IMG/VR virus record: IMGVR_UViG_3300022752_000030
Coordinates: 1 to 64,000 of that record
Reading direction: 5' to 3' (one strand)
DNA: 64,000 nucleotides
Source of the DNA: a virus
In this document: piece after piece, positions 1 through 64,000 of the stretch
Numbering within the stretch: position 1 is the stretch's first letter
Layout: every line of letters begins with the position of its first letter
Position numbers and translations under genes: made by a program
The notes under the pieces: generated by a model
Seen by the model: only the letters and a program-made list of their open reading frames with translations
What the model was told of the DNA's origin: nothing
Databases searched by the model: none

Positions 1-1356
1 ATAAGAATATAAAGAAATGTCACCAATCTTTGGTTCGATTTTACATTCTTTTTCTTTTTTCGTAGATTCTGTAAAAATGTAAACTTCAAACGGAATATTT
101 ACTTTCTTACAAAACAATGTCAGGTTGAACAATTGTTTGATTGTATTGGCCATGTGATTGACCATCGAACCGGACCAATCAAGAAACATGACCAGACCGT
201 GAGATTTGCCACCAGGAACTACGGTGACTTTCTTGAAAATATCTTCATTGAAACGATAAGAGAAAATCTTATTTAAGTTCAAATCACCGGTTTTTGCAAT
301 ACTGGATCTTTTCAGTTGGTCAGCATTTTTACGCAACTCAAATTCTTTGGCCAGATAAGAAACAACTTTGTTTGAATCTTTGCGAATCTTTTTGTAGGCT
401 TCGATATTAATTCCGACACCCTCTGTCTTGTAGAGTGCATACAAATCTTTATAATCGAAAATGGACTTCTCAACGTCAAATTTCGGTACATTGACATAAG
501 AATAAGTTTCAGACTTATTTGCAAACAGACGGCTTTCATTATTACGATAAGAATCATCGGTGAATGAACGAATATCCGAATCATCCTCATTTGTATCTAT
601 GTTGTGTTCGTAAGAATTTGAAGGATTTTTAGAATCACGTTGTTGCACGTCCTCATCATCATGGACAGGAGAATCGTACATACCGTCATCTGGATCACGA
701 TCCAGATCAAAGTCATCAGACAACATGTATCCGGAATCATCATCCATCAAATCGCCGCCTTCCATGCCATCAGAATCATCGAACGAATCTTTATTCTGTT
801 CCTTTTTCATTTTCATGAAGGAAACAATCTTTTCAGAAACTTCAATGACTTGATCATAAGTTTCCGTGGACTCAACTTCATTCAGCAACTCATGTTCTTC
901 TTCGTCAAAGCGAATGCCTAGTCTTGCACCACCTTTGCAATGAAGGTTGATTCGGTCAATAAAATTAAGTGAATTTAAATCTACACCATTGGTGCCGAAA
1001 AAGTCTTTTTCGACCAATTCATTATAGGCTCGAATGAATGAATTTTTCAAACCTGGATATTTGTATTTAATTTTTCGTTCAATGCGGGAATCCTCGACCA
1101 CATTGAGAATTGACATATTCACTTTCTTTTCTTTGGCTTTGTACATACCTTCAATAGGAGTGTACAGAGCATGACCTACTTCATGGCCCATAAACAGGTC
1201 ATAAAGTTGTGAAGAAATATTATTATCGAGTGTGGGAACTGTCAGAATACGATTTTTTACATCGAAACTGGCTGTAGGAACATTTCGGTTTTCGATGGTT
1301 AAATTTTCTGTAGCCATCAACTTGGCCAACAGAGATTTTGAATCAATTAATTGCAT
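1..1356 (-). CDS. CobT-like protein (N-terminal HExxH peptidase-like domain + VWA domain), 3' end runs off window
   Basis: Manual translation from ATG at 1356: MQLIDSKSLLAKLMATENL...GHEVGHALYTP...NVVEDSRIE, acidic linker, then VWA MIDAS motif LVMFLDWSGSM; typical partner of CobS-type AAA ATPase in T4-like phages. Confidence 0.8.
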   Translation of the reverse strand, partial: MQLIDSKSLLAKLMATENLTIENRNVPTASFDVKNRILTVPTLDNNISSQLYDLFMGHEVGHALYTPIEGMYKAKEKKVNMSILNVVEDSRIERKIKYKYPGLKNSFIRAYNELVEKDFFGTNGVDLNSLNFIDRINLHCKGGARLGIRFDEEEHELLNEVESTETYDQVIEVSEKIVSFMKMKKEQNKDSFDDSDGMEGGDLMDDDSGYMLSDDFDLDRDPDDGMYDSPVHDDEDVQQRDSKNPSNSYEHNIDTNEDDSDIRSFTDDSYRNNESRLFANKSETYSYVNVPKFDVEKSIFDYKDLYALYKTEGVGINIEAYKKIRKDSNKVVSYLAKEFELRKNADQLKRSSIAKTGDLNLNKIFSYRFNEDIFKKVTVVPGGKSHGLVMFLDWSGSMVNHMANTIKQLFNLTLFCKKVNIPFEVYIFTESTKKEKECKIEPKIGDISLYSY

Positions 1357-1379
1357 GAGAACTCCTGTGTAATGTATGA

Positions 1380-1430
1380 ATTATATCACACATTCACTTT
1401 TGTTCAAGCGTACTGTTGTTTTTTTGCACT
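1380..1430 (-). promoter_or_regulatory. Sigma70-type early promoter with upstream A-tract motif
   Basis: Minus strand GTGCAAAAAAACAACAG-TACGC-TTGAAC-N16-TATAAT with extended -10 TG. Confidence 0.55.
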
Positions 1431-1783
1431 TCAGTCAGAAGTATTGTTCCGTCTTGCTGTACATCGATGTTCAACAACGTACCTTCTTTCCATTGCATCT
1501 GTTCCGTAATTTCATCCGGAATTTCCAAGATAAAATCCCCTGATCCATCATCGGTATCCTTGAGTGTTGTTGTAAACGTAACATCTTTTTTAGAGATTTC
1601 CTTCATATTTTCACCTATAAAACTGTGTATGATTGATTCAGATAGCAAATGAGCTGAGGATGGATCGTTTTGCACAAGAAAATTAGCAAGATCAACAATA
1701 TTTTTGTGTCCCAAATGATTTAGGTCATCTAAAATACCATTAAAAATGCGAAAAATCAAATCATGATCCAAATTTTGCGACAT
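1394..1783 (-). CDS. Hypothetical protein with C-terminal AbrB/MazE-like DNA-binding domain
   Basis: C-terminal GDFILEIPDEITEQMQWKEGTLLNI pattern typical of AbrB/SpoVT fold. Confidence 0.55.
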   Translation of the reverse strand: MSQNLDHDLIFRIFNGILDDLNHLGHKNIVDLANFLVQNDPSSAHLLSESIIHSFIGENMKEISKKDVTFTTTLKDTDDGSGDFILEIPDEITEQMQWKEGTLLNIDVQQDGTILLTEVQKNNSTLEQK

Positions 1784-1784
1784 T

Positions 1785-1925
1785 TTACGCTCCTAGATTA
1801 GAAATTTGCGACAAAATTGACTTTTTTTCGTCTTTACGGTTGTATTTTACGTCATTTTTGTGTTTTTGTACAGGCTTTATGGGTGTACGACACACAGGTT
1901 TTTGTAATTTTACAACAAATTTCAT
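1785..1925 (-). CDS. Small basic hypothetical protein (46 aa)
   Basis: Manual ORF MKFVVKLQKPVCRTPIKPVQKHKNDVKYNRK... filling the gap between neighbours. Confidence 0.5.
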   Translation of the reverse strand: MKFVVKLQKPVCRTPIKPVQKHKNDVKYNRKDEKKSILSQISNLGA

Positions 1926-1933
1926 TTTTTTCA

Positions 1934-2314
1934 TCATAACACCTCATTTTTTCGACCTAAGGACGATCCGCTCATGCCCTCTGACACATAAACATAACTG
2001 CTTTTGTGTATTGGAGCAACACAATTCGCCAAATGATCGACTCGCTCACGGTCGCTAGCTGATAATTTGTGATAATCCTTCATAATACCGGTTTTTGTGA
2101 GAGTTGAAACGAGACCGGTATCTAATGATGCGATATGTTTTGTCTCCCTGCCAATGGGAGAAGACAACTTGTAACCAGTTAACAAATCACTTACTTCACG
2201 ATTTGGTTTGATTTGTTTGGGATGGTGTGATTTTAACCATTGTTCGTATTGTTCACGAACAGCCTTTGGTTGTTTTTTCTGTTTGGATTTTTTAACACGA
2301 GCATAGATCATCAT
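1934..2314 (-). CDS. Hypothetical phage protein
   Basis: ORF with AGGAG RBS directly downstream of an early promoter. Confidence 0.7.
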   Translation of the reverse strand: MMIYARVKKSKQKKQPKAVREQYEQWLKSHHPKQIKPNREVSDLLTGYKLSSPIGRETKHIASLDTGLVSTLTKTGIMKDYHKLSASDRERVDHLANCVAPIHKSSYVYVSEGMSGSSLGRKNEVL

Positions 2315-2340
2315 TTCAATTCTCCTAACAAAGAAATGTT

Positions 2341-2395
2341 ATTATACATTCATTGGAGAATAAAGTCAACCTATTGTGTTGTTTTTTTACAACTT
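2341..2395 (-). promoter_or_regulatory. Sigma70-type early promoter with upstream GTTGT-A6-ACAAC palindrome
   Basis: TTGACT(2369-2364)-N17-TATAAT(2346-2341); 21-nt upstream block identical to 47271-47291. Confidence 0.75.
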
Positions 2396-2600
2396 AGAAA
2401 TTTCTATTTCTTTTTGCTGATTTGTAATCATAATCGTCATAATGATTTATGATTTCATCGAAATTATAGTTTTTTAACTTTTTAATTTCGGAATGTTCAT
2501 TTTTTTTGCGTTTTGCAACATCGTATCTGTAATCGTCATTATAACCGTAATCATCATTATAATTTTTATTTTTACGAAACTTGCTTACTGACTTTGACAC
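2394..2600 (-). CDS. Small hypothetical protein (Asp/Tyr-rich)
   Basis: ORF track; GGAG RBS upstream; in-operon position. Confidence 0.55.
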   Translation of the reverse strand: MSKSVSKFRKNKNYNDDYGYNDDYRYDVAKRKKNEHSEIKKLKNYNFDEIINHYDDYDYKSAKRNRNF

Positions 2601-2612
2601 TTAAAAAACTCC

Positions 2613-2981
2613 TTACTTTAATACTTCGAAATTGATGCCGTTGATTTTTCTTTCCGGCGCATTGTCCATGTCCGAACTGGACACATAGGTAATTTGTGCG
2701 AGGGGATAACATGTTTTGACAACTCTTAATAGATTACATGCAGTTCCATCTTTGTCATTGAATCTGAATACTTCATCAACAACTTTTAATCCTGAAATTA
2801 TTTGATTACGTTCATTATAGTCGAAATTAAATCCACCTCTATTTAAAATCAACCATTTGTCAGAATATACACCAACAATCAACCAATCTCCCATACTTTT
2901 ACATTGGCTGAGAAAATTTAATTCTTCTGTGGTGAGGGGATCGAATTCTCCACAAGTGACAATCAATCTGTCCTTATTCAT
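2613..2981 (-). CDS. Cytidylyltransferase-like protein (TagD/RfaE-II family), degenerate HxGH motif
   Basis: TCGEFDPL (G-x-FD), LIVGVYSD, ER..I..LKVVDEV; HxGH replaced by TTEE. Confidence 0.7.
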   Translation of the reverse strand: MNKDRLIVTCGEFDPLTTEELNFLSQCKSMGDWLIVGVYSDKWLILNRGGFNFDYNERNQIISGLKVVDEVFRFNDKDGTACNLLRVVKTCYPLAQITYVSSSDMDNAPERKINGINFEVLK

Positions 2982-3403
2982 GGTAAAAGATCGGGGAAAG
3001 CATCCTTGACAAAATTGTAAGTTAGGCCTTTTACGCCTAAATCTTTTTGAAAAATACCCAAAATGATTTCTGCTTCACGTGGTTCTATTGATTCGAGAAT
3101 TTGAACTAGAAGTTCTTCTTGTCTTTTGGTTGTTAGGGTCTCAGCCGTTTCGTCTCCAACCCGGAACATATAAAGTCTACGTAATTGTCTGGACAAATTT
3201 TCAAAAGTAATTCCAGGAAGAACATCTGTTGGTATTTTATAATTGTGCGGCAACTCTTTTATTTTCCATTGATAATCTGGATGAAAAGTAAGTTTTAATA
3301 CTTCAACTAATGTATTTGAAAGATTTCTTCCAATAACATCCATTCTTTCTTTTTTTGTTTTTACAGACTCAAACTCATCAAAAACTTCATATAAATTTTT
3401 CAT
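2978..3403 (-). CDS. Conserved hypothetical protein downstream of rnh in T4-like phages
   Basis: ORF coupled to RNase H; RQEELLVQILESIEPREAE motif. Confidence 0.65.
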   Translation of the reverse strand: MKNLYEVFDEFESVKTKKERMDVIGRNLSNTLVEVLKLTFHPDYQWKIKELPHNYKIPTDVLPGITFENLSRQLRRLYMFRVGDETAETLTTKRQEELLVQILESIEPREAEIILGIFQKDLGVKGLTYNFVKDAFPDLLP

Positions 3404-4266
3404 TAAAATTCCTCAATAACATCCATCAAACTTTTCAATTTATTCACAATGAAATAGTCCAGTATTTTTTGTTTAGAAGCTGGCTTAGTTTCTTCATATG
3501 TATTTATGATTTTTTCTTTTATTTCATTAGGTATGAATTTTAAATCAATCAGAGTTTGATTGCGTGAGAAACCTGTTTTTGCAAGGCTGTCTGTCCAGCT
3601 TTCATAATCTTCATTTAGCATTTTTTCCAATTTGTTTTTAACAATTGGTGTCTGTCTTACATCACGTACAAAACAATCAGAAGGTGAAAGTATGTTTGGA
3701 ATGCCGTCTCCCTTATCACCTTTGATAATTTTTTCTTTTAGATCAACTAAAGGATTATCAGAGACAACAAATTTCTTTTGTGTTGGATTATATTGTTTGA
3801 CTTTATAATTTGTTTTGTTATTATATTGTTGCAGTTGTAAAAAGTCACCGTCACTTGAAATGATCAACAAATTTTCATGCATGATATGGCGAGGTACTAA
3901 TGTACCAATAATATCATCAGCTTCTGCACCTTCAACATCAATAACTTTATAGGGAAAGTTTTCCTTTAGTTCTTTTTTAAATTTAGTCAACATATCAAAA
4001 ATCATGTGCCAATCCAAATCAGACTTCTCACGTGATTTTTTTCGACCAGCTTTATAAAAAGGAAAGAATTCTTTTCTCCAGTATTTTCGATTATCACAAC
4101 AGAGTACAACTTCTCCGTATTCTTCACGAAAATTTTTGAGGTGTGTACGTATGATATTTAAAATCATATGTCTTATGAGGCCTTCTTCCAACTTTATTCC
4201 TTTTTGGTTGGAGATTTGAGCCATCAGACCAGCCAACAACACTTGATTCAGATCAACGAGTATCAT
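3403..4266 (-). CDS. rnh: T4-type RNase H (5'-3' exonuclease)
   Basis: MILVDLNQ, YWRKEFFPFYKAGR, EADDIIG, SSDGDFLQL, GDKGDGIPN. Confidence 0.95.
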   Translation of the reverse strand: MILVDLNQVLLAGLMAQISNQKGIKLEEGLIRHMILNIIRTHLKNFREEYGEVVLCCDNRKYWRKEFFPFYKAGRKKSREKSDLDWHMIFDMLTKFKKELKENFPYKVIDVEGAEADDIIGTLVPRHIMHENLLIISSDGDFLQLQQYNNKTNYKVKQYNPTQKKFVVSDNPLVDLKEKIIKGDKGDGIPNILSPSDCFVRDVRQTPIVKNKLEKMLNEDYESWTDSLAKTGFSRNQTLIDLKFIPNEIKEKIINTYEETKPASKQKILDYFIVNKLKSLMDVIEEF

Positions 4267-4302
4267 AATAAACTTTCAATAGTTTCAGTAAACGAAATTG
4301 TA

Positions 4303-4641
4303 TCAGGAAGGTTTAAATTTGGCAACAGCGTCTTTCCAGAATTCGTGGGATGTTGTTGTCTTTTTTGCCACAATTCCATACCATTCTTGTTCTATGAGTG
4401 GTGAAATATATTCTCTAGGCTCAGATAATATTGCTTCGAATGTATCAAAATCTACAACATCATCTTCTTCCACTTTAAATAATAATACGTGCCACGCCGG
4501 ACCTATTTGATTTCCATTTAAAGGTAAACCTGGATTTTTATAGATATTTGTTTGTATTTTGATATTATTTTTTTTATCAAAATTAGGTAAAAAAAGTAGT
4601 ACATCAAATGGATTGTCCATTTGTTCCAAAAAATTCAACAT
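4303..4641 (-). CDS. Hypothetical protein
   Basis: ORF track; coupled to neighbours. Confidence 0.6.
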   Translation of the reverse strand: MLNFLEQMDNPFDVLLFLPNFDKKNNIKIQTNIYKNPGLPLNGNQIGPAWHVLLFKVEEDDVVDFDTFEAILSEPREYISPLIEQEWYGIVAKKTTTSHEFWKDAVAKFKPS

Positions 4642-5051
4642 TGCAAACCTTTAATATGTGACTTTCGAACCCTTACCATAATCCAAGAATTATAATAATT
4701 GTCACTCTCCAAAACACCATTCAAAAATTGTTCTTTAGCTTCAAGATAACCACATTCACCTTTGGATTTGCAGAGGTGTAATATCACTCTCTCAAATTTT
4801 TCTTGTCCGTGTATTATAACATCTTTTTTCAATTCCTCATTGGAACCGAAATAATTTTGCCAATCACTGGAAATTTTTATTCTTTTTTTCTTACCCTTCA
4901 CTTGTTTTGTTTTGGAAGAATAAAAAAACTTTTTACCAATGTATTTTTTACCCGTTATTGTATTGGTGATACAATAAACGAATCCATAATTTTCTTGAAT
5001 TAATTCTTCAGTAAAATCTAGATTTTTATATTTCCAATTCAATATGACCAT
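4635..5051 (-). CDS. GIY-YIG family endonuclease
   Basis: GFVYCITNTITGKKYIGKK, YFGS, LE, YYN motifs. Confidence 0.85.
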   Translation of the reverse strand: MVILNWKYKNLDFTEELIQENYGFVYCITNTITGKKYIGKKFFYSSKTKQVKGKKKRIKISSDWQNYFGSNEELKKDVIIHGQEKFERVILHLCKSKGECGYLEAKEQFLNGVLESDNYYNSWIMVRVRKSHIKGLQC

Positions 5052-5236
5052 TTCGGATCTTCATTGTACTCGTCATCATCATCTTCGCCATCATAGTGTT
5101 CAGACAATTCTTCGATTAATTCACCACAGAACGGACAATGTTCTGGATAGTTATCGGAAACTAATTGTTCTTCATATAAAACGTCATATGAAGATTCACA
5201 ATTAAGACATTCTGCTGTTATTGTTTTTGTTGTCAT
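5039..5236 (-). CDS. Small zinc-ribbon protein with acidic tail
   Basis: CLNC...CPFC; start refined to MTTKT after AAGG RBS. Confidence 0.7.
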   Translation of the reverse strand: MTTKTITAECLNCESSYDVLYEEQLVSDNYPEHCPFCGELIEELSEHYDGEDDDDEYNEDPKWSY

Positions 5237-5246
5237 TTTTATTTCC

Positions 5247-6236
5247 TTAATTGGCCCAAACATCTCCCCAGTCACCCGAGAGAGCTCCTTTAGCGTAATC
5301 TGTTGCACGGTTCTCAAAAAAGTTTGTATGAGTTGGTGCGTTAATCATTTCTTCAACCCAAAGTAAAGGGTTCTTTTTAACTTTAAAAATACCTTTTAAA
5401 CCTAATGATATCAAACGTCTGTCAGCAATATATCGAATATATTTTTTAACATCACTTGCTGTTAATCCTTCCATTTCACCCATTGAGAATGAAAGGTCAA
5501 TAAATTTATCCTCAAGTTCAACCATTCTTTCAGCTATGGTATAGATTTTGGATTTTAATTCATCATTCCAAATTTGCTTATTTTCTTCTATATATGTTCG
5601 GAACAATTTTATCATCGATTCAGCGTGCATTGTTTCATCAACAATAGACCAAGTGACAATTTGACCCATGCCTTTCATTTTACCGTGTCTTGGAAAATTC
5701 AACAACATGATAAATGATGAAAACAATTGCATACCTTCAGTAAATGCGGAGAATACTGCAATGTGTGTTGCAGTTGATTCTAACGTACTATTGCGTGAAG
5801 ATATATCATTCACATAATCGTGTTTATCTTTCATTTCTTGATATTCAAGAAACTGATTATATGTTGTTTCTGGTAAACCAAGAGTTTCAATTAGATGTGA
5901 ATAAGCAGCAATATGTAATGCTTCACGTGCTGCAAATCCCATAAGCATCATACGAATTTCTGGTTGAGGAAAATAAGGCAAATAATTTCGAACATAACCA
6001 CCAGCAACGTCAATATCGCCTTGTGTGAAGAAACGGAATATGTGTGTTAAAAATTGTTTTTCTTCCGTAGTCAGTTTCTTTTTCCAATCTTTAACATCTT
6101 CTAACATTGGAACTTCGGTATGAAGCCAATGACTTTGTTCATGTTTTAACCAAGAATCATATGCCCAAGGATAATTGAAAGGTTTGAAGTGATCTCTATC
6201 ATCTGTCATTTTTTGTTCAGAAGACTTTTTAATCAT
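5247..6236 (-). CDS. nrdB: Ribonucleotide reductase class Ia beta subunit
   Basis: FFTQGD, EALH, EGMQLFSSF, DETMH, NFFENRATDY. Confidence 0.97.
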   Translation of the reverse strand: MIKKSSEQKMTDDRDHFKPFNYPWAYDSWLKHEQSHWLHTEVPMLEDVKDWKKKLTTEEKQFLTHIFRFFTQGDIDVAGGYVRNYLPYFPQPEIRMMLMGFAAREALHIAAYSHLIETLGLPETTYNQFLEYQEMKDKHDYVNDISSRNSTLESTATHIAVFSAFTEGMQLFSSFIMLLNFPRHGKMKGMGQIVTWSIVDETMHAESMIKLFRTYIEENKQIWNDELKSKIYTIAERMVELEDKFIDLSFSMGEMEGLTASDVKKYIRYIADRRLISLGLKGIFKVKKNPLLWVEEMINAPTHTNFFENRATDYAKGALSGDWGDVWAN

Positions 6237-6478
6237 TTGATGAATTCCTCGATTTGATCTGCCATTAAAACACCAGTTTTTCTTTTGATTTCAACACCAT
6301 CTTCTAAAAGTACCATCGTAGGAACTCCACGCACGCCATACTGAATTGTTTTTTCTGATTGTTCTTCGATGTCAATATTGATCAACTCTACTTCACCTAA
6401 ATTGACATATTTAAAATTGTTAGAAAGTGATTTACAAGGTCCGCACCATGATGCGGAAAATTTTAATAATTGTTTCAT
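6233..6478 (-). CDS. Thioredoxin
   Basis: WCGPC active site, VRGVPT. Confidence 0.92.
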   Translation of the reverse strand: MKQLLKFSASWCGPCKSLSNNFKYVNLGEVELINIDIEEQSEKTIQYGVRGVPTMVLLEDGVEIKRKTGVLMADQIEEFIK

Positions 6479-6711
6479 TTAATATCTCCAAACCAAATAA
6501 ATGTTGCCACCAAGTTCATTACAAAAAAATATGCGTTTTGTATAACTAAGGGTTTATTTTTGTGTGTTTTCATAAAGTCATAAAGCAAAACGGAGTGTGC
6601 AATAACAAAACCTGGAAATGCATATTGCATCCAAGGTAATTTTAAAGAAACTATTGTTCCTCCAAAAATAAACATTGCCGTTGCAATCCATTTTATATCG
6701 AATTTTTTCAT
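6475..6711 (-). CDS. Small membrane protein (about 3 TM)
   Basis: Hydrophobic segments; lies between nrdA and thioredoxin. Confidence 0.6.
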   Translation of the reverse strand: MKKFDIKWIATAMFIFGGTIVSLKLPWMQYAFPGFVIAHSVLLYDFMKTHKNKPLVIQNAYFFVMNLVATFIWFGDIK

Positions 6712-6712
6712 A

Positions 6713-8506
6713 TTAGCCTTCACAGGCTATACAGTCATTGCCCTGTGCAATTTGTGCCATATCAAGTTCTTTAATTACTTGCCTTTCAATTTTTTTGGAA
6801 ACTTTATCTGCTTTTCCAATTTTTTCCGATCTGCAATAATAAAGAGTTTTAAGTCCTTTTTTCCATGCCATAAAATGAATAGCGTGTATGTATTTAATAT
6901 TCGAATCTGGTCTAAAAAATAGATTTAGGGATTGTGATTGATCGATATATTGTTGTCTATCAGCAGCCAAATCAATTACCCATCTTTGGTCAATTTCCAT
7001 TGAAGTTTTAAATACTGCTTTTGTATTATCGTCCATCCATGTTAAATGTTGTACAGAACCATCATTTGCAATAATAGAAGACCAAACTTCATCGTACCAT
7101 CCAGATTCTTGAGATTCTGCTTTTTTCTTAATGATTAAATCTAACCAACGATTTTTGTTTAAGAAAGATCCTGATAAAGTGTCTTGACGGTAAGCGTTAG
7201 CACGATAAGGCTCAATACTAGGAGAAGTATTTCCCATAATGATAGATGAAGAAGCATTTGGAGCAATAGCCATAACGTGACTGAACCTGCGGCCAGTGCC
7301 AACAGCATCAGGAGCTTCACCTCTTTCTTTACCCAATTCAAAATTTGCATTATCTAATCCTTGTTTGATGCGTTTAAAAATTTGATTGTTGGTAACTTTT
7401 GCCATAACTCCTTCAAAAGAAATTCCATTTTTCTGAAGGTAAGCATGAAAGCCTAACGCACCGATGCCAATCGAACGTTCTCTTTGAGCACTATACTTTG
7501 CTCTAGAGATAACATCAGGAGCATTATCGATAAAATATTGCAACACATTGTCTAACATTTCTGCAACATCACGCAAAAATAATTCGTTATCTTTCCACTC
7601 ATCATATGTTTCTAAATTCAAACTGGATAAACAACATACAGCTGTTCTTTCTTCATTTGTCGGAAGAATAATTTCTGAACAGAGATTCGATTGATTAATT
7701 CTCAATCCTTTACTTTTTAACCACTCTGGCATTGATTCATTACTTGTGTCGATATAATGAATATAGGGTTCTCCTGTATGCATACGCAATTCCAAAATCA
7801 TTTGCCATAGCATTTTTGCAGAAACAGTTTCTCTTATTTCTTTAGAGTTCGGATCAATTAAATCCCAAGAATCATCTGCGTTTGGATCTAACATACACTT
7901 TTCAATAATTTGCATAAAATTATCGGTGATGTTAATGCCGTGATGTAGATTCAGGCAGCGCACATTTGGGTCTCCCGTTGGCTTACGCATTTCCAAGAAA
8001 GAGATAATATCTGGATGAGAGATATCTAGATATGCAGCGTAACTGCCTCTGCGTGTACGACCTTGTCGATATGCAAGTGATGATGCATCATAAATTTTTA
8101 GATGCGGCATTACTCCTGTAGATTTATCATCTGCGCTGCGTATACCAAAACCAATACCAACGCCACCGCCAAGCATAGAAAGCCAATTGGTTTCGGATAG
8201 ATTATCGACTAATCCTCCAGCAGTATCTTCGATATAGTTGAGAAAACATGATATAGGCATACCACGCTTACTACGACCAAAAGAGAGAATGGGAGTGCTA
8301 TAAGATAACCAATGATTACTAGAATATTCGTAAAGTCTTTGTGCGTGTTCTTTGTTTGTTCCGAACGATTTTGATACATATGCAAACCTGTGTTGTGGAG
8401 AAGTTTCGTCTTCTCTCATATAACTTTCTTTTAATCTTAAAATTCCGTGCTCGTCAAAAAGCTTGTCTCTCTCCAAATCAATTTGGATTCCCAGATATTC
8501 ATGCAT
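6713..8506 (-). CDS. nrdA: Ribonucleotide reductase class Ia alpha subunit (short form, no evident ATP cone)
   Basis: STPIL, ISCFL, SNLCSEI, APNASSS, KTLYY, C-terminal CIAC. Confidence 0.97.
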   Translation of the reverse strand: MHEYLGIQIDLERDKLFDEHGILRLKESYMREDETSPQHRFAYVSKSFGTNKEHAQRLYEYSSNHWLSYSTPILSFGRSKRGMPISCFLNYIEDTAGGLVDNLSETNWLSMLGGGVGIGFGIRSADDKSTGVMPHLKIYDASSLAYRQGRTRRGSYAAYLDISHPDIISFLEMRKPTGDPNVRCLNLHHGINITDNFMQIIEKCMLDPNADDSWDLIDPNSKEIRETVSAKMLWQMILELRMHTGEPYIHYIDTSNESMPEWLKSKGLRINQSNLCSEIILPTNEERTAVCCLSSLNLETYDEWKDNELFLRDVAEMLDNVLQYFIDNAPDVISRAKYSAQRERSIGIGALGFHAYLQKNGISFEGVMAKVTNNQIFKRIKQGLDNANFELGKERGEAPDAVGTGRRFSHVMAIAPNASSSIIMGNTSPSIEPYRANAYRQDTLSGSFLNKNRWLDLIIKKKAESQESGWYDEVWSSIIANDGSVQHLTWMDDNTKAVFKTSMEIDQRWVIDLAADRQQYIDQSQSLNLFFRPDSNIKYIHAIHFMAWKKGLKTLYYCRSEKIGKADKVSKKIERQVIKELDMAQIAQGNDCIACEG

Positions 8507-8612
8507 ATTTTTTGCCTTATTAAATTTAACGTAATAACCATTCACTTAAAAAAACTAACCTAATCGCATCAGCGCAGGCAACAGTTAATTTTTTTGGTGA
8601 TCTTTTATTTTT

Positions 8613-9086
8613 CTAATCGGTATTCCCGTAATTCCAAATTTCATTTTTATATTCTTCTGACCAATAATCATAATATTTTGTTTTCTTTAGTTTTTCTCTC
8701 GCATCAATTAATTTATCTTTTGGTTGAGCTAGTATTACAGGAAACTTTTGGTTACCAGTATTCAAACCATTTATAAATCCAGGATCGTCCGGATGATCTT
8801 TTAAGAAAATTACATTCTCCATTTTTTTCTGGAGTTTTTTTATTATACGCAATAAATCATCATTTGTCAAATTTTTTTCATTATTGAAAAATATAACAAT
8901 CTCATAGTCTTGTAGTGTTTCAATATATCTCATTATATAGGTTTCTGGTTCATATTGACCGATGTATGACCAGAACACTTTTTTGTCCTCTAAGGCCTTC
9001 TTTGCAAACGGACAAATCGAAAATCCTCCAAGTTCATTTCTTTTTTCGGATATTCTATTGACCCATTCAATTATATTTTTTTCCAA
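8613..9086 (-). CDS. Hypothetical protein (CPFA motif, DUF1415-like)
   Basis: EW...ICPFAKKA...DHPDDP pattern. Confidence 0.55.
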   Translation of the reverse strand: MEKNIIEWVNRISEKRNELGGFSICPFAKKALEDKKVFWSYIGQYEPETYIMRYIETLQDYEIVIFFNNEKNLTNDDLLRIIKKLQKKMENVIFLKDHPDDPGFINGLNTGNQKFPVILAQPKDKLIDAREKLKKTKYYDYWSEEYKNEIWNYGNTD

Positions 9087-10084
9087 TTAATAAACTCCAT
9101 TTTGGCTCTCAGATTCACAAAGGTATTTTTACTTATAATATCTTGTATTTCTTCCTGTGAAAATCCGTCCAACAACATGTCGTTAATATCTTTACTGTCA
9201 ATCATTTCTGGCCAGATTACAACATTGTAATGTTCTTCAATTGATTTTTCAATTTGTTTACAAATATCTTTATTTCGAGGTTCGTTGTCATAAACAAGAA
9301 CAACTTTGGATTTATCTAAAATTTTTGTAATTGATGATAAATTAGAATCAGCTGTTGCCACCGCATTTTCCAAGAACATGGAGTCTATAGGCCCTTCAAC
9401 AACATAAATTAATTCGTCCTGGTTGATCCTATCGAGACCAAAAACTTTATAATCATCCGAATTCAACTTAACTGTGATATATCTTAGTTTGGATTCACCA
9501 AGAGATCGACCTTGAAATGCTATTAGATTTTTTTCTTGATCATAAAATGGAATAACTAATCTCGGATCATTTTCTTTTAAGCCTTCTTTTTCCAGACCCA
9601 GTTCTTCAACAAATTTTTTAAAGTCTTCAGCATAATATAAGTCTGAATAAAATTTTTCAGGTATTCTTCTAGAAGAAACATAAACTTTTGCATAATGTTC
9701 TTCTGGCAAAGAAGAAATGGAAGGTATCGTTAAACTTTTTTTAAACTTTGGTGTTACAGTTTTGAATTCTTCAAAATCTGGTTTTTTATAGTTGTTGTTT
9801 CCAGTCTCTCCGTTTTTATATCTCTCAAGTGAATATTCTTTCACAAGAGAAGGATCAACTTTATCTAGGAAATTATAGAAGGACGTAGATGCACCACAGT
9901 TGTGGCACATATAGAAGTAATCGTTCTTTTTACGATAAACGTAACCACGTGCTTTGGTTTTGTGTTTTTGGGAATCGCCACAAAGAGGACATCTAAAATT
10001 ATAAAGATCGTCTTTTTTTTGTGTGAATTTTTGAAGTTTTGGTGAAACTCTTAATAGAAAAGATCGGTCAATGAAAACACTCAT
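9071..10084 (-). CDS. gp61: DNA primase
   Basis: Zn finger FRCPLCGDS...CHNC; TOPRIM VVEGPIDSMF, YDNEPRN, KDIND. Confidence 0.96.
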   Translation of the reverse strand: MSVFIDRSFLLRVSPKLQKFTQKKDDLYNFRCPLCGDSQKHKTKARGYVYRKKNDYFYMCHNCGASTSFYNFLDKVDPSLVKEYSLERYKNGETGNNNYKKPDFEEFKTVTPKFKKSLTIPSISSLPEEHYAKVYVSSRRIPEKFYSDLYYAEDFKKFVEELGLEKEGLKENDPRLVIPFYDQEKNLIAFQGRSLGESKLRYITVKLNSDDYKVFGLDRINQDELIYVVEGPIDSMFLENAVATADSNLSSITKILDKSKVVLVYDNEPRNKDICKQIEKSIEEHYNVVIWPEMIDSKDINDMLLDGFSQEEIQDIISKNTFVNLRAKMEFINWKKI

Positions 10085-10101
10085 TACAAAGGAAATAAAA
10101 A

Positions 10102-10521
10102 TTAGTTCATCAGCCTTGAAATTGTATCAAATTTAATATGAGAAATCAACCATGAAGCAACAATTATACCACCCGCAACCATCCATTTCCATTTCAATAT
10201 CTCATCGAAAGATTCTTTTTCTTTCTTGTTGTGTTCAGACATTTCTTTGCGGAGAGCTTTTAACTCATCCAAAAGTCTCAACTCGGAAATTTGTAGTTTA
10301 TCCAAGACCGTATCGATACGGTCATGGATTTCTTTAATGTCAGCTTCAGTTTCTATTCTTCTGCGATCCATGTCCGTATATACTTTAGCTATGTGTCGGT
10401 CGTGTTGATCCACCAATTTCTCGATTACTTTGTCCATTTTATCACAAAGTAAGCAAAGAGTGTTGACTTGTTGTTTTAACACACCAACATCCACTTGTAT
10501 ATTAACGTTATCTTCAGCCAT
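10102..10521 (-). CDS. Coiled-coil protein with C-terminal TM helix
   Basis: Heptad-rich body; WKWMVAGGIIVASWLI. Confidence 0.65.
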   Translation of the reverse strand: MAEDNVNIQVDVGVLKQQVNTLCLLCDKMDKVIEKLVDQHDRHIAKVYTDMDRRRIETEADIKEIHDRIDTVLDKLQISELRLLDELKALRKEMSEHNKKEKESFDEILKWKWMVAGGIIVASWLISHIKFDTISRLMN

Positions 10522-10718
10522 TATTTTTTCTTTTCTGGTACAGGAGTACCTTCCAATTTCTTATGAACTTTAATTGTTTTACACTTTTGTTTTTCTTTAC
10601 CCGATTTAGGATCTTTTACGGTTTCACAAACTTCTTTAGTTTGCGCTTCTGCGTGTACTAAATTATTTAGTGAAAACAAACCTACTGCAATTATAGTTGT
10701 TAATATTAATTTTTTCAT
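10521..10718 (-). CDS. Small exported protein with one Cys pair
   Basis: Signal peptide MKKLILTTIIAVGL...VHA; C..C; basic tail. Confidence 0.6.
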   Translation of the reverse strand: MKKLILTTIIAVGLFSLNNLVHAEAQTKEVCETVKDPKSGKEKQKCKTIKVHKKLEGTPVPEKKK

Positions 10719-10719
10719 T

Positions 10720-11538
10720 TCAATCCTCCGATGAATTATTTCCACACTTTGTTCTTTTTGCTTGAGTTAATTTGCCATAATCAACCACCCATTCTTGTCC
10801 TGGTTGAATTTCCTTAGCATTTTTAGGAAAAGAAAATTTCACACCAGACAATTCTTGTATCTGTGATATCGGCAATCGAAATTTTGTTAGGTCGTTTCCT
10901 AGATTTGGATAAGGAGGCGTATGAGGAAATAACCAACCAGCAGACATGCCTGTTGTATTATCTATTACAATTTTATAAAATGCATGAGGTACGACAACTC
11001 CGTTACCAATTTTTTTATCTTGCGAATTATAAACTCCACCAACATATATTGTAAATGGTCTATTTAATTGCACAGACCAACCACGAATAGAAGTTTCAAG
11101 TAATTTCCATATTCCTCGATTAAGACTTCCTGCTTGTGGACTCATATTTGTCATAAGAAATGATTCATATTCAACTTGTTGGTCCCAACTCAAATCACCA
11201 TCCGGTGCCATATGACCCTTATCATATCCTGTTCCTGAATAATCTTGTGGAGTAGCACCACCAACAATTGATTGATCAGTAGCAAATGCATTGGTTCGAA
11301 CAACACATCCCAATGCATTTTGTGGCACTAACGTATATGTCACAAATTTTGGTATCTTTGATACTGCATCATAACCAACCAAATATGCTTGGCGACAAAT
11401 TGCTGACGCTCCACTTGTTTGTGGAAATCCATAAGGACTGTGTACTTGACAAGCCTGTAATTGTTCAGGCTGTCTTTGCGTCCAACCAAAGCATATTGTA
11501 GAAAATATTAAAGATACTATGAATAATGTTTTTTTCAT
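10720..11538 (-). CDS. Exported DNA/RNA non-specific endonuclease (NucA/EndoG family)
   Basis: Signal peptide; YDKGHMAP, MTNMSPQ, NRGIWKLLE, VPHAFYK. Confidence 0.92.
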   Translation of the reverse strand: MKKTLFIVSLIFSTICFGWTQRQPEQLQACQVHSPYGFPQTSGASAICRQAYLVGYDAVSKIPKFVTYTLVPQNALGCVVRTNAFATDQSIVGGATPQDYSGTGYDKGHMAPDGDLSWDQQVEYESFLMTNMSPQAGSLNRGIWKLLETSIRGWSVQLNRPFTIYVGGVYNSQDKKIGNGVVVPHAFYKIVIDNTTGMSAGWLFPHTPPYPNLGNDLTKFRLPISQIQELSGVKFSFPKNAKEIQPGQEWVVDYGKLTQAKRTKCGNNSSED

Positions 11539-11539
11539 T

Positions 11540-11980
11540 TTAAATTGCTGGTTGTTGTACTTGTGGTGGTGCAGCTTTTCCACCAAAACCTGTCATGACT
11601 TGTGGTGGCGTAGAATCAAATGCATTTTGTGTATTTAGTGGTGTGCTACCAAAACTATTTGGTGTTGCTGGTAGAGGTGCAGAAACAACTTGCGGTGTAA
11701 CAGGAGTTGGAGTGTTTACTGCTGCACCTGCAATTTTTTCTTGTGTTCGACCAAAAGCAGCAATACCCAAAACAGCACCCATTGCCACGTGGAATAAACC
11801 AGCGCCTTGTAGTGTTAATGGTTGCCATTGTGATACCGGTTGATTTGTTAGAGTTTGTAATATACTCCACAAAATAGGAAATATTCCCATATCTAAAGTA
11901 CAAATTCCCATATACATCCAACCCATTGCTGGACGCCACTTCTTTTGCATCCAATCCTCTTGCGTTTTAACTTCAGACAT
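11540..11980 (-). CDS. Putative 3TM holin (GTA-holin-like)
   Basis: WRPAMGW, TM helices, LG...GRTQEK signature. Confidence 0.7.
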   Translation of the reverse strand: MSEVKTQEDWMQKKWRPAMGWMYMGICTLDMGIFPILWSILQTLTNQPVSQWQPLTLQGAGLFHVAMGAVLGIAAFGRTQEKIAGAAVNTPTPVTPQVVSAPLPATPNSFGSTPLNTQNAFDSTPPQVMTGFGGKAAPPQVQQPAI

Positions 11981-11990
11981 TTTATTTCCT

Positions 11991-12539
11991 TTATAATGTT
12001 ATAGGTAACCACAACCAAATTGCTTGAGACATTAATAATGCACCAATCGATCCAACAAATAAACTTGCATGATATAATCTATTATTTACAGCCAAGATAC
12101 TAGCTGTTAACAACACAATTGCAATTTGAAATAAACTTCCAGCATATGTATACCAAGGACTACGTGATTTCGCAACAGACCTTTCACTTTCCAATTTTCG
12201 AGCTTTAGCCATTAATTCTTTTTTACCCTCACCGGTTTCAGGTTCAGAATCATATCTTTGAATTTTTGCTTTTAAGTCTAATGCTTTTTTTGTATCGTTT
12301 GCACGAACAGCATCATCGTAAGCCATTTCAGCTAATGTACCTTTGATACTTTTAGCTTGGTAAAAAGCCCAAGTATTATTAGCTTCAATGGTATTGTTTA
12401 ACACTTTACTCGAATTACTTCCACCCATCAACGTATTGATTGCAAGTAGAGCAGCAAGAACAGTAATTACCCATCCTGCTTTATCTTTGATAAGTGCTTC
12501 TCTCTCTGAACGAGACAATGGTTTTTTTATTTCACTCAT
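11991..12539 (-). CDS. DUF4337-like membrane protein
   Basis: TM, WAFYQAKSIK motif, LFQIAIVL and second TM. Confidence 0.7.
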   Translation of the reverse strand: MSEIKKPLSRSEREALIKDKAGWVITVLAALLAINTLMGGSNSSKVLNNTIEANNTWAFYQAKSIKGTLAEMAYDDAVRANDTKKALDLKAKIQRYDSEPETGEGKKELMAKARKLESERSVAKSRSPWYTYAGSLFQIAIVLLTASILAVNNRLYHASLFVGSIGALLMSQAIWLWLPITL

Positions 12540-12690
12540 TTTTTTCCTTTTGAATAATTTCATCTTTATGTTTAACAATCTCAACTTTAGGCTTTTGAAA
12601 ATTCTTATCTATTTCGCCTGTAATTTTACTTGCACTCCACCATCCAATGGCTGTAAAGAATCCGATAAGAAAAGCAACTGAAACATCCAT
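12532..12690 (-). CDS. Small membrane-anchored protein (52 aa)
   Basis: Manual ORF MDVSVAFLIGFFTAIGWWSASK...; overlaps next start. Confidence 0.55.
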   Translation of the reverse strand: MDVSVAFLIGFFTAIGWWSASKITGEIDKNFQKPKVEIVKHKDEIIQKEKNE

Positions 12691-12691
12691 T

Positions 12692-13291
12692 TTATTTTGC
12701 TAATGGATTATCCATTGCCTTTTGAATTTTAGTATCAACTTCTTTTTTCAATTGTTCAACTTCACGACCAATTTCTCTACGTGCTTGATTCATTTCAGTA
12801 TTAATTTCTTTACGTGTTTTTTCCATTTCATTACGAATGTTCGCAGCTTCTGTTCTTGCTTTTTCCAAATCCTCACGAACATCTTTACGCATACCACGCA
12901 TTTCGGATTCAGTTTCACGTTGAGCTTGTTTAACACTACGCTCAATTTGTTCTGTAACAGATTCGTTGCGGCGAATATCACCCTTTAAATCATTTTTGAT
13001 ATCACGCGTATAGTCTGTTGTTTTTGCAGAATTTTCTTCAATCACAGCCAAGCGTTTATCAAACTCACTTAAATCTGGTGCGACATATTTTTGAATCTTA
13101 GCTTTCATGCTCATATAATCTTGATAAAACTCAAATGCACCCCACAATGTACCACCAAGTGCTGACAATAAAGGAATTGCCATAGCAATCATTGTGTTAT
13201 TTAATTTGAGCTTAAATCCACCAAGAGAAACTTCATAAGATTCTTTCTTAGGTGTATTTTCTACGATGTTTTCTAATTTATTTTCCGACAT
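12692..13291 (-). CDS. Membrane-anchored coiled-coil protein
   Basis: One TM (IAMAIPLLSALGGTLWG), long coiled coil, ends MDNPLAK. Confidence 0.7.
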   Translation of the reverse strand: MSENKLENIVENTPKKESYEVSLGGFKLKLNNTMIAMAIPLLSALGGTLWGAFEFYQDYMSMKAKIQKYVAPDLSEFDKRLAVIEENSAKTTDYTRDIKNDLKGDIRRNESVTEQIERSVKQAQRETESEMRGMRKDVREDLEKARTEAANIRNEMEKTRKEINTEMNQARREIGREVEQLKKEVDTKIQKAMDNPLAK

Positions 13292-15085
13292 TTATTTCCC
13301 CTTGTTGTATTGTGAATCTACCATTTCGGCATGTAATCTATCTGTTGGTCCAAATAGTCCTCTACCTAATCTCACATTATCAACATTTTGTTGTTTATCA
13401 TAAACCGAATATTCTTTATACATAACTCCACCAGGTAAAAAACTTCTAGCATAATTATCGAATCCCGGTGTATATCCCATTGCTTGAATTACTACATTTT
13501 GTACCGCAACTTGTTGTTCCATACTCTCAGCTTTACCCATTTCATTTGCTGAGTTTTTACCTTTCTGTGCAGCTTCTGCTCTTGCAGTCTCCATTCTTCT
13601 TTCAGCTAATTCCTGTCTTGCTGTTTTTGGTTGTTCTTTTTTATCTTGTTGATTATTAGCAGTTTGACTTTGTTGGTTGTTTGTATCTTTTTTGTCTTCA
13701 ACTTTTTGTTCTTGACGTTGTGTATTTGTGTTAGCTAATTGTTGTGTTTGTGGAGGTTGAGGAGCAATATTAACAGGAGCAACAGGGTTGTTAGGTGTAA
13801 CTGATGTTGTTCTGGATGCAATTGCGTTATCGATTGTGGTATTTCCTGTCGTTGACACTCCAGTTGATACCGTACCATCATTGTTAACTGTAGTTGAAGC
13901 CGTGGCTGTTGAAACTATAGTATTTACTGGATCGTTTGCTCTTGTCGCCGCAGTAGATGAAAGTGAAGAATTTACCGCAGTTGTTACTGAAGAATTCAAA
14001 GGAACCAAATATTTTATGGCATATGCTGTGGAATATCCTGAACACTCTTTGCTGTACAAAGAATCTTTTAGACACTGATCATTTAAATAGGCTTGTGCAT
14101 AACCCGGACAATCAGTTGCATATAATGGATTTAAACTACATTGTTGTGCTTTATAAGCAGCACCATAACCGTTGCATGTTGTAGAATATAAAGGATTTAA
14201 TGAACATTGTTGATTTAAATATGCAGTTGCATAACCAGGACAAGATTCATTATATAACGTGTTTATACTACATTGTTGATTTAAATATGCTTGAGCGTAA
14301 CCAGGACATACTGGATTGTATAATGCACTTATTAAACATTGTTGTGTTGTATAGGCTGATACATAACCTGGACATGTCGGAGAAGATAATGGATTTATTA
14401 TACACATATCAACTACACCAACGCCGGTACTAAGTTGATTGAGTCCTGGCATGTTAATACCCGATCCACTATAATAATTTTGAGTAAATTCACCTTTCGA
14501 TGAATCGCCTATTGTACCAATAGTTACAGGATGTGCTGTTACTAAAGCACCTGCCCATCTCATATCAATACCACCAGTCGAATCAATTTTTAACTCAAAA
14601 CTGTTATTGTTTGATGTTCCATATTCTTGAACGCCATACCATCCATACGTCATTGTATTGTTTGTGCCTAATGTGTAATGATTTCTTCCTGCTGTTCCAC
14701 CAATCAAATCAGTCCAAAGAGGCATAATAGAATAGTTGTACTGCGGTCCTAGTGTCGTCACAGATAATGGCAATCCCTGACAACAAAAACTGCCATTAGA
14801 ACCTGAACGATTTGCACCAAACTGTACTGCACCATTACTGTACATTACGGAATCAGTAAATGATTGTCCATAAAATGGAAATAAAAAAGGCAGAGGTACA
14901 TTTGCCCAACCGTCGTCACCTAAGTTATACGCAGTTGCTGCTGGATTATTTTTTATTTCCTGTAATGGTTGAGGATTAGCCATTACACTCAGCGACAATG
15001 GACTGCCGGGTATAGGAAGTGAAATAATTTGTGCATTAACAATAGATGACACAAACAAAAAACATGCCAAAAATAATTTAGTCAT
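13292..15085 (-). CDS. Exported protein: NIDO-like domain, six Cys-pair repeats, low-complexity linker, helical C-terminus
   Basis: Signal peptide; DDG..VPLPFLFPFYGQSF..YSNG..IMPLWTDL resembles NIDO; QQCxxNPLYxxxCPGY repeats. Confidence 0.75.
   Translation of the reverse strand: MTKLFLACFLFVSSIVNAQIISLPIPGSPLSLSVMANPQPLQEIKNNPAATAYNLGDDGWANVPLPFLFPFYGQSFTDSVMYSNGAVQFGANRSGSNGSFCCQGLPLSVTTLGPQYNYSIMPLWTDLIGGTAGRNHYTLGTNNTMTYGWYGVQEYGTSNNNSFELKIDSTGGIDMRWAGALVTAHPVTIGTIGDSSKGEFTQNYYSGSGINMPGLNQLSTGVGVVDMCIINPLSSPTCPGYVSAYTTQQCLISALYNPVCPGYAQAYLNQQCSINTLYNESCPGYATAYLNQQCSLNPLYSTTCNGYGAAYKAQQCSLNPLYATDCPGYAQAYLNDQCLKDSLYSKECSGYSTAYAIKYLVPLNSSVTTAVNSSLSSTAATRANDPVNTIVSTATASTTVNNDGTVSTGVSTTGNTTIDNAIASRTTSVTPNNPVAPVNIAPQPPQTQQLANTNTQRQEQKVEDKKDTNNQQSQTANNQQDKKEQPKTARQELAERRMETARAEAAQKGKNSANEMGKAESMEQQVAVQNVVIQAMGYTPGFDNYARSFLPGGVMYKEYSVYDKQQNVDNVRLGRGLFGPTDRLHAEMVDSQYNKGK
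14018..14413 (-). repeat. Six tandem 66-bp (22-aa) Cys-pair repeats
   Basis: xQQCSLNPLYxxxCPGYAxAYL x6 in translation. Confidence 0.9.
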
Positions 15086-15088
15086 TTT

Positions 15089-15577
15089 TTATTTTTTCGT
15101 TGGCATACGATTAGGATTTTGTTCCCAAATTTCTTTTGCTTGTTCGCCGATTTTACCGTCGATAGGACATGGAGTTCCTGCCATCATCATTGCATCAAAC
15201 ACTCTACGATCTTGACACATAGTTGCAACAGCAGCAACTTTCATACCCATATCATAGAGAGTCTTGGAAAGTTTTAATCTTTCGCAATTCAAATCGACTG
15301 TTGTTGCACCAACAGAGATGCCGAAAATCTGTGTTTGAACTGCACCGGATGCTCCGACAATACACAAATCGTTGTTGATACTTGTGATTGTAGGTGCAAC
15401 TGCGGTCGGTGGAGGAGATTTTACGGTTGTCGTAGAAGTTGAATCGCTATAACTTCTAGAGGTTGAATCTGTTACGATTGGATCAGTAGCATACACATTG
15501 AAACAAGAAAAAAGTAAAATTCCTGTAACAATTTTTGACAATGCACCTACACTTTTTTTATTTGTATGATTTTTCAT
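15089..15577 (-). CDS. Exported Cys-containing protein
   Basis: Signal peptide; SPPPTAVAP, DLC, NCERLKLSKTLYDMGMKVAAVATMCQD, GTPCP. Confidence 0.7.
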   Translation of the reverse strand: MKNHTNKKSVGALSKIVTGILLFSCFNVYATDPIVTDSTSRSYSDSTSTTTVKSPPPTAVAPTITSINNDLCIVGASGAVQTQIFGISVGATTVDLNCERLKLSKTLYDMGMKVAAVATMCQDRRVFDAMMMAGTPCPIDGKIGEQAKEIWEQNPNRMPTKK

Positions 15578-15640
15578 GTTGTTCCTTAATTAAGTTAAAT
15601 AACAAAATCACGAAAACAACACAAAACAATACTCAAATAT

Positions 15641-15648
15641 TATTTATG
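15641..15648 (-). promoter_or_regulatory. T4-like late promoter (CATAAATA)
   Basis: TAAATA core in the gap upstream of the 15577 start. Confidence 0.55.
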
Positions 15649-15679
15649 TTTTATCTTTATTAAATTTTTATGAACACAT

Positions 15680-16297
15680 TTAGTGTTGTAATACTTCTAA
15701 TGCATGTTGATAGTGTTTTTTCCTATCCTCTAGGCCTAATGTTCCACCGTTAATCGCTTTAGTTAATCCTAAAATATCACCCACATCAGCAAATCTATTT
15801 AGATTATTATTTTCCCAAAACCAACAAGCGGATTGTGCAGCACCTTCAAAAGTTGCAAGATAATCAGGAACATCTTCGACATCCATTTCTAAACTATCAG
15901 CAAAAGCCTTATAGTTGGATTTACCAGTCAACTGAATCAATCCTCTGCCGCAATATTTCCAACCATCACCACTATGCTCATCACCGTTACCCATACGACC
16001 ACCATAAGCTCTGTTCGCAATCATTTCCGGTTTGTGTGCATAAGCTTTTGCAATTTCTATATTTGGAAAATAACGTGGCCAAACACGCATTAATGATTCT
16101 GCTTTATAATTTAAATTTTCTTGTAGTATGGAAAATCCAGCAGACTCATGTGAACATTGTGCGATAAAGGCAGCAATCCGTTGCGGAGTGTTTATCTCAT
16201 AATCTGGAAGTAATTGAGATAAAGCTTCATGCCAATGACCAACATACGGATTCTTAGGTAACAATTGTTTAAGTTGGTTCAATGTTAATTCTGTCAT
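15680..16297 (-). CDS. Glycoside hydrolase family 19 endolysin
   Basis: AAFIAQCSHES, ENLNY, GRGLIQLTGKSNY, INGGTLGLEDR. Confidence 0.92.
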   Translation of the reverse strand: MTELTLNQLKQLLPKNPYVGHWHEALSQLLPDYEINTPQRIAAFIAQCSHESAGFSILQENLNYKAESLMRVWPRYFPNIEIAKAYAHKPEMIANRAYGGRMGNGDEHSGDGWKYCGRGLIQLTGKSNYKAFADSLEMDVEDVPDYLATFEGAAQSACWFWENNNLNRFADVGDILGLTKAINGGTLGLEDRKKHYQHALEVLQH

Positions 16298-16560
16298 TTT
16301 ATTCCCTCAAAAATTCGTTTTTGTATTTCGTACCATTCAATCCATGCATCATTTTTGATTGCACACTCATAGTATGTTGTGTAGTTAATTGTTATAGTTT
16401 TTGCAACATCACTCAATTTAGATTCATCTTTGAGTAATTCTAAATTTGGGCATTTTTCAGTTATATTTTTTGGTGCTTCTGGAAATTTGGCAGTAACAGG
16501 AACAGTAGTGGAACAACCACTTATAAACAAAATTAAAATGCAAGAATATATAGTTTTCAT
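16294..16560 (-). CDS. o-spanin (Rz1-like lipoprotein)
   Basis: Lipobox FISG-C, Pro-rich segment, Cys residues; adjacent to endolysin. Confidence 0.75.
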   Translation of the reverse strand: MKTIYSCILILFISGCSTTVPVTAKFPEAPKNITEKCPNLELLKDESKLSDVAKTITINYTTYYECAIKNDAWIEWYEIQKRIFEGIK

Positions 16561-16976
16561 TATTCACCTTTGGCTGCATCGTTGTGTGCTTTAATAAATT
16601 CTTTAGGTATTACACAAGAATTATCATATTTCACAATTTCTTTATCAACATATCGAATTACTTCTTCGCCTTTTTCTTTTACAATTTTATTTTTTGTTAC
16701 AACTTTTTCTACAATTTTTACATTTTGTTTTGAAGATTCTTCTTGGGATTTTGCAACTTTTTCTTCCATTTCTTTCACACGTTCGACCCATGCTCTATTG
16801 TTGTATAATGCACCAGAAATAAAAAGACCAAAAAAAAGTGCAAGTGATGATACACCTTGCACCAAATATTTTAGTTGTGTCGGTATAAAATTGGAAATAA
16901 TTAATCCAACTATGCTTAAACCCGTGATTATTGTTATGTAGAGTGTCCAATCAGGAAGAAAGTTTATTATCCACAT
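16560..16976 (-). CDS. i-spanin (Rz-like)
   Basis: N-terminal TMs, coiled coil, C-terminal C-x-IP...HNDAA; directly upstream of o-spanin. Confidence 0.72.
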   Translation of the reverse strand: MWIINFLPDWTLYITIITGLSIVGLIISNFIPTQLKYLVQGVSSLALFFGLFISGALYNNRAWVERVKEMEEKVAKSQEESSKQNVKIVEKVVTKNKIVKEKGEEVIRYVDKEIVKYDNSCVIPKEFIKAHNDAAKGE

Positions 16977-17190
16977 TTTTTATTTCTATCCAGTTATTAT
17001 AAATTTTATGACGACTATAACTTTTAGTTTTTATTTCAAGTTCTTTAAAATGATCATTGATATACTTCGCTAAGCTTTCATCATCTATTCCATGGACTTT
17101 TATGAATAAAATTTCAGGAGTTATTTTAACTCCCATAGGTACACCAAAATTCTCTTTTATCAATTTAACAATATCCAGATATCTCGTCAC
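16951..17190 (-). CDS. Hypothetical protein
   Basis: ORF track; overlaps both neighbours. Confidence 0.5.
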   Translation of the reverse strand: MTRYLDIVKLIKENFGVPMGVKITPEILFIKVHGIDDESLAKYINDHFKELEIKTKSYSRHKIYNNWIEIKNVDNKLSS

Positions 17191-17555
17191 TTTGGCAATT
17201 TCCTACTTCCCATTGGCACCATAATTGGATTATATCTTTTTTTCTTTCTAGGATGGACACCAGGTTCACCACCTTTTCCTCCAGTCCCTGCAATTGCACC
17301 CGAACCCACGACATTTGCAGGTCCTGCAACAGCAGCTGCACCATCTTCTTGAACAGCTTCTTCTGAAGTGGATCTCCAACCGCCACCCATTGATTTATAT
17401 TTTTTAGATGCCCAAGCATTAGCATAAGCGGAAGGATAAACAGCAAATTTAGATTTAGCTGCAGCTTTAGCACGAGCCCACTTTTCAGGTTGTGTAGGCT
17501 TATTCTTTTCATCTAAGATTTCGGCTTCATTTATAAATTCAATGAATGTTTTCAT
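17187..17555 (-). CDS. Putative internal head protein (capsid-targeting N-terminus)
   Basis: MKTFIEFINE; basic YPSAYANAW...GGGWR domain. Confidence 0.65.
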   Translation of the reverse strand: MKTFIEFINEAEILDEKNKPTQPEKWARAKAAAKSKFAVYPSAYANAWASKKYKSMGGGWRSTSEEAVQEDGAAAVAGPANVVGSGAIAGTGGKGGEPGVHPRKKKRYNPIMVPMGSRKLPK

Positions 17556-18056
17556 TTATTTTGTCCTAACATTTATTGCTTTGCCACGGCGTTCTGGATT
17601 TGGATCTTCACGGCGTTTTCTTTGTGCTGCTTTTGCTCTACCTTCTTTACCTAAAGCTTGTGCTTTGGCCTGAGGTAAGCACTTTGGTTTACCTTCTCCT
17701 GGTTCTCTAGCACAATCTCCTTTGATATTGCCCTTTGTGTCCATTCGAACCCATTTTTGTTTAAACCATTGTCTTAAATCTTCATTAATCCAATCATCTG
17801 GAGTTTTTCCATGTTTAGATTTAAAATCATTGTGTAACTCTTTGCCTGTTATTCCGTGGTCTTTAGATATTTTCATCATCAACTTATCGATTGTGTCATA
17901 GTCATGACTATCTAATTGTTTTAAACCATCTTCTAATTCTTTTACATGATCTTCTTTTCTACAACTACCAGCAGTATATGCTGGTTTACCAGGAACTGGT
18001 TTAAATCCTGACCAACATCTGCCCTTTTCGTTGATAAAAGACTTAAAAGATTTCAT
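17556..18056 (-). CDS. Putative internal head protein (capsid-targeting N-terminus)
   Basis: MKSFKSFINE; CWSG..GSC module; EDLRQWFKQKWV..KPKCLP basic module. Confidence 0.65.
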   Translation of the reverse strand: MKSFKSFINEKGRCWSGFKPVPGKPAYTAGSCRKEDHVKELEDGLKQLDSHDYDTIDKLMMKISKDHGITGKELHNDFKSKHGKTPDDWINEDLRQWFKQKWVRMDTKGNIKGDCAREPGEGKPKCLPQAKAQALGKEGRAKAAQRKRREDPNPERRGKAINVRTK

Positions 18057-18439
18057 ATGTTTAGTAATATCTGTGCGACTTTGGGATCTAATGCTATATC
18101 AGATGAATATATTGTTTTTCCATTAATACCCTTAACTTCATCGGGCATTATTCTTAAAAAATCTAAAAACGTTTTCAATATATCATAATCACGTTCGTCA
18201 ATTTTATAGAATAATATTCTTGATGTCGGTTCAGCTCCAAAAACATTATTCAATAAAATAATGTGATTCAATATCAGGCGTTCTTTAAGATAACCTGTTG
18301 TTTTATATCTACGAAATAAACGCTTTAAATATTTCGTGCGTTTAATGTCACCTTCAAATTCGGACATTATACAATGCGGTGATGTGTAGCATTTCATAGC
18401 GTACATCACGAAATTATCTTCATTCAATTCATCAAACAT
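18053..18439 (-). CDS. Conserved hypothetical protein of T4-like phages
   Basis: FDELNEDNF..YAMK.Y..P.C...EF..D..R.KYLKRL..ERLILNH. Confidence 0.7.
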   Translation of the reverse strand: MFDELNEDNFVMYAMKCYTSPHCIMSEFEGDIKRTKYLKRLFRRYKTTGYLKERLILNHIILLNNVFGAEPTSRILFYKIDERDYDILKTFLDFLRIMPDEVKGINGKTIYSSDIALDPKVAQILLNI

Positions 18440-18450
18440 AGTAACAGAAT

Positions 18451-18468
18451 GGGCACCAAAAGGTGCCC
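18451..18468. terminator. Hairpin GGGCACC-aaaa-GGTGCCC, probable terminator or processing site
   Basis: Perfect 7-bp GC-rich stem in intergenic gap. Confidence 0.55.
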
Positions 18469-18476
18469 CCTTTTAA

Positions 18477-19064
18477 TTAAACACCAGCGTAATATGTTTG
18501 TATATTGCTTGTATTACCAGACAATGTATTTGCTGCTGTGGGATTAGCTAATGTAACCAAAACTTCTGTTTGTACACGACCAGAGCGGCCGCCAGTACCT
18601 GTTGTCACATAAACCCAGCCTTGGTGTGCAGTAGCGTGATTGGTTGCATCACCAAATGTTGCATTTGCAAGTCTTGTACCAGTAACTAAAACTGTATCTT
18701 GATTATAAGTGCTTGATCTTTCGCCGGCTGGATAAGATATAGGCGTATCGAATTCCAACACAGTTCCGGAAGGAACACTTGCCAAAATATTTTGAGAAAG
18801 TACTACTGTATTAGCAGTAACACTTGCAACAGTTGTATTTGATTTAAAGAAACCTGGTTCACCACTTGTACCAACATTTAGTGCAACAACTGACATACCA
18901 GCAACAATTGCTGAATTTGAAACATCGGTGCTTGTACCAAAATACAAAGTATTTCCACTTGCAACGGTATTTCCTGTTGCGAGTGTTGTTGTAAAGCGAA
19001 CTTGTCTTTCTTTTGACCAATGTGGCTTATCGTAAATTGAATCTGTATTACCCCAAGATGGCAT
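18477..19064 (-). CDS. Putative virion structural protein
   Basis: MPSWG start; Thr/Gly/Ser-rich; HQGWV...GR...EVLV; late promoter GATAAATA near 19099-19107. Confidence 0.6.
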   Translation of the reverse strand: MPSWGNTDSIYDKPHWSKERQVRFTTTLATGNTVASGNTLYFGTSTDVSNSAIVAGMSVVALNVGTSGEPGFFKSNTTVASVTANTVVLSQNILASVPSGTVLEFDTPISYPAGERSSTYNQDTVLVTGTRLANATFGDATNHATAHQGWVYVTTGTGGRSGRVQTEVLVTLANPTAANTLSGNTSNIQTYYAGV

Positions 19065-19108
19065 GTTATTCTCCTTTTAACCGTGTGGGTTTGTTACCTA
19101 TTTATCTA

Positions 19109-20305
19109 TTATTTCTTTTCTTCTTTTTTCTTGTCGTCTTTTTTGTCATCCTTTTTTGTAGGATCAGGTTGACCTGGACGAACTCTCATTGACGGATCAA
19201 TTTCAATTGTATCTCTCTTTTCACCTGTTAAGGTTGTTCCACCAGACATAACCGCAGAAGCCTTTGGTTTATCTTCACCCATATCATCTTTTTCATCAGA
19301 CTTCTCAAACTTAGGTTTTTTACCATAAGTTGCAACAGACTTATCTTCTTTTTCATGGTCATAAATTTCTTCTTTCATGCCATGTTTTTTGTACAAAGAC
19401 TTAATCAGTCTAGCTGATTTCGACATTTGTTTTCTCTTACTTTCTACTTCCATACCAACAGTTTGCGTTGCAGCCATTGGATCTTGAAATTTGTCTTCTT
19501 CAAGTTTTTCTTTGCGATTATTATAATCTAAAAGTTTTTTGATGGTTTCAATGTGACCCTGCAAGTAACCGTGTTGCAATCTCATATCAGGTTCGACCAT
19601 TTGAACCATTCTGTCAATTTGATCTTTGATGTTTTGTGCAATCCAAAGGTAACCCAAATCGTCCTCTTTAGGAGAACCTTTTTTCTCCTTTAAGTGTTTT
19701 TCTATGAAGAAAATTGCGTCTTGTAGTTTAGCCATACCCTCGACTAACTCATAAGAATCTTCATCAACTTTTTCACCTATATCAGTATACAATTCGGTTG
19801 CAATTGGACAAATATCAAAATATTTTGGTTTATAGTCAAAAACTTTAAATTCAAATTCTTCTTCTTTTTCTTCCCATTGCAATTCTTCTTTGAGGTCAGC
19901 AATGAAATTATAATCATTCATTGTGAGTGTGCCTCTATTTCGTATTTCTATCAATCTCTCGACAATACGATGTAGTTCTGGATCATCTTTCACATCCTCA
20001 CGGGCCAATTCTAAAATACGAATCATCAAAGGAATATCCAATGTAATTGTATCTTTAACATCGGCTGATTCCATCATGTGATCTTGTTTCCACTTCAAAA
20101 ATTCTCCAGATTTTGAATGTGAAACTTTAGTATCTTTTGAAACAAATTTAGGATTAATTCCTCTAGACATTAAATATTTGTCCAAAGCAGCGTCCTCGTT
20201 TATATTAGATTTTGCAGACCATGGATCACGTGGATTAGTACCGAATGTCGGTTTTTGACCAATATTCTTTTTGACCAACGATTTAATTATTTGCGCTTTA
20301 CTCAT
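19109..20305 (-). CDS. Hypothetical protein, probable processed head protein
   Basis: DTITLDIPLMIRILELARED module; several hydrophobic-x-E linkers. Confidence 0.6.
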   Translation of the reverse strand: MSKAQIIKSLVKKNIGQKPTFGTNPRDPWSAKSNINEDAALDKYLMSRGINPKFVSKDTKVSHSKSGEFLKWKQDHMMESADVKDTITLDIPLMIRILELAREDVKDDPELHRIVERLIEIRNRGTLTMNDYNFIADLKEELQWEEKEEEFEFKVFDYKPKYFDICPIATELYTDIGEKVDEDSYELVEGMAKLQDAIFFIEKHLKEKKGSPKEDDLGYLWIAQNIKDQIDRMVQMVEPDMRLQHGYLQGHIETIKKLLDYNNRKEKLEEDKFQDPMAATQTVGMEVESKRKQMSKSARLIKSLYKKHGMKEEIYDHEKEDKSVATYGKKPKFEKSDEKDDMGEDKPKASAVMSGGTTLTGEKRDTIEIDPSMRVRPGQPDPTKKDDKKDDKKKEEKK

Positions 20306-20314
20306 TTTAATACC

Positions 20315-21856
20315 TTACTCAGATGTGCCTGTTTTACCCATCATTTCATTTTTGATTCTTTCCATTGATTTGCGAGCCATTTCTTTTGCTCTACTCAAAG
20401 GTTTATTTTCGTTTGTCACAAAAGGAACAGTATCATCTTCAGGTCTTTTTGATTCTTTAACGGTTGATTTAACAATACCGCTGAATCTTTTGTTAGCTTT
20501 CTGTGTTAATTCTTTACCAGCTTTAACATTACCTGAAGCATAATGTTTTGCAGCTTGTTTGTCTAAAGCAGAAGCCTGTGTGCCGGCAGCTTTCCTATAT
20601 GCTTGATGTGTTGCTGGTGATAATTCATCAAGAGATTCGACTTCTTCTTTTACTGGAATATGACGCTCAACGCGAGAAAGTCTGCAACCTTCTTTGCATT
20701 TTTCATGAGCTTGTTTGATAGCATCATCATCACTTTTTGCTACCAATAAATTCATACCTGTCCATTCACCCTTATCGTTTTCATAATGAGCAGCATGAGT
20801 ATGAGATTCATTTTTCTCATTTAATTCATATTCTTCGTTTGCTGTTCGCATTGCTCTTATTACAGCAGGATGATCAGAAAGTCCGGGTTTCATTTTATCG
20901 ATGGCTTTAAGGGCACCAGTTAAGTTGCCTCCTTTGTATCTTTTATCGTTAATGATACCGATAGCCATTTTAACATCTCTATCAGAATGTGTTTTATTCA
21001 ACTCATCAAGAGACTCAACTTCCTCACCACGCATTTTCTTTGCATAATCAATCTGTCGTTGAGCTTGACCTTCTTTGCCTTTGGTGATTCCTTGGCCTCT
21101 AAGTCTACGATCAGCATCCATTGCTCCCGCAAATTGTCTTATGGTCTTTCTAGGTGCAGAACTATAACCACTTTCTGGTTTTTTATTCCAAGCATCCATT
21201 GCTTTCGTGCCTCTGTCTTTCACAGATTGAAGTGCTGCACGACCTGCTGGTGTATCACCAACCTCGTCAATCTGCTCAACTTCTTCTTTAGCCATTGCTT
21301 GTTTAGTTGCAGTTGCATACATTACATCTTTCCAACGCTTACCATATTTTTTCTTGAAGTAAGACATATTCTTTTTCATCGACATCACAATATTTTCACG
21401 CTTTTTCATTTCGTCATCTGTCATTTCTTTTTCGCTGACCATAAAATCAGCAAAATTATCATCAGACTTATTTAAACTTTCAATTAATTTATCTTTAAAA
21501 GAATATTCTTCTTTTTTAGTGTCGTCAGTTGACTTAACTGGTTTACGTGAATAAACAGTACCAGTAGAAATCTTTTTAGAATCAAAACCAGCTTTCTCGC
21601 CTGGTTTAGTTGGTAATTCAGACTTTCTATTTTTCCAATCAAACGGACTTGATTCTTCAATCGCTTCACCAGCAGAAACTTCTTCACCTTGAACTTTTAC
21701 AGGATATTTTTTACCTTTAAATGTGAAGTGTGTTTCACCAGATTTGTGAGCAGCATATGCCGCTTTGCGTAAACCAGTTTCGTCTAATTCCATTTCATTG
21801 GCCATAACTTTTTTAACTGCTTCAGAAATTGAATTTACTTTTATTTTGTCGTACAT
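20315..21856 (-). CDS. Putative internal-head polyprotein with repeated protease-site linkers
   Basis: EEVEQIDE, EEVESLDE x2, EEYELNE separate short basic modules. Confidence 0.65.
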   Translation of the reverse strand: MYDKIKVNSISEAVKKVMANEMELDETGLRKAAYAAHKSGETHFTFKGKKYPVKVQGEEVSAGEAIEESSPFDWKNRKSELPTKPGEKAGFDSKKISTGTVYSRKPVKSTDDTKKEEYSFKDKLIESLNKSDDNFADFMVSEKEMTDDEMKKRENIVMSMKKNMSYFKKKYGKRWKDVMYATATKQAMAKEEVEQIDEVGDTPAGRAALQSVKDRGTKAMDAWNKKPESGYSSAPRKTIRQFAGAMDADRRLRGQGITKGKEGQAQRQIDYAKKMRGEEVESLDELNKTHSDRDVKMAIGIINDKRYKGGNLTGALKAIDKMKPGLSDHPAVIRAMRTANEEYELNEKNESHTHAAHYENDKGEWTGMNLLVAKSDDDAIKQAHEKCKEGCRLSRVERHIPVKEEVESLDELSPATHQAYRKAAGTQASALDKQAAKHYASGNVKAGKELTQKANKRFSGIVKSTVKESKRPEDDTVPFVTNENKPLSRAKEMARKSMERIKNEMMGKTGTSE

Positions 21857-21870
21857 GATTGTCTCCTAAA

Positions 21871-22284
21871 TTACCATGCTTTGCATGACCAGTATCTTGC
21901 TTTTGTTCTTGGACCGGGTGTTGCACAACGGTGTCGTGCTCTAAAACTTCTACGGCGAGCAGGATTATGTTTTTTAATTGTCATATTCTTGTCACCAAAA
22001 TTAACTTTTACAACTCTACCTGACGGTGATTTTACAAAAACTTTAGATTTTTTAACATCACCTTTCATTGGCTTACCCAAAGGAACTTTACGTCCTTGAT
22101 ATTCAGCTTCATCTAAAGGTTCTGATTCCAAATCCCAATCGATAGAATCGATTAATTGTTCTTCGTCACCATCAAAATTAAATTCATCGGAAGAAACTTC
22201 TTCCCACAATTGTGAAACTTCCTCTTGAAGATATGCAGGTTCATCCGAATATTCTTCTGATACAAATTGACTAAAAAATTTCAT
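21871..22284 (-). CDS. Putative internal head protein: acidic pro-region plus basic domain
   Basis: MKFFSQFVSE; LDEAEYQGRKVPLGKP..RRRSFRARHRC..ARYWSCKAW. Confidence 0.7.
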   Translation of the reverse strand: MKFFSQFVSEEYSDEPAYLQEEVSQLWEEVSSDEFNFDGDEEQLIDSIDWDLESEPLDEAEYQGRKVPLGKPMKGDVKKSKVFVKSPSGRVVKVNFGDKNMTIKKHNPARRRSFRARHRCATPGPRTKARYWSCKAW

Positions 22285-22285
22285 T

Positions 22286-24172
22286 TTAAATTCTCTTTTT
22301 CTTTTTAATTATGATTCCAATATTTTTATCTTGATCCTTATATGATTGCATGGGTTCTTTATTACTTGCACCACCCAATGTTCCACCTACTCCCATATCT
22401 ACTGCACCCGGATCATCAATTGCTTCTTTTACTTTTTTTCTAAAATTTTTAAAATCTTTTTGTTCTCTGTATGTGACATCGCCTAATCCTGACATTGGGT
22501 ATACTGTTCCCTGTTGGCGTGTGTCAAATTCTGGTCCTATTCCAGAAACATTCCTCATTCTTTGATTTACTGTCGGTGAATCTGATGTTTTTATTCTTTT
22601 GGCTTTGTCTTTCTCTTTGTCTTTTCTGAAGTTGGATTCTTTTGGTTCGGGGAAGACTTTAATGCTGGGACCTTTTTCTTCACTATACGTTTTGAAGGTG
22701 TAGGTTTTTGTTCTTTTTGGAGCATCCCATTTGATGTTGTCGGCGTTGGAATCTCCTGCTCTGTTGTCTGGAGTGATGTCGTCTGGACCGGCTGCTCTTT
22801 CAACTGAGTTGTTTCTTTTGTAAACTCCTGCGGAAGCTTCTCGCTTTTCGTTGAGTTTTTGAATAAATTTAGAATTTTTCTTAACATTATCTTCCTTAAA
22901 CAAATATTTAACCGATTCATTTATATTTAATTTTCCGTGATTTTCCATCCAAGAAAATGCAACATCAGTATAATTTCTTTCGTCAATAAATCTATTTATT
23001 ATTTGATAAGTGTCTGTAATATCTTCTTCAATTGATTCGAGTGTTGCACTATTATCAAAATTAATAAATTTTGCAAAATTTTGACGGTAAGATTCTTTGC
23101 TAGCCTGAGCTAGTTCCCACTTTTCAAATCTAACTGACTCCGAAACCATTTTAGCTAAACTTTTATTTCTGATTTTACTGGTTTCATTTGTCGTGTCAAC
23201 AAAAATCATGATCGTATCGTAACCAAGTTCTTCAAGTTCTTCTTTGATTGTGATCATTTTCGAATGATCGTCCGCAGGTCCATTAATAATTAAAGGACCT
23301 CTAGATCGAATCGCTTCTCTGCGATAATCTGTTGTTTTTTCGGATAACTTTTGTTTATCCATTAAATAATCAAAAGCTTGAATTGAGTTTAATTCGACAG
23401 AACGGTTTTCAGCGATTGCTTCTCGAATTATAATATCTTTTCCTGATCCTGGACCACCGGTAACGAAAATAGCTTTAAATAAACCTCTATTATAGTCCTC
23501 ATGTAATCCCATACCTTTGCGTGTATCGTGCATTAACTCTTTGGCATGTTCATCGGACACATGAGAAGGAACACCTTTTCTAAACTCCTTAAAGTCTTTA
23601 TTTTTGGCATGTTCACGCATTTTGCTTCCGGACATACCCTCTGTGCCTTCGGCATCAGGATCACGATGGCCGGCTGAATGAATTTTTATACTCTTAAAAT
23701 GATATTCTCCGTGTCCTGCTTTAACACCATTATACTTATGTAATAGATCATGCATCTCTTTAACACGATCCGATCCGACGACAACGTGAAGGTGAGTTAC
23801 ACCACTCTTATATGCCGATACCGCATGGTGTAATATGGTTGGTTTTTCTTTTGTAGCGGCAGTAATTTTTGGTTTAGTTGTGATGCGTTGCAGTGATGAT
23901 TTTATTGAAACAGCTTCTTCTATTTTATTAGGTGAAGCCATATATCTAGTTAGATGCTTGATTTTTTGTTCAGAACTTAATGGATTTTTCTTACTATCTT
24001 GTGAGTGAGAAACGATAACTTCATATGATGCATTATGTTTTTTGGCAATCTCTTTAACTTTATTGATTAGCTTTAAATGTCCAGTCGTTGGAGGATTCAT
24101 GCGACCAAATGTGATCACATGATGTTTCTCATATTCTTCTTGTTCTTTGACTAATTCTAAAAATGACTTCAT
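22286..24172 (-). CDS. Cytidylyltransferase/NMNAT-like domain fused to P-loop kinase-like domain, with capsid-targeting N-terminus
   Basis: MKSFLELVKE; TFGRMNPPTTGH, KNPL, VVGSDRV, RDPDAEG..GMSGSKMR; then AIFVTGGPGSGKD. Confidence 0.8.
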   Translation of the reverse strand: MKSFLELVKEQEEYEKHHVITFGRMNPPTTGHLKLINKVKEIAKKHNASYEVIVSHSQDSKKNPLSSEQKIKHLTRYMASPNKIEEAVSIKSSLQRITTKPKITAATKEKPTILHHAVSAYKSGVTHLHVVVGSDRVKEMHDLLHKYNGVKAGHGEYHFKSIKIHSAGHRDPDAEGTEGMSGSKMREHAKNKDFKEFRKGVPSHVSDEHAKELMHDTRKGMGLHEDYNRGLFKAIFVTGGPGSGKDIIIREAIAENRSVELNSIQAFDYLMDKQKLSEKTTDYRREAIRSRGPLIINGPADDHSKMITIKEELEELGYDTIMIFVDTTNETSKIRNKSLAKMVSESVRFEKWELAQASKESYRQNFAKFINFDNSATLESIEEDITDTYQIINRFIDERNYTDVAFSWMENHGKLNINESVKYLFKEDNVKKNSKFIQKLNEKREASAGVYKRNNSVERAAGPDDITPDNRAGDSNADNIKWDAPKRTKTYTFKTYSEEKGPSIKVFPEPKESNFRKDKEKDKAKRIKTSDSPTVNQRMRNVSGIGPEFDTRQQGTVYPMSGLGDVTYREQKDFKNFRKKVKEAIDDPGAVDMGVGGTLGGASNKEPMQSYKDQDKNIGIIIKKKKRI

Positions 24173-25170
24173 TCTTCCGACTTCTTAAATGTTAATGGTT
24201 TATGACCTAATGTTTTGGCCATTGCGTGCAGGTGTTCATCATGATCCAAATCGACATGACTTTTATCTGCATGTTTGACCATAAATTGTATTGTACGTTT
24301 TTTTGGATCGGATGTTTTTTGTCTGACTCTCCATTGGCCTTTACCTGTCAATTCAGGCAATCCGTGGCCAGTCTTATCTTTTTCACCAACTCTATATGTT
24401 CCGTGTTTACCGACTTGTAGGACATCAACATGATGATCCTTTAAGTAAGCATTTGCTGGTTTCAAATCATCATGTTCAAAGTTTACATTTTTAGCCAAAG
24501 GACCACCAGGTACCAATCCAGTAGGTTTATGGTGTTCGTTCATGTGGTCTATGATACCTTTTGACTCGATGTGTGCAGCATAACCTGGTCTGTTTTTTCT
24601 ATTTTCTTCAGGAATGTGCCAACCACCCTTCTTTTCATCATAAGCAATAGTTAATTGACCAAAAGCAGCAGTTTTTCCTGCTTTTGTTTCGCCCTGTAAC
24701 TCACCTTCGTTGTGTACTTCGCCTTTATGTTTCGTATTTAATTTTTTATTAACCAAATTAAAGTCGTTACCACTTGTAAATCCAGCAGCTTCACCGTGCA
24801 TCAAACCATGGTCTTTTAATCTTTTTACGAAATTTTGTTCATATTCAAAACCTTTATTAGATTTTTTTTCTCCTGGTTTTAAAATTTTCGAAACAGGTAT
24901 TACGTGTTTTCTTCTCGTAACATCATCCGTAGCATGAACGTAATATTTTCCATCAATCAATTCTGTCTTGTGTAATTTTAATTTTGATCCGGATGGAACA
25001 TCTTCGTGATCTTTACCCATAGTGTGAGTATAATCTTTTGATCCTAGATGCGGCATTACATATTTTCCCAAATGTCTTTCTTTGTCGATACCTGCACCTT
25101 TAATGAAACCCACACCTTCAGCTTCATTAATCATTTCACATTCATTTAAGTGTTGTAAAAATGTTTTCAT
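24169..25170 (-). CDS. Putative PD-(D/E)xK-like nuclease with capsid-targeting N-terminus
   Basis: MKTFLQHLNE; GFEYE..AAG..D..GETK..FGQL; similar to 32675-33424. Confidence 0.55.
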   Translation of the reverse strand: MKTFLQHLNECEMINEAEGVGFIKGAGIDKERHLGKYVMPHLGSKDYTHTMGKDHEDVPSGSKLKLHKTELIDGKYYVHATDDVTRRKHVIPVSKILKPGEKKSNKGFEYEQNFVKRLKDHGLMHGEAAGFTSGNDFNLVNKKLNTKHKGEVHNEGELQGETKAGKTAAFGQLTIAYDEKKGGWHIPEENRKNRPGYAAHIESKGIIDHMNEHHKPTGLVPGGPLAKNVNFEHDDLKPANAYLKDHHVDVLQVGKHGTYRVGEKDKTGHGLPELTGKGQWRVRQKTSDPKKRTIQFMVKHADKSHVDLDHDEHLHAMAKTLGHKPLTFKKSEE

Positions 25171-26339
25171 TTTCTAACCTTTAATAAATTTGCTCTTGCA
25201 AATTCTTGGCGATCAACTAATTTAGTAGGTTCACCTGCATGGTTAATAACAAAGCCTTCTGGACCAGTTCTTTTGCCATCTATATGATGTTCTAGTCCAC
25301 CTTCATGTTGATTTAGTGTGTGTACCAAGACATTTTTAGCTTGTTGTAAATGATGGTGCATCTTCAGGAGATTTTCATAATGATCTTTGTTTTTCTCAAT
25401 ATGACTTAGATGACTATTTGCTTCCGATTGTTTTCTAGCTTGTCCTGCCGGCGTTTTTAATTTTGAAGCTGATTTATTGTATTGATTTTGTATGTGTTTT
25501 TTCAGTCCTTCAGCAGAAGGAACTTCACCAGTTCTTACTGTATGGTTAATGTAAGTCGAAAGGTGTCCAGCTTCACCTCGATGTGGCTCAGTTGATTTGT
25601 ACATTGTGCCTTTATGCTCATCATGTATTTTTCTTGCGGCTGACATGTGGTCATTGAATTTTTCTTGATCCGATTCTGAATAATGTACGTTTTTCGTATC
25701 GTGTTCGGCTGATTTGTGCCAAACATCAGGATGCTGATAAAATTTATGCATGTCGGGATGAGGATCGGCACCCATCGTACTCAGGTTTTTTCCGTGATAC
25801 TGGGTGTGTACAATTACACCAAGTTTTGCTCTCCTTATTTTATCAGCCTCATCACCTTTTGCGGTATATGTGATTGTATTTGGAGTAAATGATACACCTT
25901 TTTTTGTTTCTTTTTTGTCACCATCAGAAAACATTAGGTCACCTTGGTAAACTCCTGACTTCGGTGCAATCTTTTTGAGATGATTTAGTCCTGCGTGTAA
26001 TTTGTCCATCAAACCGGGTGCGTGTCCGTGGTTTTTAACTATATCTGCATGTGTATAGTTTATTTTTGGATTTACATTGAAAGCTGATTTTGATGCAACA
26101 AAGAATTTACCGTTTTCTGGATTATGACCAAAAACAACGGCAGGAGATCCATCATATTTCATCGTCAAATGAGAACTGTTGCCACCTGACTTAATATGTT
26201 CGTGAGCTTGATTTAACGCATTGTAAGTGTGTTCAAAACCTTTTGATCCGTGAAGTAAAGGCCGGTCTTCAGCATGATGTATATGCTTAAGTTTTTCACC
26301 TTCAGTTTCTTCAATCAAAAAATTTAAAAAAGATTTCAT
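25167..26339 (-). CDS. Ligase-like covalent nucleotidyltransferase (DUF6267-like) with capsid-targeting N-terminus
   Basis: MKSFLNFLIE; TMKYDGSPA (motif I), YQGDLMF, PEGFVI (IV), KLVDR (V). Confidence 0.7.
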   Translation of the reverse strand: MKSFLNFLIEETEGEKLKHIHHAEDRPLLHGSKGFEHTYNALNQAHEHIKSGGNSSHLTMKYDGSPAVVFGHNPENGKFFVASKSAFNVNPKINYTHADIVKNHGHAPGLMDKLHAGLNHLKKIAPKSGVYQGDLMFSDGDKKETKKGVSFTPNTITYTAKGDEADKIRRAKLGVIVHTQYHGKNLSTMGADPHPDMHKFYQHPDVWHKSAEHDTKNVHYSESDQEKFNDHMSAARKIHDEHKGTMYKSTEPHRGEAGHLSTYINHTVRTGEVPSAEGLKKHIQNQYNKSASKLKTPAGQARKQSEANSHLSHIEKNKDHYENLLKMHHHLQQAKNVLVHTLNQHEGGLEHHIDGKRTGPEGFVINHAGEPTKLVDRQEFARANLLKVRK

Positions 26340-26445
26340 CTTACCTCTTAGAATACAACACACTTTGGTTGTCCATGAAGTTATTTATAATACTTTTTGA
26401 TTTATATCACAAATTGTGAAAATATTGTGTCTGATATATAACAAT

Positions 26446-27141
26446 TTAGTAATGTTCGATTTCACCGTTTCCGGCTAACCAACCCATGCAGTGAATTTTT
26501 TCAAATTCCACCAAATAATTTTTTGGAATATTCACGAAATGTGCGTGTTCTGTATCCAGTACATTTACAATCGACATGTTTTTATTCAGTACACTCAGAT
26601 AAGTGTCAATTAGTGAAGGACAAAAAGAATACATTCTTGTAATAAACAAGTGGGTTGCATCATGTTTTATATCTCCCATCCAAGTTGGTATTCTTTTTTT
26701 AAATACAAATTTTCCAAAGAGGTCATCATAATCATTGATATTGAAATTATCATCAAGTTCCGATCTTCCTGAAAATTTAAATACTCTTTTTACAGAATTT
26801 AAAACATTACTCACATTGGGATTATTCTTTAGTGTTTGTAATGTTGCAAACAACAATGCATTTTCGGCATGACTTTTTTGACCATTTGAAGTGTAATGTT
26901 TTGTTGCTGGTTCTTCACTCAAATCAAAATATAGATTAGAATTTTGACTTAGAACTTTTTTTTCAAAATCACTTAATGGAGAAATAGATGTGTCCGATAA
27001 CAATATGATAGCATCAGGTACTTTTTTTCGAATTGATCTGAGCGTAAAAAGTGTCTGTGCAAATCTTTGTTCAGGAGAAAATACTCCTATTTTTGGTTTT
27101 ATTGAAGAAGTGACAATAAATAAATTTTTGTCAGGAATCAT
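26446..27141 (-). CDS. Glycosyltransferase-like hypothetical protein
   Basis: FIVTS..RFAQT..T..SIR, FKFSGR pattern; last gene of the sugar cluster. Confidence 0.5.
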   Translation of the reverse strand: MIPDKNLFIVTSSIKPKIGVFSPEQRFAQTLFTLRSIRKKVPDAIILLSDTSISPLSDFEKKVLSQNSNLYFDLSEEPATKHYTSNGQKSHAENALLFATLQTLKNNPNVSNVLNSVKRVFKFSGRSELDDNFNINDYDDLFGKFVFKKRIPTWMGDIKHDATHLFITRMYSFCPSLIDTYLSVLNKNMSIVNVLDTEHAHFVNIPKNYLVEFEKIHCMGWLAGNGEIEHY

Positions 27142-28160
27142 AAGTAATTTTCCAAGTCATCGGAATCTCTAAAAATATTAATTGCTTCTGCTCTCGGAAA
27201 AGGATTTGATTTATTAAAATCATTAATCAATATTCTTCTTGAATTTTGCAATCCTGATATTAATGTGTAATTTTTAAATCCCAATTCATTTAATAATGAA
27301 CAGCTCCTCTCGTCATATATTTTACCTCTTGAAGTTGTAAATATAAATTGAGCTCCATTTGATTGCATTTCCAAAAGTTTTTTTACATTTTTAGTGAGTG
27401 GTGTGATTTTATGGTCATAAGAGTTTTCACCCACACGACTTTGTGCTTTCACTATCGTTCCGTCTATATCACAAAAAATTACAGGTTTATCATTATATTC
27501 AAACCAGTCTTTTGCGGTACCGACATCAATATAATTCTTTACTGCTTTTTCAGTAAAAATATTTTTATTATTGATGCATCTTCCAATTACATCAGATACA
27601 AATATTTCTCGTTCCTGTGAAATGTCCTCAAAAGCGTTTTTGTACAACAATGCACTTTCGAATTTATAACCACCAACACAAAAAGTATCAGACACAACTT
27701 TCTTTTCTATGATATCGTTAATTATACCTTGTTCATTGGAAATTGTAAAGCTTTTGGATGATAGTTTCTTCAAAATTTCATGTTCGGAAATTTTAGAAAC
27801 ACAAACGTAATTTCCTGGAGAAATTTCATGTTCAAAAAAACTATCACAATCTTTTATAAGTATTTCTTCATTCGTAAGACCAGACTTTTGAATTATTTGA
27901 TATACTGTATCGGCTGGACCTTTTGTTGGTTTTTCTAAAACAACAATTTTTATTTTGTCACCAAATTCATATCGAATGAATTCAGATGCATGATATTTTT
28001 CATCATGTTCTTTTAAAATACCAACAGTAATTGAATTTTGTAAATAAGGACGTAAAGAATTTTTCAACATTAAATCGTGTTTGTAATCATACAACAAATA
28101 TTTTGGTTTCATTTCGGGAAACCTTGTTGATAATCCGGCAGCAGGTACAATTATTTCCAT
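27138..28160 (-). CDS. Sugar-phosphate nucleotidyltransferase fused to HAD phosphatase
   Basis: IIVPAAGLSTRFP..PK, TKGPADT, DCD; C-terminal FCDIDGTI..TTSR..RILIND. Confidence 0.85.
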   Translation of the reverse strand: MEIIVPAAGLSTRFPEMKPKYLLYDYKHDLMLKNSLRPYLQNSITVGILKEHDEKYHASEFIRYEFGDKIKIVVLEKPTKGPADTVYQIIQKSGLTNEEILIKDCDSFFEHEISPGNYVCVSKISEHEILKKLSSKSFTISNEQGIINDIIEKKVVSDTFCVGGYKFESALLYKNAFEDISQEREIFVSDVIGRCINNKNIFTEKAVKNYIDVGTAKDWFEYNDKPVIFCDIDGTIVKAQSRVGENSYDHKITPLTKNVKKLLEMQSNGAQFIFTTSRGKIYDERSCSLLNELGFKNYTLISGLQNSRRILINDFNKSNPFPRAEAINIFRDSDDLENYL

Positions 28161-28897
28161 AATCTTTTTATTTCTTTCATGATAAAGTTATAATTAAAAT
28201 CATTTTTCTTTGTGTGTAAATAAACTCTCAATAACATTAAAATTAATAAATTATTATCTTTTGCAATTTCGAATTTACTTAAAATTTGTTCTTGTAAATT
28301 TTTAAGTTTAACATCTATTCTTATCGAATCATTTCTCAAAAACCATTTACACTCTAAATCTTGTCTCATTTTTGCAATATCGAATATATATGAGTCATAT
28401 TCAACCTTGACAGCATCAATCATATAAAATTTATTTTTATTTGTGCCTATAATATTTTCAAGTGTCATATCACCATGATACATCGAACTCGGTAATATTT
28501 TTGGTAATCTTTCGATGAATTCTTCTTTATTGAAAGGTAAGTCATCATTTTGATCCATCCATTTTAGTTTTTCATTATAGACACCAGTGTAATCCTTCAT
28601 TACACTTTTTTTTGAAAAATTTTCCAATGTAGAAATAATAAAGTTAGACAAGTCCTCGATATTGTGATGAATTAGATAATTCTTCATATCCAGTCCATGG
28701 ATATATTCCATGTCTAATACATTATTTCCATAATTGTATATTTTAGGAACAGGATATCCAAAAGAATAAAGAGTGCTCAGTCTTTCTAAATTTCTTTCTA
28801 CATTATTGATTTTTCTTATAAACAATCCCCAGACATCTTCCATCAAGTATATTTGACTACCTGAATGTCCAGTTAATTCCTTTAGTGTTTTTTCCAT
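28151..28897 (-). CDS. APH/choline-kinase-like phosphotransferase
   Basis: GHSG, MEYIHG, HGDMTLENII, MID, DIAKMRQD. Confidence 0.82.
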   Translation of the reverse strand: MEKTLKELTGHSGSQIYLMEDVWGLFIRKINNVERNLERLSTLYSFGYPVPKIYNYGNNVLDMEYIHGLDMKNYLIHHNIEDLSNFIISTLENFSKKSVMKDYTGVYNEKLKWMDQNDDLPFNKEEFIERLPKILPSSMYHGDMTLENIIGTNKNKFYMIDAVKVEYDSYIFDIAKMRQDLECKWFLRNDSIRIDVKLKNLQEQILSKFEIAKDNNLLILMLLRVYLHTKKNDFNYNFIMKEIKRLWK

Positions 28898-29559
28898 TGG
28901 TCATAGTCATTACGTATGAGTGAATGCCATGTTCCGTTATGTGGTCCAGGAGGAAACGGATTATTCATGTTCACATATATTAGATTATTGCCGTACAAAT
29001 TATGTTCGTATAAATTTGCCTTCATCATGTCTTCACCGATAAATTGATATCCAGAATCATAATACTTATCTATGTTCAAATAAGTTGACATGTATTTCAT
29101 CATTATTTCTTTTGATCCAAAAGCAAATTGGTCGTTTCCAAAATCTCTTTCGGGAGTCATACGACAATTTGGTATATACAATTTTTTATTTTCTAAATCA
29201 GCGAAAGGTATTTTAACATTTAAAGCATAATCCGTTCTCGATTTGATCACCCAATCATAATCCCCCTCAACTAATTGACTACATTTATACATCGAGTATA
29301 ACATGTTATATGTAAATCTAGGAGGATGTTTTAATAGATTTGGTGTATTTTTATATTGACTGTCGTAGTTACCAACTAGAGGTGTTTCAAACTCATATTT
29401 TTTTGGATTGTAAATATTAATAAGATTTTCACTTAAAACAAATTTCCAAGAATGAATGTAGACATCGACATTGTAATGGGAAAAAAGATTATTTTTATAA
29501 TACTTATAACCTTCTTCGAATGATCTTGCTTGACCACATAAGCATAAAGCGATTTTCAT
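28882..29559 (-). CDS. Putative glycosyltransferase-like protein
   Basis: MKIALCLCGQAR, DVYIHSW, YDWVIKSRTD, NDQFAFG. Confidence 0.6.
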   Translation of the reverse strand: MKIALCLCGQARSFEEGYKYYKNNLFSHYNVDVYIHSWKFVLSENLINIYNPKKYEFETPLVGNYDSQYKNTPNLLKHPPRFTYNMLYSMYKCSQLVEGDYDWVIKSRTDYALNVKIPFADLENKKLYIPNCRMTPERDFGNDQFAFGSKEIMMKYMSTYLNIDKYYDSGYQFIGEDMMKANLYEHNLYGNNLIYVNMNNPFPPGPHNGTWHSLIRNDYDQWKKH

Positions 29560-30245
29560 TTTTGTAAAAATACCGATAATTTTTCTGTTGTCAATTGAGG
29601 TACATTATTATTAAAAATATTTCTCAATAACATCATGTGAGGACAATACCTCTGGTCTTTATGTATTTTAATATTATTCTCACCGTAAAATCTTACATTT
29701 CTAAGATAGTCTTCAAATTCCGGTTCAAATTGAGTTGAGTGCAATTGTTCATATTTGTCATATATAAAATAATATTTTGCGTATTTAAAGGGCATAATCG
29801 CAAAAATATCCGATATTAAATTATAAGACTCTTGCAATGGAGTAAGAATCGTATTGATTTCTTCAAATTTAAATACTTGTGTAAAATTTACATCATAGCG
29901 ACAATAAACAAGTTCATCATATTCTTGATCAATTAAATCAAAAGCTTGTTTTCTACTAAAATTCATGGAAGCATTTCCTGAAATTTTATCAATCGATAAA
30001 GGTTTCGGATTTGCTTGTAGAATTCTTTTTTCCATTTCAAAAAATATTTGTTGATAATTTCTCCAATCTTCAACTAAGATTTTTTTAGGATTTAACTTAT
30101 CAATTATATTTTGTTGTTCATATTCATGAGTTAACCACAAATGACAATACACATCAAGTTCATTGATGTCAATAAATTTTTTAATGTTATCGCACGTTTG
30201 GTCAAAAGTCCTATAGTGACCAGATAAAATAATGCATTTTTTCAA
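29556..30245 (-). CDS. Putative glycosyltransferase-like protein, paralog of 28882-29559
   Basis: IILSGHYRTF, DVYCHLW, YD..YCRYD, SDIFA. Confidence 0.55.
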   Translation of the reverse strand: MKKCIILSGHYRTFDQTCDNIKKFIDINELDVYCHLWLTHEYEQQNIIDKLNPKKILVEDWRNYQQIFFEMEKRILQANPKPLSIDKISGNASMNFSRKQAFDLIDQEYDELVYCRYDVNFTQVFKFEEINTILTPLQESYNLISDIFAIMPFKYAKYYFIYDKYEQLHSTQFEPEFEDYLRNVRFYGENNIKIHKDQRYCPHMMLLRNIFNNNVPQLTTEKLSVFLQK

Positions 30246-30254
30246 GATAAAATC

Positions 30255-30824
30255 TCACTTATACCAATACCAAACGTCACATTCGGTTGTTAAAATTTCT
30301 TTATTAACTTTATTTGCAAATTCATTAGCTGCACGATTTACACCTTCGATTGCAGTAAAATCATGGCCTGAGAATATTCCACCTGGTTTTAAAAACTTAT
30401 AATAGTTTTCACAATCTTTACTCAACTGTTCGTATGTATGAAGACCATCGATGAAAATAAAATCAAATTGATTTTCAGAAAAAAGATCAACCGCATCATC
30501 TGATGTTTTACGAATTAAAGAAAATCGATTCGAATATCCTTTCAATCTTTCCACCATTTGTTGATAAACGTTTTCTCTTTCGTTTAAGGAATTTCCATTC
30601 CAATCAATATAGTTTTCATATGGATCAATTGAAGTTAAATTCAATGTCGGATTTGAATCCAATAAAAAATTAGTTGTATCACCAATGTCACAACCAATTT
30701 CTAATCCTACTGGATTATTAATATCTTTAATCAGATATCCAAGACCGTAACCAGAACACTTGAATGTTCTCTGTACATTAAAGGATTGGTTTTCCGTATT
30801 AATTACAATTACATCATCACTCAT
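30255..30824 (-). CDS. Class I SAM-dependent methyltransferase (Methyltransf_24-like)
   Basis: LEIGCDIG, IDPY, FDFIFIDGLHTYE, LKPGGIFSGHD. Confidence 0.88.
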   Translation of the reverse strand: MSDDVIVINTENQSFNVQRTFKCSGYGLGYLIKDINNPVGLEIGCDIGDTTNFLLDSNPTLNLTSIDPYENYIDWNGNSLNERENVYQQMVERLKGYSNRFSLIRKTSDDAVDLFSENQFDFIFIDGLHTYEQLSKDCENYYKFLKPGGIFSGHDFTAIEGVNRAANEFANKVNKEILTTECDVWYWYK

Positions 30825-30827
30825 TTT

Positions 30828-31688
30828 TTACACCCTGTAAACAAAGAAATTATTTGGATCCTCTTGATTGAATTTTTTCATTATCAATTCTTTCCATAGA
30901 GGTACACGATCATATTGGTGAACAATACAAAATGGTTCTCCTGTATGTGTTTTAACCAATCCACTTTCAAAATCAAATGCGGGCTCAGGCTCTGTTAGAA
31001 AAGGTCTGAATGCTTCTATTTTTGAAGGATCGCCTGTTGTTCCTAATTGTACTGCCCAGCCGTCTTGTTGTTTAGTAAACAGAACTTTATCTTTATACGG
31101 TTGTGTTTGTATTGAAACGTTGTAAACAGCTTGATCAACTATGGGAATGGGTCTATTTGTAGAATTGATGAATATGTTTAGTACTAAGTCTTTAACATAC
31201 TCTGCTGTTCCTCCGATTGTACCAACATTATAAATTTCGTTACCTACAAACAAAAGATAAAAATATGGACCGTATGTTTCCATCAAATTTTGATTTCCCC
31301 AAGGCTCATATTTGTATGATATACTCTCAGAACCAGCTACTAGGGTTTTATTTTCTGGTAAATTTTTCTTAATCCATTCGATTGGATCTTTTTGAAAATA
31401 TACGTCCTTGACATCAGTTGTTACTACGTAGTCATAGTCTTTCCAGGTATCTTTAAGATAATCATAAATTGCAAGAAATCTTGCAACATGAATTGGAGCC
31501 TCTACCTTCAACATGTCAACAATTTTAAAATTTCTTTTGATCAATTCATCACGTGTTTCTTGTGATGCATTACCAACAACCATCACTTTGTCGCCTTCAA
31601 AACCACACTCATCAATAGACTCAACCCAAGGTTTGAGTTGATTGTAGGTATAGTTTGTAAAAGCACCGATAATTAAATTTTTCGCCAT
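30828..31688 (-). CDS. GT-A fold glycosyltransferase
   Basis: RF..Y, TTDVKDVYFQ, NVGTIGG, DQAVYN, IVHQYDR. Confidence 0.7.
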   Translation of the reverse strand: MAKNLIIGAFTNYTYNQLKPWVESIDECGFEGDKVMVVGNASQETRDELIKRNFKIVDMLKVEAPIHVARFLAIYDYLKDTWKDYDYVVTTDVKDVYFQKDPIEWIKKNLPENKTLVAGSESISYKYEPWGNQNLMETYGPYFYLLFVGNEIYNVGTIGGTAEYVKDLVLNIFINSTNRPIPIVDQAVYNVSIQTQPYKDKVLFTKQQDGWAVQLGTTGDPSKIEAFRPFLTEPEPAFDFESGLVKTHTGEPFCIVHQYDRVPLWKELIMKKFNQEDPNNFFVYRV

Positions 31689-32383
31689 GGTAAAACTCCA
31701 TTATGTTTTCTTTTCATTTCTTCATTACCTCTCAAAAAGAATTCCGATGTAACGGAACCCGGATTTCCATCAACCCTATAGTTAACAGTATATTCTCCAG
31801 TGCAATCAAATTTTTTAAAGTGGTTTGATATTGTGTTGAAGAAAACTCTATCTTGTCCCCAACCGCCATGCCAGACACTAGCTAATTTTATCACAATATC
31901 AGATTTTACACAATAACAATTAGTATCTATGTGATGAAGTCCGTGATAAGTTTGCCATTTACCCAGAGATTCACAATCATCATTGCAAACATATTCTCCT
32001 TCTTTGTTGGCAACTTTTCGCAAAGAATATGACCAATCTAAATTATTTTTTTCTATTGTTTCAACACAACTCTGTACGTGATTTTTTTCAAACCAATTAT
32101 CTTGATCTAGATATAAAACATATTTTGTATTGATTAGATGTGAGAACGCAGCATAAACTCTATGTCCATAAAATCCATTAGCACCAACGTTAATAGGCAG
32201 AGAACATATTTTTAAATTTTTGTTACCCATATAATCGCTGGCAATAGTTTTAGCTTTTGCTGAAAAATTATCTCCATCGATAACCAAATAACAAATAGTT
32301 TCATATGTTTGATTCAACACACTCTCGATTGCATTACGCAATTCGCTAGCACCAGTTGTTGGTACGATCACAGTTGCAGTCAT
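31673..32383 (-). CDS. Glycosyltransferase family 2
   Basis: VIVPT, SVLNQTY, VIDG, LDQDN (DxD), DR. Confidence 0.85.
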   Translation of the reverse strand: MTATVIVPTTGASELRNAIESVLNQTYETICYLVIDGDNFSAKAKTIASDYMGNKNLKICSLPINVGANGFYGHRVYAAFSHLINTKYVLYLDQDNWFEKNHVQSCVETIEKNNLDWSYSLRKVANKEGEYVCNDDCESLGKWQTYHGLHHIDTNCYCVKSDIVIKLASVWHGGWGQDRVFFNTISNHFKKFDCTGEYTVNYRVDGNPGSVTSEFFLRGNEEMKRKHNGVLPWRKI

Positions 32384-32385
32384 AA

Positions 32386-32673
32386 TTATTCCCTTGTCAG
32401 TTTTAAAATCTTTTCAATTTGTTGTTCAATCGTAGGTTTTCGGTTTGGCCAGTAAATATACTCTTTATCTGCTGTAGTATATAGTTTTTGTAGGAAAGGA
32501 ATTATTATTTTTTCCAACTGAGCCAATCTTTGTTTGTAATCATCCGCTGTTTGTGCAGTATCGTTAATTACACGATTATATTCTTCTTCAGAAACGGCTG
32601 AGAATCCAAAATCATTGTCGGTGTTATGATCTTGGTATTCTTTTAAAATTTTATCAAAGTCAATTAATGGCAT
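32386..32673 (-). CDS. Conserved hypothetical protein
   Basis: DFGFSAV..YIYWPNR motif. Confidence 0.65.
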   Translation of the reverse strand: MPLIDFDKILKEYQDHNTDNDFGFSAVSEEEYNRVINDTAQTADDYKQRLAQLEKIIIPFLQKLYTTADKEYIYWPNRKPTIEQQIEKILKLTRE

Positions 32674-32674
32674 A

Positions 32675-33424
32675 TTAGGAGAAACAATTTAAATTTAAAT
32701 CTTTTTTGATGATATTAACACTTTTACCGTCTACTGGTGCAATGTTAAAAGGAGATTTTTTACTTGATGGAATTGAAAATTGCATTTCAAATGTAAATTG
32801 ATAGTTATCACTTCCTTTATATTGAACTCTTGCTCTGTATGTTGCTTTAGCTGAAGAACCAAATCTAGGCACATCTTTTAATTTTAAAGGATTTTTAGAT
32901 CCTAACAGATAGAAACCGTGTGTACCTACGTTAACATAATAAGTATCTTTTCGATTGTAATATTGTTCAATTTTTGTTGATGGTATTTCACCTCGAATAT
33001 CATGAAATGTATCTCTATCTCTTTCGTACTGTTGTTTTTTTGTTAGTTTACCGGCTGTTGCTTCCCACAAATCATCTTTCTCTCTTTTAAATGGAATTTC
33101 TTTCCATTCTTTTTTTATAATATCAAATAATCCAACTTCATCGGCTAAATCTTTAATAAACATTTTTTCAGTATCATCATCTTTGATATCACCAAATTTC
33201 CAAGGATTGGACTTATCTTTCGTGTCATATTTCAATACAAGAGAACCAGCTGAAGCTGCTGTTATTTTTAACTCACATCCAGCTTTAATTTTTTTGTGTT
33301 CCAACATTAAATCTGGCTGATCACTACCAGCACCAGCAGGAGTAAAATTTTTAGGTACCAGGCCCATAGGTTTTAAAATGTTTGCTGCATTTTTTTCATA
33401 TTCAAAACCTTGTTGTGCCGCCAT
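32675..33424 (-). CDS. Putative PD-(D/E)xK restriction-like endonuclease
   Basis: GFEYE..QPDLML..CELK catalytic pattern; late promoter GATAAATA at 33443-33450. Confidence 0.6.
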   Translation of the reverse strand: MAAQQGFEYEKNAANILKPMGLVPKNFTPAGAGSDQPDLMLEHKKIKAGCELKITAASAGSLVLKYDTKDKSNPWKFGDIKDDDTEKMFIKDLADEVGLFDIIKKEWKEIPFKREKDDLWEATAGKLTKKQQYERDRDTFHDIRGEIPSTKIEQYYNRKDTYYVNVGTHGFYLLGSKNPLKLKDVPRFGSSAKATYRARVQYKGSDNYQFTFEMQFSIPSSKKSPFNIAPVDGKSVNIIKKDLNLNCFS

Positions 33425-33445
33425 TTTAACTCCAAATCAAACTAT

Positions 33446-34552
33446 TTATCTGATAATTTGTATGTCTTTACCTGAAGTCCAAACCTCAAGTTCGGAACGC
33501 AAGCGGTTTTCAACTTTTAATGTTTCATATCTATTTGACGCTTTATTTTTCCACCATTCTATTACATTTTCTAATTCAAATTTATCATAAGTTTCATCTT
33601 TGATTAGTTTGTCTGTCTTGCAACAAACATAGTCTATCATGTTTTTATAACCGTAATGTGAAATGTAATATCTTTTTTGTTCGGTTAGTTTTTTTGCATC
33701 ATCTATTGTTCTTTGAAACACTTCGGCTTCAACATCACCTTTTAGTGCAGATTTTGTTAAAGCAATAATTTTCATTGTTGTTTTCAATTTTTTGCTCGAT
33801 GAATCAGCATCAACAATATCACCAACTTTACTTTCAACAAAATTACGTAAATCTTCGTAGGGTTTTCCGTGCATCATGGGAATGAAATCACTTTCGGTGA
33901 GACCCTTATATCTTATAAAAGGCTTCATGCCATCATATTGTGAAACTTGTTTTGAACTACCATAAAGACTTGTAGTTTCAAATAAACAAAGATTCATATT
34001 ATATTTTTTATTGACAATTTCACGCACAGCATGTGAACAACAAATTGCAGCCAAAAGTTTACCACCAAGATAATTATAACCAAAAGGTTGTGATGGTACA
34101 ATTACAAATCCCATCATAGACGAATCGTTAAATCTTTTGGACCATTCAGGTTTTTGTGTAAACACTTGTCCAAGCATTTCATTTCGAGGTTTCATGTTGA
34201 TTACTGGTGAACCAAGTCTAATGAATCCAACGAACTTTCCTGTGTTCTTTTCTCTGACAGCAAGCCTGATTTGTCGACCAACAGGTGAGATATTAATATG
34301 TGACGATGTGATATTGAGTAATGTTTCCCAAGTTTCTTGTGGTATTTCACAAACTTCAAAATCCATATCTTTCGGATGAATTGAGAAATCCGAAAATAAA
34401 TCTTCTTCTATAGGAAACAAAGGATTTGAAGGCAAATCAGCCAAAGATGCCAATTTTTGATCCCGCATATAATCATCAACACGATTGAAACTCCCAAAAT
34501 ATTTTTTAAAAACCGATGAACAATGAAGCGCATCTTCTTTTGTCAACATCAT
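33446..34552 (-). CDS. DUF4338 (DruA-like) protein
   Basis: GFIRLGSP, IVPSQPFGYNYLGGKLLA, ETTSLYG...SQYDG. Confidence 0.78.
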   Translation of the reverse strand: MMLTKEDALHCSSVFKKYFGSFNRVDDYMRDQKLASLADLPSNPLFPIEEDLFSDFSIHPKDMDFEVCEIPQETWETLLNITSSHINISPVGRQIRLAVREKNTGKFVGFIRLGSPVINMKPRNEMLGQVFTQKPEWSKRFNDSSMMGFVIVPSQPFGYNYLGGKLLAAICCSHAVREIVNKKYNMNLCLFETTSLYGSSKQVSQYDGMKPFIRYKGLTESDFIPMMHGKPYEDLRNFVESKVGDIVDADSSSKKLKTTMKIIALTKSALKGDVEAEVFQRTIDDAKKLTEQKRYYISHYGYKNMIDYVCCKTDKLIKDETYDKFELENVIEWWKNKASNRYETLKVENRLRSELEVWTSGKDIQIIR

Positions 34553-35910
34553 ACTTTAAATCCATCAAATGATTTTTTATTTGGTTTAGAAATACCACTA
34601 TCAACGATATCATTTTGTGCAGATTGTTCAACATCATACAATCTCATCTTTGCACGATCAATACCCAAACTAAATCTTTTGTGTGTGGTTGGATCAGAGT
34701 ATCTATTTTTTAATTGTTTGACCATAATTTGACCCAGTTCTTCGAGTTCTTCAGAAGATATCAAAGCAAACATCAAGTCAGCGGTTGCTGGCAAACCAAA
34801 AGATTCACTTGTATCTTCGAGTCCTGGATCGGAAGAGGTATAACCACTTCTTGTTGTTTGTGTTGCAGAAACAATTGGTACTCCGAACTCAACGGCAAGA
34901 CCTCGCAATTCTTCTGCGATTGATTTGACATAGGTGTAAGAATTAACGCTAGCTCCTGCCTTAATTCTAGAAGAGCAACATATGTTAAGATAATCAACAA
35001 AAATAATATCAGGAACAAAAGATTTTTTAAGATTGAGTTCATTCAAAAGTGTCCTAAAGTGTGTTGTTGATGCTGATGCGGTTGGGTATTCTTTAATGAT
35101 CAATTTACCTATAGTTTTTTCTCTGAGTCTAGCAATTTTTTTATCGTACACATCTTTAGGCAACTCAATTAAGTCGTCTACGGTTACATTCAATAAATTT
35201 GCATCAATGCGTTCTGCAATTTTTTCTTCAGCCATTTCCAAAGTGATGTACAATACATTTTTACCTTGTACCATACAACTAGCAGCAACGTGACACATGA
35301 ATAGAGACTTACCAACGCCAGTGCCCGCCAAGGCAATGTTAAGAGTTTTAGCAGGAAGACCACCTTTAGTAATCTTATTGAAGTAATCCAAGTCGAATGG
35401 TATACGTTCTTCTTTGCGGTGATAAAATTCATAACGACTCTCCGAATTTTCTAGATAATCATGCCCTACTGAATTGTCAAAAGAAACAGATAAAGCATCA
35501 GATAATATTTTAGGAATAGAACCTTTATCATTAGTTTTGTCTTTACCATCTAGAATGGAAATCGATCCGAGAACTGCATTGTATATAGCTTTTTCTTGAC
35601 AGAACTTTTCTGTTTTATCAATAAGCCATTGTATTTCAGATTTTTCTTTTGCGGATTTTTCAATTTCCGTAAGAGAGGCTTCACATTTCTCTAATTCATC
35701 TTCTGTGAGGTGTCGATTTTCTTTAACTGCTAAATTAATTGCTTCTATAGTTGCAGATACATTATACTTATTTGTAAATGAATATATTTCATTATAGATT
35801 GTTCTATCAGTTCTGTCGGAAAAATACTCTTGTTTTAAAAATGGTAATACTTTGCGTAAATATTCCTCATTGCAAATTAAGTTTTTTAAGATTGTTTGTT
35901 CAAGTCGCAT
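34549..35910 (-). CDS. gp41: Replicative DNA helicase (DnaB-like)
   Basis: AGTGVGKS, TLEMAEE, IKEYPT, VDYLNI, SATQTTR, KQLKNRY. Confidence 0.97.
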   Translation of the reverse strand: MRLEQTILKNLICNEEYLRKVLPFLKQEYFSDRTDRTIYNEIYSFTNKYNVSATIEAINLAVKENRHLTEDELEKCEASLTEIEKSAKEKSEIQWLIDKTEKFCQEKAIYNAVLGSISILDGKDKTNDKGSIPKILSDALSVSFDNSVGHDYLENSESRYEFYHRKEERIPFDLDYFNKITKGGLPAKTLNIALAGTGVGKSLFMCHVAASCMVQGKNVLYITLEMAEEKIAERIDANLLNVTVDDLIELPKDVYDKKIARLREKTIGKLIIKEYPTASASTTHFRTLLNELNLKKSFVPDIIFVDYLNICCSSRIKAGASVNSYTYVKSIAEELRGLAVEFGVPIVSATQTTRSGYTSSDPGLEDTSESFGLPATADLMFALISSEELEELGQIMVKQLKNRYSDPTTHKRFSLGIDRAKMRLYDVEQSAQNDIVDSGISKPNKKSFDGFKV

Positions 35911-35912
35911 AA

Positions 35913-35972
35913 TGTAATAAAATTGGTGGTTTTCCTCAAATGAAACAATGGCACTTCGATAAGTGTAAAGTT
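35913..35972 (+). pseudogene. Relic C-terminus of a homing endonuclease
   Basis: Plus-strand translation CNKIGGFPQMKQWHFDKCK, no start codon. Confidence 0.55.
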
Positions 35973-35974
35973 AA

Positions 35975-36289
35975 TCAACTGTCTGTTCCAACTTCATCAA
36001 TTATTTCCTGTTCAACATTAGAAGACATTATTTCAACCAAAAGATCGCCGATATAATTTTTAAAATCGGTATCTTTTTCTAAAATTTTTGGTTTTTGTTT
36101 TTCAGATTCTAACACATCATATGCGAAAAGTAAATATACTTGATCGCCTTCTTCCTTAAATTTAACTTTTCCATATTTGAAAACTACACTTTTATATGGA
36201 CCTTCCAAAAATTTGATGTGTACGGAAGATTTATCATTTTTTGGGTAAATATAACAATAATCGACACCTTCAATCATTTTAAGTTCCAT
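35975..36289 (-). CDS. Hypothetical protein at the gp40 position (between uvsX and gp41)
   Basis: Synteny; YGKVKF..L.F.Y..IGD.L motif. Confidence 0.6.
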   Translation of the reverse strand: MELKMIEGVDYCYIYPKNDKSSVHIKFLEGPYKSVVFKYGKVKFKEEGDQVYLLFAYDVLESEKQKPKILEKDTDFKNYIGDLLVEIMSSNVEQEIIDEVGTDS

Positions 36290-37349
36290 TCATTGTTTCA
36301 ACTTCAAAAGTTTCTTCAATTTCACCTTGAAGTATTTCGGATGATGCTACTCGATATTTATTTTCAACGAATTGGCGAAATCCAGCATCTGTGAGAATTG
36401 GCATCCAAAAATCTTTCGTATCAGTTTCTTTGATTCGATATTTCTTTTCAGAAACTTCACCCGTAGTCACATTTACACGTGAGTACCAACCATTGCTTGG
36501 CTTGATAACATGACCAGATTCAATTGCAAGATCAAGTAAGCCAGACCACCTGCTGATGCCACCATCAAAAGATACAGTAACAGGTATTTTAGATTTCTCT
36601 TTGACATATCTAGATTTTTCCACGTTAATGATAAAGTTGTAACCAACAATTTCTGTACCTTCTTTTTCTTGTTGACGACCAATAATGAAAATGTTATCTG
36701 CCGAATAATAAGAACCAGTGCCGCCACCAACAATATCTTTAGGAAACATTCCTATTTCTTTGTAAGTGTGATTCACTACAATCATAGGAATATCTTTCAA
36801 AGATAGATGTGGTGTCACCATTCTAAACAAAGATTTAACTTGTTTAGCTCTAGACATGTCAGCAACAGATTTTTGATCTAAAGCATCTTCAACTTCTTTC
36901 TTCGATGCAAGATTTCCAATAGAGTCAATAACAATAATCAACTTGTCACCACGTTCAAGATTTGTAAGTTGATTCATCACATCAAATTTTAATTGTTCAA
37001 TGTCCATGAGTGGAGTGTGCAATACACGTTCAGAATCAATACCAAAAGAATTAAAATAAGATTGTGGAGTTCCAAATTCAGAATCGTAAAAAAGAAGTGC
37101 GGCATCTGCATATTTTTCAAGATAAGATTTCGCCATCAACAACGAAAAAGCTGTCTTGAAGTGTTTAGAAGGACCTGCCCACATAGTAAGTCCTGGTGTC
37201 AATCCACCATCTAATTTACCAGACAATGCCACATTGATGATTGGCACAGACGTTTGAATCATATCTTTATTATTAAAGAATTTAGATTTCGATAGAATGG
37301 CAGAATCTTTAATACTACTATTCTTTTTAATTTTATCAAGTATGCTCAT
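36279..37349 (-). CDS. uvsX: RecA-like recombinase
   Basis: AGPSKHFKT, YDSEFG, IDSIGNLASKKE, VNHTY, GGTG. Confidence 0.96.
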   Translation of the reverse strand: MSILDKIKKNSSIKDSAILSKSKFFNNKDMIQTSVPIINVALSGKLDGGLTPGLTMWAGPSKHFKTAFSLLMAKSYLEKYADAALLFYDSEFGTPQSYFNSFGIDSERVLHTPLMDIEQLKFDVMNQLTNLERGDKLIIVIDSIGNLASKKEVEDALDQKSVADMSRAKQVKSLFRMVTPHLSLKDIPMIVVNHTYKEIGMFPKDIVGGGTGSYYSADNIFIIGRQQEKEGTEIVGYNFIINVEKSRYVKEKSKIPVTVSFDGGISRWSGLLDLAIESGHVIKPSNGWYSRVNVTTGEVSEKKYRIKETDTKDFWMPILTDAGFRQFVENKYRVASSEILQGEIEETFEVETMNGT

Positions 37350-38320
37350 TTAGTATTTTCCTTTTCATGAAACGAATATGTGGCGTTATAATCATAGTTA
37401 GGTTCCAACTTTAAATCTGTTTTAGTTTTCCTTTTAGGAAATCCTCTTTTTTTTATTGTTGGTTCTTCTTCAACTTGAGGTTCTTCAACAACAACAATAT
37501 TTTCTTTTTGTATTTCAACACTTTCTTCTTTTGGTGTGATTTTACCGTCGCCATCTGTCGGCTCACTTTTTTTCTCAGATTGAACCTTTAGTGACATATT
37601 TGCAGCTATCAATAATAACACAGCTAGAGGATCAAATACAACCATTATTAATATGATTACCAGTCTAACTGCCTTATCTATGATGTCTTTTTCATTTGAT
37701 CCATATATTAGTTCTGCGACATATTTTATAGGCCCAAAATCAGACTCCGCTTTTTGTAATTCTATTGACATTGGAGTTTTTTCTTCAACCAAGTCATTGA
37801 TTTTTTTCTGTGAGATTTCAATTTCACTGCTTAATCTACTTCTCTCTTTTTGTTGAGATTTTCTTATTGCAACAGATTTATCCGCACCTTTTTCATCTGT
37901 ACTTCTTGCCATGATCTGATCAACGGCTTCGTTTAATTGATTAAGTGTTTTTCTATTATTCTCAATATTCTCTTTTTCTACTTTTATCTTTTCATCGATC
38001 AATAATATTTTATTTGCTAATGGAGCAAAATCTGAAGAATGTTCTAAGTGTGTTTTTGAAAGATAACCAAAAATACCCATAGATGTAATAATCATCAAAA
38101 CAATACAGGCTGAGGTAAGATAGGTTCTCATCAATAATGGACATTGTTTCCAATTTCTGTATAACCAAGATACGGTAACAAGTTTTGATGCCTCAAGCAC
38201 AGAACCCATAATTACTATGGGTAAAAATGATCCAGGAAATATTTGAGCAAGTCCAATAACAGAATAATAAGCAGCAACAGCCGATAAAGCAATTGCTGTA
38301 AAAAAAGTTATGAGATTCAT
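37346..38320 (-). CDS. Membrane protein with coiled coil
   Basis: 3 N-terminal TMs, TSMGIFGYLSK, GPIKYVAE, VFDPLAVLL. Confidence 0.7.
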   Translation of the reverse strand: MNLITFFTAIALSAVAAYYSVIGLAQIFPGSFLPIVIMGSVLEASKLVTVSWLYRNWKQCPLLMRTYLTSACIVLMIITSMGIFGYLSKTHLEHSSDFAPLANKILLIDEKIKVEKENIENNRKTLNQLNEAVDQIMARSTDEKGADKSVAIRKSQQKERSRLSSEIEISQKKINDLVEEKTPMSIELQKAESDFGPIKYVAELIYGSNEKDIIDKAVRLVIILIMVVFDPLAVLLLIAANMSLKVQSEKKSEPTDGDGKITPKEESVEIQKENIVVVEEPQVEEEPTIKKRGFPKRKTKTDLKLEPNYDYNATYSFHEKENTK

Positions 38321-39672
38321 CCGAAAAAGTCCTCTAGTGAATTAATTTTTTCTGTTTTCCAATTCATACAATCTAATATGATACGAATTGGTTCTAAAAA
38401 TGATTTTTCAAATTGTAAATCATAATCGATAAAACTGTCAAGATTAAATTCTTTTGGTAATCTTGAAGGATAAGATATTACGGTATCTTTAAATGGATTA
38501 GGCATTTTCAGATAAGTAAATTTGATCTTTTCACCCTCTTGTATCAAAGGATATTTTTTAGTCAAATTCAGTTGTTTAATATTGTGATTATATAAAATAG
38601 CACCCTTAACATGAATAGGTGTTCCTTTTTTATATAGTAAAACCGAATCTGAATAAGTCTTCAATCCGTTCAATCCTCTCGGAAAAGATATATCTTCGGG
38701 TGGTAATTTTTTGAACGACTCTTTAAAATTTGCAATAAAATCTTGTACGTCAGATTCAGTACCAGTCATCATCAATTTAATGACATCTTTCATTTTTTCA
38801 CGAATCGATGATGGTGTTGAAGATTTGATCATTTCTAGACCCATAACCTTCATCTGAGGCTCGTTATACCGAACACCCTCATTATCATAAACATTTAAAA
38901 TATATCTCTTTTTAGCTGTCCAAACACCTTTGTTAGCTAACGCTTCACGTTTCATTTGCATTTTCTGATCATATGCATTTACGTATGTGGCCAGTTCTTG
39001 ATAAGACTTGTCGATATATGGTTGAATCTTATCTTCACAAACACGATCCATAAAGTCAATTATTTTTTTCGTATTTGTGGTATCATTATTGAACTTTTTG
39101 ACCAGAGAACCTAATTTTAGATAAATCGAATCCGTATCTGATGCAATCACATAATCATCATTTGTCTGTAAAAGTTTGTTCATGTAATCATTCAGTTTGC
39201 CTTCAATCCAACGAATTGATAACTGACCAGCAAGCGTAACAGCAAGCGCTTGTCTTAAATCATAAAAACGGAAATATTGTGATCCAAGAGCACCATAAGC
39301 TGAGTTAAGTGATACTTTTTTTGCTAGTTGAAGATTATTATATCGAGCAATCTTTTTTTCTAATTCAAATTTCTTACTTTCATCTTTTTCAACCTCATAT
39401 TCTTTTTTGGCCTGAATCATCATTTTTTTGAACTTACTTCTATCAACATACATTTCTTCCATCATCTTTGGTAAGAAACCTTGAATGTCTGTTCTGAACA
39501 ACTGGCCATTGGGTGTGATGGTACAATGCATTGGACCAAGAAAAGAAGTATCGACAGTTTTTTTCAACATACTTTCGACACTAACTTTATCAATTTCTCG
39601 TTCAAATAATTCTATAGCCCGAAGTTCTTCTTGTAGTTCTTCAGTTGTTAATTTTTTTACATTACGAAACAT
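38317..39672 (-). CDS. gp43: DNA polymerase B, C-terminal half of split gene
   Basis: GFLP, KKVSLNSAYG, SDTDS, KKRY, KSSTP, C-terminal clamp motif SLEDFF. Confidence 0.95.
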   Translation of the reverse strand: MFRNVKKLTTEELQEELRAIELFEREIDKVSVESMLKKTVDTSFLGPMHCTITPNGQLFRTDIQGFLPKMMEEMYVDRSKFKKMMIQAKKEYEVEKDESKKFELEKKIARYNNLQLAKKVSLNSAYGALGSQYFRFYDLRQALAVTLAGQLSIRWIEGKLNDYMNKLLQTNDDYVIASDTDSIYLKLGSLVKKFNNDTTNTKKIIDFMDRVCEDKIQPYIDKSYQELATYVNAYDQKMQMKREALANKGVWTAKKRYILNVYDNEGVRYNEPQMKVMGLEMIKSSTPSSIREKMKDVIKLMMTGTESDVQDFIANFKESFKKLPPEDISFPRGLNGLKTYSDSVLLYKKGTPIHVKGAILYNHNIKQLNLTKKYPLIQEGEKIKFTYLKMPNPFKDTVISYPSRLPKEFNLDSFIDYDLQFEKSFLEPIRIILDCMNWKTEKINSLEDFFG

Positions 39673-39709
39673 TCTATACCTTCATTTTAACCTTTTTTTG
39701 ATGCATCAT

Positions 39710-40243
39710 TTATTTCATCCACTTTTTTCTATTTTCAGTTTTACTCAATATTTGTAAATTGTCTGGATGATGTAAGCCGCCTTTTGCAATAGGTTGTATG
39801 TGGTCCACTTCATGTCCTTTAGGACAAATCAAATAATATTCCTGTAATTTTTTCTTTTCTTCTTTACTTAATTTTGGAGTTTGATTACGTATTCTTGCTC
39901 TCCGTCTTGCAGCAATTTCATTCCTAATTCTACGTTTATGATCTTCACCCAAATATTTACTCTTATTTGAGCAATAATAACTGCAATATTTTGAATTGTA
40001 CTTTTCACTTTCAGTTCTAAATTTTTGAGTTTGATATTCTTTACCGCAACATAGACATTTCAACAAAGATTTTCTCTCTTTATTTTTACATTCCAAATGA
40101 AAAGGTTTTTTAATATCAAATTTTTGTAAACACTTTTTAATATTAGCATCCGAACAACCAAAGTATTCAGCAACCTCACTTCTTCTCATATTTTTGTTAA
40201 TAAATAAATCGTAAAGTTTTTCTTTAGTGATATTATACTTCAT
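39710..40243 (-). mobile_element. Free-standing HNH homing endonuclease splitting gp43
   Basis: HTH (EVAEYFGCS), Zn motifs CLCC/YCSYYC, HEVDHIQPIAKGGLHHPDNLQIL..ENRKK. Confidence 0.88.
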
Positions 40244-40249
40244 TTATTT

Positions 40250-40281
40250 TCCTAATAAGTAACCGCACCCACTTATTTAGT
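40250..40281 (-). promoter_or_regulatory. Late promoter core plus RBS-overlapping hairpin upstream of HNH
   Basis: Minus: ACTAAATAAGT-GGGTGCGGTT-ACTTATTAGGA-AAATAA-ATG. Confidence 0.6.
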
Positions 40282-41568
40282 ATTTCTTAATTTTAACTCC
40301 TCAATTACTTTTCTCTTTCTTTCTGAAATATAACTTCTTTCAACAAGATTTTCTGGACTTATGGAGTATTGCATCATCAAATGTGGATAAAGTGAATTCA
40401 AGTCAAAACTTGCAACATATTCATGTAGACCAACTTGAACTTCTTTAACATAAGCACCCTCGAATGCTGAATCTTTTTCTTTGATGATTCTTGGAGGTAC
40501 AATAATATTTTGTTGTAACAAATATGAATATGTTAGAGAATCCCACATGCGTGTTTGAGCAAACACGTCTTCATAATTTGATTTTGTATCATACGCAAGA
40601 GTTAAAGCCAATTCAATCAGTTTTAACTTGTCTTCTAAACGTAAAATTAATTGCACGTCTTTGATGTTATACTCAATAAATTTTTGATAATTTAATTTAT
40701 ACAACTGATGCAGGTTTTCATATTCATCATATGAAATTTTACCTTCACCCAATTCAACGTTTGCAATATTATCAAGTCGATATGATTCTTGTGATTTTCC
40801 ACCCGGCGCATACCACTTATAAAGTTCAATATAATCGAGTGATGCGACACCAACAAGATCATAAGCAATCAATGGTCTTCCATTGATAACAGTTTTTCTT
40901 TCAAAAATAAAATTCCATGGTGACAGTTTTTTTGAACTGTCTTCACCTAAGATTTTTTTAAATCGATTGACAAGATATGGTATATCAAAAAACTTTGTAT
41001 TCCAACCAGTAATTACATCAGGACATTTAATTGACCAGACATCTATAAATTTTTTACACAATGTCCACTCATCACGACATTTGACATATGTAACATTTTC
41101 ATCGTTATTGTCAAATTCACCACAACCAAAAACATATGTGTGCCCGTTAATGTAAGTGATAGTGATAGCGGTAATGGGTTCGTTAGCTTCATAAGGATCA
41201 GGAAATCCATTTTCAGATCCAACTTCAATATCAACTACTGCAACCAAGACTTTATCTTGGTCCCAGTCAACCATACCAGAATGTTGTTCAGAAATAAATG
41301 CATATTCGAAACGAGAATTGCCGTGTATTACTGGAGCTCCAGATACATCCTCAAATTTTTTGATGTATTCTCTGGCTTCGTAAATCGTTTCGAATGTTTT
41401 CTTGTCGAGATAATTACCATCCAAATTTGTGTACTGTGTTACATTTTTGGATGGCAAATAAAGAGAAGGAGAGTAGTCAATTTTTTGTTTGACTCTTTTG
41501 CCGTCTAGAATTCCTCGATACAATATCTTACCACTAAGAGATTGTACGTTAGTATAAAAACTTGTCAT
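40273..41568 (-). CDS. gp43: DNA polymerase B, N-terminal half (exonuclease + motif A)
   Basis: DIEV, TGWNTKFFDIPY, YNIKDV, SFDLNSLYP. Confidence 0.95.
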   Translation of the reverse strand: MTSFYTNVQSLSGKILYRGILDGKRVKQKIDYSPSLYLPSKNVTQYTNLDGNYLDKKTFETIYEAREYIKKFEDVSGAPVIHGNSRFEYAFISEQHSGMVDWDQDKVLVAVVDIEVGSENGFPDPYEANEPITAITITYINGHTYVFGCGEFDNNDENVTYVKCRDEWTLCKKFIDVWSIKCPDVITGWNTKFFDIPYLVNRFKKILGEDSSKKLSPWNFIFERKTVINGRPLIAYDLVGVASLDYIELYKWYAPGGKSQESYRLDNIANVELGEGKISYDEYENLHQLYKLNYQKFIEYNIKDVQLILRLEDKLKLIELALTLAYDTKSNYEDVFAQTRMWDSLTYSYLLQQNIIVPPRIIKEKDSAFEGAYVKEVQVGLHEYVASFDLNSLYPHLMMQYSISPENLVERSYISERKRKVIEELKLRNTK

Positions 41569-41879
41569 TAACCTGTGATGATTTCTTTTGCTTGTGGAAG
41601 AATAATACCCGAACCAAAAATTGAATTGTAATTGTTAATAAAATCTTGTGCGGGTGTATAGTAATACACTACATGTTTTTTGGCAATAGAAATTGTTTGA
41701 TCTTTTTGTTGTTCCGCGTGAATCGGAAAAGGAGAGAATCCTACATTTGGTTGTCCATTTTGACCTCGAACAATTGCAATTCCTACAGGATTAATTAATA
41801 CAAATTCTGATTCTGATTCGGACTCAATTTCACTAACGAGTTCTTCACCTGTAATTAATTTAAATGCTTGAATTTTCAT
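41568..41879 (-). CDS. Hypothetical protein (Sm/LSm-like beta fold)
   Basis: KLITGEELV..NP pattern; early promoter TTTACA-N17-TATAAT upstream. Confidence 0.6.
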   Translation of the reverse strand: MKIQAFKLITGEELVSEIESESESEFVLINPVGIAIVRGQNGQPNVGFSPFPIHAEQQKDQTISIAKKHVVYYYTPAQDFINNYNSIFGSGIILPQAKEIITG

Positions 41880-41967
41880 TTTTCGCTCCTATAAAACAAA
41901 CATTATAACATAAAATAATTTTTTGTAAAGTGTGTTTTACACTATATACCATTATAAGGAGAAAAAA

Positions 41968-42252
41968 ATGAAAAAACTATTTTCATTTATTATGTTGATT
42001 CCTTTATTATCTTTCGGACAAACTCAGAGTATTGAAGTTCAAATAACAACGACATGTTATAAACTAGATCAAATAAAAGATACATTAATAAAATTTGATG
42101 AAAAATTGATATTGAATTATCCTAATGATTTAACAAATAAAAAAACAAATATACAGCTTTTTACGAATAAAGAAACTGGTACTTGGACTTTATTTGAATT
42201 AATTGATGGATTGTATTGTTTATTAGGTACAGGCACAGTTTCAACACTATAA
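41968..42252 (+). CDS. Small exported protein; only credible plus-strand gene
   Basis: AAGGAG RBS; signal peptide; C..N.ETGTWT..CLLG.G. Confidence 0.65.
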   Translation: MKKLFSFIMLIPLLSFGQTQSIEVQITTTCYKLDQIKDTLIKFDEKLILNYPNDLTNKKTNIQLFTNKETGTWTLFELIDGLYCLLGTGTVSTL

Positions 42253-42351
42253 AAAATATGTACACTCTAGAAAATATCTTCGATCTATATGTATACTACT
42301 TTGTAATGATGTACTATATGCCGTATCGCATGATAGGATCTATGCCGTAAT

Positions 42352-42425
42352 TGGATGCGGGTCCAAGAGTCGAACAAGGAACTGAGGATTATGAGTCCTC
42401 TGTGATACCGTTTCACCAACCCGCG
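42352..42425 (-). tRNA. tRNA-Met(CAT), atypical initiator-like
   Basis: Cloverleaf with CCA; C1:A72 mismatch; two T:T mismatches in T stem. Confidence 0.7.
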
Positions 42426-42433
42426 ATAAAAAG

Positions 42434-42511
42434 TGGTCTCCGATGAGAGATTCGAACTCCCGTTATTCTTCATCCCAAATGAAGTGCCATACCAGGCTAG
42501 GCGAATCGGAG
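42434..42511 (-). tRNA. tRNA-Pro(TGG)
   Basis: CTTCA-TT-TGG-GA-TGAAG; TTCGAAT; CCA. Confidence 0.9.
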
Positions 42512-42515
42512 ATTA

Positions 42516-42677
42516 TTATCTACCTCTACTTGATCTTCTAGTTGGTTTATTTACATTAACCTGAGAAGTAAATTTAGTTTGTTGTTTAGTTGCAATTTTT
42601 GAATTATTATTCGGTAATATTTTACCGGATTCACGAGCTAAATTTATAAAAGGATTTTTTGATTTTTTTTCATCCAT
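42516..42677 (-). CDS. Small basic protein inside tRNA array
   Basis: AGGAG RBS; MDEKKSKNPFINLA...RRSSRGR. Confidence 0.6.
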   Translation of the reverse strand: MDEKKSKNPFINLARESGKILPNNNSKIATKQQTKFTSQVNVNKPTRRSSRGR

Positions 42678-42695
42678 TATATTATCTCCTAAATT

Positions 42696-42769
42696 TGGAG
42701 CGGGATGACAGAATCGAACTGTCAACGGAAGATTGGAAATCTACAGTTTTACCATTAAACTAATCCCGC
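42696..42769 (-). tRNA. tRNA-Gly(TCC)
   Basis: GCGGGAT stem; TT-TCC-AA loop; TCCA end. Confidence 0.9.
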
Positions 42770-42775
42770 ATTAAC

Positions 42776-42850
42776 TGGTGCCGGATGTCTGATTTGAACA
42801 GACGACCTACCGCTTACAAGGCGGTTGCTCTACCCCTGAGCTAAACCGGC
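42776..42850 (-). tRNA. tRNA-Thr(TGT)
   Basis: ACCGC-CT-TGT-AA-GCGGT; CCA. Confidence 0.92.
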
Positions 42851-42853
42851 ATT

Positions 42854-42927
42854 TGGAGCGGGTACCGAGAATCGAACTCGGAAATAATCCTTGGCAAGGA
42901 TTTAGGTTACCTTTACATCATACCCGC
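42854..42927 (-). tRNA. tRNA-Gly(GCC)
   Basis: AATCC-TT-GCC-AA-GGATT; TCCA. Confidence 0.88.
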
Positions 42928-42934
42928 ACTTGTT

Positions 42935-42963
42935 ATTATATAGTATTTTTTTTACTATGTCAA
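42935..42963 (-). promoter_or_regulatory. Sigma70-type promoter inside tRNA array
   Basis: TTGACA-N17-TATAAT perfect consensus. Confidence 0.75.
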
Positions 42964-42971
42964 CATTTTTT

Positions 42972-43057
42972 TGGTGCGAGAGGGGGGACTTGAACCCCCA
43001 ATCCCTTACGGGCGATTGATTTTAAGTCAATTGCGTATGCCTTTCCGCCACTCTCGC
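42972..43057 (-). tRNA. tRNA-Leu(TAA)
   Basis: ATTGA-CT-TAA-AA-TCAAT; long variable arm; CCA. Confidence 0.92.
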
Positions 43058-43062
43058 TATAT

Positions 43063-43137
43063 TGGTCCGGTGACCAGGAATCGAACCTGGATTAATAGCT
43101 TAGAAGGCTACTGTTCTATCCATTGAACTATCACCAG
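43063..43137 (-). tRNA. tRNA-Arg(TCT)
   Basis: GTAGC-CT-TCT-AA-GCTAT; CCA. Confidence 0.92.
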
Positions 43138-43214
43138 TGGTGCCTCAGGAGAGACTCGAACTCTCAAAATTTTGCTTCTAAGGCAAACACGTATACCAAT
43201 TCCGTCACCGAGGC
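43138..43214 (-). tRNA. tRNA-Leu(TAG), short variable loop
   Basis: TTTGC-CT-TAG-AA-GCAAA; 5-nt variable region; CCA. Confidence 0.85.
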
Positions 43215-43220
43215 TTTATT

Positions 43221-43296
43221 TGGTGCTTTGTGACGGGTTCGAACCGCCGACCTACGCCTTGTAAGGGCGCCGCTCTACCAACTGAGCTAACAAAGC
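43221..43296 (-). tRNA. tRNA-Val(TAC)
   Basis: GCGCC-CT-TAC-AA-GGCGT; CCA. Confidence 0.93.
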
Positions 43297-43301
43297 AATA
43301 A

Positions 43302-45326
43302 TCAAAACATTTTCTTAAATACAGCAAACAATGATGATTTAACATCAGAACCAGCATTGTCTGATTGTAACACCAATCCTGTTTGCAATCTAGTCAATTT
43401 ATTAAAATTTTGAGTATATGCCAAACTTGTTGCGTACTGTCTATAACTATTTGAAAGTTCAATTTTTTCTTTTGAATTAATCGAGGTTACAGTTGCACCA
43501 TCTTCTGTTACATTTGAACTTGTATATCCGGTCACACCAGAAATTGTTGCACTACCACTAACAATTGCAGGAAGTTCAGTAACTTGGAAATTTAGATAAT
43601 CTTTTTCGTTAAAGATTTCTTTTTTCTGTAATCCCAGAGTCCAAGTTTGTGTAACAATATCACTCACATCACTAATCAACGAATCGGAAACAGTATTTGA
43701 TTTAGTAAATCCATAAGCCAAACTTCCATATACATTTACATTTTGATTCATATTTTTTGACAATTCCAAACCAGTCCAGTTTGTTGACGAATCACCTAAT
43801 GCAAATGCGCCGTTGCCTTTTGTTCCTAAGATTGATCCAAATTCTTTGGCTGTTCCAACTTCAACAGATAAACGATATTGATCATTTAGTTGATATCCAA
43901 ATTTCATTCCAGTAACATTATCACTCGAATAAACAGTATTAATTAGATTTTGTGTACCCAAATCGACATAGTTAATTGTCGAATTGCTAAGTGTAGAAAA
44001 TGCAGAAATTGGATTGTAATTCTGCATTGATGTTGTCATTCCGTTTGTCATATTGACAGTAAAATTTCTACCAATAGAATCAATAACTTGTGTGTTCTGT
44101 AATACAGAACTATTCACAAAACTTTGTTTGGTAATAATACCACCAGAAAGTCCACTTGATGAGAGTGACACCGGTCCAGCAGCAATTTGTGTCGTACTTG
44201 TGTTTGTAATTTTTGCAAGCGTGAGAGCACCAATTGGTTTTGTTGCAGCATCAAGATTCATTAAACCGTTACCGTAAACTTCATCAACTCCAGGTTTACC
44301 TAAATCCGTTGCTGTTTTAAGTAGAACTTGTACAATTTGTTCTGGTTTTAATGTTGGCCATGCTTGTTTGATTACAGCAATGCCACCTGATACAAAAGCA
44401 GCAGAAAGGCTTGTACCCTGATCAATCTTTAAATTAGTACCTGCATTTGCATTTGCGGCCCAAATTAAACCACCGCCAGGAGCAACTAAAAAATAATCTT
44501 TAATTTGAACAGTATCTTTACAAACATTGTTTACAAAATTCTGACAAATATTTCCCGCACGATTACTGAAACTAGCAATATTGTTATTGTTATCGACTGC
44601 ACCAACTATAACAGCGCGTCCACCAAGTAACAAATTTCCTTTCGTGTCTGTTTTCACTGCCAGGTTTGCAGGATTTGTTGGAACTGGATTTCCATCGTTT
44701 CCAGCTGCCATTACTACAATAGAACCTTTTGATGTTGCGTATTGCAATGAGGACAAAAATTGTGTTGATGAATAAGAATCTGCCGCACTTGTAATTTTTA
44801 CAAATGATCCATTATTTAAATTTTTATAATTTTTAGCAAATTCATTTTGACTCATCGATGAGCCCAAACTTAGATTGATAACATCTGCTTTATTGTCAGC
44901 GTTCCACCTAATGCCGTTGTTCACGTCAGTAACAAAAAGGAAACCAGCAAAGCCTCCTGCATAAATCATTGCATTTGCATTATAAGCAACACCCATAATT
45001 CCTGTGCCATCTTTTGCACCAGCAGCAAGAGAAATCATTTCAGTTCCATGACCACCGTTCACATCAATCATGTTTGTGTAATACGGACTTTTGGAAAGAA
45101 TCACATTTTTTAAATCTTTATTTTTAAGATCGGCACCAGTATCAACAAAACCAATGCGAGAATTTAGACCTGTATATCCACGCGACCAAGCAACCTTGGC
45201 ACCAATAGATGTAAGTGCAATATCGTTTGCTGCGGTTTCTGTGGGAGAAACGACTGCTGATAGACACACAGAGTTAATTGCCATCAATGATGCAATTGTA
45301 ATTAAATTTCTTTTAAAGAATTTCAT
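43302..45326 (-). CDS. Exported S8 subtilisin-like serine protease with probable C-terminal beta-barrel
   Basis: Signal peptide; triad VDTG / GHGT / QGTS; oxyanion AAGN; amphipathic C-terminal strands ending in F. Confidence 0.88.
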   Translation of the reverse strand: MKFFKRNLITIASLMAINSVCLSAVVSPTETAANDIALTSIGAKVAWSRGYTGLNSRIGFVDTGADLKNKDLKNVILSKSPYYTNMIDVNGGHGTEMISLAAGAKDGTGIMGVAYNANAMIYAGGFAGFLFVTDVNNGIRWNADNKADVINLSLGSSMSQNEFAKNYKNLNNGSFVKITSAADSYSSTQFLSSLQYATSKGSIVVMAAGNDGNPVPTNPANLAVKTDTKGNLLLGGRAVIVGAVDNNNNIASFSNRAGNICQNFVNNVCKDTVQIKDYFLVAPGGGLIWAANANAGTNLKIDQGTSLSAAFVSGGIAVIKQAWPTLKPEQIVQVLLKTATDLGKPGVDEVYGNGLMNLDAATKPIGALTLAKITNTSTTQIAAGPVSLSSSGLSGGIITKQSFVNSSVLQNTQVIDSIGRNFTVNMTNGMTTSMQNYNPISAFSTLSNSTINYVDLGTQNLINTVYSSDNVTGMKFGYQLNDQYRLSVEVGTAKEFGSILGTKGNGAFALGDSSTNWTGLELSKNMNQNVNVYGSLAYGFTKSNTVSDSLISDVSDIVTQTWTLGLQKKEIFNEKDYLNFQVTELPAIVSGSATISGVTGYTSSNVTEDGATVTSINSKEKIELSNSYRQYATSLAYTQNFNKLTRLQTGLVLQSDNAGSDVKSSLFAVFKKMF

Positions 45327-45349
45327 AATCAACTTTCATAATAAAAAAA

Positions 45350-45826
45350 TCAGGCAGCCATTGTCAATACATGCTTCAATCTGTCTGCTGCATATGTAGC
45401 AGCAAAAGCTTTTGGTTTTACCATTGGTGTAACATTACATGTTCCTTTGATATAACCAATTGCCTGTTGCACAACACACGATGATCCGTATTTTTCATTG
45501 GGATTTATATCCAAATGAACTTCAACGTGTCTGTCTTCCAAAACATCAGATAATGTTTGAAATAATTCTGCGACTTTAAAAACTTCATTCATTAAACGCA
45601 TAGATGGTTTATTTTTCTTTTGATCAAAGTCTCTCTCTCGAATAACTTCACCAAAAATTTTACAACCGTGTCGGCCATCAATATGAACAACAACCGCTAT
45701 TGTATAATCAGCATACCAGACATCATCAATAATAAATCTTTCCGAATCCGCACCAAGATATATCTTAGTTTGTGGACTTTGCGATGAAATAAATTTTTTC
45801 ACTTCATCGATGTCTATTTTTTTCAT
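45350..45826 (-). CDS. RNase H-like YkuK family protein
   Basis: IYLGADS, RLMNEV, EVHLDIN, KP.AFAA..AAD. Confidence 0.8.
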   Translation of the reverse strand: MKKIDIDEVKKFISSQSPQTKIYLGADSERFIIDDVWYADYTIAVVVHIDGRHGCKIFGEVIRERDFDQKKNKPSMRLMNEVFKVAELFQTLSDVLEDRHVEVHLDINPNEKYGSSCVVQQAIGYIKGTCNVTPMVKPKAFAATYAADRLKHVLTMAA

Positions 45827-46338
45827 ACATTATTTTTATTGCTGATTGCTTCCCTTAGCGCTTTTTCGATTAATTGATTGAATGTGATATCCAGTTTGTG
45901 TGCTAGTTTCATATATTCAAAAAGGTCGTCATCTGAAAATTCAATTTCCATTTGAATACGAGTATCGTATTTTTCATTAGAAATAATCGCTCGAGCTTTC
46001 TCCAACCAATCATGTTCGACAGTCAGATCGATATATTTAACTTCATCCCATGCAGTATCGTCCAGACCTTTAGCATCCTTTTCACGAGCATAAGCATCAA
46101 CATATTCAGGATGAATCAGGCGATATGAGCGATCATGGGTATAATCACAAACATCTACCTCATAGACGATTTGTGTGTTGGTATCAAATACAATATTAGC
46201 ACTCCAACCACCTTCACCGTGGAGTCCATTCCATGAGGTTAAGTTATATGCATTTTCACCATAACAGTTCCATTGAAATTTATCGCCTTCTGTAATACGA
46301 TAATTAATTAATTCCATGAATGTTTTCAACTGTATCAT
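45823..46338 (-). CDS. Hypothetical phage protein
   Basis: AGGAG RBS; C-terminal AHKLDITFNQLIE RHH-like segment. Confidence 0.7.
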   Translation of the reverse strand: MIQLKTFMELINYRITEGDKFQWNCYGENAYNLTSWNGLHGEGGWSANIVFDTNTQIVYEVDVCDYTHDRSYRLIHPEYVDAYAREKDAKGLDDTAWDEVKYIDLTVEHDWLEKARAIISNEKYDTRIQMEIEFSDDDLFEYMKLAHKLDITFNQLIEKALREAISNKNNV

Positions 46339-46362
46339 AATATACTCCTAATAAAATTTTAT

Positions 46363-46437
46363 TGGTACCGAGTAGTGGGATTGAACCACTGACCAACGCC
46401 TTATCAAGACGCTGCTCTACCGCTGAGCTAACTCGGT
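46363..46437 (-). tRNA. tRNA-Ile(GAT)
   Basis: GCGTC-TT-GAT-AA-GGCGT; CCA. Confidence 0.9.
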
Positions 46438-46442
46438 AAAAG

Positions 46443-46518
46443 TGGTGGAGGATGACGGGATCGAACCGACGACCCCCTGCTTGCAAAGCAGGTGCTCTCC
46501 CAGCTGAGCTAATCCCCC
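46443..46518 (-). tRNA. tRNA-Ala(TGC), host-like
   Basis: GGGGGATTAGCTCAGCTGGGAGAGCACCTGCTTTGCAAGCAGGGGGTCGTCGGTTCGATCCCGTCATCCTCCACCA; G3:U70. Confidence 0.95.
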
Positions 46519-46524
46519 ATTATT

Positions 46525-46650
46525 TTACCTACCTTGACCTCTGTATTTTTTAACTTTTTTTCTTGTTTTATTTAAAGTACTTGTTTTACTTCCGTTCTGA
46601 CAAGTCTTTTTGTGTACTGCTGTGTGTCCGGTATTTGTTTTTACGCTCAC
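46525..46650 (-). CDS. Small basic protein ending KKYRGQGR (41 aa)
   Basis: AAGGAG RBS, GTG start; manual translation. Confidence 0.6.
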   Translation of the reverse strand: MSVKTNTGHTAVHKKTCQNGSKTSTLNKTRKKVKKYRGQGR

Positions 46651-46668
46651 TTCAACTCCTTATAAAAT

Positions 46669-46744
46669 TGGCTCCTCGACCTGGGCTCGAACCAGGGACC
46701 TACGGATTAACAGTCCGGTGCTCTACCAACTGAGCTATCGAGGA
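46669..46744 (-). tRNA. tRNA-Asn(GTT)
   Basis: CT-GTT-AA loop; GCCA end. Confidence 0.93.
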
Positions 46745-46778
46745 ATAATCATTATTCTATCTATATATGTTTATATTT

Positions 46779-46853
46779 TGGCGGTCCCAAGGAGAATCGA
46801 ACTCCTAACATCGGCGTGACAAGCCGAAATTATAACCATTTAACTATGGGACC
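46779..46853 (-). tRNA. tRNA-Asp(GTC)
   Basis: TCGGC-TT-GTC-AC-GCCGA; GCCA end. Confidence 0.9.
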
Positions 46854-46858
46854 AAAAA

Positions 46859-46943
46859 TGGTGGAGAAGATTGGGATCGAACCAATTGTGACAAAAGTCG
46901 GAAGATTTACAGTCTCCTGCCATACCATTACGGCGGCTTCTCC
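46859..46943 (-). tRNA. tRNA-Tyr(GTA)
   Basis: CT-GTA-AA loop; long variable arm; CCA. Confidence 0.9.
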
Positions 46944-46948
46944 AAATA

Positions 46949-47025
<77 letters not shown>

Positions 47026-47031
47026 ATACGT

Positions 47032-47110
47032 TACCATATAAAAACACATTGGATTGCCTACTGCTAAAATGTACCGGACTCGGTTTTTTGCAATGTGTTT
47101 TTATATGGTA
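47032..47110. repeat. Perfect 20-bp inverted repeat with 39-nt loop, overlapping tRNA-Glu CCA
   Basis: TACCATATAAAAACACATTG (47032-47051) / CAATGTGTTTTTATATGGTA (47091-47110). Confidence 0.9.
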
Positions 47111-47181
47111 CACCGTAGCGGATTCGAACCGCTGTGAATGCCGTGAAAGGGCACTATCCTAGGCCTCTAGATGAACGGTGC
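47106..47181 (-). tRNA. tRNA-Glu(TTC)
   Basis: GTGCC-CT-TTC-AC-GGCAT; CCA. Confidence 0.9.
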
Positions 47182-47238
47182 ATAAAATACAATCCATTTT
47201 TTAATGAACAATGATTGATTTCTCAATCGATAGTACGT

Positions 47239-47291
47239 ATTGTACACGAATTAAAATGATTGTCAACACCTGTGTTGTTTTTTTACAACTT
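47239..47291 (-). promoter_or_regulatory. Sigma70-type promoter with upstream GTTGT-A6-ACAAC palindrome
   Basis: TTGACA-N16-TACAAT; upstream block identical to 2375-2395. Confidence 0.7.
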
Positions 47292-47297
47292 GTTTTT

Positions 47298-47387
47298 TGG
47301 CGGTGCGACTGAGATTCGAACTCAGAAGCCGGTGTTAACCGACCGAAGGATTAGCAATCCTCTCCAATACCGTTATGGGACCGCACC
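47298..47387 (-). tRNA. tRNA-Ser(GCT)
   Basis: GAGGA-TT-GCT-AA-TCCTT; long variable arm; GCCA. Confidence 0.9.
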
Positions 47388-47389
47388 AT

Positions 47390-47514
47390 TGAAATGCTTT
47401 AACATTATCGGCTATTGAACAATATTTTCCTATTTGAATTTTTGTTCCTTCACCCCATTGAAAAATAGCTATGTGATTTGATCCATAAGTGTGATCACCA
47501 CATATTAATGACAT
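47390..47514 (-). pseudogene. 5' fragment of CatB/Vat-type hexapeptide O-acetyltransferase
   Basis: MSLICGDHTYG..IFQWGEGTKIQIGKYCSIADNVKAF, then runs into tRNA-Ser. Confidence 0.6.
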
Positions 47515-48024
47515 TTAAATATTTTTCCATTTGATTGGTGTTGATACTATCGGCAAAGCAGGATTTCTAAATTCTTCAAGTATTTCCCACAGATGTTCGG
47601 AAATTGCAAACTTAGTTAATAATCCAGATTCACGTCCATAAGCATCAATTTCCCACGGATGGGACCAATATTCAACTTTATCGGAATCTATTTTTTCTCC
47701 GCGCCACATAGAGAGTTGATCATTCGTTTCATTGAACGCAAATTGCTTTAAATGCACCATTTCGTGAGCCAAAGTTTCGAGTATTCTCCTCGCACCTATT
47801 CCTGGATGCAACTCTATTAAAAAATCTCTAGCTTGTTTTGCGGTATTATAATCTTCAACCAGACAATAACCATATTCTTGTAATTTTCCATCAAAACGAA
47901 TTTTGACAGAACAGTTATTTCGTATTCTGGTATTTTTGATTAATTCTTTTGAATAAAAAGAAGCGGCTCTTTCAACAAATGGTTTAAAGTCTTTGTCTGG
48001 ACAATTAAATACTTTAATTTGCAT
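47515..48024 (-). CDS. HExxH zinc metallopeptidase-like protein
   Basis: TLAHEMVHLKQ, YWSHPWEIDAYGRE. Confidence 0.75.
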   Translation of the reverse strand: MQIKVFNCPDKDFKPFVERAASFYSKELIKNTRIRNNCSVKIRFDGKLQEYGYCLVEDYNTAKQARDFLIELHPGIGARRILETLAHEMVHLKQFAFNETNDQLSMWRGEKIDSDKVEYWSHPWEIDAYGRESGLLTKFAISEHLWEILEEFRNPALPIVSTPIKWKNI

Positions 48025-48079
48025 CTGACAACCTTTAAAATAACTGTTAAAATACTTAACACTCCTAATCTATTTAGAA

Positions 48080-48457
48080 TTATTGAATTTTTGTTCCTAA
48101 TTTCGCATCCCGATAAATGGTGGTGGTATGAATTAGTTCGGGTCTAAAGTATTCTTTTAATATATCAGTAACAACACTTTCGTCATATTCTTTACACGAA
48201 AAAACATCCAGATATAAGTCACCAGTATTATCCAAAAAATGACCCATAATATTTGAAGTTTCAATTAGTTGAATGACGGTCCATCCTGCTTTGTCTGTAC
48301 CATCAGCAAAATGAACAAGCTGAGGTTCACCGTAGGGTACCATATCAATTCTTTTAACTAAATCTTTTGTAAAATTTTTAATGTACAAAGAATCTTGTGC
48401 CTTATATCGATCACAATTTTTAGCATCTAACATCAGATGTTTTCCCCAATGCATCAT
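48080..48457 (-). CDS. speD: S-adenosylmethionine decarboxylase proenzyme
   Basis: WGKHLMLD, IETSNIMGH cleavage-site region, YLDVFSCK. Confidence 0.82.
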   Translation of the reverse strand: MMHWGKHLMLDAKNCDRYKAQDSLYIKNFTKDLVKRIDMVPYGEPQLVHFADGTDKAGWTVIQLIETSNIMGHFLDNTGDLYLDVFSCKEYDESVVTDILKEYFRPELIHTTTIYRDAKLGTKIQ

Positions 48458-48945
48458 ATCTTTTTAACCTCAATTCCTGCTTTTTCTAGAAAATTTAGAC
48501 CACTTTCGTCCCTATAAGAATTTCTATAATAGAGAGAGTTAATACCTGATTGATAAACTAATTTTGCACATTCAATGCAAGGTGCATGTGTAACAAACAT
48601 TATCGAGTCTTGACCAGATTCATTACTTTTTGCTAACTTTGCAATTGCATTACTTTCAGCATGAATCACTTCTGGTTTTGTTTTGGTACCGTACCAAGCA
48701 TTTTTATTTGGACACCACTTCCAACCTCTCATGACAAAATTATTAGAACCTAATTCTGGATTATCTTTCGTCCATTCAATAGTTTCACAATCATTGTCCC
48801 AACCAGCTGGCGTTCCATTATAACCAATAGAAATGATACGATTATCTTTTACGATAACAGCACCAACTTTTAATCTTTTAGCTGAAGATAACTTACCGAA
48901 CCTTTCGGCAGTATCCATGAACGCTTCAATCCATTTTTGTTTCAT
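48454..48945 (-). CDS. dCMP deaminase
   Basis: VGAVIVKD, GYNG, HAESNA, PCIEC. Confidence 0.92.
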   Translation of the reverse strand: MKQKWIEAFMDTAERFGKLSSAKRLKVGAVIVKDNRIISIGYNGTPAGWDNDCETIEWTKDNPELGSNNFVMRGWKWCPNKNAWYGTKTKPEVIHAESNAIAKLAKSNESGQDSIMFVTHAPCIECAKLVYQSGINSLYYRNSYRDESGLNFLEKAGIEVKKI

Positions 48946-49124
48946 TACCATCTTCCATCATCAATGATGAGTCGAATCCAAAAAGGACCAAAATAAATTG
49001 CATTTTCAAAAACATAGCAATCAGAAGGAAATTCTTTCGTCCTATCTCTAATCCATTCGAATCTCCAGTGAAAAGGATTTAACACAAATCCAATCCAAAG
49101 TCCGGAATATTTTAACCATTTCAT
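48945..49124 (-). CDS. Small Trp-rich hypothetical protein (59 aa)
   Basis: Manual ORF MKWLKYSG..NPFHWR..IIDDGRW; coupled at both ends. Confidence 0.6.
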   Translation of the reverse strand: MKWLKYSGLWIGFVLNPFHWRFEWIRDRTKEFPSDCYVFENAIYFGPFWIRLIIDDGRW

Positions 49125-49309
49125 TTGATGAACTCCAAACTATCTTTTCGGATATAACGAACTGGAGTTTTATTTTGTGGTGTTTTTATGACAGGAAGAA
49201 AAGCAACACCATCAATCTCTTTGATTTCCCAATTCGAATAGGTAAAATATTCTTCCTGATTCGTGCGGACACGAACTTTTTTTAATACAGGTACTTTAAT
49301 GTTTTTCAT
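49121..49309 (-). CDS. Small hypothetical protein
   Basis: Follows consensus promoter TTGACA(49347-49342)-N17-TATAAT. Confidence 0.6.
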   Translation of the reverse strand: MKNIKVPVLKKVRVRTNQEEYFTYSNWEIKEIDGVAFLPVIKTPQNKTPVRYIRKDSLEFIK

Positions 49310-49325
49310 AATGAATAAATTATAC

Positions 49326-49354
49326 AAAAAAGAAAGGGCTCTGTCAAGAGCCCT
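49326..49354 (-). terminator. Rho-independent terminator after hsp20, overlapping the -35 of the next promoter
   Basis: AGGGCTCT-GTCA-AGAGCCCT stem with U tract on minus strand. Confidence 0.7.
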
Positions 49355-49358
49355 ATTT

Positions 49359-49436
49359 TTATTTACCTTTGTTTTGGAATTTTTCAGGATTATTTAACTG
49401 ATCCCATTCCTCATCGGATACAGGCCACCAGTTCAT
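49359..49436 (-). CDS. 25-aa microprotein coupled to hsp20
   Basis: ATGA overlap; MNWWPVSDEEWDQLNNPEKFQNKGK. Confidence 0.45.
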   Translation of the reverse strand: MNWWPVSDEEWDQLNNPEKFQNKGK

Positions 49437-49879
49437 TTTTCTTCCTTAATGGTAATTTTTTTGATAGCGTCTTGAGCTTTGATCATGTTCTCCAGCCAAA
49501 CCTTGAGCATACCATTTGCCAATTCTGCATCTTTAATTTCAACTTTATCAGCCAAAGTAAAAGTGCGTTCAAAAGAACGATTTGCAATGCCTTTGTATAG
49601 GTAATCACTTTCAGTATCATCTTTTGTTGCACCTTTGATGATAAGTTTATTACCCTCTAAAGTCATTTCAATATCAGATTTTGCAAATCCAGCAACAGCC
49701 ATTTCGATAACATATTTGTTATCTTTGACTTGTTTGATATTGTATGGAGGATACCCAGCGACTTTTGCAGATTGTTCTGCAATTTTTTTAAGTGTGTCTA
49801 GGGTTTGATCGAAGCCAACCGTGAATGGTTGAAATTGACCGAAAAGGTCTTTACCGAATACATCTTTCATGTATGTCAT
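49433..49879 (-). CDS. hsp20: Small heat shock protein Hsp20
   Basis: YPPYNI, IEMAVAGF, YLYKGIA.RSFERTF, NGML. Confidence 0.95.
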   Translation of the reverse strand: MTYMKDVFGKDLFGQFQPFTVGFDQTLDTLKKIAEQSAKVAGYPPYNIKQVKDNKYVIEMAVAGFAKSDIEMTLEGNKLIIKGATKDDTESDYLYKGIANRSFERTFTLADKVEIKDAELANGMLKVWLENMIKAQDAIKKITIKEEK

Positions 49880-50000
49880 TTGTTTCTCCTTAAAAAAGCG
49901 AAAAAGTTTTTAAAAAATCCAACCTAAAAAGCGTTGGACCGAGTAATTTATTACTAGCCTTAACCTCGGCACTGCTAGTTCCCATCCCTGAGAATATAAT

Positions 50001-50008
50001 TATTTATA
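50001..50008 (-). promoter_or_regulatory. T4 consensus late promoter TATAAATA upstream of hsp20
   Basis: Exact TATAAATA on minus strand. Confidence 0.6.
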
Positions 50009-50009
50009 A

Positions 50010-50423
50010 TTATTCAGTATCTTTTTGTGGTTTTTTACCGATATTATATTTCGGAATTAATTGCCACTCAGACTTTTCTTTATGTGAAATAATTTTAATT
50101 TGAGACAAGAAAATAGGAACTGGATTTTCCGTTTGTTCTTTTCTCACAATTTCAATTAAACCCCAATCTTGTAATAAGTTTACAATAGCATTTCTTCTTG
50201 ATAAATCATTTTCAGAAATATCTGTTGGTTTTCCGTCTAATGCAAACAATTCTTTAAAGTGTACAATATAATATTGTCCTCTTTTGTGTAAAATATGGCA
50301 TGACTGATACAACATCTTTTCTTTTTTAGAAGCGACACCAATTCGTGTTAACGTTTCACGAACTTTTAAAAAATCATCTTTTTCTTTAAGTTTTACCTCA
50401 ACTAAGTCTTTAATTTCTAGCAT
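50010..50423 (-). CDS. regA: Translational repressor RegA
   Basis: DDFLKVRETLTRIGVAS, YQSCHILHKRG.YYIVHFKE. Confidence 0.96.
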   Translation of the reverse strand: MLEIKDLVEVKLKEKDDFLKVRETLTRIGVASKKEKMLYQSCHILHKRGQYYIVHFKELFALDGKPTDISENDLSRRNAIVNLLQDWGLIEIVRKEQTENPVPIFLSQIKIISHKEKSEWQLIPKYNIGKKPQKDTE

Positions 50424-50811
50424 TATTCTTGACTCCGCCTTTGTCTGTTTTTATTTTTATTTCAGCGATCTGTTCATCTGTGAGAATACTTAAAGCTTCC
50501 TTGGCTTTAGTATTAGAATAACCAAAATAGGTTTTCACAACGTCAATATTCTCGTCAACTTTAGATTTTTGCCACGGTTGAAATTTCCGTTTCATAGGTC
50601 TAATACTATTTAGAAGATATTGGTATTGCATGTCTTTATCTAGACTCGGCCATCTGTTCATTTCGTTGGCATACAAAACACAATCCAAATGATAAGACAA
50701 GGCACGGTTAACCAAGAAAGGATGATAGTCCTTTAAATCTAACTCATCATAGATTACAGATTTTTTAGTTGTGAGTATGGATGGAATAATTTCTTTGAAC
50801 AGGTCAGGCAT
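50410..50811 (-). CDS. gp62: Clamp loader small subunit
   Basis: Y.PFLVNRALS, NEMN, YFGYS..KAKEAL; synteny. Confidence 0.9.
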   Translation of the reverse strand: MPDLFKEIIPSILTTKKSVIYDELDLKDYHPFLVNRALSYHLDCVLYANEMNRWPSLDKDMQYQYLLNSIRPMKRKFQPWQKSKVDENIDVVKTYFGYSNTKAKEALSILTDEQIAEIKIKTDKGGVKNNARN

Positions 50812-50812
50812 A

Positions 50813-51415
50813 TTAATTCATCCATTGCGTTATATCTTGTTTGTTAATTCTCTTTATATACTTCTGAGAAATAGAATCTTCTTTTTTTCTAGAATCACTA
50901 AAGTCATCGGCTTCTGCAAGATTTAAATAAGGTAAACGACCAAACATTTTTTGATATTGATAAATTTGTTCACTCTCAACCAATGATAGTAAATTTCTCA
51001 TACCAACTGCTGGAACATGACTTTTTGGTATTAGAAGTGCAATATAAAAAGTCTTTTCTGAGGTAGTGTCCTCACTATACAAACTGTGATATAGTTCATA
51101 CTTTCTCTTTTCAGAACCAAAATTACCATTGGGATTACTGAACCTAGGTAGATGTTGTTTCATTCTTGCATGTGGTGCAGTAGTCAAAGAAGGCTCTCTG
51201 TGTGCTTCTTTCCTATCTGCTGTATAGTTATCTTTTAGACCCCCAGCCATACCAAAATAAAAAGTTTCCTCTAACATGAAAGGCCATTGGTTCTGTGGTG
51301 GCATAGAATCCAACCAAGAAAAAGCATATACAACACTTGTCAAGTTTTTTGTGTAATCATAAACTTTTTCTTTTGTTGTCCAAAAGAGATTCATATTTTC
51401 GTTTGTATAAATCAT
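50813..51415 (-). CDS. Divergent GIY-YIG-like protein inserted between gp44 and gp62
   Basis: VVYAF..FYFGMA..RMKQH..VESE..PYLN. Confidence 0.5.
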   Translation of the reverse strand: MIYTNENMNLFWTTKEKVYDYTKNLTSVVYAFSWLDSMPPQNQWPFMLEETFYFGMAGGLKDNYTADRKEAHREPSLTTAPHARMKQHLPRFSNPNGNFGSEKRKYELYHSLYSEDTTSEKTFYIALLIPKSHVPAVGMRNLLSLVESEQIYQYQKMFGRLPYLNLAEADDFSDSRKKEDSISQKYIKRINKQDITQWMN

Positions 51416-52344
51416 TTAAATTCACTTTCAACCATAATTTCGGTCAAACAAGCCATTAAATTGATCTCATGATCCGCAACAAACGCTGCTTGGTATTGAT
51501 ACTTAGCAAGAATTAAAACCAATTGTGGTACAGAATTAGGTTTCAAGTTATCATATAATGCATCATAGATATTGCGGAAAATACGTGTTTGATCATTATC
51601 TAAATTATTGGTAACCCATTTACGACAAGACCCAAAATCTTTATCTTTCAAAGCACCAATTAATGATTCCATCTTAACGTCAGAAATGGCAGCTAAGATT
51701 CCTTTATCAATTTTTCCACTCACACCATATCTTTGCAATTCATTCAACACTCGCCTATTATCAGGAAAGTGTTTGGTGATTACAGAAGCGACTACTTCTT
51801 TTTCATATTCAATTTTTTCACTTTGTAATATGAACTCAACTCGACGGAAGAATTGAGAAGCCATTTTAGCTTTACTGCCATTGGCTTTAAAGTCAACTAC
51901 GGTGCAACGGGAATGAATTGGATCGATGATCCTATTCTTAAAATTACAGGTGAATATAAACGAACAATTGGATGCAAATTCTTCGATGCCTGCTCGTAGG
52001 ATCGCTTGAGCATTTGGTGTCAAATAGTCAGCTTCATCTAGAATAATGACTTTACGACCGCCCACCAAGGACATAGATGATGCATAGTTCTTGATTTTTA
52101 CACGAATCGTATCAACGCCGTTTTCATCAGAACCGTTGATGATGATATAATCACAACCTACTTCTTCACACATGGCACGTGCAACTGTTGTTTTACCGAC
52201 ACCAGCTGAACCTGCCAGAAGTAGATTGGGAATTTCTTTGCGATTTACATATTCCTGAAACGTAGACTTTAGTGTATCAGGAAGAATACAATCTTCGATT
52301 TTATTTGGGCGATATTTTTCCACCCACAACATGTGATCTATCAT
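51412..52344 (-). CDS. gp44: Clamp loader AAA+ subunit
   Basis: WVEKYRP, GSAGVGKT, LDEAD, SRC. Confidence 0.96.
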   Translation of the reverse strand: MIDHMLWVEKYRPNKIEDCILPDTLKSTFQEYVNRKEIPNLLLAGSAGVGKTTVARAMCEEVGCDYIIINGSDENGVDTIRVKIKNYASSMSLVGGRKVIILDEADYLTPNAQAILRAGIEEFASNCSFIFTCNFKNRIIDPIHSRCTVVDFKANGSKAKMASQFFRRVEFILQSEKIEYEKEVVASVITKHFPDNRRVLNELQRYGVSGKIDKGILAAISDVKMESLIGALKDKDFGSCRKWVTNNLDNDQTRIFRNIYDALYDNLKPNSVPQLVLILAKYQYQAAFVADHEINLMACLTEIMVESEFK

Positions 52345-52374
52345 TCAAAAACTCCATAATATAAAAAAATAAAT

Positions 52375-52650
52375 TCACTTCACTTCATTCATCGATTCAA
52401 ACAAAGCTTCAAATTCTTTTGATTCAGCAATTTCAGTTTGAAATGAATTTTTATGTTGTGTTTTTGCCATACGTTTAAGAATCTTTTTAGGAATCTTCAA
52501 TTCGTCATATGCAATATCAACAATATCTTTGATTGCCATGTTGTTGCCATCATTTTTGTGCATATGTACAACAACTTCGTCAATATATCCTTTTAACTTT
52601 TTTAAAGCTTCTTCATCAAAAGAACCAAATAATGTATTCACTTTAGTCAA
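52375..52650 (-). CDS. T4 DsbA-like dsDNA-binding protein
   Basis: IKDI...ELKIPKK..RMAKT.HK..F pattern; helical 91 aa. Confidence 0.6.
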   Translation of the reverse strand: MTKVNTLFGSFDEEALKKLKGYIDEVVVHMHKNDGNNMAIKDIVDIAYDELKIPKKILKRMAKTQHKNSFQTEIAESKEFEALFESMNEVK

Positions 52651-52652
52651 AA

Positions 52653-53324
52653 TTATTCTCCAAATTTTGAATGTTTAGCTTCAATTGCGATCCAATATTG
52701 CATAGAACCGTCTTCACTCTTGAATGATGCCAAACCTTTAGATGAAATCTCAACTTCATAGGTATTTGACATCAACTTTAAATTATCTGTCATAAAAACA
52801 GCTTTGAATGATTTACCATTGCCCTCTGCAATTTCTGTAGCATTGATGTGTGCAGAATCATCATCAGCGTTAAAAGTTGTAACGTTAATTGCATCACCGT
52901 CTGATTCAAATGCAATGTGGGGTGATTGCAACAAACTAGCGTTCTTTAATACAGACGCCAAATCATCAGATTTGAATGTAAAAGAAACATCAACAGAAGG
53001 AATGTTCAATTCTTTTTCTGGTGCGGTAACGATAGCAGTTTTCGCTGCGGTACGATACCATGTTTTACTTTTATTTGATTTGAAAATAACATGTTTCTCA
53101 TCAAAATCAATTTCACAATCTTTATTCACAGAATAAATTGATAAAAACTGATTCAAGTCGTAGATGCAAAAATCTTTAGGAAATTCATCTTTAATAGTGG
53201 CTTTAGCCAAAATTGTTTTAGTTGGTGCCATCGTAGCCAACTTATTTCCTTTTTTGAATTCAATGTTGTTATTAATTCCAACAAAGTTTTTCAACACAGT
53301 TAATGTTTCACTCGAAATTTTCAT
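52653..53324 (-). CDS. gp45: Sliding clamp
   Basis: MKISSETLTVLKNF..IN, IYDLNQFLS, YWIAIE; synteny. Confidence 0.93.
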   Translation of the reverse strand: MKISSETLTVLKNFVGINNNIEFKKGNKLATMAPTKTILAKATIKDEFPKDFCIYDLNQFLSIYSVNKDCEIDFDEKHVIFKSNKSKTWYRTAAKTAIVTAPEKELNIPSVDVSFTFKSDDLASVLKNASLLQSPHIAFESDGDAINVTTFNADDDSAHINATEIAEGNGKSFKAVFMTDNLKLMSNTYEVEISSKGLASFKSEDGSMQYWIAIEAKHSKFGE

Positions 53325-53355
53325 AATATACTCCAAAAAATTTATTGTACAATTT

Positions 53356-53700
53356 TTAATCAGTTTTGTCAACTGAATATTTCACGTCATGTTCATACAA
53401 AAACATGAGACAACATAAAGCGTGTGCTAAGTGGTGAATACCGGATTCAGAATCAACTTGTTCACCTTTTTTCCAAGCCCACACGTGTCTTTGTAAAGCG
53501 TCAAAGTACCTACGTTTTGAATCTGGTACTTTTTGCCAATTATCACGTTCATACTTTTGAGCACCAAAAGTTAAAACTTTAACTGTTTCCTCTAAAGCAA
53601 GAGGAGGAAGTAAACCATATTCTAGTTTACCTCCATCAAATTTACGTCCTAAAGTAGTTGAAAGTGATTTTTCATAATCAACCATCTCCTCAAGAAACAT
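53356..53700 (-). CDS. dATP/dGTP diphosphohydrolase-like (DUF5664)
   Basis: GRKFD..K..LLP, FGAQKY..DNW, AL.RH, DSESG.HHLAHA. Confidence 0.82.
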   Translation of the reverse strand: MFLEEMVDYEKSLSTTLGRKFDGGKLEYGLLPPLALEETVKVLTFGAQKYERDNWQKVPDSKRRYFDALQRHVWAWKKGEQVDSESGIHHLAHALCCLMFLYEHDVKYSVDKTD

Positions 53701-54518
53701 TACATTTCTCCGACAAAATTTGCAACAGCTGGCATGTCTCCCGTAAAGTGATATGTTCCGATGTGTTGTGTTTTCATCCAAGGGCATAACCAAATCGTAC
53801 CGCCTAATTTTCTCCACAATTGACAGAACATATAGTCTTCTGAAAGATAACGATCTGATCCTCCGCCCGTTGCACTATCGATTGTATCAATCATTGTATC
53901 AAAGTATGCGTGAATATAACGTGAACCGTCAAAACTTGATTGTCCTACGTGATCTGGCCTATATCTAAGATGTGGATATGCAGCTTCAAATTTAGGAAAT
54001 ACCTCACGTTTAATCATCATAAATCCTGTTCCGATCTCCAGTACTTCTAGAGGCTCAGTAACACTAAATTTATCTGTACCTTTAACAGCATTGAATACGT
54101 AATCACCAGTTACTTTAGATAAATTGCTAGCGTCAATTTGTGGATTTCTTTCCATTGCTTTTTTGACTGCTTTCCATTTGATGGCTTTCTTTGGATAGGG
54201 ACCGCCAATAATATCTCTATCTAAAGCCAAAAGTGCAATTACATCATTTGGATTAAAGTGAATATCAGCGTCCAAGAAAAGCATGTGTGTGCAATCTGAT
54301 CGGTGAATAAATTCATCAACAAGATAATTTCTTGCTCGAGTAATTAAAGATTCATTGAAAAGAAATGAAAATTTAATTGTAATTCCATACTGAATAGCAA
54401 GAGCTTGCAAATCAAGGCAAGCTTTTGCATATAAACCATGATTCATTCCACCATACATTGGTGTTGCAACGAATATGCTTTTTTTGCGTAGTTCTTCTTT
54501 TTTAATTGAAATTTCCAT
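53700..54518 (-). CDS. GT-A glycosyltransferase-like protein
   Basis: ATPMYGG, NESLITRARN, FLDADI, GTGFMMI, LSEDY.FC. Confidence 0.75.
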   Translation of the reverse strand: MEISIKKEELRKKSIFVATPMYGGMNHGLYAKACLDLQALAIQYGITIKFSFLFNESLITRARNYLVDEFIHRSDCTHMLFLDADIHFNPNDVIALLALDRDIIGGPYPKKAIKWKAVKKAMERNPQIDASNLSKVTGDYVFNAVKGTDKFSVTEPLEVLEIGTGFMMIKREVFPKFEAAYPHLRYRPDHVGQSSFDGSRYIHAYFDTMIDTIDSATGGGSDRYLSEDYMFCQLWRKLGGTIWLCPWMKTQHIGTYHFTGDMPAVANFVGEM

Positions 54519-54535
54519 TTTCTCTCCAAGAGTTA

Positions 54536-54570
54536 AAAAAAAGGAGATCCACTTTTGGTGGGTCTCCTTT
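54536..54570 (-). terminator. Rho-independent terminator
   Basis: AAGGAGATCCAC-TTTTG-GTGGGTCTCCTT stem with U tract. Confidence 0.75.
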
Positions 54571-54582
54571 GCGTTTGCTTAA

Positions 54583-54852
54583 TTAAGCGTTAAAAGTGTA
54601 ACCAGCAGAAATAGCGGTGCGTACCATTGATTTGGTCGGTTTACCCAAACGATAAACAGCTACTTTGCTGCCGTCACGGCGTGTTTTAGTGTTTGTATAA
54701 ATTACGTGACCTTCTTTACGTAATTCTTCGATTCGAGCAGAAACATTTTGAATACCAAAACGTGCTCTTGCTTGTGCAACTGAAAGTGTGTTGTAACCTT
54801 CTGTTTTGCTCAAGAAGTTGAGGATTTTAGATTTAGCGGATAATTTAGTCAT
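54583..54852 (-). CDS. Winged-helix DNA-binding protein
   Basis: SVAQARARFGIQNVSARIEELRKEG..Y. Confidence 0.75.
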   Translation of the reverse strand: MTKLSAKSKILNFLSKTEGYNTLSVAQARARFGIQNVSARIEELRKEGHVIYTNTKTRRDGSKVAVYRLGKPTKSMVRTAISAGYTFNA

Positions 54853-54956
54853 AATAATCTCCTAATGACAAAGTTTAACAAAATCTTGCGTATTGCAAGT
54901 TCACAAATCATAACATTATATAGTGATCAAGTCAAGTACTTTTGTGGTACACTTGA

Positions 54957-56216
54957 TCATCTGCCAACTTGTGGCAGATATTTTTCCTTAGTTTGATCCC
55001 AATTCAAATAGATAAGGTCATCATAGAAAAGTGTTTCATATGAAACATTATTCTTTTTTTGTAATTGTCTGATTCGACCCTTAGCATACTTGGTTTTCCA
55101 AATATTGGCAAGAGTTTCTTCACTCGTATCGAAAGATTTTACCAATTTACCTTCACCAATTTCTTTTCGTAAGAAATCATTTGTATTATTATACAATGGT
55201 GAAAAATAAATTCCTCGCTGATGTTCGGTACGAATTAAATTTTTAGGAATACCAAGCTTTGAATAAGCAAAGTTTAAAGACCTATTTTTGTGATCACGTT
55301 TGAGTGGAAGACCTTGTTGATTTTTGGCTTCCCACCATTCAAAATATTTACGGGTATGATTTTCTTTGATCCAATCAAAAACCATTCTCATAGTTTTTTT
55401 ACTCGGTTCAAAAGCAACCGAACCACTAGAAAAACCCATTTTATTCCAGTGTTCTAGACCATCATATTGAGATAAACCTCCAGACTTGGTGTTACCATAT
55501 AATGAAGTAGTTGTAACTCCAACAAGGACATCACCATATTGTTTTTTCCAATCTTTTTGTACTGTATCAGATAAACACATCAATGCCAACAACTTACCAC
55601 CCATGTAATTAAAACCTAATGGTTGCAACGGCACAATTGTGGAACCAATTGCAGTATGGTTGATCATGTGTTGTTGAGTTTTTACATCACGAGCCCATCC
55701 TATTGCATTATCTCTTGGTGTCAAATCTAGAAAATCTGAAGAAATACAAATAACACCAAGATATTTTCCTGTCACTTCATCAGTAAGAGTGTAAAATAAA
55801 TTACGACCAATATTCGAATTATTCTTCATTGTTGAAGAAAATGTACGTATAGCATTCCATGTTTCCGCAAGTGGTCCGTTTGATAAGACCATAACCGGTT
55901 TTAATTTTTCAAAATCATCAGGTTCTTGTGGCATCCAAAAGTTTGATTTAACTTTCTGTATTAGTTTTTCTTGTTCTGTACTTTCCATCTGAAGTTCACT
56001 ACCAAAAAGAGTAGATACTTCTTTGACTGGGTACCGTTCTTTAACCTCACACCATTTTTGATATAACGTGTATTCACGAACATCCATTTTTGATGCGTAT
56101 GTTAAATCTTCAATGAGGATTTTTTTCATTGATTCCTCATCGATATGTTCAAACGAGCTGTTCTTTTCAGACCACTCTTTCCATTGTTTATCAACAAACT
56201 CTATCGGTGTTGCCAT
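54957..56216 (-). CDS. DUF4338 (DruA-like) protein, second paralog
   Basis: GRNL, LGVICISSDF..L.PRD..IGW, VPLQPLGFNYMGGKLLA, TTTSLYG..SQYDGL. Confidence 0.8.
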   Translation of the reverse strand: MATPIEFVDKQWKEWSEKNSSFEHIDEESMKKILIEDLTYASKMDVREYTLYQKWCEVKERYPVKEVSTLFGSELQMESTEQEKLIQKVKSNFWMPQEPDDFEKLKPVMVLSNGPLAETWNAIRTFSSTMKNNSNIGRNLFYTLTDEVTGKYLGVICISSDFLDLTPRDNAIGWARDVKTQQHMINHTAIGSTIVPLQPLGFNYMGGKLLALMCLSDTVQKDWKKQYGDVLVGVTTTSLYGNTKSGGLSQYDGLEHWNKMGFSSGSVAFEPSKKTMRMVFDWIKENHTRKYFEWWEAKNQQGLPLKRDHKNRSLNFAYSKLGIPKNLIRTEHQRGIYFSPLYNNTNDFLRKEIGEGKLVKSFDTSEETLANIWKTKYAKGRIRQLQKKNNVSYETLFYDDLIYLNWDQTKEKYLPQVGR

Positions 56217-56230
56217 TATATAAATTCCAT

Positions 56231-57949
56231 TTATTTTGCAATTTGCGAGAAATTATTCTTTTTCTCAAATTTAATTATGCTTCTAAATTTATCAAACAAT
56301 TGATCACCTTTGTGTGATATAACAAATACATTTGTATCTTGTCCCATTTCATGAATTAATTTTAAAAATTCTTCTGTACCAACTGTGTCTAAGCTTGAAT
56401 CAAAAACCTCATCCAAAATTAACAAGTTTGTATTTGTAGAGTTTTTGAGTTTTGCAATTTGACGCCATGTAAACAATAACGCCAAATCAATACGCATCTT
56501 TTCACCTTCTGAAAAATTAGCATAGGAAAATTCATCACGGTGACGACTCTTGATAGTTTCTTCAAAGTTTTCATTGATATTGAAATTAACAAAAAAGTCC
56601 ATTGCAGACAAATATTTGTTAATTAACTTGTTCATTATAGGCAAGTACTGTTTGATAATTTTAGTTTTGATGCCGGTATCTTTTAATAAAGATGAAGCAA
56701 ATTCATAATAGTGTTTTTGTATAGAAAGTTCTTCTTGAGATTTTTGTAATGATACTAAATCAATTTTTAATTGTTTAAGTTTTTCATTTTCTTCTTCAAG
56801 GTTATCTTTGCGATTTGACAATTCTCTAATTTCTTCATTCAACTTTGAAACATATTTCGTTATAGCTGTCATTGTTGACTGATGTTTAATGATTTCATTA
56901 TTGTGTTCATTTATATGTGTAATGATATCATTAATTGTTTTTATTTGTTTTGAAATTTTATCAAGCTCTTGCGTAATTTCCTCAAGACCCTTTTTCTGAT
57001 TATCGACTTTTTCTTTTCGTTCTCTAATTTGTTCTTCTCTGAAGTGTTCTTCGATGTGTTGTTTACAGGTTGGGCAATTATCATTTTGTTCATAAAATTC
57101 AATATCTTTTTCGTTCTTTTTAATGTTACTTTCAACTTTGGCTTCAATCTGAAAAAGTTTTTTGGATTTTTTATTTAAAGAATCTTTATTATTTCCAATT
57201 TTATTCTGCAATACAGATATATGTTTAGAAATCAATTCAACATCATAAATTAAATTGTTTAACTGTTCATTCGATTTTTCAATCTCATCTTTCTTTCTCT
57301 GAATTTCAGCATCATTATGTTTCTTATGTTCTTCAATATTTTGTTTCTGTAAATTAATTTTTTCTTCAGTTAAATTAACTTCATATTTAATTTTTGTTGT
57401 AGTATCTTTAAGTGTAGATACTCGATCCTTCAACAAAGAATTCATTGAAGAAAAAATTTGAATGTCTAGTAAATCTTCAATAATAGTTCTTCTATCTGAA
57501 GCCGATAATTGCATGAAAGGAACAAAAGATGCTGATCCTAATATAACAACTTGTGTGAAAGATTTATAGTTTAATTTAAGAATATTTTTTTCTAATACTT
57601 CTTGATAATCTTTAGATGCAGCGTCTTGATTAATTAAGATATCGTTTTGATATATTTCAAAGATATTTGGTTTGATGCCACGTATGACTTTATATCTTTT
57701 TTGACCGATATTGAATTCAATTTCAACCACACAATCACGCTGATTGATAGAATTTAATAAATTGGGTTTATTGATTTTTCGAAAAGGTTTACCAAACAAA
57801 CCGAAACATAGTGCATCCAAAATAGTACTTTTTCCTGCACCATTTTGTCCGATAATTAGTGTGTTAGTTGATTTGGTTAAGTTTATTTCCGTAAAAGAAT
57901 TACCAGTCGATAATAAATTACGCCATCTTACTTTTTGAAAAAGAATCAT
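56231..57949 (-). CDS. gp46: Recombination endonuclease, Rad50-like ATPase subunit
   Basis: GQNGAGKS, CPTC hook, FSEGE, LDEVFD, ISH. Confidence 0.96.
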   Translation of the reverse strand: MILFQKVRWRNLLSTGNSFTEINLTKSTNTLIIGQNGAGKSTILDALCFGLFGKPFRKINKPNLLNSINQRDCVVEIEFNIGQKRYKVIRGIKPNIFEIYQNDILINQDAASKDYQEVLEKNILKLNYKSFTQVVILGSASFVPFMQLSASDRRTIIEDLLDIQIFSSMNSLLKDRVSTLKDTTTKIKYEVNLTEEKINLQKQNIEEHKKHNDAEIQRKKDEIEKSNEQLNNLIYDVELISKHISVLQNKIGNNKDSLNKKSKKLFQIEAKVESNIKKNEKDIEFYEQNDNCPTCKQHIEEHFREEQIRERKEKVDNQKKGLEEITQELDKISKQIKTINDIITHINEHNNEIIKHQSTMTAITKYVSKLNEEIRELSNRKDNLEEENEKLKQLKIDLVSLQKSQEELSIQKHYYEFASSLLKDTGIKTKIIKQYLPIMNKLINKYLSAMDFFVNFNINENFEETIKSRHRDEFSYANFSEGEKMRIDLALLFTWRQIAKLKNSTNTNLLILDEVFDSSLDTVGTEEFLKLIHEMGQDTNVFVISHKGDQLFDKFRSIIKFEKKNNFSQIAK

Positions 57950-59029
57950 GTTTGTTCAGAATTTAAGGACTCAATATAGAGTTCTTTTAATAAAGTTTTC
58001 AACTTGTTGTTATCAATGTTATCTTCTTTAATGGAATCAACATAACCATTTAAAATCGTCAATGTGTCTTCTGCTTGATCTACCATATCATCATCAACAC
58101 CTTCTGTCAATTCGGTAAAATCTTCAGCAATAGTAATATCGATAGGATTGACATTATACAAGTTATTCATGAACTTGTCAAACAGATACGGATTTGTTTT
58201 GTTTACAACTACCACTTTAACATATGTGTTGGTATATGTTGTTAGGTCTTTTTTTGTTATTTCCGAAATTGATTCGATTTTGTCATCGTAAACAATTCGA
58301 TGAAACATCCTGTTAGGATTTTCTATAAATTCTAATTCTTTTGTTTCGATATCAAAAAGATGAAATCCTCTTTTATCATTATAATCTTGCCAAGTAAGTT
58401 CATAAGGATTACCCAAATAATAAATGCCATCAGCACTAGATTTGTGATGGTAATGACCACTAAAGGTATGTTCGAATTTACGAAATATTGATCTATCAAG
58501 GCCTTCTTCACATGGCATACCACGATACATTGCGAATCCAGCAATTTCGAAATGTCCCATGCAAATATTTGCTGATGTGTTTTTAATTTCTTGCATAGAA
58601 TTTTCATAGTTCTCTGCACAAATCCAAGGAATCATACAAACATCGTGATTTGTATCCGAATATTTCAGATGAATAGTTTGTGGTGAATCAATCACGACTA
58701 TGTTTTGGTATTCACGCAATAACAAATCAACAGAATTTACATCATTAGTATTTTTGAAATACGTATCATGGTTTCCTGCCAACATGTAAACATCTATCAA
58801 TTCTTTTTCAAGAATATCAAAGAACATTTCTTTTGTTCTTTTAAGAGAGTAAAAATTTACATATTTTCGGCGATCAAAAGTATCACCAAGAATTAAAACA
58901 GTTTTAATGTTTTGTTCTTTTAATTTTGGAAAGAAGGTGTCTCGATAAAATTTTTCGTAAAAATCTAAAAAATGAACTGAATCATTCCTCGCACCGAAAA
59001 TGCTGGTCGGTTATTACTGCTACTTTCAT
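57946..59029 (-). CDS. gp47: Recombination endonuclease, Mre11-like subunit; +1 frameshift near codon 11
   Basis: MKVAVITDQHF /shift/ GARND..LGD.FDRR..GNHD..GHF..SGHYH; one extra T at about 58997-59000. Confidence 0.9.
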
Positions 59030-59085
59030 TCCGACACCTCCTTTTTCAAAAAATAAATGTTAAAATTAAAATCAAAGAAACAATA

Positions 59086-59514
59086 TTATTGTTTTTTATT
59101 CATGATGTCACCAATTCTATTTCTAAGTTCAGTTGTGCTGAAACTGTGTTTTCTAGAATTGAAATAGACTTCCATCATTAAATTTGAACCAGTATATTGT
59201 TTACCTCTGTATTCTTCTCCTATGATTCTAACATCAATAGGATAGGATGTCAAGATATCCATCAATTCTTTTTCTGTGGCATATGGTATAATTTCATCAA
59301 CATATTTACAAGCATCAACTTGCACGTATCTTTCGAAAACGGATTGTATAGGTTTATTTTTCCATTCTCTGTCGATTGTAGGATCAGTTTGCAAACCTAC
59401 AATCAAATATTCACATTGCGTCTTTGCTTCTTTAAGCATCATTACGTGGCCCGCATGAAACAAATCAAACGCACTTGCAACAAAACCTATTTTTTTACCT
59501 TTTATGTTTGTCAT
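59086..59514 (-). CDS. Glycerol-3-phosphate cytidylyltransferase-like
   Basis: AFDLFHAGH, LIVGLQTD, ER, YVDE, R.HSFSTT.LR. Confidence 0.88.
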   Translation of the reverse strand: MTNIKGKKIGFVASAFDLFHAGHVMMLKEAKTQCEYLIVGLQTDPTIDREWKNKPIQSVFERYVQVDACKYVDEIIPYATEKELMDILTSYPIDVRIIGEEYRGKQYTGSNLMMEVYFNSRKHSFSTTELRNRIGDIMNKKQ

Positions 59515-59517
59515 CTT

Positions 59518-60057
59518 TTACTCCATGAATTTTTCAACACCCTTTGGTATCTTTAATAATTTCTTTTCTTCTTTTTTTGCATTTCTGCTCACTTCATAAG
59601 TCTCAATAAATTCTGCAATATTATCATACATTTCAAATTGTTTTGACGTACCATCTTCAAAGTCCATCATTTCAAATTCGTCTAAAACACCAACCTGTTC
59701 AGTAGCTTTGTATTTAATGTACAGTTGTTTCTTCTCTTTTTGAATTCTTCTAAGAAAAGCAAAGTAAATAATTTGAGTAAAATAAGCAAAAGGATTCTTT
59801 GATATTGTAGGATTAAAGTTATCAAAATACATCAAACAATTTTCAATACCATCAGAAATCATTTCATCTCTGTACGTATAATTAATAAAGTTTGGTTTAT
59901 GTGATAAACCTTCAGCTATTTTCATCCAACACTCACCAATATAATCCGGAATCTTCGGTGGAGGTAAATTTGATTTTTCAGCTTCAGAACAAGCGGCCTT
60001 GTACTCAACCAAAGCTTTTAAAAAATCTTCATTATTAATGTAATTTCGTTTATTCAT
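59518..60057 (-). CDS. gp55: Late transcription sigma factor
   Basis: YINNEDF, YIGEC..KIA..LS.KPNF.NY, EMISDG.ENC, NPFAYFTQI. Confidence 0.96.
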   Translation of the reverse strand: MNKRNYINNEDFLKALVEYKAACSEAEKSNLPPPKIPDYIGECWMKIAEGLSHKPNFINYTYRDEMISDGIENCLMYFDNFNPTISKNPFAYFTQIIYFAFLRRIQKEKKQLYIKYKATEQVGVLDEFEMMDFEDGTSKQFEMYDNIAEFIETYEVSRNAKKEEKKLLKIPKGVEKFME

Positions 60058-60079
60058 TCAAATATACCATAAAAAGTTG

Positions 60080-60108
60080 TTGACAAACGGCTTGACATAT
60101 CGTATAGT
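60080..60108 (+). promoter_or_regulatory. Antisense-oriented sigma70-like promoter upstream of gp55
   Basis: TTGACA(60080-85)-N17-TATAGT(60103-08) on plus strand. Confidence 0.5.
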
Positions 60109-60142
60109 TCGGTATGTAGCCCTGATGATATAAATCCATATA

Positions 60143-60505
60143 TTAATGAACTGTTATTCCTTTATAAGTTTCCAGTTCTTCTACTGCTTTTAATATTTCC
60201 ATCATTTCTTCATTTTCTTTAGAAGCTTTTTGTTCTAAGAACTCATTCATTTTTTCTACTGTATTCAAATAATATTCTTCAAACGATTCATTAGGATCGT
60301 ACATACAAAGTACATCTTCCATTTTAACAACAACATGATTTGTTTTCATTAACGATAATGGAAGCCATTGATTCATAATCAGATTGCCGTTTCTCACTTC
60401 AAATACCATTGGATTTTTTATTTCCAACATGTTTTCGTATAAAAAATAAAAACAAATAACATCAAGCCCATCTTTAAATCTTACTATCTTAATGTTGTTT
60501 TCCAT
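60143..60505 (-). CDS. Conserved hypothetical protein between uvsW and gp55
   Basis: KIVRFKDG.DVI, NP, WLP; synteny. Confidence 0.7.
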   Translation of the reverse strand: MENNIKIVRFKDGLDVICFYFLYENMLEIKNPMVFEVRNGNLIMNQWLPLSLMKTNHVVVKMEDVLCMYDPNESFEEYYLNTVEKMNEFLEQKASKENEEMMEILKAVEELETYKGITVH

Positions 60506-61982
60506 CTTTTAGTCCTATGTTATAAACTTTAAACGGGAACCTCTCCTCATTATATATCTTTACTCTTTCCACGAAATGTTGAAGTGTAAAATTCATATGT
60601 TTTTTATATCTCATATCATCAGCTATATCGTAAAGAGTTGCTTTATCTTTATTATTAGATTGTCGCAAACCTCTACCAATCGATTGCAAATTTCGCACCC
60701 TTGATTTTGACGGTGACGCAAATATAATGTTATGCAAATTCCTAATGTTGATTCCAGTAGAAAAAGTACCAAAACTAGCCACAACAATAGCTCCATTTTC
60801 ATTTTCCATTATTTTTCGTATTGATTCTCTATCTTCTGTATCTACACCGCCATGCACAAAAAAAACTTTACGACCATTTGCTTTTTCTGTAATCATATTA
60901 TATAATATTTTGCCATGTTTTTCAACCATTTGATATAATACAAGTGTATTTTTTTCTAAACTTATTGTTAAATTTCTTATAAATCTATTTCTATTTTCAT
61001 TAGATATTAAGTATTCGATTTCTTCTTGATAAGTCTTATCTTTCATATTTTCACAAGAATCGTCTGGATGTTTTAAAACTAGACATTTGATATCAAAAGA
61101 AACAAGTTGTTTTTTATCAATTAATTCTTTGGTCGTAATTACTTTTTCAACCGAACCGAACAATCCTTCTAAAACCAATTTGTGAGTTTTTGTTCCGTCA
61201 AGTGTTCCGGTTAATCCAATTCTATATTTTGTTTTATTCGCCGATGTCATTATTGTGGTCAATGACTGAGCCTTGAATAAGTGAGCTTCATCACCAATGA
61301 CGTATTCGAACTGTTCGAAATATTCTTTTGGTAGTTGGTACAGAGATTGCCAAGTTGAAATGATTAATTTTTTATCTGAATTTTTATCTCGCCCTTGATA
61401 AACTCTATGTACATTAGATTCAACGTCAAAATTATTTTCAGAAGAATAATCAACAAAGTCCGAATAAAGTTGTTCAACTAAAGACGTTGTTGGTACAATA
61501 ATTAAACCTTTTAGATTTTGAAATTCTAATAATTGTCTAAAAAGTAAGTATATTATGAGAGATTTACCTGACGCAGTTGGAGAAAGCATTAATGCTCGGC
61601 GTCTTTGTATTGCGTGTATGAACGCATTTTTTTGATGTTCTCTGACTTGTATCGGTTTACCTTGAGAATGTAGTTTTAAAGTATCTACAAATTTATTAAA
61701 ATGGTATACCGAATATTCATCTTGCAATTCTTCGTATTCGTATGTATAATTGCGTTCTGTGCAAAATTCACGGATATAATCGATGAGTCCTACGTAAATT
61801 TGATTGTTTTGTAAATTAAAAAGTCTTATGCGACCGTCCCATATTTTATTTCTATAGGCTGGGACAAATTGATATCCAGGGACAAAAAAAGTAAAATATT
61901 CTGATAATTCTTTTGCTATATGTTTTTCACAATTTATTTTAGCATAAACCTCATCAATTTTACTTATAATTAAATTATTCAT
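60489..61982 (-). CDS. uvsW: SF2 helicase UvsW
   Basis: SPTASGKS, GDEAH, TGT, QSIGRGLR. Confidence 0.96.
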   Translation of the reverse strand: MNNLIISKIDEVYAKINCEKHIAKELSEYFTFFVPGYQFVPAYRNKIWDGRIRLFNLQNNQIYVGLIDYIREFCTERNYTYEYEELQDEYSVYHFNKFVDTLKLHSQGKPIQVREHQKNAFIHAIQRRRALMLSPTASGKSLIIYLLFRQLLEFQNLKGLIIVPTTSLVEQLYSDFVDYSSENNFDVESNVHRVYQGRDKNSDKKLIISTWQSLYQLPKEYFEQFEYVIGDEAHLFKAQSLTTIMTSANKTKYRIGLTGTLDGTKTHKLVLEGLFGSVEKVITTKELIDKKQLVSFDIKCLVLKHPDDSCENMKDKTYQEEIEYLISNENRNRFIRNLTISLEKNTLVLYQMVEKHGKILYNMITEKANGRKVFFVHGGVDTEDRESIRKIMENENGAIVVASFGTFSTGINIRNLHNIIFASPSKSRVRNLQSIGRGLRQSNNKDKATLYDIADDMRYKKHMNFTLQHFVERVKIYNEERFPFKVYNIGLKDGKQH

Positions 61983-62134
61983 TTAAACTTTTCTTTATCA
62001 ATTCACTTATTTTCTTTTTATAATCAGGATTTTGCCAGTTTTTTTTTATTTTTTCTGATCTTTTTTTTGATCCTTGTTTTTGTTTTTCGGTCCTTTCAAC
62101 ACCTTTAAGTAAAGATTTAGGACTAATTGCTAAG
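61975..62134 (-). pseudogene. Start-less basic fragment resembling a homing-endonuclease DNA-binding tail
   Basis: Open frame ..KKRSEKIKKNWQNPDYKKKISE.. without ATG. Confidence 0.45.
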
Positions 62135-62569
62135 TTACATACCTCCTATAAATTTTTCATAATCAATAAATGACCTGAGTTGCCATGTTCTTTGTTTCAA
62201 TTCAGACATAATAGATTCAATTACAGAAATTACTTCTTCGTGATATATTTTTTTCTCAAGTAATTTGATTAAATCTTTATCTGCTTCTAAGTATGTATTG
62301 ATATCGGATTTCAAAGCAAATTGAAATTGTTCCCATCCGTATTCATCAAGTTCTTCTTGGGACATTTTACCTGTGTAATATTCCCATTTAATTTTTCTGA
62401 TGCGTAGATAATCAAAATGTGCTTTCTTTGAAGCAATTTTGTGTTTCGTGAGTATACCCAAATATTTACTGTGATAAGTGGGTATTTTTAAAAGTTCTTT
62501 GCTTGGTTCGGTTTGATCGATAACCGAATCAGATTCCCACATTTTTAAAATTTGTTCAAGTGTTTCCAT
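62135..62569 (-). CDS. uvsY: Recombination mediator UvsY
   Basis: W..DS.ID, P..HSKYL, YY.G, YLEADKD; promoter TTGACA-N17-TATTAT upstream. Confidence 0.9.
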   Translation of the reverse strand: METLEQILKMWESDSVIDQTEPSKELLKIPTYHSKYLGILTKHKIASKKAHFDYLRIRKIKWEYYTGKMSQEELDEYGWEQFQFALKSDINTYLEADKDLIKLLEKKIYHEEVISVIESIMSELKQRTWQLRSFIDYEKFIGGM

Positions 62570-62640
62570 AATAATTAAAAATTAAATCAAAATAACATAA
62601 TAACACAAATCAGTTATAATGTCAATATAAAATATTAAAT

Positions 62641-63153
62641 TTATACCGTAATTACTTTATAATAGTCATATCGAAATGTTGCTCTTGCGGTGATAATAGT
62701 GTCTGCTGATAAAGTGGTATCAAAATTAATATCTGTAATGGTTGTGGGAAATGCATTTATAAATTGTATTCTAGCTACAGGGTTGTTTAATGCAGATAGA
62801 ATTGTCAGGTTTGCGTCCGACAGATTTTTATTAGTTTTATCTAATGACGTGTCGTAACGTTTCTCAAAACCCTCTGGTGATGCTATGGACGTGAACCAAT
62901 CGTGTAGATTTTTCCATCCAACTAATGCTTCATCGATAATGAAAGAAACTTCTAATGCATTGTATGTTAATTTTGTGCCGGGTGAATATGTGTCAATAAA
63001 AGGAGTTGATCTTGTAATTTCTTGCAATGAAAAGCCTGGTAAATTCACAGATTGACAAAAATATTGTACTGCACCTATTCTATTAAATGTTAATAGAAAT
63101 TTTGTTGGTTGTAAAATATTTGTATTTTGAGGATTTCTATTTAGAACAGACAT
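62641..63153 (-). CDS. gp3: Tail completion / sheath stabilizer
   Basis: N.LQPTKF, YFCQSVNLPG, PG.KL.Y, F.IDE, SDA.L; synteny with gp23 and uvsY. Confidence 0.85.
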   Translation of the reverse strand: MSVLNRNPQNTNILQPTKFLLTFNRIGAVQYFCQSVNLPGFSLQEITRSTPFIDTYSPGTKLTYNALEVSFIIDEALVGWKNLHDWFTSIASPEGFEKRYDTSLDKTNKNLSDANLTILSALNNPVARIQFINAFPTTITDINFDTTLSADTIITARATFRYDYYKVITV

Positions 63154-63185
63154 TTAATTCTCCTTTGTTTACTATTTAGGAGACA

Positions 63186-63212
63186 AAAAAAGAGGACACC
63201 TAAGTGTCCTCT
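63186..63212 (-). terminator. Terminator after gp23
   Basis: AGAGGACAC-CTAA-GTGTCCTCT stem followed by U tract on minus strand. Confidence 0.8.
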
Positions 63213-63254
63213 CTTAAATGTCACTCTTAACGGTGACTTAATCAATCAAATTGA

Positions 63255-64000
63255 TTACATCAAGTTACGTACACCGAAAATACGGTAGTAAACGTTGCTA
63301 CGTGCGTTCAATGCACCGTTGCCAGTTGTAAGACCTGTAGCGAATGGGTTTGCAACCATGCCGTAACGAGTCTTGAATCCAATTTTTGGTTGGAATGTGA
63401 ACTGGTCAACTGCACGAACCATTTGCAATGGAACGTATGGGCAGTAGAACAAACCAGCATCATATGGTGATGTACCCTTGTAGCCTACAGTTACCAATTC
63501 TTGGTTGGATGTGTAACCACCAAAATATGGATCGATGTAAACTTTGATACGACCGTGCAACATACCAGCAAATGTATTGCCTGTATCGTCAATTTGCAAA
63601 TCAGATTGCAAAGCAGGTGTATAAGAAAGAACACCAGCCATAGCCATAGCGGAAGCAACGTCTGAAGAAACGATCAAAACGTTACCTTTACCTCTACGTG
63701 TTTGTTTTGCAATAACGTTAGCATCACGTTCGATTTGGAAAATCAAACCTTTGAAACGTTCTACAGACCAACGACCGTTAGAGTCGGTGTCTAAATCGAA
63801 AGTACCTTGTGTAGTTGTACCATACATAGCACCTTTAACAGCACATGTGTAAATTGTACGAATAACTTCACGGTTAATTTCAGCCAAAATTTCTGTAGAA
63901 AGAATGTTTGACAACTCTGTTTCAGCGTCAAGACCGTGAACTGCTTTCAAGTCTTGTGCAAGTTCAAGAGAGTACTCTGCTTTCAAAGCACGTGATTGTG
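63255..64000 (-). CDS. gp23: Major capsid protein (5' truncated by window end)
   Basis: KAEYSLELAQDLKAVHGLDAE, RRGKGN, FYCPYVPL, FQPKIGFKTRYG. Confidence 0.98.
   Translation of the reverse strand, partial: QSRALKAEYSLELAQDLKAVHGLDAETELSNILSTEILAEINREVIRTIYTCAVKGAMYGTTTQGTFDLDTDSNGRWSVERFKGLIFQIERDANVIAKQTRRGKGNVLIVSSDVASAMAMAGVLSYTPALQSDLQIDDTGNTFAGMLHGRIKVYIDPYFGGYTSNQELVTVGYKGTSPYDAGLFYCPYVPLQMVRAVDQFTFQPKIGFKTRYGMVANPFATGLTTGNGALNARSNVYYRIFGVRNLM

Follow-up and report, generated by a model that had tools for sequence, protein, structure and literature searches.

The T4 internal proteins IPII and IPIII start MKTYQEFIAE, as had been stated in a sequence-only reading of the DNA described here and as we read in NC_000866. 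Within the tag of IPIII, positions 4 and 7 serve targeting and positions 8 and 10 serve processing, and the T4 proteins that carry such a capsid-targeting sequence (CTS) are ejected (PMC9026906). T4 also carries in its head an enzyme, Alt, which gp21 trims and which, once ejected, acts ahead of the expression of phage genes (PMC9026906); alt is missing from cyanomyoviruses (PMC2984593). Mass spectrometry (MS) of S-CREM2, S-SZBM1 and S-SCSM1 virions has found an NMNAT/cytidylyltransferase, a SAM hydrolase and an APH-like kinase (PMC10665884, PMC9146016, PMC9602691). In the giant phages phiKZ and SPN3US, many head-internal proteins, enzymes among them, are reported to be matured by the prohead protease and ejected (PMC5694885, PMC10052503). 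This resembles the arrangement that we propose below, a head-internal set matured by a prohead protease and with enzymes among its members. The cleavage motif and the propeptides of the giant phages differ from the tag found here.

The window that we analysed is a stretch of 64,000 nucleotides of viral DNA (positions 1 to 64,000 of IMGVR_UViG_3300022752_000030) and belongs to a contig of 111,237 bp. This contig represents a T4-like myovirus of Kyanoviridae type, and we found no near-identical DNA in cultured phages. We propose, with a probability of roughly 0.7, that the block at 17187–26389 (Table 1) encodes a late-transcribed set of head-internal proteins, in which a tag like the T4 CTS is borne by six unrelated and mostly basic proteins.

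Table 1. Features of the block, listed from its upstream end on the minus strand
Feature	Size (aa)	N-terminus	Position	Tag codons	Strand	Remark
T4-type late promoter box TATAAATA			26382..26389		-	43 nt upstream of first tagged gene
Tagged cargo 1, DUF6267 ligase-like	390	MKSFLNFLIE	25167..26339	26310-26339	-	
Tagged cargo 2, SH3-like barrel + PD-(D/E)xK nuclease	333	MKTFLQHLNE	24169..25170	25141-25170	-	
Tagged cargo 3, HxGH cytidylyltransferase-like + P-loop kinase-like + basic tail	628	MKSFLELVKE	22286..24172	24143-24172	-	
Tagged cargo 4	137	MKFFSQFVSE	21871..22284	22255-22284	-	
Untagged Lys/Glu-rich basic protein within block	513		20315..21856		-	
Untagged Lys/Glu-rich protein	398		19109..20305		-	
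Positional counterpart of cyanophage 'S-layer domain / virion structural protein'	195		18477..19064		-	synteny
DUF7207 protein, untagged conserved neighbour	128		18053..18439		-	Pfam
Tagged cargo 5, basic protein	166	MKSFKSFINE	17556..18056	18027-18056	-	
Tagged cargo 6, basic protein	122	MKTFIEFINE	17187..17555	17526-17555	-	

Six N-termini and their genomic setting

The six minus-strand ORFs are present with the starts and the residues K2, F4 and E10 that had been claimed for them, and their consensus is MK[STF]F..[FLH][ILV].E. All six have F at position 4, F, L or H at 7, I, V or L at 8 and E at 10, so that the conserved positions are those mapped in T4 IPIII. The tags of the T4 internal proteins share the N-terminal placement, the length of ten residues, the Met-Lys start, the aromatic residue 4, the hydrophobic residue 7, the aliphatic residue 8 and Glu10, and the closest to them is that of the 122-aa protein (MKTFIEFINE, 7/10 identical to MKTYQEFIAE). 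The residue after the putative cut differs, being Ala or Ser in T4 and often acidic or basic (Glu or Lys) in this phage. A scan of N-termini, which the sequence-only reading had proposed, returned exactly six matches in the whole contig with both a strict and a looser pattern at all candidate starts, and no others among 139 ORFs. The genome's median pI is 6.3, and five of the six tagged proteins exceed 9.1.

Starts with MK- are frequent in this A/T-rich genome (19% of its genes have K2), which would favour reading the six N-termini as a chance resemblance or as the remnant of a gene duplication. This explanation was tested and is rejected, with almost no probability left to it. With residue frequencies taken position by position from the other 117 genes, 0.08 occurrences of the combination K2, F4 and E10 would be expected in 123 genes, whereas six are observed; in addition, distant homologues keep the tag, and in relatives it also stands on other proteins. 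The six proteins are not paralogues, because in BLASTP comparisons of all six their likeness is absent beyond the first 12 residues. The 30-nt stretches that encode the tags differ in their codons although the residues are conserved, so that a repeat or recombination cassette at the level of DNA is likewise unsupported.

The genes form one block adjoining the helicase and lysis region, an arrangement that differs from that of the T4 internal protein genes. At the level of motifs the block appears to be late-expressed. TATAAATA occurs in 2 copies in the window against 7.8 expected; its minus-strand copies in the contig number 6, all of them intergenic, and another one precedes the scaffold gene. 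In 64 of 75 related contigs it precedes the DUF6267 start by 31–57 nt, with NATAAATA in 10 more. Sigma-70 promoters are not enriched in the block (42 against 44.5 expected). A gp21-type prohead protease is encoded at contig positions 65921–66565 (Peptidase_S77, 1.8e-38 at 66065–66517), and the capsid protein retains a propeptide like that of T4, in which L-N-E52 aligns only a few residues from the T4 cleavage site L-T-E65. A complex prediction for the protease with residues 1–40 of the DUF6267 protein scored 0.00 and carries no weight either way. The presence of this protease, the late promoter box ahead of the genes and the detection of tagged proteins of relatives in virions uphold the earlier identification of the motif as a capsid-targeting and processing tag of T4 type.

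The N-terminus might instead serve a purpose outside the capsid, as a cytoplasmic docking helix, a membrane-association helix or a translation-friendly leader. The tag is predicted, at low confidence, as a short amphipathic helix, its codons are A/T-rich, and a T4 gene located among replication genes, 61.1, starts MKTFKEFIKE; we know of no report of T4 61.1 being packaged. However, the residues are kept while the codons vary among the six genes, the invariant Glu10 after I, L or V is as expected of a protease site rather than of a leader, and both the late promoter box ahead of the block and the significant association of the tag with virion detection in S-CREM2 (see below) speak for the capsid, which makes a non-capsid purpose distinctly improbable.

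The tag in relatives and in virion proteomes

In 80 related contigs the tag is found on homologues of the ligase-like protein (77/80), the transferase-kinase (39/52) and the nuclease (13/13), and on 0–1 of about 360 homologues of the untagged neighbours. Down to 33% identity, at least 90% of the DUF6267 relatives have E10. The tag also occurs on proteins absent from this genome, and among ten other tagged proteins in relatives the Pfam matches are limited to DUF6321, DUF5872 and a single additional cytidylyltransferase-like domain. The tags of HTVC008M are degenerate.

The strongest support comes from an independent experiment, the published virion proteome of S-CREM2. The pattern matches 4 of 222 S-CREM2 ORFs (the SAM hydrolase, gp13, the APH-like kinase and the cytidylyltransferase), every one of which was detected in the virion (Fisher p=0.0023); a term search of the paper found no mention of an N-terminal, targeting or propeptide signal. 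The homologues of our 628-aa protein in S-CREM2 (gp154, starting MKNFSSFLTE) and in S-SZBM1 (S-SZBM1_140, starting MRFRQFIIE) were both seen in virions by MS (PMC10665884, PMC9146016). These cyanomyovirus virion enzymes have a homologous cytidylyltransferase domain (32–38% identity) and a tag of like kind, but they are shorter (286–390 aa) and are without the kinase-like domain, and their DUF6267 neighbours are untagged. In S-SZBM1 the tagged cytidylyltransferase is in virions and the untagged DUF6267 protein is not listed there; the small tagged proteins S-SZBM1_191 and S-SZBM1_192 are not among its 30 MS-confirmed proteins. In the literature on cyanophages and Kyanoviridae we came across no description of CTS-like tags, and none of DUF6267, though such a report may still exist.

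Entry into the prohead need not lead to delivery. The tagged proteins could act within the prohead core, or be degraded and expelled in the manner of scaffold, and so never be delivered as active enzymes. In T4, gp21 also processes the core proteins gp22, gp67 and gp68, which for the most part leave the head (PMC9026906), the untagged Lys/Glu-rich neighbours of 398 and 513 aa resemble scaffold, and S-CREM2 virions gave few peptides (3 for gp154, 1 for gp13). Nevertheless, tagged enzymes are present in CsCl-purified mature virions of two relatives, the cargo has invariant catalytic residues for which a scaffold filler would have no need, and the CTS-tagged proteins of T4 are ejected (PMC9026906), and we regard a scaffold-like fate as unlikely. 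For this phage, packaging of the tagged proteins is a well-supported inference. Cleavage at residue 10 and ejection are suggested by analogy with T4, and for Kyanoviridae we found no observation of either.

Proteins of the block

The 390-aa protein, the first of the tagged cargo, matches Pfam DUF6267 (4.5e-100). A GTG at 26363 would allow a longer ORF, but the homologues start at the position of the ATG at 26339, for which there is an AGAGG ribosome site. No curated ligase family matches this protein (Pfam gives DUF6267 only, NCBIfam none), and there is no PDB sequence match. In 68 sequences down to 33% identity, K61 of the KxDG motif and E361-G362 are invariant, and D63, G64 and K373 are each found in at least 90%; motif I (KxDG) is present, and E361-G362 and K373 may correspond to motifs IV and V respectively. 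In the AF2 model (pLDDT 92.9) residues 1–13 are disordered. The best VIA-align fold matches of this model are RNA ligases, with Z-scores that are middling by the tool's own yardstick: NgrRnl (5cot; Z 9.0, 185 aa, rmsd 3.9), Trl1 (8.2), REL1 (8.2), T4 Rnl2 (8.0) and Rnl1 (7.4). Foldseek against PDB placed DNA ligases in its top rows, at E 0.018 or worse; for this model and that of the nuclease it returned nothing at E ≤0.001, VIA-align being the more informative. The modelled fold modestly supports an RNA-ligase-like covalent nucleotidyltransferase.

The 333-aa protein has D136, E161 and K163 invariant in 63 homologues. In its AF2 model (pLDDT 88.3; residues 1–18 disordered) residues 26–102 form an SH3/Tudor-like barrel, and residues 105–320 align with HhaI endonuclease (6uke; VIA-align Z 11.2, 174 aligned residues), the next matches of this domain being much lower (Hjc 6.1, I-Ssp6803I 5.9). 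With a D...(D/E)xK triad on a restriction-endonuclease-like fold, the protein as modelled is clearly a PD-(D/E)xK nuclease. The tag of each AF2 model is set apart from the folded domain, in a stretch of low confidence.

A difficulty for the proposal is that a packaged nuclease would need to be restrained from cutting the phage's own DNA.

The transferase domain of the 628-aa protein belongs to the generic HxGH cytidylyltransferase-like family, with matches to Pfam CTP_transf_like (2e-07, 31.7 bits against a cut-off of 21), to the PHROG cytidyltransferase (7e-60) and to TIGR00125, which it passes; the NMNAT models remain far below cut-off (TIGR00482, 17.7 against 112; TIGR01526, 14.9 against 341). 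A P-loop, GGPGSGKD (Walker A), is present in a kinase-like region at residues about 225–430. There the Pfam scores for Zeta_toxin (16.2 against 22.3) and AAA_33 (13.4 against 27) are below cut-off, and Atlas clusters of the same architecture carry both families. PDB sequence searches with the three enzymes gave no match or a marginal adenylate-kinase match. The enzyme labels proposed from the letters of the DNA have fared unequally: nuclease stands on the invariant triad and the fold, ligase-like stands modestly on motifs and fold, and NMNAT is not borne out, as only the generic HxGH family passes.

Neither the three small tagged proteins nor the two Lys/Glu-rich proteins gave anything above threshold in Pfam or NCBIfam. 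The 137-aa protein, with an acidic N-terminal half and a basic, Cys-containing C-terminal half, is phrog_7595, which PHROG lists as of unknown function. The C-terminal part of the 166-aa protein (pI 9.7) is similar to S-CREM2 gp160 (E 3.5e-6), which MS places in the virion, and the 122-aa protein (pI 9.9) has a DUF5872 match below threshold (E 0.027). As to the untagged proteins, residues 77–139 of the 398-aa protein correspond (66–73% identity) to a stand-alone 170-aa protein that starts MKSFKTFITE in four related contigs. The 513-aa protein (pI 9.2) lacks the tag, as do its homologues in 30 relatives, and is a possible member of the packaged set. The 195-aa protein is syntenic with its counterparts in Melnitz, HTVC008M and S-SZBM1, whereas sequence similarity is weak (E 3e-4 and 0.005); ahead of its gene NATAAATA stands at 19106, and a GC hairpin follows the gene at 18451–18468. 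The DUF7207 protein (Pfam 2.3e-35) has no tagged homologue among 30.

A proposed route into the host

By analogy with T4, we suggest that late in infection the tag, mainly through residues 4 and 7, would dock each protein on the scaffolding core while the prohead assembles. The gp21-type protease would then cut after Glu10 at [I/L/V]-x-E and free the mature protein inside the shell, where it would remain among the packaged DNA and exit with it at the next infection. The putative cargo comprises a ligase-like nucleotidyltransferase, an SH3 and PD-(D/E)xK nuclease, an HxGH transferase–P-loop fusion and three small basic proteins, which could be active before any phage gene expression. As the same tag stands on six unrelated proteins that include enzymes, the phage probably ships ready-made enzymes into its host with its DNA.

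The likeness to the T4 internal proteins extends beyond the tag, as in both cases a phage with a gp21-type protease places it on variable, unrelated and mostly basic proteins with late promoters. However, the mature tagged proteins here are not homologous to IPI–III and match no internal-head-protein family in Pfam or PHROG, three of them are large enzymes of 333–628 aa and not proteins of 8–20 kDa, and the phage is from a distant T4-like family in which targeting and cleavage are predicted. Alt, for its part, bears a 7-residue propeptide of its own and is also processed at its C-terminus, and the enzymes here are of other classes. The sequence-only reading had the phage injecting enzymes "rather than only small inhibitors", which goes too far, since Alt is packaged and ejected by T4 (PMC9026906); the tagged enzymes are therefore a variant of a known mechanism.

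The cargo would most likely serve counter-defence or take-over of the host, for instance by healing and sealing cut nucleic acids or by nucleotide-cofactor chemistry. A more specific and rather doubtful proposal is that the tag is a readable address label for the injected set of T4-like marine and freshwater phages, placed here on a healing-and-sealing kit (P-loop kinase, HxGH transferase and RNA-ligase-like enzyme) together with a nuclease, which might neutralise RNA- or DNA-cutting host defences at entry, ahead of all phage gene expression.

T4 capsid targeting is textbook knowledge for small internal proteins, whereas here a like tag marks large enzymes, in a group of phages that is distant from T4 and comprises very abundant T4-like phages of aquatic bacteria. 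The tag also offers a mechanism for a puzzle of cyanophages, the recurrence of NMNAT-like transferases, SAM hydrolase and kinase in purified virions. If it holds up, injected proteins would be predictable from genomes and metagenomes by way of ten residues, which would give a catalogue of take-over and counter-defence functions of the first minute of infection, as well as a natural tag to load foreign proteins into such phages.

The tag and the genes that carry it

Reading the minus strand of the window, which is the first 64 kb of one viral contig of 111,237 bp that is about 67% complete, we recover all six tagged ORFs of the sequence-only reading with the starts described there, tightly packed within one block and every one on that strand. 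The scan of N-termini it had proposed was run across the contig, with a strict and a looser form of the pattern at all candidate starts of all ORFs; it returns the same six matches and no further tagged N-terminus. Lys2, Phe4 and Glu10 occur together six times against 0.08 expected from the residue frequencies per N-terminal position of the other 117 genes. BLASTP finds no similarity among the six proteins past residue 12, which rules out paralogy of the genes, and codon choice differs between the 30-nt tag-coding stretches, which speaks against a DNA repeat as the source. Because of this, the feature common to the six is a protein-level tag. The pI exceeds 9.1 in five of the six tagged proteins (genome median 6.3).

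Features of the tagged block and related genes (contig positions)
Feature	Positions	Strand
Tagged ORF, 122 aa	17187-17555	minus
Tagged ORF, 166 aa	17556-18056	minus
Hairpin GGGCACC-TTTT-GGTGCCC	18451-18468	
Untagged Lys/Glu-rich protein, 398 aa	19109-20305	minus
Untagged Lys/Glu-rich protein, 513 aa	20315-21856	minus
Tagged ORF, 137 aa	21871-22284	minus
Tagged ORF, 628 aa	22286-24172	minus
Tagged ORF, 333 aa	24169-25170	minus
Tagged ORF, 390 aa	25167-26339	minus
Untagged nuclease paralogue, 249 aa	32675-33424	minus
Prohead protease	66065-66517	

The closest relatives of the 390-aa protein, a member of Pfam DUF6267, are Kyanoviridae at about 30% identity (Methylophilales phage Melnitz, Pelagibacter phage HTVC008M and several hundred cyanomyoviruses). 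The gene for this protein has 545 relatives in IMG/VR; we examined 80 loci, at 70-80% identity, with 1,028 ORFs on the same strand. Tags are present on 77 of the 80 DUF6267 homologues, 39 of 52 transferase-kinase homologues, all 13 nuclease homologues and some homologues of the two small proteins. Among about 360 homologues of genes that are untagged here (DUF7207, glycosyltransferases, helicase and others), at most one has a tag. Tagged proteins of these relatives span 63 to 888 aa, and several lack a counterpart in the present genome. On DUF6267 the tag persists to about 33% identity among 50%-identity representatives; at least 90% of aligned sequences have Glu10, and the linker between tag and conserved domain is variable. 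Both AlphaFold models show the tag as a short helix of low confidence that lies outside the fold.

Two untagged Lys/Glu-rich proteins also lie inside the block. Four related contigs (L023, L028, L043 and L053) encode residues 77-139 of the 398-aa protein as a tagged protein of its own, 170 aa long, which hints that both long proteins are built of modules and may be substrates of the prohead protease.

Probable capsid targeting, head genes and virion proteomes

T4 IPII and IPIII both start MKTYQEFIAE in NC_000866, in agreement with the sequence-only reading. In IPIII the first ten residues are enough for encapsidation, residues 4 and 7 weigh most in targeting, and residues 8 and 10 are important for gp21 processing (PMC9026906). 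In the window, positions 4 and 10 are F and E in all six tags, position 7 is F, F, F, L, H and F, and position 8 is I, I, V, V, L and L; these four positions, plus K2, are those conserved in 110 distinct tags of relatives. The tag of the 122-aa protein is identical to that of T4 at 7 of 10 positions. The contig also encodes a T4 gp21-type prohead protease (Peptidase_S77, 1.8e-38), adjoined by scaffold, major capsid, portal, tail tube, sheath and terminase genes. Its capsid protein retains a T4-like N-terminal propeptide, with L-N-E at residue 52, a few residues off the T4 L-T-E65 cleavage site; the L-T-E of the S-CREM2 capsid protein likewise lies within a few residues of this L-N-E.

The 54-aa hypothetical gene 61.1 of T4 (NC_000866 18966-19130; L092:1467-1631 in our T4 stretch) has a near-perfect capsid-targeting-like start, MKTFKEFIKE. 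It is placed between the primase and helicase genes, and in Kyanoviridae, too, the tagged block lies a short way downstream of a helicase gene, that of gp41.

Published experiments on relatives support the packaging reading independently. The virion proteome of cyanophage S-CREM2 comprises 52 proteins (PMC10665884). Across its whole genome (222 ORFs) the pattern has four matches, gp6 (SAM hydrolase, MKDFDSFLEE), gp13 (MKDLHSFLTE), gp14 (APH-like kinase, VKRFDAFLTE from a GTG start) and gp154 (cytidylyltransferase, MKNFSSFLTE), and all four are in the virion proteome (Fisher one-sided p=0.0023), with no tag on their undetected neighbours. The gp154 protein is homologous to the window's 628-aa protein (32.5% identity, 5e-24). 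In the S-CREM2 paper, a term search for N-terminal, targeting, propeptide and internal proteins came back empty. Mass spectrometry confirmed the S-SZBM1 cytidylyltransferase _140 (MRFRQFIIE) in virions, and the adjoining untagged DUF6267 protein _141 is absent from the MS-confirmed list. NMNAT-like proteins are often detected in cyanophage virions (PMC9602691). The cytidyltransferases of Syn10 and P-RSM4 start MKKFSAFLSE and MKKFNAFLIE.

A caveat is that the 30 MS-confirmed proteins of S-SZBM1 do not include its small tagged ORFs _191 and _192 (MKSFKSFLSE and MKTFKQYITE; L093:3312-4126, a stretch of that genome), which sit between the terminase genes and adjoin an MS-confirmed virion protein. 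A number of small tagged proteins, the window's 166-aa protein included, have Cys-x-x-G-aromatic...Cys soon after the tag. S-CREM2 gp12, annotated Cas9-like and detected in virions (L094:4705-7314, in our S-CREM2 stretch), has no tag at residue 1 and reads L-R-F-A-S-F-M-A-E at residues 17-25; either the annotated start is wrong or the tag has shifted away from the N-terminus.

Late-promoter boxes of the tagged block

The T4 late-promoter box TATAAATA has two copies in the window against 7.8 expected, and the first tagged gene has one of them 43 nt upstream. All six copies on the contig's minus strand are intergenic, one preceding the scaffold gene and others neck or tail genes. Upstream of the capsid, tube and sheath genes and of the block's 195-aa gene is NATAAATA, the published late promoter of cyanomyovirus S-PM2 (PMC2984593). 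Among 75 related contigs with sequence upstream of the DUF6267 gene, TATAAATA is kept 31-57 nt before the start in 64, and NATAAATA precedes it in 10 more. Directly after the 195-aa gene is a perfect 7-bp GC-rich hairpin, terminator-like on both strands, which probably separates two late transcription units within the block.

The putative cargo and its possible role

The 390-aa protein has an invariant K61 in KxDG, an invariant E361-G362 and a conserved K373, and the folds nearest to its model (pLDDT 92.9) are RNA ligases (5cot Z 9.0, Trl1 8.2, REL1 8.2, T4 Rnl2 8.0, Rnl1 7.4). Because these scores are modest, the ligase-like label of the sequence-only reading is kept and taken no further. Many homologues fuse DUF6267 to an HxGH transferase domain, in either order, and this links the 390-aa and 628-aa proteins functionally. 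The fused proteins reach 1,246 aa (representatives P0242-P0390), and related Atlas clusters have PAP2 phosphatase or NTP_transf_2 domains as further parts; DUF6267/HxGH proteins are a modular virus-only enzyme family. The 628-aa protein has an HxGH domain, a Walker-A kinase-like domain with weak similarity to Zeta_toxin and AAA_33, and a basic tail; the HxGH domain is generic cytidylyltransferase-like, and an NMNAT identity is not borne out.

The nuclease label of the 333-aa protein is borne out by a PD-(D/E)xK domain with invariant D136, E161 and K163, alongside an SH3-like barrel, and by a match to HhaI endonuclease (Z 11.2). Its nuclease domain has a distant 249-aa paralogue (BLASTP E=0.002 over 236 residues), without the tag and without the SH3-like barrel, whose gene is preceded by a NATAAATA box at 33450. 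The paralogy holds weakly, and the two proteins offer a natural tagged and untagged pair for probing the tag.

The simplest reading of the tag is T4-style capsid targeting and gp21 processing, which would act on a variable cargo set with enzymes among it. We infer, with strong support, that the tagged proteins of the present phage would be packaged; cleavage at residue 10, ejection and the biological role are putative. Taken together, the kinase-like domain and the ligase-like enzyme suggest that cut nucleic acids are healed and sealed, which is at best a tentative role for the cargo, and nucleotide-cofactor chemistry is a likewise doubtful alternative. As T4 packages IPI-III and the enzyme Alt, the concept of T4-style targeting is already known; what appears to be new is that it extends to a distant family and to enzymes of these classes, and that it ties in with unexplained virion proteomics.

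Follow-up and report, generated by a model that had tools for sequence, protein, structure and literature searches.

Two enzymes, a ligase-like protein of the DUF6267 family and an adenylyltransferase of the HIGH superfamily that are often fused to each other, appear to form the core of a gene cluster in an uncultured T4-like phage. In the reading that we favor, though it falls somewhat short of an even chance, they belong to a late-expressed enzyme set that is loaded in the phage head and works on nucleic-acid ends. The analyzed window covers 64,000 nt of a 111-kb record that is itself only 67% complete. The original prediction described a virion-delivered kinase/ligase pair in two ORFs (25167-26339 and 22286-24172); both lie on the minus strand, and all the motifs that it listed are present in their translations. 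Genes of the cluster meet at ATGA overlaps, and the gene lying between these two ORFs is ATGA-coupled on both sides (Table 1). We hold the fold and family assignments of the two proteins with high confidence.

Table 1. Features of the enzyme cluster and its leader-bearing neighbors.
Feature	Coordinates	Strand	Basis or remark
Late-promoter consensus TATAAATA, T4-type	26382..26389	-	~43 nt upstream of the DUF6267 start codon
DUF6267 protein, 390 aa	25167..26339	-	Pfam, conservation, model, structural matches
Lys61 codon, motif I, predicted nucleotidyl-accepting lysine	26157..26159	-	Invariant in 73/73 aligned representatives
333-aa His-rich protein, leader MKTFLQHLNE	24169..25170	-	Variable cargo
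628-aa protein, residues 1-225: leader and HIGH-superfamily nucleotidyltransferase domain	23498..24172	-	
628-aa protein, residues 226-412: P-loop kinase domain	22937..23497	-	
628-aa protein, residues 413-628: predicted disordered tail	22289..22936	-	pLDDT, conservation, composition
137-aa protein, leader MKFFSQFVSE, basic C-terminal domain	21871..22284	-	phrog_7595, E = 8e-12
Two small genes, products starting MKTFIEFINE and MKSFKSFINE	17187..18056	-	Putative head cargo, leader-bearing

The first ORF matches DUF6267 (PF19782) over its full length, at 336.1 bits against a Pfam cut-off of 27 (E = 4.5e-100), profile positions 2-373 of 376 covering residues 18-386. An alternative GTG start at 26363 is present in the ORF list; the ATG start, which gives 390 aa, is preferred because homologues begin with MKSF and because an AAGAGG ribosome-binding site, downstream of the TATAAATA promoter, precedes the ATG. 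Behind a leader (MKSFLNFLIE, residues 1-10) and an HxxHxED motif (19-25), the covalent-nucleotidyltransferase motifs are found in the predicted order: KYDG (61-64), QGDLMF (132-137), EGFVI (361-365) and KLV (373-375). Alignment of 73 diverse DUF6267 sequences, sharing 32-71% identity with the query, showed that K61 is invariant and that D63, G64, Q132, G133, D134, E361, G362, V364, K373 and R377 are each conserved in at least 90%, a level that the N-terminal HxxHxED also reaches. In the structure model (pLDDT 95, pTM 0.92), QGD (132-134), EGFV (361-364) and K373 fall in strands 130-138, 362-367 and 370-374, respectively. A KxDG motif I followed by motifs III, IV and V in order on strands is characteristic of the covalent nucleotidyltransferase superfamily, and the model shares the nucleotidyltransferase fold with solved ligases; its motif spacing is non-canonical because of a helical insert (222-342), the sole extra module. 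A ligase-type fold, as had been anticipated, is borne out by structural searches: the top 15 matches of the model are ligases, with RNA ligases ranking above DNA ligases, the best Foldseek matches in the PDB are all ligases, albeit weak (E = 0.014), and viral RNA ligases come straight after the family's own members in BFVD. Sequence comparisons gave a different picture. A profile search of PDB sequences found no ligase, HMM and hhalign comparisons show no sequence-level ligase similarity, the alignment by hhalign of EGFV...K to EGYV...K of T4 Rnl1 reaches an E-value of 0.12 only, and Pfam RNA_ligase (PF09414; Rnl2/REL1 type) has no match across the whole record, DUF6267 gene included, such that the likeness of the modelled protein to that family is structural only. 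DUF6267, of which we found no mention in the literature searched, is predicted to be a divergent ligase-type enzyme acting through a covalent Lys61-NMP intermediate.

The model ends 16 residues past motif V, in a single helix, and has no OB-fold domain; as modelled, the protein is closest in resemblance to OB-less RNA ligases. The ATP-dependent enzymes of this type with which it was compared are NgrRnl (Rnl5 of Naegleria, 5cot), Trypanosoma brucei REL1 (1xdn), T4 Rnl2 (1s68, 2hvq), T4 Rnl1 (9do4), the fungal Trl1 ligase domain (6n0t, 9r3w) and archaeal Rnl3 (5d1o). Its sequence has no detectable similarity to theirs (HMM, hhalign, Pfam RNA_ligase), and its 120-residue helical module lies between motifs IIIa and IV, whereas in these ligases such a module follows the nucleotidyltransferase domain. 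Unlike them, it also has the conserved N-terminal HxxHxED, is obligately partnered by a HIGH transferase and begins with a capsid-targeting leader.

In the 628-aa protein, motifs, Pfam and structural matches agree with the earlier view of an HxGH nucleotidyltransferase joined to a P-loop, the signatures being FGRMNPPTTGH (22-32), SGSKMR (181-186) and the Walker A sequence GGPGSGKD (239-246). After the leader MKSFLELVKE, the transferase domain, which includes TTGH (29-32) and SKKNPL (60-65), scores 31.7 bits against CTP_transf_like (cut-off 21). An (H/T)xGH motif, an ISxTxxR-like motif, a Rossmann-type fold and a profile score above cut-off place it in the HIGH superfamily (PF01467, TIGR00125), and its HIGH and SxSKMR residues, like those of Walker A, are invariant or nearly so among 25 homologues of the whole protein. 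No equivalog-level assignment was obtained from NCBIfam, the cut-offs for NMNAT, NaMNAT, PPAT and FAD synthase all being missed widely: the NMNAT-type models TIGR00482, TIGR01526 and PRK01153 score 19.2 (cut-off 112), 17.3 (341) and 12.9 (127), level with PPAT (16.8 vs 103) and an FAD-synthase-related model (18.8 vs 200). Because these cut-offs are missed and NadV is not found in the 111-kb record, the predicted label "NMNAT-like" is valid at the superfamily level only. The domain ends at a conserved GLHE225, which is possibly a site for the head protease. The following kinase domain carries an Arg-rich RREAIRxR, NGPADD and a lid-like ESVRxxKW. By structural comparison it is most like polynucleotide and tRNA kinases, its best fold match being a tie between the polynucleotide 5'-kinase clade (taken as T4 Pnk, CthPnkp, Trl1-KIN, PSTK and Kti12) and NMP kinases, the scores of guanylate and adenylate kinases differing from those of the clade by no more than 1 Z unit. 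The tail (pLDDT < 50) contains the invariant motif TRQQGTVYPMSGLGDVTYRE, ends in a Lys-rich stretch and is devoid of histidine. Neither a T4 Pnk-type phosphatase nor a cyclic phosphodiesterase domain was found in the 628-aa protein. Another gene (27138-28160) does encode a HAD domain, there joined to an NTP transferase of the sugar type.

It is the transferase, and not the kinase, that constantly accompanies DUF6267. Among the 44 DUF6267 representatives with a length of 470 aa or more, 36 are fused to the transferase, in both domain orders, and none carries the P-loop; counted by organism name, isolate phage records contain DUF6267 and the transferase in near-identical numbers (468 vs 504). 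The transferase-kinase gene comes after DUF6267 in all 42 close relatives with enough flanking DNA. The kinase is lineage-specific, being missing from the DUF6267-transferase fusions and from most family members. Since the conserved partnership is that of the ligase-like protein with the HIGH transferase, the kinase/ligase pair originally proposed is not the core of the system. Other fused modules (LysM, Pol-beta nucleotidyltransferase, phrog_7595) vary widely: the Pol-beta domain is added in one relative, and a 1246-aa relative (P0267) has the phrog_7595 domain of the 137-aa protein (749-828) between its transferase (2-193) and DUF6267 (853-1242). HTVC008M encodes the P-loop in a gene apart, whose product has a leader too (MIPFILKE), an arrangement that agrees with cleavage of the fused protein at GLHE.

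Judged from sequence, both RNA repair and NAD rescue are plausible roles. We lean towards RNA or nucleic-acid end repair, for which the chances seem to us at best equal to those of the overall proposal. The enzymes would act straight after injection on nucleic-acid ends, most probably those of broken RNA: the kinase, an addition of this lineage with a putative polynucleotide-kinase-like fold, would place phosphates on 5'-OH ends, these ends would then be adenylylated and sealed by the ligase-like enzyme, and the HIGH transferase would produce or renew the nucleotide donor, or else activate an end that bears a phosphate. The comparators are the RNA healing-and-sealing pairs T4 Pnk (1ltq) with Rnl1 and Clostridium thermocellum Pnkp (4gp6) with Hen1. 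A repair kit of the T4 Pnk/Rnl1 style is incomplete here because no 2H-family 3'-end-healing phosphoesterase was found in the record (111 kb, 67% complete), and a Pnk-type phosphatase domain, a cyclic phosphodiesterase and a Hen1-type methyltransferase were not found either. Moreover, the HIGH transferase is a conserved third component that those systems lack, and the enzymes are apparently pre-loaded in the virion and not made early in infection. It weighs against end repair that the conserved partner is the HIGH transferase, for which we know of no role in any RNA-repair pathway, and that the kinase is the lineage-specific component.

The domain order of the 628-aa protein, transferase then kinase, is also that of NadR, and an unlikely alternative is that the protein serves NAD+ metabolism. 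The P-loop domain would phosphorylate nicotinamide riboside, the HIGH domain would adenylylate NMN to NAD+, and DUF6267 would either take AMP from NAD+, the NMN being recycled by the fused transferase, or merely gain from restored NAD+; the delivered set would blunt NAD+-depleting defences. Bacterial LigA uses NAD+ as AMP donor, and it makes sense chemically that an enzyme forming a dinucleotide is tightly fused to one that could consume a dinucleotide. NadR (6gyf, 1lw7) aligns over both domains in Foldseek (E of about 6e-7), sub-threshold NCBIfam matches include NadD, NadR and archaeal NMNAT, and a cyanophage homologue has been termed an NMNAT homologue (PMC10665884). However, the fungal and Aquifex ATP sulfurylase-APS kinases (1m8p, 2gks), with the same order, align better (E = 7e-9), and NMNAT-type equivalog models give 13-19 bits against cut-offs of 112-341, no more than FAD synthase and PPAT models. 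The same domain order recurs in eukaryotic CoA synthase, which joins PPAT to dephospho-CoA kinase. The 628-aa protein differs from NadR by the lack of an HTH domain and from all these bifunctional enzymes by a kinase fold nearer to polynucleotide and tRNA kinases, by the dispensability of the kinase in most relatives and by a long, conserved yet disordered C-terminal tail. NadV is absent from the record, and DUF6267 has no recognizable LigA-type Ia domain.

We consider it equally improbable that the target is something other than broken nucleic acid, with the HIGH enzyme building an activated NMP-phosphate compound and the Lys-NMP enzyme passing the nucleotide or compound to a host protein, to the 5' end of phage DNA or RNA as a cap-like mark, or to a small molecule, so as to take over the host or to shield the incoming genome. 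No known repair system offers a counterpart to the obligate pairing of a ligase-like with a HIGH enzyme, and DUF6267 is peculiar in its helical insert within the nucleotidyltransferase domain, its HxxHxED motif and its lack of an OB domain. Other T4 head cargo, exemplified by Alt and IPI, acts by modifying host proteins or by blocking restriction and not by repairing RNA, and the added fused modules are highly variable. On the other hand, all structural neighbors of DUF6267 are polynucleotide ligases, the added kinase is most like polynucleotide and tRNA kinases, and nothing positive favors any particular alternative target. A broader formulation, which we think rather unlikely but a little less so than either of these two alternatives, is that DUF6267 and its HIGH partner constitute an unrecognized two-enzyme nucleotidyl-transfer machine inside the capsid of most marine T4-like phages, the HIGH enzyme making or recycling a dinucleotide-type donor and the ligase-fold enzyme modifying or joining a target at DNA entry. 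If true, this would add to the ligase superfamily a branch with a novel cofactor logic, and injected counter-defences would gain a new class.

It is very unlikely that DUF6267 is a replicative or repair DNA ligase standing in for T4 gp30, which these marine T4-like phages would lack. The 111-kb record has no match to Pfam DNA_ligase_A_M or any PF01068-type ligase, and in HTVC008M, Melnitz and S-SZBM1 the module lies directly downstream of DNA polymerase, UvsX and the gp41 helicase; the record being only 67% complete, a homologue of gp30 may be encoded elsewhere. However, to our knowledge all ATP-dependent DNA ligases have an OB domain, which the DUF6267 model lacks, RNA ligases outrank DNA ligases among its structural matches, and a late promoter and capsid-targeting leader are ill-suited to a replication enzyme.

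Six ORFs (17187-17555, 17556-18056, 21871-22284, 22286-24172, 24169-25170 and 25167-26339) begin with MK[STF]F..[FLH][LIV].E. The shared capsid-targeting motif that had been noticed is a T4-type leader, resembling those of IPI (MKTFKEF) and IPII/IPIII (MKTYQEFIAE) in NC_000866 and ending in Glu. The record also encodes a matching prohead protease, a Peptidase_S77 (gp21-type) gene at 66065-66517 (E = 1.8e-38), and contains a late expression signal; exact TATAAATA matches in the window number only 2 against 7.8 expected, so that the promoter motif, not being enriched, is informative by position alone. The cluster is similar to T4 IPI, IPII, IPIII and Alt in its MK(T/S)F..F(I/L).E leader with terminal Glu, gp21-type protease, late promoter and hypervariable cargo, and differs in that the cargo consists of large nucleotide-handling enzymes instead of small basic proteins or an ADP-ribosyltransferase. 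PMC3012670 sets out the CTS concept. Packaging has been measured for transferase homologues only, in two cyanophages: S-SZBM1_140 (38% identity, E = 8e-32; PMC9146016) and S-CREM2 gp154 (PMC10665884), both leader-bearing, were detected by LC-MS in CsCl-purified virions, in reports that describe no trimming of their N-termini. The S-SZBM1 DUF6267 homologue, which has no leader, was missing from the 30 proteins detected in virions (PMC9146016), and the authors of the virion studies warn that abundant proteins may co-purify with virions. Because both enzymes begin with the tag that T4 uses for head loading, they are probably injected with the DNA, and by this analogy capsid delivery of the set is likely. 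As for T4 internal proteins, the targeting sequence would dock each protein in the prohead core, the protease would remove the leader after Glu and probably also split the 628-aa protein at GLHE225, separating transferase from kinase, and the mature enzymes would be ejected into the cell along with the DNA. It is very unlikely that the motif is instead a lineage habit, for instance a translation-initiation or folding element, of enzymes acting in the cytoplasm late in infection: 12 of 113 DUF6267 representatives lack the N-terminal extension, the leaderless S-SZBM1 copy can be taken to show that the enzyme works untagged and the co-purification caution applies, but the motif follows T4 IPI-III almost residue for residue up to the protease's Glu, is carried by six clustered, otherwise unrelated genes and by both virion-detected homologues, and is matched by a protease of the phage itself.

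Among the neighboring genes, 24169-25170 is found in only 6 of 42 close relatives and its product has no Pfam, PHROG or NCBIfam match. A conserved E...D...ExK pattern in this product hints at a nuclease, R.HinP1I is its atlas lead (score only 0.80), and a weak paralogue lies at 32675-33424 (E = 0.002). The 17 tRNA genes predicted for the phage were recovered by ARAGORN; a tie between them and the enzyme set is conjecture. The two small genes at lower coordinates (17187-18056) belong with the leader-bearing set as putative head cargo.

Genes from 26339 down to 21871 are joined by ATGA overlaps or one-base spacing throughout, with an exact TATAAATA and then an AAGAGG ribosome-binding site upstream of this module (see table). 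Translation of the ligase-like gene recovered the covalent-nucleotidyltransferase motifs named in the original prediction, KYDG (residues 61-64), QGDLMF (132-137), EGFVI (361-365) and KLV (373-375), in a 390-aa product that Pfam assigns to DUF6267 (E 4.5e-100). Our literature search returned no paper mentioning DUF6267, and likewise none for 'cytitidyltransferase'. A scan of 1.84 billion cluster representatives gave 2,077 relatives. Across 73 diverse family members aligned as A2, K84 and the predicted nucleotidyl-accepting lysine K61 are invariant. Conservation reaches at least 90% at D63, G64, Q132, G133, D134, E361, G362, V364, K373 and R377, and likewise at H19, H22 and D25, which form part of an N-terminal HxxHxED motif.

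Structure predictions were run on the DUF6267 protein and on the 628-aa protein encoded downstream. The AlphaFold2 model of DUF6267 built on A2 is very confident (pLDDT 95, pTM 0.92). Foldseek against the PDB placed only ligases on top, with weak E-values (best 0.014), and a BFVD structure search returned viral RNA ligases right after the family's own members; all structure searches thus point to the ligase-like fold that had been proposed and is predicted here. Lack of an OB domain distinguishes the family, as does a helical module of 120 residues (222-342) that separates motif IIIa from motif IV; after this insert, the last two strands (EGFV, K373) rejoin and complete the nucleotidyltransferase core. 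A search of PDB sequences with the DUF6267 sequence alone matched nothing, and the A2 profile gave chance helical matches from the insert only. Comparison of A2 with T4 Rnl2, Rnl1 and DNA ligase by hhalign was not significant, the motif IV/V register with Rnl1 (E 0.12) being the only correspondence. Because sequence-level methods give no link to known ligases, we conclude that DUF6267 is a new, very divergent family of the ligase superfamily, outside Rnl1-5.

Features of the module and of its surroundings
Feature	Position	Strand	Remarks
Small CTP_transf_like gene	2613-2981	-	E 1e-6
137-aa gene	21871-22284	-	domain phrog_7595
628-aa protein gene	22286-24172	-	transferase, residues 14-225; P-loop kinase, 226-412
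Tail of 628-aa protein	22289-22936	-	residues 413-628
GLHE225	23498-23509	-	residues 222-225 of the 628-aa protein
333-aa ORF	24169-25170	-	
DUF6267 gene	25167-26339	-	390 aa
TATAAATA	26382-26389		
Sugar-/phosphate-handling block	26446-32383	-	between replication genes and DUF6267 module
NTP_transferase-HAD fusion	27138-28160		within this block
RIO/APH-like kinase	28151-28897		within this block
249-aa ORF	32675-33424	-	
DruA-like gene	33446-34552	-	368 aa, adjoining gp41 helicase; Pfam DruA (Druantia defence protein), E 6.8e-11, above gathering score
Small CTP_transf_like gene	59086-59514	-	E 3e-16
gp41-type helicase gene			present; marker of T4-like content
Peptidase_S77 (gp21-type prohead protease)	just outside the window, same record		E 1.8e-38

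The 628-aa product contains FGRMNPPTTGH (22-32), SGSKMR (181-186) and GGPGSGKD (239-246), and the proposed junction of a HIGH-family nucleotidyltransferase with a P-loop is borne out by profile matches to its N-terminal domain (PF01467, 31.7 bits against a cut-off of 21; TIGR00125, 33.8 against 27.7) and by a kinase domain that follows directly. The narrower label 'NMNAT-like' stands at the level of the HIGH superfamily only: scores against NMNAT-type, PPAT and FAD-synthase models lie between 13 and 19 bits, far under the respective cut-offs. Superfamily-level models are the only ones in NCBIfam and Pfam to pass, and the acceptor substrate cannot be read from sequence because no equivalog model comes near its cut-off. 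Structural matches of the kinase domain include O-phosphoseryl-tRNA kinase, the putative kinase 2rhm and Kti12, with guanylate and adenylate kinases within one Z unit. Matches spanning both domains were obtained to ATP sulfurylase-APS kinase (E 7e-9) and to NadR (E 6e-7). Searches of PDB sequences with the single sequence or with a profile of its aligned homologues (A1) gave a weak adenylate-kinase P-loop match only. The tail, though predicted to be disordered, includes an invariant 20-residue motif, TRQQGTVYPMSGLGDVTYRE, as well as a conserved DDPGAxDMGVGG stretch, and ends in poly-Lys; no match to the tail was found.

Several observations identify the HIGH transferase as the constant partner of DUF6267. 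Among DUF6267 representatives that reach 470 aa, 36 of 44 are fused to the same transferase domain (E 1e-18 to 1e-84 with an HMM built from A1), in both domain orders and never with the P-loop domain. PHROG 455 covers both proteins, counts by organism name in isolate genomes are near-identical for the two families, and the genes are neighbours in HTVC008M, DLP_6, Melnitz and S-SZBM1. The transferase-kinase gene lies downstream in all 42 close relatives whose flanking sequence reaches far enough. As an accessory of the module, the kinase is fused in the window's phage and encoded by a separate gene ahead of the transferase in HTVC008M. The 137-aa gene likely belongs to the module, since its domain sits between both enzymes, fused, in a 1246-aa relative.

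The 333-aa gene, in turn, is variable cargo. Its slot between the DUF6267 and transferase genes is empty, with direct adjacency, in 46 of 72 close relatives, and in the remainder it is occupied by the 333-aa ORF or by unrelated ORFs (350-430 aa), some with the same CTS-like (capsid-targeting) leader. In this the slot is reminiscent of the internal-protein loci of T-even phages, which are hypervariable. The ORF belongs to no family in three libraries, its profile found nothing in the PDB, an atlas search returned viral hypotheticals only, and pairwise comparison detected no similarity to the ~350-aa genes upstream of DUF6267 in HTVC008M, DLP_6 and Melnitz. The DruA-like gene was also tested as a counterpart of those upstream genes and proved not to be one. 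The 249-aa and 333-aa ORFs are weakly paralogous (23% identity over 236 residues, E 0.002), the former being without the leader and the N-terminal 100 residues; a conserved YE...D...K pattern is common to both.

Six genes between 17187 and 26339 start with the leader MK[STF]F..[FLH][LIV].E. In the T4 record, IPII and IPIII start with MKTYQEFIAE and IPI with MKTFKEF. In T4, proteins with nothing else in common enter the prohead core by means of this capsid targeting sequence (PMC3012670). Capsid loading is further supported here by a matching protease in the phage and a late promoter ahead of the module. Two independent proteomic studies detected transferase homologues in CsCl-purified cyanophage virions, S-SZBM1_140 (PMC9146016; 38% identical to the 628-aa protein, E 8e-32) and S-CREM2 gp154 (PMC10665884), with the leaders MRFRQFIIEA and MKNFSSFLTE, respectively, the authors cautioning that co-purification is possible. 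The DUF6267 copy of S-SZBM1 is leaderless and missing from the 30 proteins detected in virions.

The nearly invariant GLHE225 lies exactly at the transferase-kinase boundary. The prohead protease gp21 of T4 follows an (L/I)xE cleavage rule. Because GLHE225 fits this rule and the P-loop protein that HTVC008M encodes separately starts on its own with MIPFILKE, we infer that the fusion may be a polyprotein cut into separate enzymes in the head. Histidine enrichment (DUF6267, 10.3%; 333-aa ORF, 8.4%; transferase domain, 9.3%; against 2.2% in the window's long minus-strand ORFs) ends abruptly at the same site (kinase domain, 1.1%; tail, 0%). Across the 73 DUF6267 representatives histidine ranges from 1.0% to 14.2%, with no correlation with leader presence (Mann-Whitney p = 0.41).

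We tentatively favour an RNA or nucleic-acid end-repair kit that would be delivered together with the phage genome. This function fits the DUF6267 fold, the polynucleotide-kinase-like domain and the Pol-beta nucleotidyltransferase that is occasionally fused within the DUF6267 family, but the conserved HIGH transferase is not known to act in kits of this type and no 3'-end-healing enzyme was found in the source record (111 kb, including the window, and 67% complete). The domain order would also be compatible with NadR-like salvage, possibly involving a NAD+-using ligase, and fusion of an enzyme that forms dinucleotides to one with a ligase fold would make chemical sense in that setting; this possible reading is at odds with the failed equivalog tests and with the absence of NadV from the same incomplete record. 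Another possible, less favoured reading is a new nucleotidyl relay acting on another target. The missing OB domain, the late promoter and the leader make replacement of a DNA ligase an unlikely role.

The module is found in essentially all cultured T4-like cyanophages, pelagiphage HTVC008M, Methylophilales phages and thousands of metagenomic contigs (more than 6,000 matches at E <=0.001 from the word-indexed search alone), and current annotation leaves one half a DUF and the other just a 'cytidyltransferase'. If capsid transport is true, some of the ocean's most abundant viruses would deliver, along with their DNA, a kit of nucleotide-handling enzymes that is ready for use, and the T4 internal-protein idea would widen from small inhibitors to whole enzyme pathways. 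The family is readily testable, with cultured hosts, soluble-looking proteins and a clear predicted catalytic lysine for mutation.

Gene content, with the gp41-type helicase, the gp21-type protease and the tRNA genes as markers, indicates that the phage is a T4-like myophage related to Kyanoviridae. The window has a G+C content of ~33% and nearly every gene on the minus strand; 17 tRNA genes form two clusters. For the genes of interest, the closest isolates are Methylophilales phage Melnitz, Pelagibacter phage HTVC008M and T4-like cyanophages, at 25-39% identity only, and metagenomes hold thousands of nearer relatives (60-81%). A nucleotide search of the phage collection with the region gave no match. 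No block like the sugar-/phosphate-handling genes occurs at the corresponding position in HTVC008M, Melnitz or S-SZBM1. The two small CTP_transf_like genes of the phage are separate from the capsid-tagged transferase.
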